Assembly: GCA_025839675.1 (NCBI GenBank)
Contig: CP104013.1
Coordinates: forward strand, 3,000,001 to 3,032,000
Source of the DNA: Candidatus Lokiarchaeum ossiferum
GTDB lineage: Archaea > Asgardarchaeota > Lokiarchaeia > Sigyniarchaeales > Promethearchaeaceae
Direction: 5' to 3'
DNA: 32,000 bases
The notes beneath the pieces are model-generated. The model made no database searches. It saw only the letters and a program-made list of their open reading frames with translations, and was not told where the DNA came from. Shown here piece by piece: positions 1 to 32,000 of this stretch. The translations under genes were made by a program, and so were the position numbers. The first letter of the stretch is position 1. The number at the start of each line of letters is the position of its first letter.

Positions 1-1
1 T

Positions 2-214
2 GTTCAGAATGGAAAAATTCATGTTGAGAAGTTGGAGGGAGACACTCCTAACATGAAAATTACAATCCAAGGATTAACCGCAATAGTCTATGGAGTGATG
101 TCTTATCCAGAGTTAATTTATTTCAAGTGGATTCAAGATGCAAGTGCTCAAGATCTTGCTATTTTGAAATTATGGTTTCCTCTCTCTCCAACCTGGTTAG
201 CGGAATTCTTTTAG
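2..214 (+). CDS. 3' end of a gene truncated by the window edge; tail weakly resembles the SCP2-like C-terminal domain of Eis-type GNAT acetyltransferases
   Basis: Frame 2 is open from nt 2 to TAG 212-214; the track ORF 32..214 only starts at an internal TTG. The family guess rests on the C-terminal pattern ...GLTAIVYG..PELIYFKWI...LWFP..W..EFF, recalled rather than searched. Confidence 0.3.
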   Translation, partial: VQNGKIHVEKLEGDTPNMKITIQGLTAIVYGVMSYPELIYFKWIQDASAQDLAILKLWFPLSPTWLAEFF

Positions 215-253
215 ATTATTTCACTCTTTTTTTGTTTTTGTTTTATTTCTTTT

Positions 254-640
254 TTATTCCTGATGCAATAATTTCTTAATGAACATCGACGACATTGGAC
301 GGCTTTGAATTCTTTGAAGTTGCTTTTGGTGTACATTCATAGATTGCATCCATGTTTGATGAAGTGCACTTAAATACTCTACTCCATCCATAGTTAAATC
401 ATAAATGCCATAGGTCGGTTTTTGAATGAGTTTCACACTTGTTAATTGCACTAGATGGTTTGCTAGGGCGGTTTTTTGAAGCTTCGATTGCAATAAAAGA
501 GTTTGAAAGGAAATTGGCCCATCGAGAAGAGTGACCAAAATAGAAAATCGTTTGATATTACCGATAGCTTTGAGAATTGGGAAGAGATCTGCTGTAATAT
601 CTTGAAAGGATTTTTTTAATGCTTTTCTAGCCAAACTCAT
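254..640 (-). CDS. ArsR/SmtB-type winged-helix transcriptional regulator
   Basis: wHTH pattern RFSILVTLLDGPISFQTLLLQSKLQKTALANHLVQLTSVKLIQKP. The ATG at 640-638 overlaps the TGA (639-637) of the upstream gene as ATGA, so 254..640 is preferred over the track's 254..664. Confidence 0.7.
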   Translation of the reverse strand: MSLARKALKKSFQDITADLFPILKAIGNIKRFSILVTLLDGPISFQTLLLQSKLQKTALANHLVQLTSVKLIQKPTYGIYDLTMDGVEYLSALHQTWMQSMNVHQKQLQRIQSRPMSSMFIKKLLHQE

Positions 641-1164
641 CGTTTTTTCACCGGAATCATCCATTCAATTTCCGAAGCAGGATCTTCTAAACCCTTATAC
701 ATCGGACCATATTGTTGAATTACATAAGGATAGGATTGGCAATAGTCTGATTTTTCTGATACGAGCCAATCTTGGAAGACATACTCTGTCTTTCGTTCAG
801 CCATAGTGGTAGTAAATTCCACATATTGAGTAAGAGGTAATTGTTTAACCACCATTTCTAATGGGATTTCATCAAAATAATCAATTTCAATTCCTACAAA
901 CACGTAATATCTACGTGTTTTCGCATATTCGGAAGGTTCAATATGGATTTCAAAAGCAAAATGGGGCTTTGAATTCAATTTTTCTAGAATAAATTTATAT
1001 TTCTGAGATAATTGGCCAAATCTTTGCCAGAGTTTTCCTATTTCATTTTCATATGACCATTCCTCACTGTTAAGAAACGGATCGCCATAAAATTCACAGC
1101 CTAAGAGACGGAATTGGAGTGGATCGGTAATTTTTGGAGTAAAATCCTGAGAAATTTCATCCAT
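637..1164 (-). CDS. Stand-alone GyrI-like (SbmC/AraC effector-binding type) small-molecule-binding domain protein
   Basis: About 175 aa with the characteristic IGKLWQRF helix, an aromatic/acidic-rich pattern, and YVEFT / YPYVIQQYGP segments typical of GyrI-like domains. Translationally coupled to the ArsR gene. Confidence 0.65.
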   Translation of the reverse strand: MDEISQDFTPKITDPLQFRLLGCEFYGDPFLNSEEWSYENEIGKLWQRFGQLSQKYKFILEKLNSKPHFAFEIHIEPSEYAKTRRYYVFVGIEIDYFDEIPLEMVVKQLPLTQYVEFTTTMAERKTEYVFQDWLVSEKSDYCQSYPYVIQQYGPMYKGLEDPASEIEWMIPVKKR

Positions 1165-1404
1165 GATTGAATTTAGTAAGGGAAATGAGAAATAAAAAGA
1201 TTCCTAAATAAAATGAACAAATGCATATTATTTAAATATAAAAAATGAACTAATATTCTTACTGCTGATCCAACAGGTATTTGCAGGTATTAGAACAAAT
1301 TTATGTTTAATTTTTCATGAAAAATACCATTATAATATTGAAATAGAGAATATTGTTGAGATTTGCACCACATTACAAAAATAAACTCAAGTGTGAAAAA
1401 AAAA

Positions 1405-1899
1405 ATGACAGCAAAAAAAGAAGAAATTGTTTTACATCCGATTGGAGAAGTTAAATCTAAAGAAGGAAAAACTTGGATAGAGGTAAAAGAACAATATAGA
1501 CTTGCCCTAAAAGAATTAGAAAAATTCACCCATGTCAATATCGTTTGGTGGGCACATAAAAATGATACCCCCAAGCGACGAGCGGTATTACTATCAGAAG
1601 AATTACCCCCATTTTATGGAAAAGACGCACCTAGTATGGGAGTTTTTGCCAATAGATCGGAATTTCGTCCCAATCCAATATGTGTTTCTGCAACACAGAT
1701 AATTAAAGTGGACCTGAAAGAAGGGATAATTCAGATCCCATGGACAGATGCGTTTCCAGGAACTCCAATTGTTGATATTAAACCATATCTTCCAATGGCT
1801 GACATCATTGAAGGGGCGGATTATCCTAATTATCTCCAACATTGGCCTAAAAGTCAGGAAGCAGCCATGAAATGGTGGGCTGAAATGGAACAAGAGTGA
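1405..1899 (+). CDS. TsaA/YaeB-like (TrmO family) SAM-dependent tRNA methyltransferase-like protein
   Basis: Motifs HPIGEV, RSEFRPNPICVS and GTPIVDIKPYLP match the TsaA-like fold. ATG at 1405 is preferred to the track's TTG at 1363. Confidence 0.75.
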   Translation: MTAKKEEIVLHPIGEVKSKEGKTWIEVKEQYRLALKELEKFTHVNIVWWAHKNDTPKRRAVLLSEELPPFYGKDAPSMGVFANRSEFRPNPICVSATQIIKVDLKEGIIQIPWTDAFPGTPIVDIKPYLPMADIIEGADYPNYLQHWPKSQEAAMKWWAEMEQE

Positions 1900-2043
1900 T
1901 AATTTGAATCACCAAAATAATTCTTTTTTTTTATAAATCTATAAATAACTGAAAAGGATAAGTAATTAATAGGATTCGATTTGTATTCTGTGAATTCATA
2001 ATTAATCGAATATCTCCAATTTGAAATCAATGAGATTTAAAAT

Positions 2044-3117
2044 ATGGTTCAATCTAAAAAATCACAGTTATTTGACATCCTTTTGCATTTAACTAAAATG
2101 AATCTAGCGACTCGAAAACAAATCGCGGATTACGCTTTGAATGAAGCGATATCCCTAACTTTTAGCAAGATTTCATTTATTGGGTTCATAAATTCAGAAC
2201 AAACGATAATGCGAACTCATGCATGGTCCGAATCTGCTTGGAAAAATTGCCAAGTGGAAGATCCTTATATTGATTTTCCAATAAAAAAGGCAGGATTATG
2301 GGCAGAAGCAATTCGACAACGAAAATCAATTATTGTTAATGACTTTGAAAAACCAAATCCTTTGAAAAAAGGATTTCCAGAAGGACATTTGGCATTATCT
2401 CGCTTTTTATCGGTCCCGATTATTGATGAAGATCATGTAATTGCAATTATTGCAGTAGGCAATAAAAGCACGGACTATTCAAAGCTTGATATTCAAAATC
2501 TTCAGATACTTCTATTAACAGCTTGGCGGATGATACAGCGCAGAGATGCATTTGAGGCACTTGAACAAGAACGGATTAGATTTAAATTGATCCTCGATCA
2601 GGCGGTTGATTGGGAGATTTGGAGAAAAAATTCGACATATCTCTATATTTCACCTTCATGTCAAGCAATAACCGGGTATAGTGCAGAAGAATTTTATACT
2701 AATCCAAATTTAAGGAAAGAAATTATTATAGAAGAAGATCACAAAGTGTGGGACGATCATGAACAGCAGAATTTGAAGGATGAACAGCAGAGCACTATCG
2801 AATTCCGAATAAGAAATAAGTCAGGAGATGTGAGATGGATTGAACATCGATGTTCTGTTGTCCCAGAATCAATTTCTCCGTTAGGAGGACGACGAGAAAG
2901 CAATCGCGATATCACTTTGCGTAAAATTGCGCAACAAGAAATTAAGAAATTGAAAGGTTTGCTCCCAATTTGCTCATCTTGTAAAAAAATTCGTGATGAA
3001 GGGGGTAATTGGCAATTAATAGAATCCTATATTCATGATCATTCAGAAGCGGAGTTCACGCATGGAATGTGTCCAGAATGCATTCAAAAATATTATCCAG
3101 ATTTAGCTGAAAAGTAA
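2044..3117 (+). CDS. Kinase-less sensor: GAF domain + PAS domain + C-terminal Cys4 (CxxC...CxxC) module
   Basis: GAF: PEGHLALSRFLSVPIIDEDHVIAIIAVGNKSTDYSKLD. PAS: ISPSCQAITGYSAEEFY...EFRIRNKSGDVRWIEHRC. Tail: LLPICSSCKKIRDEGGNWQLIESYIHDHSEAEFTHGMCPECIQKYYP. No HisKA/HATPase, GGDEF or HTH segment is visible. Confidence 0.8.
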   Translation: MVQSKKSQLFDILLHLTKMNLATRKQIADYALNEAISLTFSKISFIGFINSEQTIMRTHAWSESAWKNCQVEDPYIDFPIKKAGLWAEAIRQRKSIIVNDFEKPNPLKKGFPEGHLALSRFLSVPIIDEDHVIAIIAVGNKSTDYSKLDIQNLQILLLTAWRMIQRRDAFEALEQERIRFKLILDQAVDWEIWRKNSTYLYISPSCQAITGYSAEEFYTNPNLRKEIIIEEDHKVWDDHEQQNLKDEQQSTIEFRIRNKSGDVRWIEHRCSVVPESISPLGGRRESNRDITLRKIAQQEIKKLKGLLPICSSCKKIRDEGGNWQLIESYIHDHSEAEFTHGMCPECIQKYYPDLAEK

Positions 3118-3162
3118 AGAAAGTTTTAATAATAACTTCGGTTTTTCTTTTTGGAAATAAAA

Positions 3163-3711
3163 ATGGCTTCAAAGACCCTATCATATTTCATAATAGGAGA
3201 AAGAATTGCTTTTCGACCATTAAAAGAAAAAAATATCCATCTCTATTCCAAATGGGTAAATAATCCGAAGAATAGAGCATTTATTCCATATCACTTTCCA
3301 ACCACATATGAAATTCGACAGAAGTGGGTTCAAAGGCAACAATTTAATGGTACTACATCGAAAATAATTTTAGAAATTTGGCATTTACATGACAAGCAAG
3401 CAATTGGATATGCTCAATTGGATGAAATCTCATGGATCGATAGAAAAGCGACGATGGGATATATTATAGGAGAAAACCAATATTGGAAAAAAGGCTTAGG
3501 AACTGAGACAATTCAGTTATTGGAGACTTATGCGTTTGAAGAACTAAATCTCAGAAAATTGAAAGCTTTGGTCATTCGAGATAATTTAGCTTCTGTTAAA
3601 GTGTTCGAAAAGTTAAAATATAGATTAGAAGGTGTTTTGGAAGGAGAAAATTTCTATTTAGGCAATTTTCGGGATGTTTTCATCTTTAGCAAATTCAAAA
3701 ATATTGAATAA
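3163..3711 (+). CDS. GNAT N-acetyltransferase, RimJ/RimL-like
   Basis: N-terminal L.FRPL...D pattern (IAFRPLKEKNIHLY) and core YWKKGLGTETIQLLETYAFEELNLRKLKALVIRDNLASVKVFEKLKY. ATG at 3163 is preferred to TTG at 3151. Confidence 0.75.
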   Translation: MASKTLSYFIIGERIAFRPLKEKNIHLYSKWVNNPKNRAFIPYHFPTTYEIRQKWVQRQQFNGTTSKIILEIWHLHDKQAIGYAQLDEISWIDRKATMGYIIGENQYWKKGLGTETIQLLETYAFEELNLRKLKALVIRDNLASVKVFEKLKYRLEGVLEGENFYLGNFRDVFIFSKFKNIE

Positions 3712-3876
3712 ATTTTTTTGAAACAATGTTTAGAAAAACGATGAGAATAGGCAACCTCCAACCGTCTGATTTTAATTTATTTTATCTAATTTGTTCTTCT
3801 GTAAATATTCTAAAAACTATTTTAAATCATGCAATTAATTTAGCTAGAAATAACAAAAGTGGGTTGAAAAGAAAAG

Positions 3877-3950
3877 CGGGCCATGAGGGAGTTGAACCCC
3901 CGACCAACGGATTAAGAGTCCGCCGCTCTACCTGGCTGAGCCAATGGCCC
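3877..3950 (-). tRNA. tRNA-Lys (anticodon CUU), 74 nt, no intron, CCA not encoded
   Basis: Reverse complement folds by hand into a cloverleaf: GGGCCAT TG GCTC AGCCAGGTA GAGC G GCGGA CTCTTAA TCCGT TGGTC GGGGG TTCAACT CCCTC ATGGCCC G. It has a 7-bp acceptor stem, 4-bp D stem, 5-bp anticodon stem (one G-U) and 5-bp T stem (one G-U). Anticodon loop is C-U-CUU-A-A. Confidence 0.9.
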
Positions 3951-3975
3951 GTGATTGGTTACCCGAATGGGTAAG

Positions 3976-3983
3976 AAAAAAAA
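3976..3983 (-). terminator. Oligo-T (T8) tract downstream of uL2, archaeal-type terminator candidate
   Basis: A8 on the plus strand (T8 on the coding strand), 32 nt after the uL2 stop and about 25 nt before the tRNA-Lys 5' end. Confidence 0.35.
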
Positions 3984-4014
3984 GGGATAATTATTTATTA
4001 AATTATCGGTTTGA

Positions 4015-4734
4015 CTATCTTGTCTTGCGCCCACTTTGTCGAGCGGCAATCATACCAACCTTTCGCCCTGGAGGAGCATTTCGACTTGTGGTAGTTGGTC
4101 GACCCGACATTTTCTTGCGCCCACCTCCAAATGGATGTGAACAAGCGTTCATACCACTGGAAGTAATAACTGGCCAATTGGTAGCTTTGGTACGCATTTG
4201 ATGATATTTATTACCTGCCTTTAAGTAAGGCTTGGTAGTACGACCACCACCGGCAACTACACCGAGAGTAGCTCGAGAATTTTTGTGAATTACTTTTCTT
4301 TTTCCGGATGGGAATAAGATTTGAACTCCTTTTTCAGAACGTGTCATTAGAGTGGCAGTTGTCCCACCAGAACGACATAATTTGCCTCCATCACCAGGAA
4401 GAATCTCAATATTGTAAATTAAAGACCCTTCTGGGATATATTGGACTTCCATGGTATTGCCTACCATAATTTCGGTTTGAGGACCAATTTGGAATCTATC
4501 ATGTAAAAAGATACCTTCTGGAGGAAGCCAGAGAGAACGTTTTTTATTGTCGAATTCAATTCGAGCAAGAGGAGTTCCACGTCCACCTTCGTGGATAAAT
4601 TCAATTACTTCAAAATTCAAAACATCATTATAATTTCTGGGGATGTATTTCACTGCACCACGCTTCCGATGTTTAGGTGATCGGAAGTTTTGGGTACCTT
4701 TTCCCCTACGTTGGACTAAGATTCTACGACCCAT
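4015..4734 (-). CDS. rpl2: Ribosomal protein uL2 (L2P), divergent and outside the usual operon
   Basis: MGRRILVQRRGKGT..., IPEGSLIYNIEILPGDGGKL.RSGG, ATLGVVAGGGR, KAGNKYH, HPFGGG and SRNAPPGRKVG are uL2 signatures. ATG at 4734 is preferred to the GTG at 4743. Confidence 0.9.
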   Translation of the reverse strand: MGRRILVQRRGKGTQNFRSPKHRKRGAVKYIPRNYNDVLNFEVIEFIHEGGRGTPLARIEFDNKKRSLWLPPEGIFLHDRFQIGPQTEIMVGNTMEVQYIPEGSLIYNIEILPGDGGKLCRSGGTTATLMTRSEKGVQILFPSGKRKVIHKNSRATLGVVAGGGRTTKPYLKAGNKYHQMRTKATNWPVITSSGMNACSHPFGGGRKKMSGRPTTTSRNAPPGRKVGMIAARQSGRKTR

Positions 4735-4984
4735 TATAATCACTTAGAGCGCATCGCGACCTCACTGGGTGAGATTTATCGCACTCTACGAAGAAGTAAA
4801 GGTAGCATGGTAATAAAATTTTATCATCAAAAAGACGGATATTTGTGAGTTACGCGTATGGACAAATGTTTAACTTCTTAAGTAAAGAAGACCATAAAAT
4901 AAATAAAGCAAGACTAAAATGTAGTATATTATCGTGATATTATAGAGATAATATGATCAAATCAATCAAAAAGGGAAAATAATA

Positions 4985-5659
4985 ATGAAAGTCAGATTTA
5001 CAGCCGATAAAAATGGAATTGAGATCGAAATAGAGGATAATGATAATAATCAAGAATATTTGGAAAAAATCCTTAATCAAATTGATCAAATCGTAGATTC
5101 TAAATATAATTTGCTCGAAGTCTTAAGAAAGGAGCCTATTTTGGAAAAAAGCACAAGCAATGAAGGGGAAAATAAGGTAATAAAAGAAATCATAAATACT
5201 AATTCAAATACTAATCAGACTGAAAATATTGATACGATAGCTGAGTCTATTGATCAACCCATTAAAGATTTCGCAGCTCAAGTTAAGGTAGATCCATTGA
5301 AACTAAGCCAAATCTATGATTTTGGTTATAGCAAATACACAAAAGGAGAGATGGAAGTTCCTCCTATTCTTCCAGATGTATGTTCCGTTTCAAAATCACG
5401 TTCAGATACTCAAAGACAGGCACTATTACTATTGTTACTTGCTACAAATGTGTTAAATGGGAATGATTCGTTAAGTTCAAAATCATTAACAATGATCTTA
5501 ACTGAATCATCAATAGATTCAACTGATTTATCAAAAGTAAAATCCACAGATTTTAATAAATGGATTAAAATAGATGGTAGATCCTATAGAATTTTTCCAG
5601 TTGGGGTGATAAAAGCAAAGAAATTCTTGAATGAAAAAATTGCATCATTAGGTGAGTAA
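4985..5659 (+). CDS. Hypothetical protein: small N-terminal domain, N/T/S-rich linker, C-terminal wHTH-like region
   Basis: ATG start. The stop overlaps the GTG start of the next gene (GTGAGTAA, 8-nt overlap), implying translational coupling. C-terminus RQALLLLLLATNVLNGNDSLSSKSLTMILTES...YRIFPVGVIKAKKFL looks helix-turn-helix-wing-like. No family recognised. Confidence 0.5.
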   Translation: MKVRFTADKNGIEIEIEDNDNNQEYLEKILNQIDQIVDSKYNLLEVLRKEPILEKSTSNEGENKVIKEIINTNSNTNQTENIDTIAESIDQPIKDFAAQVKVDPLKLSQIYDFGYSKYTKGEMEVPPILPDVCSVSKSRSDTQRQALLLLLLATNVLNGNDSLSSKSLTMILTESSIDSTDLSKVKSTDFNKWIKIDGRSYRIFPVGVIKAKKFLNEKIASLGE

Positions 5660-6419
5660 TATCTCTAAGTTTCAAGATTTATTATCAAAACATATACCAA
5701 AGAAATATTCTGAACCAATAATTGACGAATATGCTAATCTTGAAAAGGCTTTTTATGTTTTCGATGCTGTAAACTTAGGAATAGCAGCAGGTCATTTATG
5801 TGAATTAATTTCATCATTAATATGTTTTAAAGAACTAAATATTGTGCAAAACTTGAATAGAATTGATTTTAATCCAAATTATCAAAAAATGATACAAGCC
5901 CCAAAACCAAATTCTGATGCTGAAATTCTCATGAATATTATTCCAAATATATTAAAGGGAATTTATGCATTCAGAAGTAGAAAAAGAGTAGCACATTTTA
6001 AACTAGCTATTCCACAAAAAATCGATATTAAGACAGTAAAACAAAATATAGATTGGGTCATATCACATCTGTTAATGTTATATTGTAATGTTCAAGATCC
6101 TTCTTCAATGATGATTCTAAAACCATTTGCAGAGATTGATATTCCATTTGTTGAGGAATTTGAGAATGGTGAAATATTATTCCTAAAAAGAGATGTAAGC
6201 AAACCAGATAAATTACTTTATGTTATTGGAAGAAATCGTGATAAAATTCGCATTACAAAAGAAGAAATTATTATTCAGGTTCCAGAGCTAAAGAAAGATT
6301 TTGCACAAAATATACGAAGATTGAAGGAAAGGACATTAATCCATATTACTGATAGTGGTTTTACTTTAACAAGAATAGGTAAGCAAAAGCTTTCTACTAT
6401 CTATGAAAAATTATCTTAA
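5652..6419 (+). CDS. Hypothetical protein with HEPN-like helical N-domain (Rx4-6H motif) and C-terminal winged-helix domain
   Basis: The predicted helical N-terminal half ends in YAFRSRKRVAHFK (R108/R110...H115; nt 5973-5996). The C-terminal KLLYVIGRNRDKIRITKEEII...NIRRLKERTLIHITDSGFTLTRIGKQKL has a MarR-like wHTH pattern. The HEPN assignment is tentative. Confidence 0.45.
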   Translation: MSNISKFQDLLSKHIPKKYSEPIIDEYANLEKAFYVFDAVNLGIAAGHLCELISSLICFKELNIVQNLNRIDFNPNYQKMIQAPKPNSDAEILMNIIPNILKGIYAFRSRKRVAHFKLAIPQKIDIKTVKQNIDWVISHLLMLYCNVQDPSSMMILKPFAEIDIPFVEEFENGEILFLKRDVSKPDKLLYVIGRNRDKIRITKEEIIIQVPELKKDFAQNIRRLKERTLIHITDSGFTLTRIGKQKLSTIYEKLS

Positions 6420-6640
6420 GTTTTCTGAATTTTTTGACTATCCCATTTTTTAAAATTTCGGTCAAGTTCCTCATTAAAAGTGGTGGAAGGATATTTGATA
6501 AATTGCATCTCGCCTCCCACCCTGACCCAATACTGATTGTTTGCTTGATTCATACTGTATTTCAGGAAAAACAAAATAAAAAAACTACCGCGGGTGAGAA
6601 TATATAAAAAATTCTTAAATTGATGATCTAATTTATTATT

Positions 6641-7048
6641 ATGTCAGATACAGTGCCAATACTTGCAATAATTTTTTCATTTCTATCTACTTTAATACTT
6701 TTCCTTTCAAACTACCTTAGGGAAACTAAGTTTAAGCAAACTTCTAAAATATATCAAATGAAACTTGACTTTTATTTAGAATTAATGGAAGAAATTACTT
6801 CAATAATATATCTCGGTTGTAATATAAAACAAAATATAAATAAATTATACCAAAAAGCTTTGATTTTATCTTCTGATCAGGTAATCAGGGAATATAATTC
6901 ATTACTTTCAAGATTGGATGAAACAAAATGGGAAATGAAAGAAAATAGTGATATAAAATTAGCACAAAAACTTTTAATTGAATATAGAAAAGATTTAGGA
7001 TTAAAAACAGCTTTATCCTCCTATGAAATAAAAAAACCATTCAATTAA
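6641..7048 (+). CDS. Hypothetical protein: one N-terminal transmembrane helix plus a helical domain
   Basis: VPILAIIFSFLSTLILFLSNYL is hydrophobic and is followed by a charged helical region. Same strand as the two preceding genes. Confidence 0.45.
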   Translation: MSDTVPILAIIFSFLSTLILFLSNYLRETKFKQTSKIYQMKLDFYLELMEEITSIIYLGCNIKQNINKLYQKALILSSDQVIREYNSLLSRLDETKWEMKENSDIKLAQKLLIEYRKDLGLKTALSSYEIKKPFN

Positions 7049-7141
7049 CCAACCTGGATTCATAGAATTATATAAATATAGTTCTCGTAGTAAATACTCA
7101 TGATAGAATATAAAAAGTTGATAAAATTTATATAAAAAAAT

Positions 7142-7471
7142 TTATCGTAAAACATTACGCATTTGGACTTTTTGCATTTCATTTTTTAAGATACTAATTT
7201 CATCTTCTAATTCCTTGATCTTTCGGTAAAAAAATATGTCTGTTTCTTTAAGGATGTTTCTATTTCTTCGATCAAAAGACAATCCAATATTATATTTAAT
7301 TAAGTCTATTGTAATATTATCCAATTCCTTTATATCATATTGTTCAAGAAGATAATGAACATTGTAATCAATTACATCTTTACTTTCAAAATTTTGATTG
7401 CAATTATGACATTTATATACTCCACCAAATAAATTGATTTCTTTCTGACATTTTGGACAAACGGTATACAT
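7142..7471 (-). CDS. Hypothetical zinc-ribbon protein with C-terminal coiled coil
   Basis: CPKC-x11-CHNC at the N-terminus; C-terminal KIKELEDEISILKNEMQKVQ. Confidence 0.5.
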   Translation of the reverse strand: MYTVCPKCQKEINLFGGVYKCHNCNQNFESKDVIDYNVHYLLEQYDIKELDNITIDLIKYNIGLSFDRRNRNILKETDIFFYRKIKELEDEISILKNEMQKVQMRNVLR

Positions 7472-7531
7472 GATGTATTATAATTGATCTAATTGCTTAA
7501 AAATCTTTTAAAAGAAAAAAAAAAAAAAAGA

Positions 7532-7750
7532 TTATGAATAATTTTGCTCTTCTTTCATGAAAGATATTATTTTTTGTTCAATTTCGTTATAAGATTCGAC
7601 AGTAAATTCGGAACTATAAATTTCGTTTGCGATTAGTTTAATTGTAGTATTGAATGAAAACTTTGATCGAATTTGGCGATAATTACCTGTCCAGAATATA
7701 TCAGGAAAGAATAATTCGCAAGGTATTGTCAAATTATTTGATTGTGTCAT
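7532..7750 (-). CDS. Hypothetical small protein (72 aa)
   Basis: ATG start, non-low-complexity sequence, co-oriented with the integrase/RHH module. No family recognised. Confidence 0.3.
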   Translation of the reverse strand: MTQSNNLTIPCELFFPDIFWTGNYRQIRSKFSFNTTIKLIANEIYSSEFTVESYNEIEQKIISFMKEEQNYS

Positions 7751-7930
7751 TAAAATACGACCTCTGACAAATATTTACTTATAAAATTATTGTAAATCAT
7801 TTTCTTATACTTATAGGATAACATAGAATATTTAAATGTTTGGAAATTGACAAAAATCAAGAAAAAAGTTGGAAGAACAACCGAATTCATGAGTAAACAT
7901 TTAAAATTTGAAGATATCCTGACAAAAAAA

Positions 7931-8977
7931 TCAGACTTTAGATGCAAGATCATCTAAAAATTGCTGATCCGCGTTAGCAGAAATTCCTTGATCTTTCGGT
8001 TTTTGACTAATGCGGGCATCGCTAACAGATAATTTGCTCGTTCCACTTGTAAAATCATAGATGGACTTATTCACATAATAATTTGTCATGGAAGCTAAAG
8101 TACTAACTTGCGAAGCGAAAGGCGCGTAAAGTAAGCATATCTGTTTTCCAATTTGAATTGGGGGTTTTCCTAAAATCTTAAAGGTGGCTTGAAAGATACT
8201 TTGTTCCTTTGCCCCGCCGATTTGTTCTGCCAAATCATCTAAATCACTTTGCACGATGATTTCGGGAAAATGATCACTGTAAACTAATGATCCAAAATTG
8301 TTGGTCTTATAGATAGATGAAAGGCGTTGATTAGATGTATCATACCCTCCTGTTAAGTTAACTACACTTACAGATTGTTTCTGGGTTTAGTATCCGAAAT
8401 CCCACACCGCATCGTTTGTCGTAGTCATATCTACTATTATGGACACGCCCTGGGTAGTAGTCATATCATCTGCGTGAATAAAAAGGTTAGATTCTATTCT
8501 AAAGCCCCAATTTTCATATGTACACAAAGTTCGATAAATTTCGTTAATTGTTTTCAGTTGGGCAATTGTGAAAATTGCATCTCGTTTTTTTGCATCACGT
8601 TCATCTAAGGTCAGGGATCGATCGGGGGTGAATTTATAATGTTTCAACTTAGGAATAGGATTAAAATAGGCGATATTTTGGGATCGATAGTAGTCCTCTA
8701 CTTGATCAAAGAAGGAATGTAAAATAGAAAGATTATAGCGTTTAGATGATTCCTTAAAATTATTAGGATGGGTATCTAAATAATTAAGATAATTCTCTGC
8801 ATCAATACGGTTAATTTGTGTAACATCATAGATATTAATGTATTTTAGGAATCGTGTAATTGCACTTCGATACCCTGATTCAGTCCCTTTCCCTGTTCGC
8901 AATTTCTTAGTCAAATAGCTTTGGACAAGTTCCTGACTTTCAATTGGCATTAGACCTTCTAATTCAGTTAAAATCAT
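7931..8977 (-). pseudogene. Tyrosine recombinase (phage-integrase family)-like gene interrupted by one in-frame TAA, with a degenerate catalytic half
   Basis: The N-terminal 196 aa have a SAM-like integrase N-domain (YRSAITRFLKYI...AENYLNYL...SILHSFFDQVEDYY) and the first catalytic-Arg box (ENWGFRIESNLFIHADDM). The frame stops at TAA 8389-8387. I translated codon by codon and it stays open in the same frame through 8386..7934. Downstream I cannot find the K, HxxR or LGH boxes; only a possible ...TNYYV tyrosine. Confidence 0.6.
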
Positions 8978-9441
8978 TCAATTAGCCCCCATTTTTTACT
9001 TTTAGGCTTAAATTCAATCCCTTTGCAATTTGAAAGAATATTATTAATCATTTCACTATCTACATCTAATAATTCACGCAATTTTGTTCTCGATTGATCA
9101 CCAAATATTTCTAAAGTCTTAAGAACTTGTTTTTCATAGTCCGTGGTAGGGATATTGGACATGTTTTTCTTCATTTCCTGCATCATTTCCCCTAGCATCA
9201 TACGCATGTTGATTTCCATATCATCTATCTTTTGATCCACTTTTTCGATTTCATTTACAAGGGATTCCTGCTTGGTGGTTGTTTGCTGTTCCCCATACAC
9301 TAATTTGTTCATAGTATTTCGAACAATTTTAGATAAAGGGATGTTGGATTTAGTCGCATAGTCTTTCCATGCAATTAAATCTTTAGGCGATACACGAATG
9401 GTATATTTTTCCTTTTTTTCTTGATGAACTAATTTCGGCAT
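8974..9441 (-). CDS. Ribbon-helix-helix (CopG/Arc-like) DNA-binding protein with C-terminal wHTH-like domain
   Basis: The N-terminal KYTIRVSPKDLIAWKDYATKSNIPLSKIVRNTMNKLV fits a strand-helix-helix pattern. The stop overlaps the integrase start by 4 nt (ATGA). Confidence 0.6.
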   Translation of the reverse strand: MPKLVHQEKKEKYTIRVSPKDLIAWKDYATKSNIPLSKIVRNTMNKLVYGEQQTTTKQESLVNEIEKVDQKIDDMEINMRMMLGEMMQEMKKNMSNIPTTDYEKQVLKTLEIFGDQSRTKLRELLDVDSEMINNILSNCKGIEFKPKSKKWGLIE

Positions 9442-9698
9442 TGTATCCTCAAACAGTAATTACCTGCAAAAGTATATAAAAGTATGGACAAATCATATCA
9501 ATTGACCATACGTTTGATCTTGTTAATAAAATTTTATGAAAAAAAAAAAAATGGATGTTGGTTAATTGGGTTAAATTTGGTTTCAAACGATATTAATCAT
9601 GAACCGGATATATACAGTAGGGAGTTATGATGTACCGACGGTATAGGTTGGTTTGATAATAATTATTGCTTCGATTCGACATGACTATGACAACTCAT

Positions 9699-9789
9699 TG
9701 TATTATGTAATACATAATATTTTTTGTATTACAGTAAATAATAGGAAATTCAAATATATAAAGTAACACATAAATTTTTTCTGTATTAC
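9699..9789. promoter_or_regulatory. Array of TGTATTAC / GTAATACA half-sites (putative RHH operator) around a TATA-like box upstream of 9806
   Basis: TGTATTA-TG-TAATACA palindrome at 9699-9714. TGTATTAC at 9725-9732 and 9782-9789. GTAACACA (one mismatch, inverted) at 9763-9770. AAATATATAAAG at 9751-9762 lies between the sites. Confidence 0.45.
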
Positions 9790-9805
9790 CTTCGTTTATT
9801 ATATT

Positions 9806-10483
9806 ATGGGAGGAAAGCCCAATCAAAAAACTCCATCGAAAGTATTTACAATTCGAATCGATGAACTGACTCTCGCCGAATTAGAAATGATCAAGAATAT
9901 TCAATCGGTGAAATCTACGGGCAAGTTAATTAAGCAAGCAATAAATACATATATTGCAATGAATCCCTATAATCCTGAAAGACCAAATCCAAAGCTTATT
10001 ATGAGCTATAATATTTTTAAGCCTCTTATGGATCTTGCTTCAGATGACGTTTTACGAGAGATGGCCCAAATTTCGTATGACAATGGGGTTTCCGATACAA
10101 AAAATATCCAACAAGAGTTATTACGATCTGGATTGAAATATGAACATACATTTAAAGACGAAGTGGAACAGGTGATTCATGTTTTAGATTTTGTTCTAAA
10201 ACCCCAAGGGCAAAATTGGTTTTACAATGCATCTTACCAGCTAAAAAACGATCAATTTTTTATCAAAGGAGAGCACGCCTTAGGAAAAAATTTTTCTATT
10301 TTCATTAAATATCTCCTTCAAAACTATCTCAAGGAGGCAAATATGGAACTAATTCAGGAAGACTATAGTGAAATTCAAAGAATCCAGAAAAACATTAAAG
10401 GAATTCCCACAAATACTATAATTAATGGGGTAAGTTTTTTTTTCCAGCAAAAAACGACTCAAAATGCAGAACCTATAGAATAG
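9806..10483 (+). CDS. Ribbon-helix-helix DNA-binding protein with uncharacterised C-terminal domain
   Basis: The N-terminal KVFTIRIDELTLAELEMIKNIQSVKSTGKLIKQAINTYI fits the RHH pattern and resembles the N-terminus of the 8974..9441 product (K-[YF]-TIR-[VI]). Confidence 0.55.
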   Translation: MGGKPNQKTPSKVFTIRIDELTLAELEMIKNIQSVKSTGKLIKQAINTYIAMNPYNPERPNPKLIMSYNIFKPLMDLASDDVLREMAQISYDNGVSDTKNIQQELLRSGLKYEHTFKDEVEQVIHVLDFVLKPQGQNWFYNASYQLKNDQFFIKGEHALGKNFSIFIKYLLQNYLKEANMELIQEDYSEIQRIQKNIKGIPTNTIINGVSFFFQQKTTQNAEPIE

Positions 10484-10633
10484 ACTAGAACTTTTATATT
10501 CGTTTTAAAAATTTTTATTTTTAGCAAAATCTTGAATTCCTATGTGAGCAATGCTCATTTTCAGATCCTTTATGTGGGAAGTATCATTGTACTAAATAAC
10601 TAACTGGTATAGAAGGGAAGGGAATTGAAAAAA

Positions 10634-11530
10634 ATGCGAATTATCAGAATTAATCAAGAAATTTGTACCAGATGTGGTCAATGTTTATCTCAATGCTCTT
10701 CACGTCTACTATCATTTTCAGAAAAGGAAGAAGGATCTAAAAATTCGACGAAACTGATCTTTAAGGATCCTACCAATTCATGCAGTTTATGCGGACATTG
10801 TCTAGCAGTATGTCCCACAGAAGCAATCGAATATGATAAAGGAGATCCATGTTTTACTTCTGCAGCAATTCTGGATCCAAAACACTATTCCTATGATAAT
10901 ATTCTTGAAATCTTACGAGCTCGAAGATCTATCCGACAATATCATGCGAAAGCTGTCTCCCGGGAAGATATAAAAGCAATTTTGGAAGCAATGCGATATG
11001 CACCGAGTGCCAGCAACGAGCAAAACTGGGAATATCTCATACTAACGGATTCGAAGCAAATCCAAGAATTTTCCCAGAAAGTTCTGAACATGATCCGACT
11101 CACCTATAAATTAGTTTCTAATTCTTTGATCAATACATTGTTTCTCTGGGGACCGACTAGAAAGCTGGCTCGTGATCCTAGCTTCCTCTTTTCCATGAAA
11201 AATCTTTTGAACCGAGCAGATCGAGGAGAAGATCCCATATTCTTCAAAGCTCCATGCATAATTTTATTACACTCTCCCATTTATGGAAACTTAGCAGGGA
11301 ATGATGCAGGAATTGCTTTAACTCATGGAATGCTGGCAGCCCGATCCCTCGGACTTGGAACATGTTGGATCGGAATTGCTCAGGAAACCATGCAAAGGAT
11401 TGGAAAATTTAATCGCTGGTTAGGAATCCCTAAAGGAAGAACAGTTTGGGGAATGTTTACTTTAGGTCATCCAAAAGAATCATTTCAACGGGCACCTCCT
11501 CGTGAACCTCTTAGAATAGTATGGAAATAA
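10634..11530 (+). CDS. Ferredoxin (2x[4Fe-4S]) domain fused to a nitroreductase-family flavoenzyme
   Basis: CTRCGQCLSQC and CSLCGHCLAVCP cluster motifs. Then RRSIRQY, APSASNEQNWEYLIL and a C-terminal CWIG...G nitroreductase pattern. ATG at 10634 is preferred to TTG at 10625. Confidence 0.8.
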   Translation: MRIIRINQEICTRCGQCLSQCSSRLLSFSEKEEGSKNSTKLIFKDPTNSCSLCGHCLAVCPTEAIEYDKGDPCFTSAAILDPKHYSYDNILEILRARRSIRQYHAKAVSREDIKAILEAMRYAPSASNEQNWEYLILTDSKQIQEFSQKVLNMIRLTYKLVSNSLINTLFLWGPTRKLARDPSFLFSMKNLLNRADRGEDPIFFKAPCIILLHSPIYGNLAGNDAGIALTHGMLAARSLGLGTCWIGIAQETMQRIGKFNRWLGIPKGRTVWGMFTLGHPKESFQRAPPREPLRIVWK

Positions 11531-11625
11531 GAGAATCAAAAAAAAATGCTAACCATAGGTCTCTATAACACCTATATCTTTTTTTAATCAAATACAGTTA
11601 TATAGAATAATTGCAGGAATCACTC

Positions 11626-12669
11626 ATGTCTACAAAAACACACCACTCCCAAAAGAAAGCTTTGATCACTGGAGCAAACGGATTTGTCGGGAGTCATCTT
11701 ACCAAATTCTTGGCCGATCAAGGGATCGATACCTATGCTTATATCCTGAAAGGAACAAATTGCGATTTACTGAAAATTTTACACCCTACCTTAACCAATG
11801 TGACAATTATTGAAGGAAATGTGCTAGATCAAGCTTCCCTTGAACAGCACTTCCAGGGAATGGATTATATTTTCCATCTAGCAGGGGTGATTACGGGATA
11901 TTCACAAAAAGATTTTGATCGCATTAACCTTCAAGGCACACGAAATGTCATTAAAGCATGTATGCAGGTAATTCCTGATCTAGAACGCCTTGTCATCATC
12001 TCATCACTCGCCGCTGCAGGTCCTGGAACAGCCGAAGATCCCCAATGTGAGGATAAACCCGCTACACCCATATTGGATGATTATTATGGAGTATCAAAAT
12101 TCAAAGTTGAATGTGTTGCTAATGCATGTATGGAAGATCTTCCAATTTCGATAGTTCGTCCTTGCACAGTTTTAGGACCAGGAGACCGAGTTTCCTTGGA
12201 TCTCTTCAAATCAGTAAAATCCTATGTAAAAGCTTATGTTGGAGGAGCTCGTAGAAAATATAGTACGGTGGATGTGGGAGATCTAACAAGAGGGATCTAT
12301 GCATGTGCCACTAATCCAAAAGCCATTGGAGAAATCTTTTTCTTCTCTAGTAATGGAACAATTACTTGGGACGAATTACATGAAGTCATTAACGCAAAAG
12401 TTTTTCATCGAAAATATGGGAGTCTTATCAATATCGCCTTTCCAAAATGGATGTTTAAGATATTAACGGTGGTAATGGAAGCAGTATATAAAATTGCCAA
12501 GCAACCCGCGCCCTTCCTAAATCAATCGAAAATGCTTGCCGCATCGGCCCCAGGCCAATGTGTCAGCAATGAAAAAGCCAAACGTCTACTCGGATGGTAC
12601 CCCCAAGAAACAATTATTTCAACCGTGGTTCGTGAAGGTCTATGGTTTCAAGAACAAGGATGGATTTAA
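11626..12669 (+). CDS. Extended SDR, NAD-dependent epimerase/dehydratase / 3-beta-HSD-like
   Basis: ITGANGFVGSHL Rossmann motif, HLAG, the YGVSK catalytic YxxxK, and a C-terminal amphipathic/hydrophobic helix KWMFKILTVVMEAVYKIA. ATG at 11626 is preferred to TTG at 11611. Confidence 0.8.
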   Translation: MSTKTHHSQKKALITGANGFVGSHLTKFLADQGIDTYAYILKGTNCDLLKILHPTLTNVTIIEGNVLDQASLEQHFQGMDYIFHLAGVITGYSQKDFDRINLQGTRNVIKACMQVIPDLERLVIISSLAAAGPGTAEDPQCEDKPATPILDDYYGVSKFKVECVANACMEDLPISIVRPCTVLGPGDRVSLDLFKSVKSYVKAYVGGARRKYSTVDVGDLTRGIYACATNPKAIGEIFFFSSNGTITWDELHEVINAKVFHRKYGSLINIAFPKWMFKILTVVMEAVYKIAKQPAPFLNQSKMLAASAPGQCVSNEKAKRLLGWYPQETIISTVVREGLWFQEQGWI

Positions 12670-13389
12670 ATGACAATACAATTACCAGAAACGGACAATT
12701 CGCATGTCCCAGCCCGAGAATTACTTTTATTGGCAATACCCGTCTGTCTTATCTTTGCGGTTTCGGGAATGGATTTTGTGGGTTATTTTATCAATAAATT
12801 AGCTGCAGCCGATCCTTACTCGCGGAGTTTATTAAATGTTTTACTCGGATTTCTCTTTACTACCTTGGCACTAGTAGTTCTCCCAATAATCGTGATTAAA
12901 AAACGATGGCAAAAACCTCTTTCCTACTTTGGAACCAAGCCGGGTAATAAAAAGTGGGGCATCATTATTTGCCTAGCTTTTATCTTGGCAACCCCCATCT
13001 TTTATTTCAGCTCAAATGATGCTAATTTAATTAACACCTATCCATTAACCAAGGACGCCTTATCTTCATGGGGATTTTTTGTCTTCTATGAACTTCTCTA
13101 TGTAGTATTCTACTATATTCCTTATGAATTCTTCTTCCGAGGAGTCTTACAGTTGGGATTAAGTAAAACATGGAAAAAATGGCAAAGCATTCTTTTTGTC
13201 ACTATCCTTACAACTTTCCTACATCTGACTAAACCCTTTACTGAGATCATAGCTGCCGCTTTCGCAGGGATTTTATTTGGGATCATTGCGGAAAAAACCG
13301 ATTCTTGGTATTATGTCTTCCTATTACATATAACAGTTGGGATTCTTACCGATACATTTTGCGGGATGCGCTTTTTAGGAGTGATTTAA
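12670..13389 (+). CDS. CPBP-family (Rce1/CAAX-protease-like, 'Abi') intramembrane glutamic protease
   Basis: Polytopic membrane protein with YEFFFRGVLQ (EExxxR-like motif 1), FLHL and LLHITVG histidine motifs. The start follows the previous stop directly (TAAATG). Confidence 0.6.
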   Translation: MTIQLPETDNSHVPARELLLLAIPVCLIFAVSGMDFVGYFINKLAAADPYSRSLLNVLLGFLFTTLALVVLPIIVIKKRWQKPLSYFGTKPGNKKWGIIICLAFILATPIFYFSSNDANLINTYPLTKDALSSWGFFVFYELLYVVFYYIPYEFFFRGVLQLGLSKTWKKWQSILFVTILTTFLHLTKPFTEIIAAAFAGILFGIIAEKTDSWYYVFLLHITVGILTDTFCGMRFLGVI

Positions 13390-13392
13390 AAG

Positions 13393-14454
13393 ATGGTCAT
13401 TCCAGATGACGTATCAATCCGGCCAAAAGTGCTCATTACAGGTGCCAATGGTTTTGTGGGCAGTAATTTAACCAAGTATTTAAGTCAAGATACCAATCTG
13501 GATGTTTATGCAATGGTCCGACCCAATGCACCGGTCAATTTTTTATACGATTTTCAAAAACATCCACAAACGGGTGAAAATCTATTCGAAATCGTGGAAG
13601 CCAATCTTTTAGATGAGAGATCCATTGAAAATGCGGTGAAAGGCATGAATATGATTGTACACTTAGCGGGTTTTGTCAGTGATTGGGGAGATCGGTCCCG
13701 TTTTTGGGAATTTAATGTCAAAGGAACCAAACGGATCTTACGAGCCGCTTCTAAAGCGAAGGTTTCCCGTATTATTTATCTAAGTTCTCTAACAGTTCAC
13801 GCGATGAACGGGCATACTTACGCGGATGAAACAACCCCACGGGATGTGAAAAATTTTGCGTATGGAGAGTCAAAAAGAGAAGGGGAGGATCTCGTCACAG
13901 AATGGGCAACTACAGCACCTTCCAATGAAAAACGAAAAGTTGCCATAGTACGTCCTGGTTGGATTATTTATGGCCCTTACGATACAAATTCTTATATTAC
14001 AGCTTTGGATGGCATTGTTACTGGTAAATTTGGTTTCGTGGATAAGGGGAAACATTTGGTTTCTCATGTGTATGTTGAAAATCTCTGTTATGGCATTGGG
14101 CTATTACTTCATGCTTCTCATATCCACGGTGCTTACAATATTTTAGATGGTAATATGACATGGAAGAAATGGGTTCACCAATGGGCAAAGGTAGCAGATA
14201 CGAAAATTCCACGATTAAGTGTTCCATATTGGTGTATGGTGCCTGTTGCTGCGATTCTCGTGGGAATTTATAAACTCTTCCGAATTAAAACCTCACCTAT
14301 CCTCAATTTTTACCGCATCCGTATTATGCATCGGGATTTAGCGTTCGTGAATACCCGTATCTCTACAGAAGTGGGGTATGAAATGCCTGTGCCTTTTAAA
14401 GAAGGAATCGAAAGGACCTTGGCGTTTTATGAAACAGTATATGGAAAAATATAA
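13393..14454 (+). CDS. Extended SDR, NAD-dependent epimerase/dehydratase / 3-beta-HSD-like (paralog of 11626..12669)
   Basis: ITGANGFVGSNL, HLAG, YGESK, and the hydrophobic helix YWCMVPVAAILVGIYKLF. A GGAGTGA Shine-Dalgarno-like sequence lies upstream, and the start is 3 nt after the CPBP stop. Confidence 0.8.
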   Translation: MVIPDDVSIRPKVLITGANGFVGSNLTKYLSQDTNLDVYAMVRPNAPVNFLYDFQKHPQTGENLFEIVEANLLDERSIENAVKGMNMIVHLAGFVSDWGDRSRFWEFNVKGTKRILRAASKAKVSRIIYLSSLTVHAMNGHTYADETTPRDVKNFAYGESKREGEDLVTEWATTAPSNEKRKVAIVRPGWIIYGPYDTNSYITALDGIVTGKFGFVDKGKHLVSHVYVENLCYGIGLLLHASHIHGAYNILDGNMTWKKWVHQWAKVADTKIPRLSVPYWCMVPVAAILVGIYKLFRIKTSPILNFYRIRIMHRDLAFVNTRISTEVGYEMPVPFKEGIERTLAFYETVYGKI

Positions 14455-14469
14455 AAAAAATAGGAAAAT

Positions 14470-15273
14470 TTACTCTTTGATTTTTTCACTTAATTCAGCC
14501 TTCTTCTTTTTATCCCTGATATATACGAGTACGTTAGCAAGTATTAACATGAGAACTAAAACTCCGAAAATAATGTAAAAAATCATATTGAACATTCCAG
14601 ATTTTTGATCTAATTGATCGAGAGTCATTTTTTTAATATCATCACTAGTCATATCTACAAATATGATACTCCCCAAATAAGAAAAAAATAAAGCCCGAGG
14701 AACCGATCCGACAGCAGTTGCAATGTAATATTGTTTGGCTTTAATGTTGGATAACCCTGCAGCATAAGAAATAGGATCAAACATGATCACGGGAACTGCA
14801 CGACCAACAATAATGGCCCAAATTCCCCATTTTTCGATCCATTCATCCATAATTCCAATTATTTTGTCGGCAATACTGAGTTTGTCTCCTGTTGCTTCTA
14901 AAATTGATCGACCACCTTTATTTGCTACATAATATGTGATTGCAGCACTGAGCATAGATCCAATCACCCCTAAAACTGTTCCTTTCCAAAATCCAAAAAT
15001 GATTGAACCGGAAAGAAGAATCAATTCGGAAGGAATGGGTGCTATTAAACTTTGGATCACCATTAGGGCTAAAAATATAAAATAAGCCCAAAATCTCAAA
15101 TCTATTAAGGGAATAATGAAATATTTCAAAATGGTTTCAAATAGAAAGGTCTCTTCTACAATAGTAAGAATAAATACTCCTACAGAAATTATTGCAATGA
15201 GGATAAAGATGATGGCCATGAACGCTTTTTTTTTGGTCCATTCAAATTTGTGTTTATCTTGATTTTCTATCAT
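14470..15273 (-). CDS. DedA / TVP38-TMEM64 (VTT, 'SNARE-associated') family membrane protein, copy A
   Basis: QSLIAPIPSELILLSGSIIFG...GRAVPVIMFDPISYAAGLSNIKAKQYYIATAVGSVPRA matches the VTT-domain pattern. Multiple TM helices. Confidence 0.8.
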   Translation of the reverse strand: MIENQDKHKFEWTKKKAFMAIIFILIAIISVGVFILTIVEETFLFETILKYFIIPLIDLRFWAYFIFLALMVIQSLIAPIPSELILLSGSIIFGFWKGTVLGVIGSMLSAAITYYVANKGGRSILEATGDKLSIADKIIGIMDEWIEKWGIWAIIVGRAVPVIMFDPISYAAGLSNIKAKQYYIATAVGSVPRALFFSYLGSIIFVDMTSDDIKKMTLDQLDQKSGMFNMIFYIIFGVLVLMLILANVLVYIRDKKKKAELSEKIKE

Positions 15274-16091
15274 TATTCTTCAATTTTTTCTTGAATTTCT
15301 TGATGCGATTCACGATTATTCTTCTTTTCTCTTATATAGACAAGTAAATTGGCAAGTGCTAGCATCAAAACGAGTACACCGAAGATAATATAGAAGATTG
15401 TATTAAATTGCCCAGATACTTCTTCCAACCTTCCTGGAGGCAAATTCCGAATATAATCTGGATCTCGATTATCACCGAAGACTTGATTTCCCAAGAAAGC
15501 AAAGAAAAAGGCGCGAGGAATGGAACCAATAAGAGTTGCAATATAATATTGTTTGGCTTTGATATTTGACAATCCCGCTGCATAGGATACTGGATCAAAC
15601 ATAATTAAGGGGACTGCGCGACCAACAATGATAGCCCAAATACCCCAGCTTTCGATCCATTCATCCATAAGTCCAATCATTTTATCAGCAATACTCAACT
15701 TATCCCCAGTAGCTTCTAAGATAGCACGTCCACCTTTGTTTGACACATAATAGGTAATTGCAGCACTGAACATAGATCCAATTACGCCTAGTACAGTTCC
15801 CCACCAAAAACCAAAAATTAAGGATCCGGAAAGAAGAATTAATTCAGAAGGTATCGGAGCAATTAAGCTTTGGATCACCATAAGAAATAGAAAAACAAAA
15901 ACAGCCCAAAAACCGATTTCCAGTAAAGGTACTATAAAATAATCCCTTATTATAGTAAATAGGAAGGTTTCATCCATAATGGTAAGAATAAAAACCCCTA
16001 CAGAAATAATAACGATAATTATAAAAATAATGGCCATAATAACTTTTTTTTTTGTCCATTCAAACTTGCGTTTTTTGTGATTTTCTGACAT
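15273..16091 (-). CDS. DedA / TVP38-TMEM64 family membrane protein, copy B (tandem paralog)
   Basis: Collinear with copy A along the whole length, and most positions are identical by eye. Its stop overlaps the copy A start (TAATG). Confidence 0.8.
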   Translation of the reverse strand: MSENHKKRKFEWTKKKVIMAIIFIIIVIISVGVFILTIMDETFLFTIIRDYFIVPLLEIGFWAVFVFLFLMVIQSLIAPIPSELILLSGSLIFGFWWGTVLGVIGSMFSAAITYYVSNKGGRAILEATGDKLSIADKMIGLMDEWIESWGIWAIIVGRAVPLIMFDPVSYAAGLSNIKAKQYYIATLIGSIPRAFFFAFLGNQVFGDNRDPDYIRNLPPGRLEEVSGQFNTIFYIIFGVLVLMLALANLLVYIREKKNNRESHQEIQEKIEE

Positions 16092-16208
16092 TGACGTAGG
16101 GGAAATAATATAGGTTTTTTAAATATTTTTTTGAATCAAATAATGTCGGATTGGAAAGGGGAAAAAAAAAAGAAAAATACCACTCATAAGCATATTGTCA
16201 TTGGACCA

Positions 16209-17054
16209 TTATTCTTTTTTCTCAATGACATAGACTAAAAATTCTTGAATCTTTTGAAAACCTACTTTTTCGGCGAGTTTGACAGATGCAGTGTTATTTT
16301 GGAAACAATACCAATGAGGAGTTAAGTTCTTTTTATATGACAGAGAGATCATTTGATTCGCAACATGTGTGGCTAAACCCTTTCTCCAGTATTCTTCCAC
16401 GGTATCAATGCCCAATTCTGCACAGGATCGGGCAATATTGCCAATGATCGCCCATGAAGCGAGTGAATTGGTATTTTCATCAATCACACAATATCCATAC
16501 CCTCCAGATAGAAATTTTTCGAGTGACCCCCAATCCGATTCAATCTCTTCTTGCAAATCGAGAATATATTTTAAGCCCGAGTTCTTAAAAAGCTTAGAAT
16601 CCATCGGATGCCCCACAAATGGTGCAGGCAGCGATTCCGAAGACTTCATTGGATCCGAGAGAGTATGAGGACGTTCATAAAAACAAGCCACTTCGGGCTT
16701 AATTGTCCATTTAGATGTAAAAAATGAAATTATAGATTTATTCCACTGCTCAGAAGAGGTATATATTACAAATACGGGTGATTTCGATCGTTTTTCTGCA
16801 TCTGGAATAATTTCGTCTTGGAACAGCTTTTGAATCATTTCGCACAATGGCTCAGAAAATTCTTTACTAACTAAATACACCCCATCTGCAAAGTCCCATA
16901 ACAATGCAATTGTTGGGAGTGTAGGATCATCTATCCATAACGCACCTTCTGAAGTACCGTCAAGTAAGGCTTCTACTGCAATAGTGAATTCTAAGGGTTT
17001 GAAGAATGTTAAGAGAGTTTTCTTATCAAACTCTGTAATTCTTTGTAAGGTCAT
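16209..17054 (-). CDS. GNAT-family acetyltransferase with an N-terminal extra domain
   Basis: C-terminal GNAT core: GYCVIDENTNSLASWAIIG...EEYWRKGLATHVANQMISLSYKKNLTPHWYCFQNNTASVKLAEKVGF. Confidence 0.6.
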   Translation of the reverse strand: MTLQRITEFDKKTLLTFFKPLEFTIAVEALLDGTSEGALWIDDPTLPTIALLWDFADGVYLVSKEFSEPLCEMIQKLFQDEIIPDAEKRSKSPVFVIYTSSEQWNKSIISFFTSKWTIKPEVACFYERPHTLSDPMKSSESLPAPFVGHPMDSKLFKNSGLKYILDLQEEIESDWGSLEKFLSGGYGYCVIDENTNSLASWAIIGNIARSCAELGIDTVEEYWRKGLATHVANQMISLSYKKNLTPHWYCFQNNTASVKLAEKVGFQKIQEFLVYVIEKKE

Positions 17055-17149
17055 TAGGGAAAAGTAAATTATTGCATTTGAAAAACTCTTGGAAAAAAAA
17101 GTTAGACATTTTCATAAGGGAAAAAACAAAAAATGAACTTATTCTAAAT

Positions 17150-18376
17150 TTACCAAACTTTAACGGTGCCTTCGGCGAGTTCTTTTCGGAGGGTCAAATA
17201 ATCGTCCAATTCTGCTTGTAAAATCTCTTTAGCTCGTTTTGACACCACATCAAAGTTTACATTAGCAGCCGGAATTAATTCGATGTCACCCATCCATGGT
17301 TGATTTATTGGGTGCCCAATTTGGCTGACAATTCGGATTTGGCATTCAACAACATCACCTTTCAATTCCTTGATAATGCTGCGAGCGGCCCGATTAGACA
17401 TGAGCGAATAGAGTTTTCCAATATGATTGTTACTATTTTTTCCTGCGGCGGCTTCAAGAGTTTGAACACGTCCAGGGGTAATTAAACCATTTGCACGATT
17501 TCCACGCCCTACTTGTCCATCATCTCCCGCTTCTGCGGAAGTTCCTGTGATGGTTAAGAACATTATATCTTTTTCAATAATATCTCCAGTATTCACGCTA
17601 ACCTTAACACTATGATCTTCCTTTAAGCCATCACACACTTTCAATGCAGCTTCTTGGACTTGAGCTACTGCGTTAATGTATTCAGATCTATCATTTACAT
17701 ATTTAGACACCATGGCATTACAAAGAGTTATTTCAATATCCTTGCCATTACGTAAGCCCATAACTTTGATATCTTCTCCAGAAGCTGGACAAAGATCTTT
17801 GAATTTACTGGAGTTCAAATAAGTTTCAACATCATAGACCATTTGATCAGTCGATGAGAATGGTGCAAACCCAACTCCAAAACTGGTATCATTGGCTAAG
17901 GGAATATGATCTTGCCCGTTTCGTTCTTGATTATATAAGCCAGTTAAATCAATTGATCCACTCTTAGTTCGAGCGTCAATAATAACATGCTTTTCTAAAT
18001 CAATGTTACGGAAAGTATATTTGAATACATCTTGAATCGCAGATCGACAAATGGTTCTGACGGGAATAGGAACTAATTTCCCCCCAACGATGGCTTGATC
18101 AATTGCCCTTCCAATTATTTCAAATTCTTGAGGTTGAAGAATTTTACCCCCACCAAACTCTGGAGCGGCTTGTCCAGCGACGTAAGCGGCTTTATCTACA
18201 TTATGATGGAAATAAGTATCAAAATTTTCAATATAATATTTTGTCAAAGCACGGGAACATGCTTCGGCACATTCATCAGCTACACTATCAGGATGCCCTT
18301 TTCCTTTTCGTTCTACCATTTCTGGAAAATCAGCTAGACCAACAGGGACACGGTTGGATTTTGTAATATGTATCAT
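17150..18376 (-). CDS. mat: Archaeal-type S-adenosylmethionine synthetase (methionine adenosyltransferase)
   Basis: At 408 aa the length fits. [48 protein letters not shown] and [11 protein letters not shown] are typical of the archaeal MAT family rather than bacterial MetK. Confidence 0.92.
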
Positions 18377-18974
18377 ATTTGCTGTCCTCGAATATTCCTA
18401 AACAGAATTTCTTAATATGATAAGGAAAGGATCTTTTATTAATTTTTTTTTCTAAAACTTACAAAGGGTAATTAATGTTAATTATTTCAAAAGTGGAATG
18501 CTACTTTTTCACGATCTATTCCATGATTTGTATTTTTTGTTAAAGAAATTTTGTTAACATCGTGAGAACTTAACTTTTTTTACTCCAAGAAATTTTGAAA
18601 AAAAATAAATCATCCTTTTTTTATAAACTAAGAATTGAGTATTTAAACAAAAATAAAAAAAAGAAGACTACTGAAAGAAATTTAAAGCGCATGAATTTTA
18701 CTTTGTCATTTAAGAAGCTTGTGAAGGTGGATTTTGAACTTCCAAGTAATAATAAACAATTTATATTTGAATATAAAACTTCACAAATTGATTCTGAATG
18801 ATATGAAATTGAGGGTTTTTGATCACTAATCACATCACGATATCATGCACATCCTAGCCAAATATCACTAACTGAAAGAAAATCTAATAAATCCACACTC
18901 TTTCTCCTTTTATATGAGTTTGATGACGATAAAGAATTAAGTCGAAATTATTCGATATATAGTAAGGTGAAAAC

Positions 18975-19250
18975 ATGGCTGAATCAAAATTGATGTGGAT
19001 GAAGCAAAATGAATCGCGCTATTTAAGCCCCCAAAAACCAGGAAAGTATAAACGTCCTTCTCGAGGGAACGCAAGATTGCGCCATTTGTCAGTTCCTCAG
19101 CAGAAAGAGAACTCTCCCCAAACTACCATGGATAGCTTCTTAGGAACAAAAAAATCTGAAATATTTGATGAAGAATTTTCCAAAGCCGATTTTCAATTAC
19201 TCACGGCTCGATGGAAAAAAAAATTTTTAGAAGAAGTGCCTGCAAATTAA
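18975..19250 (+). CDS. Small basic protein (91 aa) with an internal PIP-box-like motif
   Basis: An ATG preceded by GGTGA about 6 nt upstream. It is the only sizeable non-low-complexity ORF in a 900-bp spacer. The N-terminal half is basic (KPGKYKRPSRGNARLRH), followed by QTTMDSFLGTKK. Confidence 0.4.
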   Translation: MAESKLMWMKQNESRYLSPQKPGKYKRPSRGNARLRHLSVPQQKENSPQTTMDSFLGTKKSEIFDEEFSKADFQLLTARWKKKFLEEVPAN

Positions 19251-19276
19251 TTTTTTCTTGCTTCTTGCGTTTTCCT

Positions 19277-19738
19277 TTAGATATCATATACTATTTTAAT
19301 TTCTGTTTTTTGTTCTGCTTCTTTGATTTCAAGATAAGAATAGGTAATTGCCTTAACCTCAGTATCGGGAATATATTTCTGAGAATCAAAAATATCACCA
19401 TAACCTGTTCCTTTTAGCATAAAATGACCATTCTCTAAAGGAACGATTGCTTCAAGAGCCACTCGATGAAAAATTAAACCTTCCGTATCAAACAAAAATA
19501 GAAATTCTGTAAGAAACGCAATTAACAGCGAACCTTTTGTTTCTTCAATAATTTCAAACTGATAGGTTTCATTTTCTTCGATAGAGTGATAATTTTCAAT
19601 CATTGTCTCCATCAACCCATACACACATTGTTCAAAGGCTTGTTCCAAAGCGGGACCCCATGCATGCACCCATACATCTGCCGTATGATCCAAGTATTCA
19701 AACCCCGCTGTGGAGGAAGAAACATCTGATCGACTCAT
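19277..19738 (-). CDS. Archease
   Basis: FEYLDHTADVWVHAWG..LEQAFEQ at the N-terminus and VKAITYSYLEI near the C-terminus; about 150 aa. Confidence 0.9.
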   Translation of the reverse strand: MSRSDVSSSTAGFEYLDHTADVWVHAWGPALEQAFEQCVYGLMETMIENYHSIEENETYQFEIIEETKGSLLIAFLTEFLFLFDTEGLIFHRVALEAIVPLENGHFMLKGTGYGDIFDSQKYIPDTEVKAITYSYLEIKEAEQKTEIKIVYDI

Positions 19739-19799
19739 ATGTTCTTGAATTGAAGAAAAGTGATAAATTTTTTCTTTTCTTAGGGTTTTTCATAGACAA

Positions 19800-20606
19800 G
19801 TGATTATTTTGAAAAATCGAATAATATTTACTTTAAATCCCTCTCAATCACGTCGATTAATTGCTAAGGGAATCGTCGCCCTTCCAGAAATACAGCATGC
19901 ATTGGAAGATGGAAAAATCTTTGTATCTCGAGGATCAACGAATGCTTATGTCCTAGAAGAACTCTATGCCTTGAAAAATATTCAAGAAAATTTTAATAAA
20001 GGAGATTACAATGCGGGGCAAATTGTTCCTCGAGAAAATACGATGAGTCTCTGGGTTAATAAGGGAGAGCGCAAACAAGAAGTTATGTTTTCCAAAGGGG
20101 AAAAAATTGATGTAGAAGATCATGTAAAAACCATCGAAAAATTCAACCAAAATGACATCTTTATTAAAGGGGCTAATGCACTTGATATAAAGGGCGTCCC
20201 TGCAGTTTTAGCAGCAGGAAGGGGCGGAGGTACAATTGGAAGAGCACAGGGTACCCTTCAAGCCAAAGGAATAGAGGTTATTTGCCCCATTGGACTCGAG
20301 AAAATGATTTTGGGGAATGTTTTAGAACTTCAGCAATTGATGGGAGTCAACAATCTAGATAAACCAGCCCAAGGTTTGCCTTGTGGACTAATTCCTATGC
20401 CTTTCGCATCCACGTTCACCGAAATTGATGCTTTTGAAACCCTTTTTGAATGTGAAGCCTATCATGTAGCTTCAGGAGGGGTAGGTGGTGCGGAAGGAAG
20501 TGTGAGTATTTTGGTGGATGTCTTTGATGATGCTGAAATGAAAGCGGTTAATCAATTGATGGACAAAATTATGCAGGAACCGGTCTACAAGCCGAATTTG
20601 GATTAA
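19800..20606 (+). CDS. Conserved-looking hypothetical protein (Gly-rich motifs GRGGGTIGRAQG and ASGGVGGAEGS)
   Basis: GTG start and a globular, non-repetitive sequence. Divergent from archease across a 61-bp spacer. I do not recognise the family. Confidence 0.5.
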   Translation: MIILKNRIIFTLNPSQSRRLIAKGIVALPEIQHALEDGKIFVSRGSTNAYVLEELYALKNIQENFNKGDYNAGQIVPRENTMSLWVNKGERKQEVMFSKGEKIDVEDHVKTIEKFNQNDIFIKGANALDIKGVPAVLAAGRGGGTIGRAQGTLQAKGIEVICPIGLEKMILGNVLELQQLMGVNNLDKPAQGLPCGLIPMPFASTFTEIDAFETLFECEAYHVASGGVGGAEGSVSILVDVFDDAEMKAVNQLMDKIMQEPVYKPNLD

Positions 20607-20641
20607 AGAGCAAAAAAAGATTTAACAAATTTGCTATGTTT

Positions 20642-21262
20642 TTATTCGAAATCTTCAATGGAATCCTTTAAAGCAGCCCACATTGCATTAACTTCGGCTC
20701 GCTCTTCAACCAATTGTTCCCATTTCTTTTCCATTTCTTTTTTACTGCGTTCAAATTCTCTTTCAGTATCTTTTAAAGCATCTTCAGTTTTAGAAAGGGA
20801 GTCAGCGGCTACCATTTTATTTTTTTCTTTTTCAATTCGTAAGCCGATTTCTACAATTCTTTTTCTAATTTTCGCGTTATTCACAACAAGTTTGTTGTAT
20901 TCTTCCATTCGTTTAACCATACCTTTCTTTTGAAGGGCCAAATCCTTGGTACGATCGTAATATCCTTCTAAAGCTTTAATCTGATCAGTTACTTCTGCCA
21001 CGCGCTGTTTATAGGCTTTAACATCGGCATCATCAACGCCAGAATTTTCTTCACGGGCTAAAACTTCCATCTGCTTCGATTTATCCTTCATCTTTCGAAC
21101 ATAATTACTAAGATCTTTTGTATAACTTTGATAAAGTTCTCCCATCTTTTTTTCCGCAGATGCAATAGTTTCGATTTTCTTGGCGATTTTTCCAAAATCC
21201 GATGCTACTTCAACATCGATTTTTGCAAGTTCGATTAAGTCTTGGTGTGTTATAATTGGCAT
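20642..21262 (-). CDS. Uncharacterised all-helical coiled-coil protein (206 aa)
   Basis: Heptad-rich K/E sequence throughout. It is the last gene on the superoperon strand, 86 nt after Pcc1. Confidence 0.55.
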   Translation of the reverse strand: MPIITHQDLIELAKIDVEVASDFGKIAKKIETIASAEKKMGELYQSYTKDLSNYVRKMKDKSKQMEVLAREENSGVDDADVKAYKQRVAEVTDQIKALEGYYDRTKDLALQKKGMVKRMEEYNKLVVNNAKIRKRIVEIGLRIEKEKNKMVAADSLSKTEDALKDTEREFERSKKEMEKKWEQLVEERAEVNAMWAALKDSIEDFE

Positions 21263-21348
21263 TTTTCTTTCTACCTTCTTAAAATAAAATTTCTTATAAT
21301 ACTATATTTGGATACGAGATAAATAAACTTAGTGGGCGAATTCCAATT

Positions 21349-21609
21349 CTATAATTCAGAGGTTAAATGAATAGTTTTTTCCACAATATGAGCAAATTGA
21401 ATTAAAGAATTGATAGTGGCACGAAAAGCAGTAGCATCTTCAGCATGAATATGAAATTGAATAACAGAGGATTCAGATTTGGGAGGATTTACTTGCCAAT
21501 GAGATCGTTTTAATGGCATATCATTGAACTCTGGTAAAAATGAAGCATAAAAAATCTGAGCGTCTTCGGGGGAATCAAATTGAAAAGAGATTTGCGTAGA
21601 TATCTTCAC
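21349..21609 (-). CDS. pcc1: KEOPS complex subunit Pcc1
   Basis: 86 aa with a GTG start. The pattern ...F.S.EDA.I.Y.S..PE.............I.AEDATAFRATINSLIQF..IVEKTI matches the Pcc1/CTAG fold. Location next to eL43 is typical. Confidence 0.65.
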   Translation of the reverse strand: MKISTQISFQFDSPEDAQIFYASFLPEFNDMPLKRSHWQVNPPKSESSVIQFHIHAEDATAFRATINSLIQFAHIVEKTIHLTSEL

Positions 21610-21717
21610 GATTACTCACTGTCTCAGATTTTGGTTAAATTAAGAATAGATTAAAAAGATGGAGATTGAAAAAATAAAGCAGAATGAAAATTAATGAAAT
21701 TAATTAAGTACTAACAT

Positions 21718-22008
21718 TTATTTTTTTTCAACTTCAGCAGCTTCCCGACTTAATCGAGAGGCAATACGAATCGCTTCTTTTCCACGTGGGGTAGCACTTT
21801 CCCAAGCTCCACCGGTCCAAGTAGCATCACATTTTTTACAGTGCCAGACACCAACAGATTCTCGCATATTTCGAACTTTTGTTTCACAACGTGGGCATTT
21901 TACTATACCTTTCTGTTTCTCTGCAATAACATTCCATTGCTTACGGGTTTTGGCACCATATCGAGTTCCAAACTTTCCGGAAATGCCAACTTTTTTTGTT
22001 TTAGCCAT
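21718..22008 (-). CDS. rpl37ae: Ribosomal protein eL43 (L37Ae)
   Basis: KKVGISGKFGTRYGAKTRKQ, followed by the CPRC...CKKC zinc ribbon and TGGAW. Confidence 0.92.
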   Translation of the reverse strand: MAKTKKVGISGKFGTRYGAKTRKQWNVIAEKQKGIVKCPRCETKVRNMRESVGVWHCKKCDATWTGGAWESATPRGKEAIRIASRLSREAAEVEKK

Positions 22009-22121
22009 CTAAATCATTTTTCCCCATGCTTAGCATGATCTATAAATCGAATATAAATTGAATAAAGAAGCAAATAAAAAAAGTTTTACTAATTTCCACC
22101 GAATTAATCAAGTTAAGGGTG

Positions 22122-22148
22122 AAAAAAAGGGAAGATTTTGAAGTCTTC
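22122..22148 (-). terminator. Hairpin plus T7 tract immediately after the Rrp42 stop
   Basis: Coding strand reads TAA-GAAGA-CTTCAAAA-TCTTC-CC-TTTTTTT (plus-strand GAAGA 22131-22135 / TCTTC 22144-22148, A7 at 22122-22128). Confidence 0.4.
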
Positions 22149-22985
22149 TTATTTAGCTTTTGGAACGTATTGTCGTAAATTCAATTTTTGTCGTAAACTA
22201 TCGCCAATTTCAATTGCTTTCTTAGAGAGAGTTATAATTTCTTCAACGGTCCACACGGCGGAACCGTATTTCTGAATAGAAGTGACTTGTTTCTTTTCAT
22301 CGACTGCAAAGGCAATGCTTCCATCTAGACAAAGTTCTTCCGCAATGATGGGATCTACAAAAGTGACACCATCAATTTTTCCAAAAGTAATGCTTAAAGG
22401 AATTTCTTTGATTGGAAGAGGAGCATACGTGCCGTCCCATTCGGGATCTCCAGACTCACCTACTTTTGCACCAGGTAAATTTGTACTTAACAAGGCAGCA
22501 ATAGCGGCAATAGCGGAAGCATCGGTTAAATTTCCAAAGTAATCCATCATATAACAATCCACAAATAGAATGTAAACATGCTCGTAAGGAACGATGCACA
22601 AAGCTTCATAATCGATACAATCCGTATGTCGAATTCCACGATCAACCACACGTGCTAACTGAATAGAATCTTCTCCAGGTCGTCCAGGTTCAAACATGGA
22701 ACTCGCAATTGGAACAAATTCACTCATCACAGTACACACTCCTTTATCAGGATTATCTCCAAAAGGTCGACCAATATCATACTTTACACCGCACATGACT
22801 CGGGTTTCGCCAAGAAATACATCAGCGGAGCCTTCAGCTTTAGGGACAAAATTAGTTGTAATTTTAACTTCACGGAACTCAAACAACTCTCGCCCATCAA
22901 TACGTTTTCCTTGTCGGAGTAATTTGGAAATATATTTTTTTTCTAAGGAACTAACTACTCTATGAACATCCATCTTAATTGTCAT
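22149..22985 (-). CDS. rrp42: Exosome complex subunit Rrp42 (RNase PH-like, non-catalytic)
   Basis: RIDGRELFEFREVKI, GSADVFLGETRVMCGVK and two RNase-PH-type domains. The start is either ATG 22985 (11-nt overlap with Rrp41) or ATG 22973. The track's 23093 start lies inside the Rrp41 tail and is unlikely. Confidence 0.88.
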   Translation of the reverse strand: MTIKMDVHRVVSSLEKKYISKLLRQGKRIDGRELFEFREVKITTNFVPKAEGSADVFLGETRVMCGVKYDIGRPFGDNPDKGVCTVMSEFVPIASSMFEPGRPGEDSIQLARVVDRGIRHTDCIDYEALCIVPYEHVYILFVDCYMMDYFGNLTDASAIAAIAALLSTNLPGAKVGESGDPEWDGTYAPLPIKEIPLSITFGKIDGVTFVDPIIAEELCLDGSIAFAVDEKKQVTSIQKYGSAVWTVEEIITLSKKAIEIGDSLRQKLNLRQYVPKAK

Positions 22986-23943
22986 CTCCCTGTTTTGGGG
23001 CTTCAGGAGCCGGAGTTTCAGGAGCAGATGCTTCGGAAACAGGTGTTTCTGGAACTTTTTCAGATGATTCTCCTTGTTTCTCGGCAGGAACATCTACAGG
23101 TGCTTTAGGTGTAGCAGGAACTGCTTCAGAAGATGCTTCTTTAGTTTCTGGTACAGCAGAAGTATGTTTTGCAACTTCTACATTCTCGATCTTGACTTCA
23201 TCAGAGATTTGCATATATTTACTCTTTAAAGCTTCTAATTGTTTTTGATAAATATCTTCGGCACCTTTCAGAATGTATTTGAACCCTAATTCCATCTCTT
23301 CTGCGGTCATCTCTCCATCAAATTGTAATAAGGAAATCGTTTTATCTTTCATTACTACCACAGCAGGAACATCAGCTTGGCCAACTTTATCTTCTTTATC
23401 TCCAAGATCTAAAATAACTTTATCTTGGGCTTTTCCAGCAGCTACTCCTACCACGAGCGATTTCATCGGAATCCCTGCATCTGCGAGTGCGAGTGAAGCA
23501 GCTGTTGTTGATGCACATCGAGTGCCCCCGTCTGCAGCTACCACTTCAATATAAATTTCAATTTGGGAATCAGGATAAGCTTCTAAGAAGAGCACAGGCT
23601 CTAGGGCTTCACGAATTACTTTTGAAATTTCATTTTCCCGGCGATTTGGAGCCGGACTTTTGCGTTCATGCACAGAGAAAGTACACATTCGATAATAAAC
23701 TCGTAGGATTCCTCTGTCTGGTTTCGCCATATGGCGTGGATGAACTTCTCGGGGCCCATAGACCGCGGCGTAAATTTGATTTCCACCATGGCGAACTAAT
23801 GCTGAGCCTTGGGCGTTCTTAATAACGCCGACTTCACAACTAAACGAACGAATCTCATCAAGAGCTCGTCCATCTAACCTCGACCCATCTTCTTTGAAAC
23901 AAACTGGATCATGTGGTTCTTCAGTACCTTTTAAAATTGGCAT
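22975..23943 (-). CDS. rrp41: Exosome catalytic subunit Rrp41 (RNase PH) with a long low-complexity C-terminal tail
   Basis: RLDGRALDEIR, GSALVRHGGNQIYAAVYGPRE and ADGGTRCASTTAASLALADAGIP. ATG at 23943 lies 1 nt after the Rrp4 stop. The last ~65-79 aa are P/E/A/T/S-rich. Confidence 0.9.
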   Translation of the reverse strand: MPILKGTEEPHDPVCFKEDGSRLDGRALDEIRSFSCEVGVIKNAQGSALVRHGGNQIYAAVYGPREVHPRHMAKPDRGILRVYYRMCTFSVHERKSPAPNRRENEISKVIREALEPVLFLEAYPDSQIEIYIEVVAADGGTRCASTTAASLALADAGIPMKSLVVGVAAGKAQDKVILDLGDKEDKVGQADVPAVVVMKDKTISLLQFDGEMTAEEMELGFKYILKGAEDIYQKQLEALKSKYMQISDEVKIENVEVAKHTSAVPETKEASSEAVPATPKAPVDVPAEKQGESSEKVPETPVSEASAPETPAPEAPKQGDDN

Positions 23944-23944
23944 T

Positions 23945-24715
23945 TTATTCAATACCTCGTTTTTTCTTTTCTTCAGTAATATAATATTTTATTCGATCGG
24001 TTAATCCCGATGTGTGAGCTTCCCGTTCGATTTTATGAATCGCATCAATTAATAAACGTTCATGTTCAAAAGTCTTACCTTTAATCCAAATCCTTCCATT
24101 TTGGGCGACGAATACTTTACTATGTAATAAACTTTTTAGTAAAGCAATCATACTACCTTTCTTTCCGATCACTCGGGGGATTTTGGTTGCAGGAATGCTA
24201 ATTACCATCCCTGATTCGATAATTCCCAAATCTTGGCCGAGAGCGGTTAGATCTGGTTCAGAAATGCGAGAGCCTGAGAGGACTTTACAAATTATTTGAT
24301 CACCCATCTTCAATTTCTGCATATCTCCTTCTTCCTTTACCCTGTAAGTTCCAGCTTGTCTGCCGCCGTAACCTCGCCCACGATTGCTCCGTTTAAAAGC
24401 ATCCATAGGCTTTAAAATTCCAAGATATTTTGAGTTAATATCCATCAAGAATTTTACAGGTGTTTTTCCTATTACACGAGCGATAACTTTATCGCCCATT
24501 TGTGGATTATACAATCCATTTAAGGGCACCACATTCATATATTTACCTCGGGTTTCCTTAAATCCGACAAATAGTGAAATAATTTCACCGGCTTCAGTGC
24601 GTATTGCTCCCCGTCCAGGTATTAAACTCGGATCAGTTGACAAAGTCATTCCGGGGGTTACAATCTCACGAGAGGTAGTCGGAGTTGTGTTTTCTGGTGT
24701 TTCCATAATATTCAC
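23945..24715 (-). CDS. rrp4: Exosome RNA-binding cap subunit Rrp4 (N-terminal domain + S1 + KH)
   Basis: IVTPGMTL..PGRG, S1-like GDKVIARVIG...GDQIICKV, and KH IPRVIGKKGSMIALLK. The start is GTG 24715 or ATG 24706. Confidence 0.88.
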   Translation of the reverse strand: MNIMETPENTTPTTSREIVTPGMTLSTDPSLIPGRGAIRTEAGEIISLFVGFKETRGKYMNVVPLNGLYNPQMGDKVIARVIGKTPVKFLMDINSKYLGILKPMDAFKRSNRGRGYGGRQAGTYRVKEEGDMQKLKMGDQIICKVLSGSRISEPDLTALGQDLGIIESGMVISIPATKIPRVIGKKGSMIALLKSLLHSKVFVAQNGRIWIKGKTFEHERLLIDAIHKIEREAHTSGLTDRIKYYITEEKKKRGIE

Positions 24716-24766
24716 TTTTTTTGTTTTGCTATTAATAATTAATTTTAGTTCTTAGCGGTTTGAGGA

Positions 24767-25561
24767 CTAGTTCTGAAGCAATTTGCTTTGCATTCGTCCA
24801 TGGGTTAATTTGTTCAATTTCTCAAGCATTTCCATCTGGAGTCCTGCAGGAAGAGAGACCATCCCAACCCACGACCCATCAGTTTGCCATTCAGATTTTT
24901 TCACTTGGGCATATTTTTCAACGGTATTATACGCTTTAGCTGCATATATTGCCGGAATTTTAACCGCCATTTCAACCGATTCCATGCGAATAGGAATAAT
25001 TAATTGAATTTTCTTTAAGATTGTTTCAATTTGCTCTTCCGCAGTTTTGTCTAAATCAATGGACACACGTGCTTCTTCCATAGCTTTTTCAATACGTTTG
25101 GGAGGATGTGGTTTTTTGCTTTGTGGATTCACACAATTCCGAGCAAGGATAGTTATAATTTGTTTTTTCTTTTTCTCTACCCATTTCTGACGTTGTGCTT
25201 GGGTCCACAAAAATTCCCCATCCAAAACAAATTCCGCTGCGACTTCGCGTTCATTCGTTGTCTCAAATGCTTCTTGCAAATCTTCTGAAGTACATCGATC
25301 GGCTTTTTTTACATTTGTGAAGATATCATAAGTGGGAAAAATATTTGTTAGATCCAGATCAGGGTGATGTAAAAGATCCTCCCGAGTGAGAGCCTGATCT
25401 TGATTTTCTTTTTTGCGGTATTCGGCTAAAATCTTTTTGGCTTTCCACGCTTCTTCTGGATCGCTCACCATTTCAAAATTAGTTTTGCCTTTCCGTAATT
25501 TTACAATAATATATTTCCCTAGATCAAAATTCCCCTTTGGACTACCACGGTTTTGACTCAA
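24767..25561 (-). CDS. SBDS (Shwachman-Bodian-Diamond / Sdo1) family ribosome-maturation protein
   Basis: IVKLRKGKTNFEMVSDPEEAWKAKK, QRQKWVEKKKKQIITILARNCVNPQSKKPHPPKRIEKAMEEARVSID, and the C-terminal ferredoxin-like part. TTG start; there is no ATG nearby. Confidence 0.88.
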   Translation of the reverse strand: MSQNRGSPKGNFDLGKYIIVKLRKGKTNFEMVSDPEEAWKAKKILAEYRKKENQDQALTREDLLHHPDLDLTNIFPTYDIFTNVKKADRCTSEDLQEAFETTNEREVAAEFVLDGEFLWTQAQRQKWVEKKKKQIITILARNCVNPQSKKPHPPKRIEKAMEEARVSIDLDKTAEEQIETILKKIQLIIPIRMESVEMAVKIPAIYAAKAYNTVEKYAQVKKSEWQTDGSWVGMVSLPAGLQMEMLEKLNKLTHGRMQSKLLQN

Positions 25562-25862
25562 TATTTTCCACCTTAATTTTTAGATGACAGAATTCGTTCC
25601 GTAAGATGGATATGCAAATAAGATGGTATACAAAAACGGTGAATACTCTTCATAAAGAAAAGCCATTCTTTTCGAAATCCCATGCGTTTCGAACTCGATC
25701 TCTAAACAACAATATCTATAAAGCAAAGAACTAAAAAAAGTTTCGTGAAAAAAGTTATTTACCGCAAGTGGAATGAAGAGATCAAAATGGTTTTGATTTG
25801 ACATGATCGAAATTTTTATATGTTGTTTTGTCGAGATCTAGACAGAACTAGAAGGTGCTAAA

Positions 25863-26459
25863 ATGGTAACAATATTTAACATAGAAATCGATTTACTTAG
25901 CTTGCTTCCAGGTTTATTCGCTGCAATATTGTCGATATATAACTGGTTTCAAATGCGCAAACCTGCGAATATAAAGATTGGTAGAATAGTTAATTATGGA
26001 TTCATATCATCGAGTTATGAAAATGCATTATTTTTCTGTTTTCCGATGGTCTTTGAAAACATAAGCCCAAACAATGGGATCATTACAGAAATAAAAATCG
26101 GATTTCAATATGGTGGTGAAACAAAGTATATTGATACCGATGCCCGAGTACGACTTAATGAATTCAGTGGCGCATCGATGCCTCAAATGAATTATGAGAA
26201 ATTTACCGATGATGGATATCGTATTCTCTTACCGACCTATCCGATCCCAGTTGAAGGTTTTTCTTCAGAAAAAGTGACGATCATCTCAACAGTGTCGTTA
26301 GAAGATAAAATATTGTTGGCGGGGCAAGAAGGGAAAATGATAGTTGAAGTGTACTTTGGGGCAAACAAAGTCAATAAAACCACTTATGACTACTTTTTGT
26401 CGCAGGAATCCCTAGAATCAGACAATATTTTGATCTGGTTAAAAATGGTGGATAAATAA
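25863..26459 (+). CDS. Hypothetical protein: N-terminal TM anchor plus a beta-rich domain
   Basis: LLSLLPGLFAAILSIYNWF is hydrophobic and is followed by alternating beta-like segments. It is the only plus-strand gene inside the minus-strand superoperon. Confidence 0.5.
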   Translation: MVTIFNIEIDLLSLLPGLFAAILSIYNWFQMRKPANIKIGRIVNYGFISSSYENALFFCFPMVFENISPNNGIITEIKIGFQYGGETKYIDTDARVRLNEFSGASMPQMNYEKFTDDGYRILLPTYPIPVEGFSSEKVTIISTVSLEDKILLAGQEGKMIVEVYFGANKVNKTTYDYFLSQESLESDNILIWLKMVDK

Positions 26460-26711
26460 AAATATCAAAAAATAGACGCAAAAATTTATCCTTTTTTCAT
26501 TTTCATTTATTTTCCGAATTTCATTCCTATATCTACAAGACGTATAGTTTTAAAGTATTACAAACTTCGTGCTCGAATTTTAACTTTGGCTTAAATTTTT
26601 TCGATATTAGTAAAGATGCAAAAAGGTGATCGTGAGATGAATTTCGATGAACATATCACAAAAAGAAAATAATTTTTTGAGAAAGGGAAAAAAGAGAATA
26701 TAATCGGTGAA

Positions 26712-27416
26712 TTATTCTTCAAGCGAATCAAGAAGTGCTTGATTTTCTTCAACACTTAATAATTTCCAGAGTTTGTCTTCAGTGCTGATCATGGCAATTT
26801 CGAATCGATCTGTCTCAAAATCGCCTTCCACCACTTCTTTCAACGTGTTAATGGTCAATTTCTTCAATTCTTCTAAGGACATATCTGGATTGTATTCTTT
26901 TGAGAGATATTCGCGAGCCGCGGGTGAACCGTTGCCGATGGCGCAAGCGTGATAACCCCAAAATGCCCCTGATGGGTCGGTCAAAAACAATTTGGTCCCA
27001 TTATCAGGATCGACTCCCCCTACTAAGAGAGATACACCAAAGGGACGAACTCCTGCATTTTGAGTATATAATTGCATTTGGTCACATAAGTCGCGAGTAG
27101 TTTCTAAAATGCTTACTTTTTCGTTGTAGCTCAAAACGTTCACTTGCGCATGCACCCGTGCTTGATCAACCAAAGTGCGAGCATCTGCGGTAAGTCCTGC
27201 AATAGCGACACCAACGTGATCGTCGATCTTGAATAATTTTTCGCTACCAATGTATTCCTGAAGTGGTAATCGGCGTTTTTCTACTGCAAAAATGACTCCG
27301 TCTTTGCTCTTAACTCCAATTGCTGTGGTCCCTTGTCTGACTGCTTCGATTGCGTATTCTACTTGAAATAACCGTCCGTCTGGTGAAAATATCGTTATGG
27401 CTCTGTCATAGCCCAT
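26712..27416 (-). CDS. psmA: Proteasome subunit alpha
   Basis: MGYDRAITIFSPDGRLFQVEYAIEAV... is the canonical alpha-subunit N-terminus; 234 aa. Confidence 0.95.
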   Translation of the reverse strand: MGYDRAITIFSPDGRLFQVEYAIEAVRQGTTAIGVKSKDGVIFAVEKRRLPLQEYIGSEKLFKIDDHVGVAIAGLTADARTLVDQARVHAQVNVLSYNEKVSILETTRDLCDQMQLYTQNAGVRPFGVSLLVGGVDPDNGTKLFLTDPSGAFWGYHACAIGNGSPAAREYLSKEYNPDMSLEELKKLTINTLKEVVEGDFETDRFEIAMISTEDKLWKLLSVEENQALLDSLEE

Positions 27417-27571
27417 GCCTGGTTGTGAGAAGATGTTTTTTTCAGCTCCGATTTAATGATTTTATAGAAAAACTCTATATCTATTTGTAATTTAAATTGC
27501 TTTAAATTTTTTAGTAAGATGGATCTTAGGTCATGTTCAGAAAAAAGTTATTAAAAAAAAATTCGCTGATT

Positions 27572-28939
27572 CTACTCTGGGATTTGATCTGAAATCATGT
27601 TTGGAGGACGAGTTTCTTTTCTAATGTAGTTAAATCCAATAATTTGTAATATAATTCCGCAGCCTACTCCAAAAATAACGAATATAATTCCCCCAACTAA
27701 ATAATGTGAAGTAATAACTGCACCACCTATAAGCGTTCCAGGGATGCTAAACAATAAGATAAGTGTCGGTAAAAGGGAATATACGGAATTGCGAATTTCA
27801 TTTGGCACCAAATCAAACATAACTTTAGAATAATATAGATAAACTAGCCGGTAAGGGATTCCTAAAGAAATCCCAATCAGAATTAGACCAATGAACTTGC
27901 TGATTTGAAAAGTGGGGCTTGCAGGAACAATAACAATGTATCCCAGAATAACCATCAATCCACATATTATACCGATTTCGGCTACCACAAACCCGAGTTT
28001 TGGTTTTTTGGATTTTGAAGGGAACCTTTGAAGAAAGCTAATAAGAATTATATCAATAATTAATGAAATCCAACGTAACAATCCCAAATTAGCATCGGTA
28101 ATGGCATAGGATTTATAGAAAGGAATAAAAATGAGTTTAGTCCAGACTTGATTTAAGAAAGTTTCAAAAAACGCAATTCCGATGAAAATAAAAAACATGT
28201 CTCTACGCTTAAAGATAAAAGCGAGGCCGTTTCTAAATTGATCAAAATAAGCTTGAATCGAGAGATTCTTACTTTCTGGATTTTTTTTATGTTCAATTTT
28301 CCAGATCACCAAGAGCATTATTACAAAATAAAAAAACATCTCGATAAAAAATAGGAACCGGCGAGAGATATTTTGAGCAATAAGACCACTTAAGAAGCAA
28401 GTTAAGGCTGCAATTAGGATATAGACAATGTAAAGTCTTGCTTGAAACATGGTATAGATTTCGCGATTGGCATCAATCCCGCAGCTTAAATCTCGATATT
28501 TATTATCAAACCAAGAATCTAAAGCCCCTGAGAGTTGAGAATTGCCCAACCCAGAAAGTATTCCATACAGAATAAAATATAAAAAAGAAGGATTGATTAC
28601 TAAAAAGACCAAGGACAGAATTTTTAGAGAAAAAGCGAGAATCAAGACCAATTTTTGACCAAGCCAGTCACCTAGCACACCAGTGGGATAGTCAAAAAGT
28701 ATCTGGGTAATAATTTGAATTGAGAAGATTAAACTGACTTCCTGATAAGTCCATTGGTCTAAGAAGAAAAGCAACAAGAACGTATCTGTGCTACTATAGG
28801 CAATTGAGTATAAACACCAAATAACCAAATAGAAAAATGAAATTTGCTGAAGTGGCCGAGGAAGAGAATGAAGTGAGAAAAATCTTGCCAAAAACGATGA
28901 TGTTGTAGTGTTATCTCCAGATGGTGTTTCAGAATTCAT
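27572..28939 (-). CDS. Major facilitator superfamily-like transporter (about 12 TM)
   Basis: Polytopic hydrophobic protein with the motif-A-like GVLGDWLGQKLVL after TM2 and a central basic loop. Confidence 0.65.
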   Translation of the reverse strand: MNSETPSGDNTTTSSFLARFFSLHSLPRPLQQISFFYLVIWCLYSIAYSSTDTFLLLFFLDQWTYQEVSLIFSIQIITQILFDYPTGVLGDWLGQKLVLILAFSLKILSLVFLVINPSFLYFILYGILSGLGNSQLSGALDSWFDNKYRDLSCGIDANREIYTMFQARLYIVYILIAALTCFLSGLIAQNISRRFLFFIEMFFYFVIMLLVIWKIEHKKNPESKNLSIQAYFDQFRNGLAFIFKRRDMFFIFIGIAFFETFLNQVWTKLIFIPFYKSYAITDANLGLLRWISLIIDIILISFLQRFPSKSKKPKLGFVVAEIGIICGLMVILGYIVIVPASPTFQISKFIGLILIGISLGIPYRLVYLYYSKVMFDLVPNEIRNSVYSLLPTLILLFSIPGTLIGGAVITSHYLVGGIIFVIFGVGCGIILQIIGFNYIRKETRPPNMISDQIPE

Positions 28940-29018
28940 AAAAGGGTGAAATAAAAATGCCTTAATAAACTTTAAGTCAGATTACCATTACAAAAGTGCT
29001 AGATAAAATGGATGAAGC

Positions 29019-30050
29019 TTAAAAAACCCAGCCCGATTTGACATCGACCCGTTTGCGTTCCAATGTATTATTTTTCAATATAAAAGCAAATCCAAGAGTT
29101 TTAAATGCCTCATCGACGATGTCTTTGTTCAATGCGCACGTTTCCAAATATTGTACGTTAAGTTTTCTCGCGAGAGATTCGGCTTCTCCAGAAGAGATTT
29201 GTCGCTGTCCTTCTAAGTCTATTTTATTCCCCACCAAAATCAGGAGAGTATCTGGTTCCACAGTAATTATCTCATCATACCAATCTTGAATGTGTTCAAA
29301 AGATTCTTTGTTTGTCACATCAAATACTAAAAAACCAACGTTGGCTCCGAAATAGTACCCTTTGCGAATTTGTTTATAGATGGATTGACCACCTAAATCA
29401 TAAATGGAATATTCGATGTTGCATTTCCAACGTGGATACTTCACGCCTTTGCTCATGATATTAATCCCAAGGGTGCTTTTATAGTCGCCTTCGAATTTGT
29501 CATGAATGAAATGTTCAACGAGTGTGGTTTTTCCAACACCAGAATCTCCGCCTAAAACAGCTTTGATGACATAATCCCCTTCTTCTTTCATTTCAAACCG
29601 ATGAGGCCCTGAAATTAACCCATTATCATTAGATTGAAATTTAATTTTAGGAATGACGTAACTTATATTACGTCCCAGCCCAATTCGAGCAATTTTTTCA
29701 GTGCAGAGATACACATATGGGAGAAATTGAGCAGTATTTTCCTTTACAGAACTGATAAATATTGCGATGTAATCATCTCCAGCTACCGATACGATTACAT
29801 TAATGGATAGGGTGTTGAAAGAAAATGTGCTATGTTCTTGACGAATATTATCAAAGAAATAATCAAACATGCGAGAATAGAAGAAGTTAGAAATATCGGC
29901 TTTAGTCATTTCCGATAAATTTTCTTGTTCAATTTGGGTAACGATTTGTTTATCTGGATCCATAAGGCCAACAAATAGCAAATTTTCGCCCAAGGTCGAA
30001 AGCATTGATTGAAATAGAAGATCTACTTTCGGAATATCCATCGCTACCAT
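29019..30050 (-). CDS. Roadblock/LC7 (MglB-like) domain fused to a Ras-superfamily (Rab/Ras-like) small GTPase
   Basis: G1 GGDSGVGKTTL, switch-I YKSTLGINI, G3 DLGGQ, G4 GNKIDL, G5 ETCAL. The N-terminal ~125 aa show a helix-strand-strand-helix-strand-strand-helix pattern (LLFVGLMDPDKQIV...YIAIFISS...). There is no C-terminal CaaX. Confidence 0.85.
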   Translation of the reverse strand: MVAMDIPKVDLLFQSMLSTLGENLLFVGLMDPDKQIVTQIEQENLSEMTKADISNFFYSRMFDYFFDNIRQEHSTFSFNTLSINVIVSVAGDDYIAIFISSVKENTAQFLPYVYLCTEKIARIGLGRNISYVIPKIKFQSNDNGLISGPHRFEMKEEGDYVIKAVLGGDSGVGKTTLVEHFIHDKFEGDYKSTLGINIMSKGVKYPRWKCNIEYSIYDLGGQSIYKQIRKGYYFGANVGFLVFDVTNKESFEHIQDWYDEIITVEPDTLLILVGNKIDLEGQRQISSGEAESLARKLNVQYLETCALNKDIVDEAFKTLGFAFILKNNTLERKRVDVKSGWVF

Positions 30051-30086
30051 TATAATTTATTATATACGCCACCTTAATTTAAATTA

Positions 30087-31340
30087 ATGACATTGGATGA
30101 AAAAAACTCCAAGGAAAATTTAATTCACGACATTCATGTATTACAGACGAAATTAAAACAATACATCGATATTCGTACCCCATTTAAACTAACTGAGGAT
30201 CACCCAGAGAATTTTGATTTTGAGCGGTATCAAAAAATGAATCGACGATCCTTGGAATTAATCTTACAATCCTTGCAAGAACAGATCAAATTTTATGAAG
30301 AGGCAGATGCAAATCCTATTGATATTAAAAAACCGAAGAATATGCCTGTAAATGTATTTTTTGATATTTTTCTTAATTCAGGAATGGCCACTATCATTGA
30401 AAATGATCTCAGCCAAACCATTTTGATCAATCAACAAGCGTGTAATCTCTTTGGTTATTCTGCCCAAGAATTGTTATCACTTCATCCAACGGATCTACAA
30501 CATATAACCCAAGAAAAATCATTAGTACCTATCTATACTGATGGTAAATTAAACCGGTTCACAACTTATGAAACCAATTTTAAACGGAAAGATGGTAGTA
30601 TTTTTCCAGGGGAATTACGATTAATTCGATTAGAATATAATGTCTCAGTGTACGTAGTTGCAATGATCACTGATATTTCTAAACGAAAACGAGCAGAAGC
30701 AAAACAACAAGCCCTAATTGTAGAATTGCAAGAAGCATTATCAAAAATTCAGCAATTGCAAAAATTAGTCCCTGTATGTGGGATGTGTAAAAAAATTCGT
30801 AACGATCAAGGGTATTGGAATCAGCTTGATACTTTTGTGCAAGAAGTTGCAGATGTCTCTTTCAGCTATGAACTCTGCCCAGACTGCAAAAAAAAGAACT
30901 GGCGCTTGATTTTAAGTTATTTTGATGCGTTCTTTGGACCAATAATACTGCATTTCACACCAAAAGATGAAAAAATGGAAGAATTTCAAGACTTACCACT
31001 ATTGTTAGATTACGAAAAAGAGGGCTATTTTGAAATGACTTTGGGGCAAGCTCGTATTCTAAATTTGCAATATAAACTTTCAAGTATGCAAGCTCGCGGT
31101 CAACATGAATTGATCATGATATCATTTGCCGTGTTTGATGGAAATATCAATGAAGAAATCGGAAAAGAAATTATTGAGGATATCTTAGATCGAATGCTTA
31201 AAATCGAAAATGTGGAAATTGTTTTTAACAATCAATCCCAAAAAACCCCCGAAGGTATGGCAAAATTTAAAGAAATTGAAGAAATTTTCCAAGAAGTATA
31301 TAATTCCATCGAAAATAAGCTAAAAGCACATTTATATTAG
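30087..31340 (+). CDS. Sensor protein: N-terminal coiled coil + PAS + Cys4 module + C-terminal longin/roadblock-like domain
   Basis: PAS: FDIFLNSGMATIIEND...INQQACNLFGYSAQELL...FKRKDGSIFPGELRLIRL...MITDISKRKRAE. Cys4: LVPVCGMCKKIRNDQGYWNQLDTFVQEVADVSFSYELCPDCKKKNW (nt 30765-30902). A 145-aa tail follows, beginning ILSYFDAFFGPIILHFTP. Confidence 0.75.
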   Translation: MTLDEKNSKENLIHDIHVLQTKLKQYIDIRTPFKLTEDHPENFDFERYQKMNRRSLELILQSLQEQIKFYEEADANPIDIKKPKNMPVNVFFDIFLNSGMATIIENDLSQTILINQQACNLFGYSAQELLSLHPTDLQHITQEKSLVPIYTDGKLNRFTTYETNFKRKDGSIFPGELRLIRLEYNVSVYVVAMITDISKRKRAEAKQQALIVELQEALSKIQQLQKLVPVCGMCKKIRNDQGYWNQLDTFVQEVADVSFSYELCPDCKKKNWRLILSYFDAFFGPIILHFTPKDEKMEEFQDLPLLLDYEKEGYFEMTLGQARILNLQYKLSSMQARGQHELIMISFAVFDGNINEEIGKEIIEDILDRMLKIENVEIVFNNQSQKTPEGMAKFKEIEEIFQEVYNSIENKLKAHLY

Positions 31341-31351
31341 GTTGTTTTGCC

Positions 31352-32000
31352 ATGAGAAATAAACCGACGATCCAAATAATATTTTTTTCCCCAACTGGCA
31401 ATACTCGAAAAATATGTGCCACGATAGCCAACGGAACTCAATTACCGCTGGCATCTCCCCCCTTTTTAAATATTTCATCAATTAATCTCCGTGACAAAAA
31501 TAAGATTAACATTGCAGGAGATATTATCATTTTGGGATCACCCGTATATGTTGAAACGATGCCCAAGACGGTTTTTGAAGTTATTCAAAAACTGGAGGGA
31601 CAAGGGAAGTGGATCATTCCGGTGGCCGTAAATGGCAATGTGTCTTTTGGCAGATGTTTAGAAGAATTAATTGGGTTATTGCGTAACAGAGGTTTTAAAA
31701 TTCTTGCGGGAGCGAAGTTTGTAGGTCGTAATTCTCTTTCAAATGAGACCCTTCTTTTAGGAGAAAATCGCCCTGATGCAACAGATATTAAACGAGCCAC
31801 CAAATTTGGCCAAAATCTCTGGAAAAAATGGCAAGAAGGCCCCGAAGAAATCACCATTAAAGGAAGTATTCCTGACTTTATTCAGGGGCATCCTGAAATT
31901 CGGGCCCGAAGAATGGTCAAAATCCCGCAAATAGATCTTATATTGTGCACCAAATGTCGTGAATGTTGGGCAGCTTGTCCGGTTGAGGCAATTGATTTTG
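31352..32000 (+). CDS. Flavodoxin-like domain + 4Fe-4S ferredoxin-domain protein (3' end off window)
   Basis: Not in the ORF track because no stop is reached. I translated it by hand: MRNKPTIQIIFFSPTGNTRKICATIA...IIILGSPVYVETMP...IPVAVNGN... then LCTKCRECWAACPVEAIDF. It starts 11 nt after the PAS-gene stop. The antisense ORF 31585..31857 is spurious. Confidence 0.65.
   Translation, partial: MRNKPTIQIIFFSPTGNTRKICATIANGTQLPLASPPFLNISSINLRDKNKINIAGDIIILGSPVYVETMPKTVFEVIQKLEGQGKWIIPVAVNGNVSFGRCLEELIGLLRNRGFKILAGAKFVGRNSLSNETLLLGENRPDATDIKRATKFGQNLWKKWQEGPEEITIKGSIPDFIQGHPEIRARRMVKIPQIDLILCTKCRECWAACPVEAIDF

Follow-up and report, generated by a model that had tools for sequence, protein, structure and literature searches.

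Our analysis shows that a two-gene locus of Ca. Lokiarchaeum ossiferum B-35 (NEF87_002556/002557) encodes, back to back, a Rab-like GTPase fused to a roadblock domain and a PAS-Cys4 sensor that ends, according to structure prediction, in a longin domain of the FLCN/NPRL2 type, and that this divergent pair is kept in five lineages (the one studied here and four others), down to 46% identity. We tentatively propose, as a serious possibility, that the sensor acts, under the control of a signal, as a longin GAP on the GTPase encoded next to it. The pair is a candidate prokaryotic forerunner of the longin-GAP/GTPase switches of eukaryotic nutrient signalling. The locus belongs to the 32,000-nucleotide stretch of DNA that was analysed, hereafter the window, and is organised as follows:

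29019..30050, minus strand: roadblock-Rab-like GTPase gene NEF87_002556, 343 aa
30051..30086, no strand: divergent spacer between GTPase and sensor genes, 36 bp, 83% A+T
30087..31340, plus strand: sensor gene NEF87_002557, 417 aa, encoding an N-terminal helical region, PAS, probable signalling helix, Cys4 and longin
31352..32000, plus strand: probable EFR1-family ferredoxin gene (flavodoxin-like + 4Fe-4S), with its ATG 11 nt after the sensor stop and running past the window end

The coordinates, the ORFs, the AT-rich divergent spacer and the short gap before the third gene given in the initial annotation are all present in the sequence. Both ORFs of the pair are real genes, not chance ones, because identical or near-identical Ca. 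Lokiarchaeum ossiferum proteins have been deposited as NEF87_002556 ('Rab family GTPase') and NEF87_002557 ('PAS domain-containing protein'). RefSeq starts NEF87_002556 at Met4, which gives 340 aa. The spacer, at 83% A+T against 65% over the whole window, contains two conserved TATA-like blocks, TATAATTTATTA by the GTPase start and TTAATTTAAATTA by the sensor ATG, and may hold back-to-back promoters for leaderless transcripts. Neither Rfam families nor meaningful repeats were found in positions 26000-32000.

The proposal that the sensor regulates a GTPase depends on its C-terminal domain, whose main features are:

30897..31337, plus strand: FLCN/NPRL2-type longin, residues 271-417, assigned from AF2, Foldseek and hhalign
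30936-30941, plus strand: GP motif G284-P285, at the start of beta2, invariant
31062-31064, plus strand: invariant N326
31095-31097, plus strand: candidate arginine finger R337, in A-R-G of the beta4-beta5 loop, invariant

The AF2 model of this domain (pLDDT 92.8, pTM 0.88) has the topology beta-beta-alpha-beta-beta-beta-alpha-alpha, with no N-terminal helix (elements E3-11, E15-22, H28-39, E44-50, E53-63, E71-81, H87-102 and H119-147). In Foldseek searches of the PDB, its top match was NPRL2 of the GATOR1 complex, with E-values from 1.5e-5 to 3e-4 and TMq reaching 0.61, accompanied by yeast Npr2 and FLCN; these matches, whose chains were verified, rank above SNARE and DENN longins, and Ykt6 and VAMP7 are also among the matches. 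In agreement with the longin-like character first proposed for this extra domain, no unrelated fold was found, and on these models it is a longin of the FLCN/NPRL2 GAP type. The relationship is visible only through such comparison of predicted folds; Pfam and NCBIfam hold no family for the longin part, with sub-threshold hints to Folliculin and Afi1 only, and when the longin alignment was used as a profile against the PDB, the sole matches were spurious ones to helical-bundle designs.

Residues G15, P16, N57, R68 and G69 of the domain do not vary among 65 family members or in the 3 sensor orthologues aligned with them. By hhalign, the GP region falls on NPRL2 residues 10-35 (E 6.7e-4), with G284-P285 on NPRL2 G20-P21, and R337 (R68 of the domain) falls on FLCN R164 (L-A-R-G) in a weak local match (E 0.042); the sequence-level equivalence of R337 to NPRL2 R78 or FLCN R164 is likewise weak (hhalign probability 1-27%). 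PMC12290439 reports that the combination of GP motif and arginine finger is specific to GAP longins, does not occur in GEF-type longins and is shared by one class of Asgard longins. The invariance of the motif and of the Arg across the family, together with nearest structures that are NPRL2 and FLCN and not TRAPP, Mon1 or DENN longins, argues against a different chemistry between the same partners, in which the longin, instead of being a GAP, would act as a GEF, form a heterodimer with the roadblock domain, or serve as a scaffold or effector platform specific for one nucleotide state. GEF, scaffold and platform modes are those of TRAPP, Mon1-Ccz1, DENN and Ragulator. Moreover, eukaryotic longin GAPs pair with a second longin in a heterodimer and have additional DENN or NPRL2-specific C-terminal (NPRL2-C) domains, whereas the sensor ends with its longin, without either domain, and the window and related loci contain no second longin gene. 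These absences count against a GAP and for a GEF or scaffold, as does the prevalence of GEFs and scaffolds among the characterised longin and roadblock platforms (PMC10933270), and the pairing of the two genes fits both roles equally well. We nevertheless consider this alternative unlikely.

The wider longin family (115 representatives, with domains counted over 111 members) shows a link to small GTPases. An Arf-like G domain directly follows the longin in 33 of the 111 members (about 30%), PAS domains occur in 35 and HATPase_c in 12, and the Cys4 module precedes every C-terminal copy of the longin. All 31-33 natural fusions to G domains are of the Arf type (GLDxAGKT), which counts against the GAP reading, the neighbour here being Rab-like. 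The longin might instead target Arf-like GTPases whose genes lie elsewhere, or work on itself in longin dimers, the roadblock-GTPase being only co-expressed from the shared promoter region or belonging to the same pathway without contact. An independent pair (locus L060, see below) also involves an Arf-family GTPase, and Rag and Arf proteins are the targets of eukaryotic longin GAPs (PMC12290439). Against this stand the co-divergence of both genes (46%/46%, 57%), their lasting adjacency while all other neighbours change, and the restriction of the pairing to this orthologue group of roadblock-GTPases, and we judge an action elsewhere to be rather improbable.

The putative target of the longin, the GTPase, comprises the following elements:

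29676..30050, minus strand: MglB-type roadblock domain, residues 1-125, topology alpha-beta-beta-alpha-beta-beta-beta-alpha
29082..29576, minus strand: Rab-like G domain, residues 159-323 (Pfam Ras)
29526-29549, minus strand: G1, GDSGVGKT, residues 168-175
29472-29474, minus strand: G2, Thr193
29385-29399, minus strand: G3, DLGGQ, residues 218-222
29217-29228, minus strand: G4, NKID, residues 275-278
29133-29144, minus strand: G5, ETCA, residues 303-306
29022..29039, minus strand: C-terminal tail KSGWVF, from the sequence

Pfam Ras matches residues 163-319 (E 1.3e-42; 145.6 bits, cut-off 21.6), and the G domain is Rab-like (Ras E 1e-42 vs Arf E 2.5e-11), with Rab11, Sec4 and Thor-Rab as its best solved relatives. 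Since Q222 is present in DLGGQ and switch I lacks an Arg, the GTPase could use an arginine finger given in trans. Unlike eukaryotic-type Rab proteins, it has no prenylation Cys at its C-terminus (...VDVKSGWVF); the tail is kept as KSGWVF or KSGWRF in L001 and L053, the sensor-paired orthologues read to the C-terminus, and is absent from P0012, P0026 and P0032, the paralogues that were read. Membership of the Rag/Gtr family fails, as the window GTPase has no match to Gtr1_RagA (PF04670) at E<=1 and its roadblock is N-terminal rather than C-terminal; weak Gtr1_RagA matches occur in some homologues of the GTPase family. Pfam PF03259 gave no match to residues 1-159 at E<=10, and a word-index search with the N-terminal domain alone retrieved no relatives, a full-length query being needed. 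The GTPase N-terminus aligns without gaps to paralogue P0032 (29% identity, E 5e-16), residues 24-99 of which pass PF03259 (Robl_LC7; 24.9 bits, cut-off 23); the family profile A3 matches PDB 9jue, 'Roadblock/LC7' (E 1.1e-4); and the AF2 model of the N-terminal domain (pLDDT 88) has MglB as its first Foldseek match (1.5e-6), with MglC, MK-D1 Roadblock3 and LAMTOR also found. Because of these matches, residues 1-125 are a roadblock domain, and the fusion of a roadblock to a GTPase with all five G boxes, initially read from the sequence, is borne out.

On the input side, the sensor carries three elements upstream of its longin:

30363..30704, plus strand: PAS domain, residues 93-206 (PAS_9, TIGR00229)
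30681..30770, plus strand: helical linker between PAS and Cys4, about residues 199-228, from the sequence, conserved in alignments A4 and A6
30771..30890, plus strand: Cys4 module, C231/C234/C264/C267, P-x-C-x2-C-K-K-I-R-N-D-x-G-Y-W ... C-P-x-C

PAS_9 covers residues 102-198 (48.2 bits, cut-off 27), and TIGR00229 scores 57.4 vs a cut-off of 22.9. A LOV photoreceptor was considered and rejected: the closest solved PAS is that of YtvA, whose NCRFLQ aligns to HPTDLQH in the sensor, and the flavin-adduct Cys is absent. The linker probably forms a coiled-coil signalling helix and the Cys4 module probably binds zinc. No Pfam or NCBIfam model fits this module, and its motif string was not found in the literature. 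A scan of genome contigs with a Cys4-longin query retrieved bacterial proteins only, whose matches covered query residues 1-51 to 1-69, made up of the linker, the Cys4 motif and a short stretch after it; the scan was driven by the Cys4 motif. In these bacterial copies, the module stands alone after REC or PAS domains and can therefore be an output itself. The sensor might accordingly be imagined as a one-component transcription regulator of the GTPase gene, with Cys4 as its output (for example, a nucleic-acid or transcription-machinery zinc ribbon) and a longin that only dimerises. Divergent regulator-target pairs are common, and a bound protein could control two overlapping promoters in a 36-bp spacer. 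However, the Cys4 module shows no DNA-binding fold or family match, and a regulator of this kind would leave the invariant GP/Arg residues and the longin-G domain fusions unexplained, so that we find it very unlikely.

The proposed link between the two divergent genes recurs in other genomes. With a spacer of 35-62 bp, the pair occurs in the window and in loci L001, L003-L005, L056 and L053, its identity to the window falling to 57% in L056 and to 46%, for both proteins, in L053. The pairing is seen in only six loci; a metagenome scan added one orthologue, and the Cys4-longin loci L007, L061 and L062 are sequences too short for their neighbours to be judged. Other flanking genes differ around the conserved pair, both outer flanks having changed at 46% identity. 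None of five roadblock-GTPase paralogues has a longin neighbour, and among roadblock-GTPases the pairing is confined to this orthologue group. An unrelated sensor, P0159 (multi-TM, Cys4, longin; locus L060), is encoded divergently from an Arf-family GTPase gene across 61 bp. This locus was examined after the hypothesis had been formed, and the chance of a GTPase at a flank is about 2% per flank. Could the two genes nonetheless be chance neighbours, conserved by local synteny alone? Lokiarchaeal genomes devote about 2% of their genes to small GTPases and contain many longins, which makes some adjacencies expected; in MK-D1, GTPase genes do not, as a rule, share operons with genes for roadblock or longin proteins (Tran et al., PMC10933270); the pair was chosen after being seen; and the adjacency of the ferredoxin gene proved to be local synteny only. 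The persistence of the pair at 46% identity between changed outer flanks, and the divergent GTPase beside the unrelated Cys4-longin sensor, make chance highly improbable.

The third gene is a different matter. The NCBIfam model NF038196 (cut-off 75 bits) gives 55.9 bits for the partial copy of the ferredoxin in the window and 77.1 bits for its full-length L001 orthologue, which is 79% identical. The gene is probably outside the switch, because only close relatives, those with a GTPase identity of at least 83% to the window, have it next to the pair, and it is absent beside the 57% and 46% orthologues. The initial annotation had correctly recognised a flavodoxin-like/4Fe-4S protein just downstream of the sensor, but this protein is not a conserved part of the system. 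The redox-signal chain built on it, which we considered as a conserved feature, is rejected on the same grounds, and nothing else points to redox.

In the mechanism that we tentatively favour, the sensor, probably a coiled-coil dimer, would detect a signal, whatever its nature, through its PAS domain and pass it along the signalling helix and the Cys4 module, probably with zinc bound, to the C-terminal folliculin/NPRL2-type longin. The longin, with its GP motif and with R337 as its candidate arginine finger, features that mark the longin GAPs of eukaryotes, would dock on the G domain of the roadblock-fused Rab-like GTPase, which has the catalytic Gln and no Arg of its own. GTP hydrolysis would be stimulated upon docking, the signal setting in this way the GTP/GDP state of a GTPase that its roadblock domain may dimerise. 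This logic would parallel that of GATOR1 and FLCN on Rag GTPases, where a longin-dimer GAP meets a roadblock-dimerised GTPase. A bolder and rather doubtful extension is that the pair represents an ancestor-type Rag-GATOR1/FLCN switch in a prokaryote, with an arginine-finger longin GAP acting on a roadblock-dimerised GTPase under the control of a bacterial-style PAS-Cys4 sensor, and that the cassette of a sensor-Cys4-longin gene divergent from a GTPase gene is a general Asgard wiring of signals to small GTPases.

In Asgard genomes, small GTPases, roadblock proteins and longins number in the dozens, and since their genes rarely cluster, hardly any has been matched to a partner (PMC10933270). The locus provides a conserved and specific candidate pair in a cultured organism, with a built-in sensory input and mutational predictions at R337 and G284/P285. 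PMC12290439 describes 'FLCN/SMCR8-type' Asgard longins and asks which GTPases those with a GP motif act on, and whether they are GAPs. If GAP activity is true of the sensor, no longin GAP would have been known from a prokaryote before it, and the logic of mTORC1 control, a longin GAP on a roadblock-bearing GTPase, would predate eukaryotes, wired to prokaryotic sensor modules. A search of the literature found no paper combining Asgard, longin, PAS domain and GTPase. The idea that prokaryotes offered no described case of a GTPase-regulatory domain linked to PAS was, however, wrong for Asgard archaea: NPRL2-like longins fused to two-component signalling domains were reported by Liu et al. (2020/2021, Fig. 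5c). The sensor belongs to the class described there and in PMC12290439, the accessible portions of which give neither the partner GTPase, nor the gene pairing, nor the Cys4 module; what seems new here is the Cys4 cassette and the conservation of the pair.

Among known systems, the closest are GATOR1 (NPRL2-NPRL3-DEPDC5) with RagA and FLCN-FNIP2 with RagC, which supply the best structural matches of our longin and share with our pair the longin fold, a GP motif before beta2, an Arg in what may be the equivalent loop (ARG here, L-A-R164-G in FLCN), a substrate GTPase (putative here) with a roadblock dimerisation domain, as in Rag, and a wiring to a sensing input. They differ in their DENN, NPRL2-C and DEPDC5 partners and in their second, non-catalytic longin, none of which is encoded here or nearby, whereas our longin forms the putative output at the C-terminus of a PAS-Cys4 sensor of prokaryotic type, and its GTPase departs from Rag in the position of the roadblock and in its Rab-like G domain. 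The Arf GAP C9orf72-SMCR8 (CSW) uses a GP-motif, Arg-finger longin on Arf-type GTPases, and other members of the Asgard longin family have an Arf-like G domain as fusion or gene partner; the candidate partner in this window is Rab-like, and DENN and WDR41 are missing. The bacterial polarity switch MglA-MglB also combines a roadblock with a GTPase of the Ras superfamily, and no structure matches our N-terminal domain better than MglB, but here the roadblock is fused to a GTPase that is Rab-like and not MglA-like, instead of being a separate GAP, the candidate GAP being the longin. Finally, roadblock-GTPase and longin-GTPase fusions are known in Asgards, and the roadblock-GTPase architecture has been catalogued for MK-D1 (Tran et al. 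2024, PMC10933270); the GTPase genes are generally unclustered with regulators there, whereas those of this orthologue group cluster with theirs.

The roadblock-fused Rab-like GTPase (NEF87_002556) and the PAS-Cys4-longin protein, here called the sensor (NEF87_002557), are encoded by two divergent genes, arranged as follows (ORF calls, window coordinates):

29019-30050, minus strand: GTPase ORF, 343 aa (the start in RefSeq is its Met4)
30051-30086: divergent spacer between the GTPase and sensor starts, 36 bp, 83% A+T vs 65% window-wide
30087-31340, plus strand: sensor ORF, 417 aa
30771-30890, plus strand: Cys4 module of the sensor, P-x-C-x2-C-K-K-[IV]-[RK]-[ND]-D-x-G-x-W ... C-P-x-C
from 31352, plus strand, to beyond the window end: third ORF, starting 11 nt after the sensor stop

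Exact look-up identified both proteins as those of Candidatus Lokiarchaeum ossiferum B-35, named “hypothetical protein / Rab family GTPase” and “hypothetical protein / PAS (PAC) domain-containing protein”; a roadblock or longin part is named for them in none of the look-up sources. An MFS transporter gene lies upstream, followed directly by a minus-strand run (22149-27416) encoding proteasome alpha, SBDS, an Rrp4-like protein and two exosome-type RNase PH-domain proteins (Rrp41/Rrp42-type), which corresponds to the archaeal exosome/proteasome superoperon. A proteasome-alpha gene also occurs near the pair in the related locus L003. Between SBDS and proteasome alpha, a 198-aa ORF (25863-26459) has a predicted N-terminal hydrophobic segment and no Pfam match, and farther away (14470-16091) two tandem genes of 267 and 272 aa each encode a VTT domain (VMP1/TMEM41/Tvp38, DedA-type).

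The G domain of the GTPase (residues 163-319) matches Pfam Ras (E 1.3e-42), also Roc and, more weakly, Arf, and its closest solved structures are Rab11, Sec4 and a Thorarchaeal Rab. It has the complete set of five G boxes (GDSGVGKT, T193, DLGGQ, NKID, ETCA), including the catalytic Gln, and switch I carries no intrinsic Arg. Residues 1-159 have no direct Pfam match. They nevertheless constitute a roadblock domain, since three lines of evidence agree: a gapless alignment at 29% identity (E 5e-16) with the N-terminal part of the paralogue P0032, whose residues 24-99 score above the Robl_LC7 gathering threshold; a match of a 30-sequence profile to PDB 9jue (E 1.1e-4), a solved “Roadblock/LC7 domain protein”; and an AF2 model (pLDDT 88) with the roadblock topology alpha-beta-beta-alpha-beta-beta-beta-alpha, for which the best Foldseek matches are MglB, MglC, MK-D1 Roadblock3 and LAMTOR subunits (E 1.5e-6 and weaker). 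This architecture of ~330-340 aa is common in Promethearchaeota and already catalogued, and longin-GTPase proteins are likewise known (Tran et al. 2024, PMC10933270).

The C-terminus of the GTPase, KSGWVF, lacks Cys. A K-S-G-W-[VR]-F tail (window 29022-29039; L053 2630-2647) is common to the sensor-paired orthologues read to the C-terminus (window, L001, L053) and missing from the paralogues read (P0012, P0026, P0032); it may serve for docking or membrane association. P0032 and P0061, two roadblock-GTPase homologues listed under Promethearchaeota/Lokiarchaeum, share a downstream Cbf5/TruB - methyltransferase - Rpb5 (RpoH) run (L057 5001-8279, L058 5001-9615), extending in L058 into an RNA polymerase Rpb2-family gene, which suggests a conserved housekeeping neighbourhood for this type of paralogue.

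In the sensor, PAS_9 and TIGR00229 cover residues ~93-206. The nearest solved PAS is the LOV domain of YtvA; a LOV identity was rejected, as the adduct cysteine is absent on alignment to YtvA. A helical linker joins the PAS to the Cys4 module (C231, C234, C264, C267), which presumably binds zinc and which no Pfam or NCBIfam model matches. In the relative L001, whose GTPase is 89% identical, an in-frame stop just past the PAS, in a locally scrambled stretch (~3390-3425), breaks the sensor into two called genes (204 and 206 aa); an assembly error could account for this, as could a recent pseudogenisation or gene split. A word-index search found the Cys4 module alone forming the end of bacterial response-regulator (REC) and PAS proteins, and a pattern scan of GTDB species-representative genomes located it in 45 bacterial loci (L008-L052) from Desulfobacterota, Myxococcota, Planctomycetota/Scalindua, Verrucomicrobiota and others. 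It appears to be a widespread, undescribed module with an output or linker role. The sensor might control transcription through this module, which we consider improbable. In 13 of 13 proteins with a C-terminal longin, a Cys4 module stands in front of that domain, behind sensory parts as diverse as PAS, a VUPS-type membrane domain and another multi-TM family (three have short or truncated N-termini). Two apparent exceptions dissolve, P0230 being a weak internal match (E 0.12) and P0240 a tandem longin duplication. The two P0240 copies, almost identical and both carrying the GP/Arg motif, might pair with each other within one polypeptide as a longin “dimer”.

An exhaustive HMMER search with sensor residues 270-417 yielded 115 cluster representatives. 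In most proteins of this family the longin is N-terminal, and in 33 of the 111 full-length members an Arf-type G domain follows straight after it (P-loop GLDxAGKT; best PDB match Arf1); other fusions involve PAS (35), HATPase_c (12) and V4R (3). The AF2 model, built from a 65-sequence alignment, has longin topology (pLDDT 92.8, pTM 0.88), and among PDB structures Foldseek places NPRL2 of GATOR1 (TMq up to 0.61; E 1.5e-5) closest to it, together with yeast Npr2 and FLCN, all ahead of DENND10, Ykt6 and VAMP7. Matching human sequences to PDB chains confirmed the NPRL2 and FLCN chains; additional chains matched in the GATOR1 and FLCN-FNIP2 entries are probably NPRL3 and FNIP2. Five residues are invariant in the family (G15, P16, N57, R68, G69, corresponding to sensor G284, P285, N326, R337, G338) as well as in three aligned sensor orthologues. 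In the model, the GP stands at the start of beta2 and the Arg in the beta4-beta5 loop. The hhalign matches of the GP region to NPRL2 10-35 (E 6.7e-4) and of “ARG” to FLCN “L-A-R164-G” (E 0.042), each weak by itself, agree with the predicted fold match and these predicted positions. According to PMC12290439, GP and an arginine finger mark the GAP longins FLCN, NPRL2, SMCR8 and C9orf72.

The best-supported reading, which we advance tentatively, is that the sensor is a signal-controlled longin protein whose target is the roadblock-GTPase next to it, most likely as a GAP with R337 as candidate arginine finger. The PAS domain would detect a signal, the helix and Cys4 module would transmit it to the FLCN/NPRL2-type longin, and this would act on the GTPase. 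The analysis shows the domain identities, the invariant motifs, the fusions of the longin family to G domains and the conserved pairing of the genes; physical contact between the two proteins, the GAP direction, dimerisation, zinc binding and the identity of the signal are all putative. One weakness is that neither a second longin subunit nor a DENN domain occurs at the pair or in the sensor. The longin might instead be a GEF or scaffold, which appears unlikely given its GP/Arg motif. A second weakness is that the natural longin fusions involve Arf-like, not Rab-like, G domains. The target could then be an Arf-like GTPase encoded elsewhere, an option that we rate somewhat lower still and that has to be set against the conserved neighbourhood of sensor and roadblock-GTPase.

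That the two genes are linked beyond this genome, a point that the initial annotation proposed to check, is borne out by the divergent layout recurring in four other lineages:

L001: GTPase 89% identical to that of the window; spacer similar in length (spacer alignment A7)
L003-L005: GTPase 83% identical; spacer 36 bp
L056: sensor 57% identical, upstream ORF with the orthologous roadblock domain (HMM E 3e-46); spacer ~35 bp
L053: GTPase and sensor both 46% identical; spacer 62 bp

The spacer alignment contains two conserved A+T blocks, each adjoining the start of the other gene, an arrangement that would fit back-to-back TATA boxes for leaderless transcripts. The outer flanks vary. Beyond the GTPase lies an MFS gene or an ORF of 233 or 545 aa, and beyond the sensor a ferredoxin gene, an ORF of 62 aa or the gene of a Cys-rich membrane protein. 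The third gene, probably an EFR1-family ferredoxin (flavodoxin-like domain and 4Fe-4S) whose full-length orthologue passes NF038196, therefore adjoins the sensor only in the closest group, and its proposed place in the system is not upheld. No longin gene was found within 5-6 kb of five other roadblock-GTPase paralogues (at most 42-44% identity). About 9 kb from the pair, L001 encodes a gelsolin-domain protein (12751-13560), consistent with an Asgard origin.

After the hypothesis was formed, we chose as a test P0159, a Cys4-longin sensor unrelated to that of the window. Its 608 aa comprise a multi-TM region, a cytoplasmic domain, Cys4 and longin, and across 61 bp its gene is divergently paired with an upstream gene for an Arf-family GTPase (L060 2-2153; Pfam Arf E 9.7e-13); three other Cys4-longin loci, too short to show neighbours, stand outside the comparison. 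This adjacency is unlikely by chance because small GTPases make up only ~2% of Lokiarchaeal genes, taking the total gene count as general background. In the MK-D1 genome, 74 were found (PMC10933270). A fortuitous GTPase-sensor adjacency in the window is, in our estimation, the least probable explanation, given the recurrence of the pair. The architecture of P0159 is shared with P0129, P0140, P0171 and P0189, and the cytoplasmic middle domain of such proteins appears roadblock-like by eye.

The initial claim that a PAS-linked GTPase-regulatory domain was undescribed proved too strong because Liu et al. had already reported NPRL2-like longins fused to signalling domains in Asgards. In the literature searched we found neither the conserved divergent arrangement with one particular GTPase, nor the obligatory Cys4 module before C-terminal longins, nor a second, independent sensor-GTPase pair. 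PMC12290439 describes the same GP/arginine-finger features in one class of Asgard longins and raises the question of their GTPase partners. Since GTPase genes are generally not clustered with their regulators (Tran et al., PMC10933270), the pair is useful, and it allows that question to be tested directly in an organism in culture.
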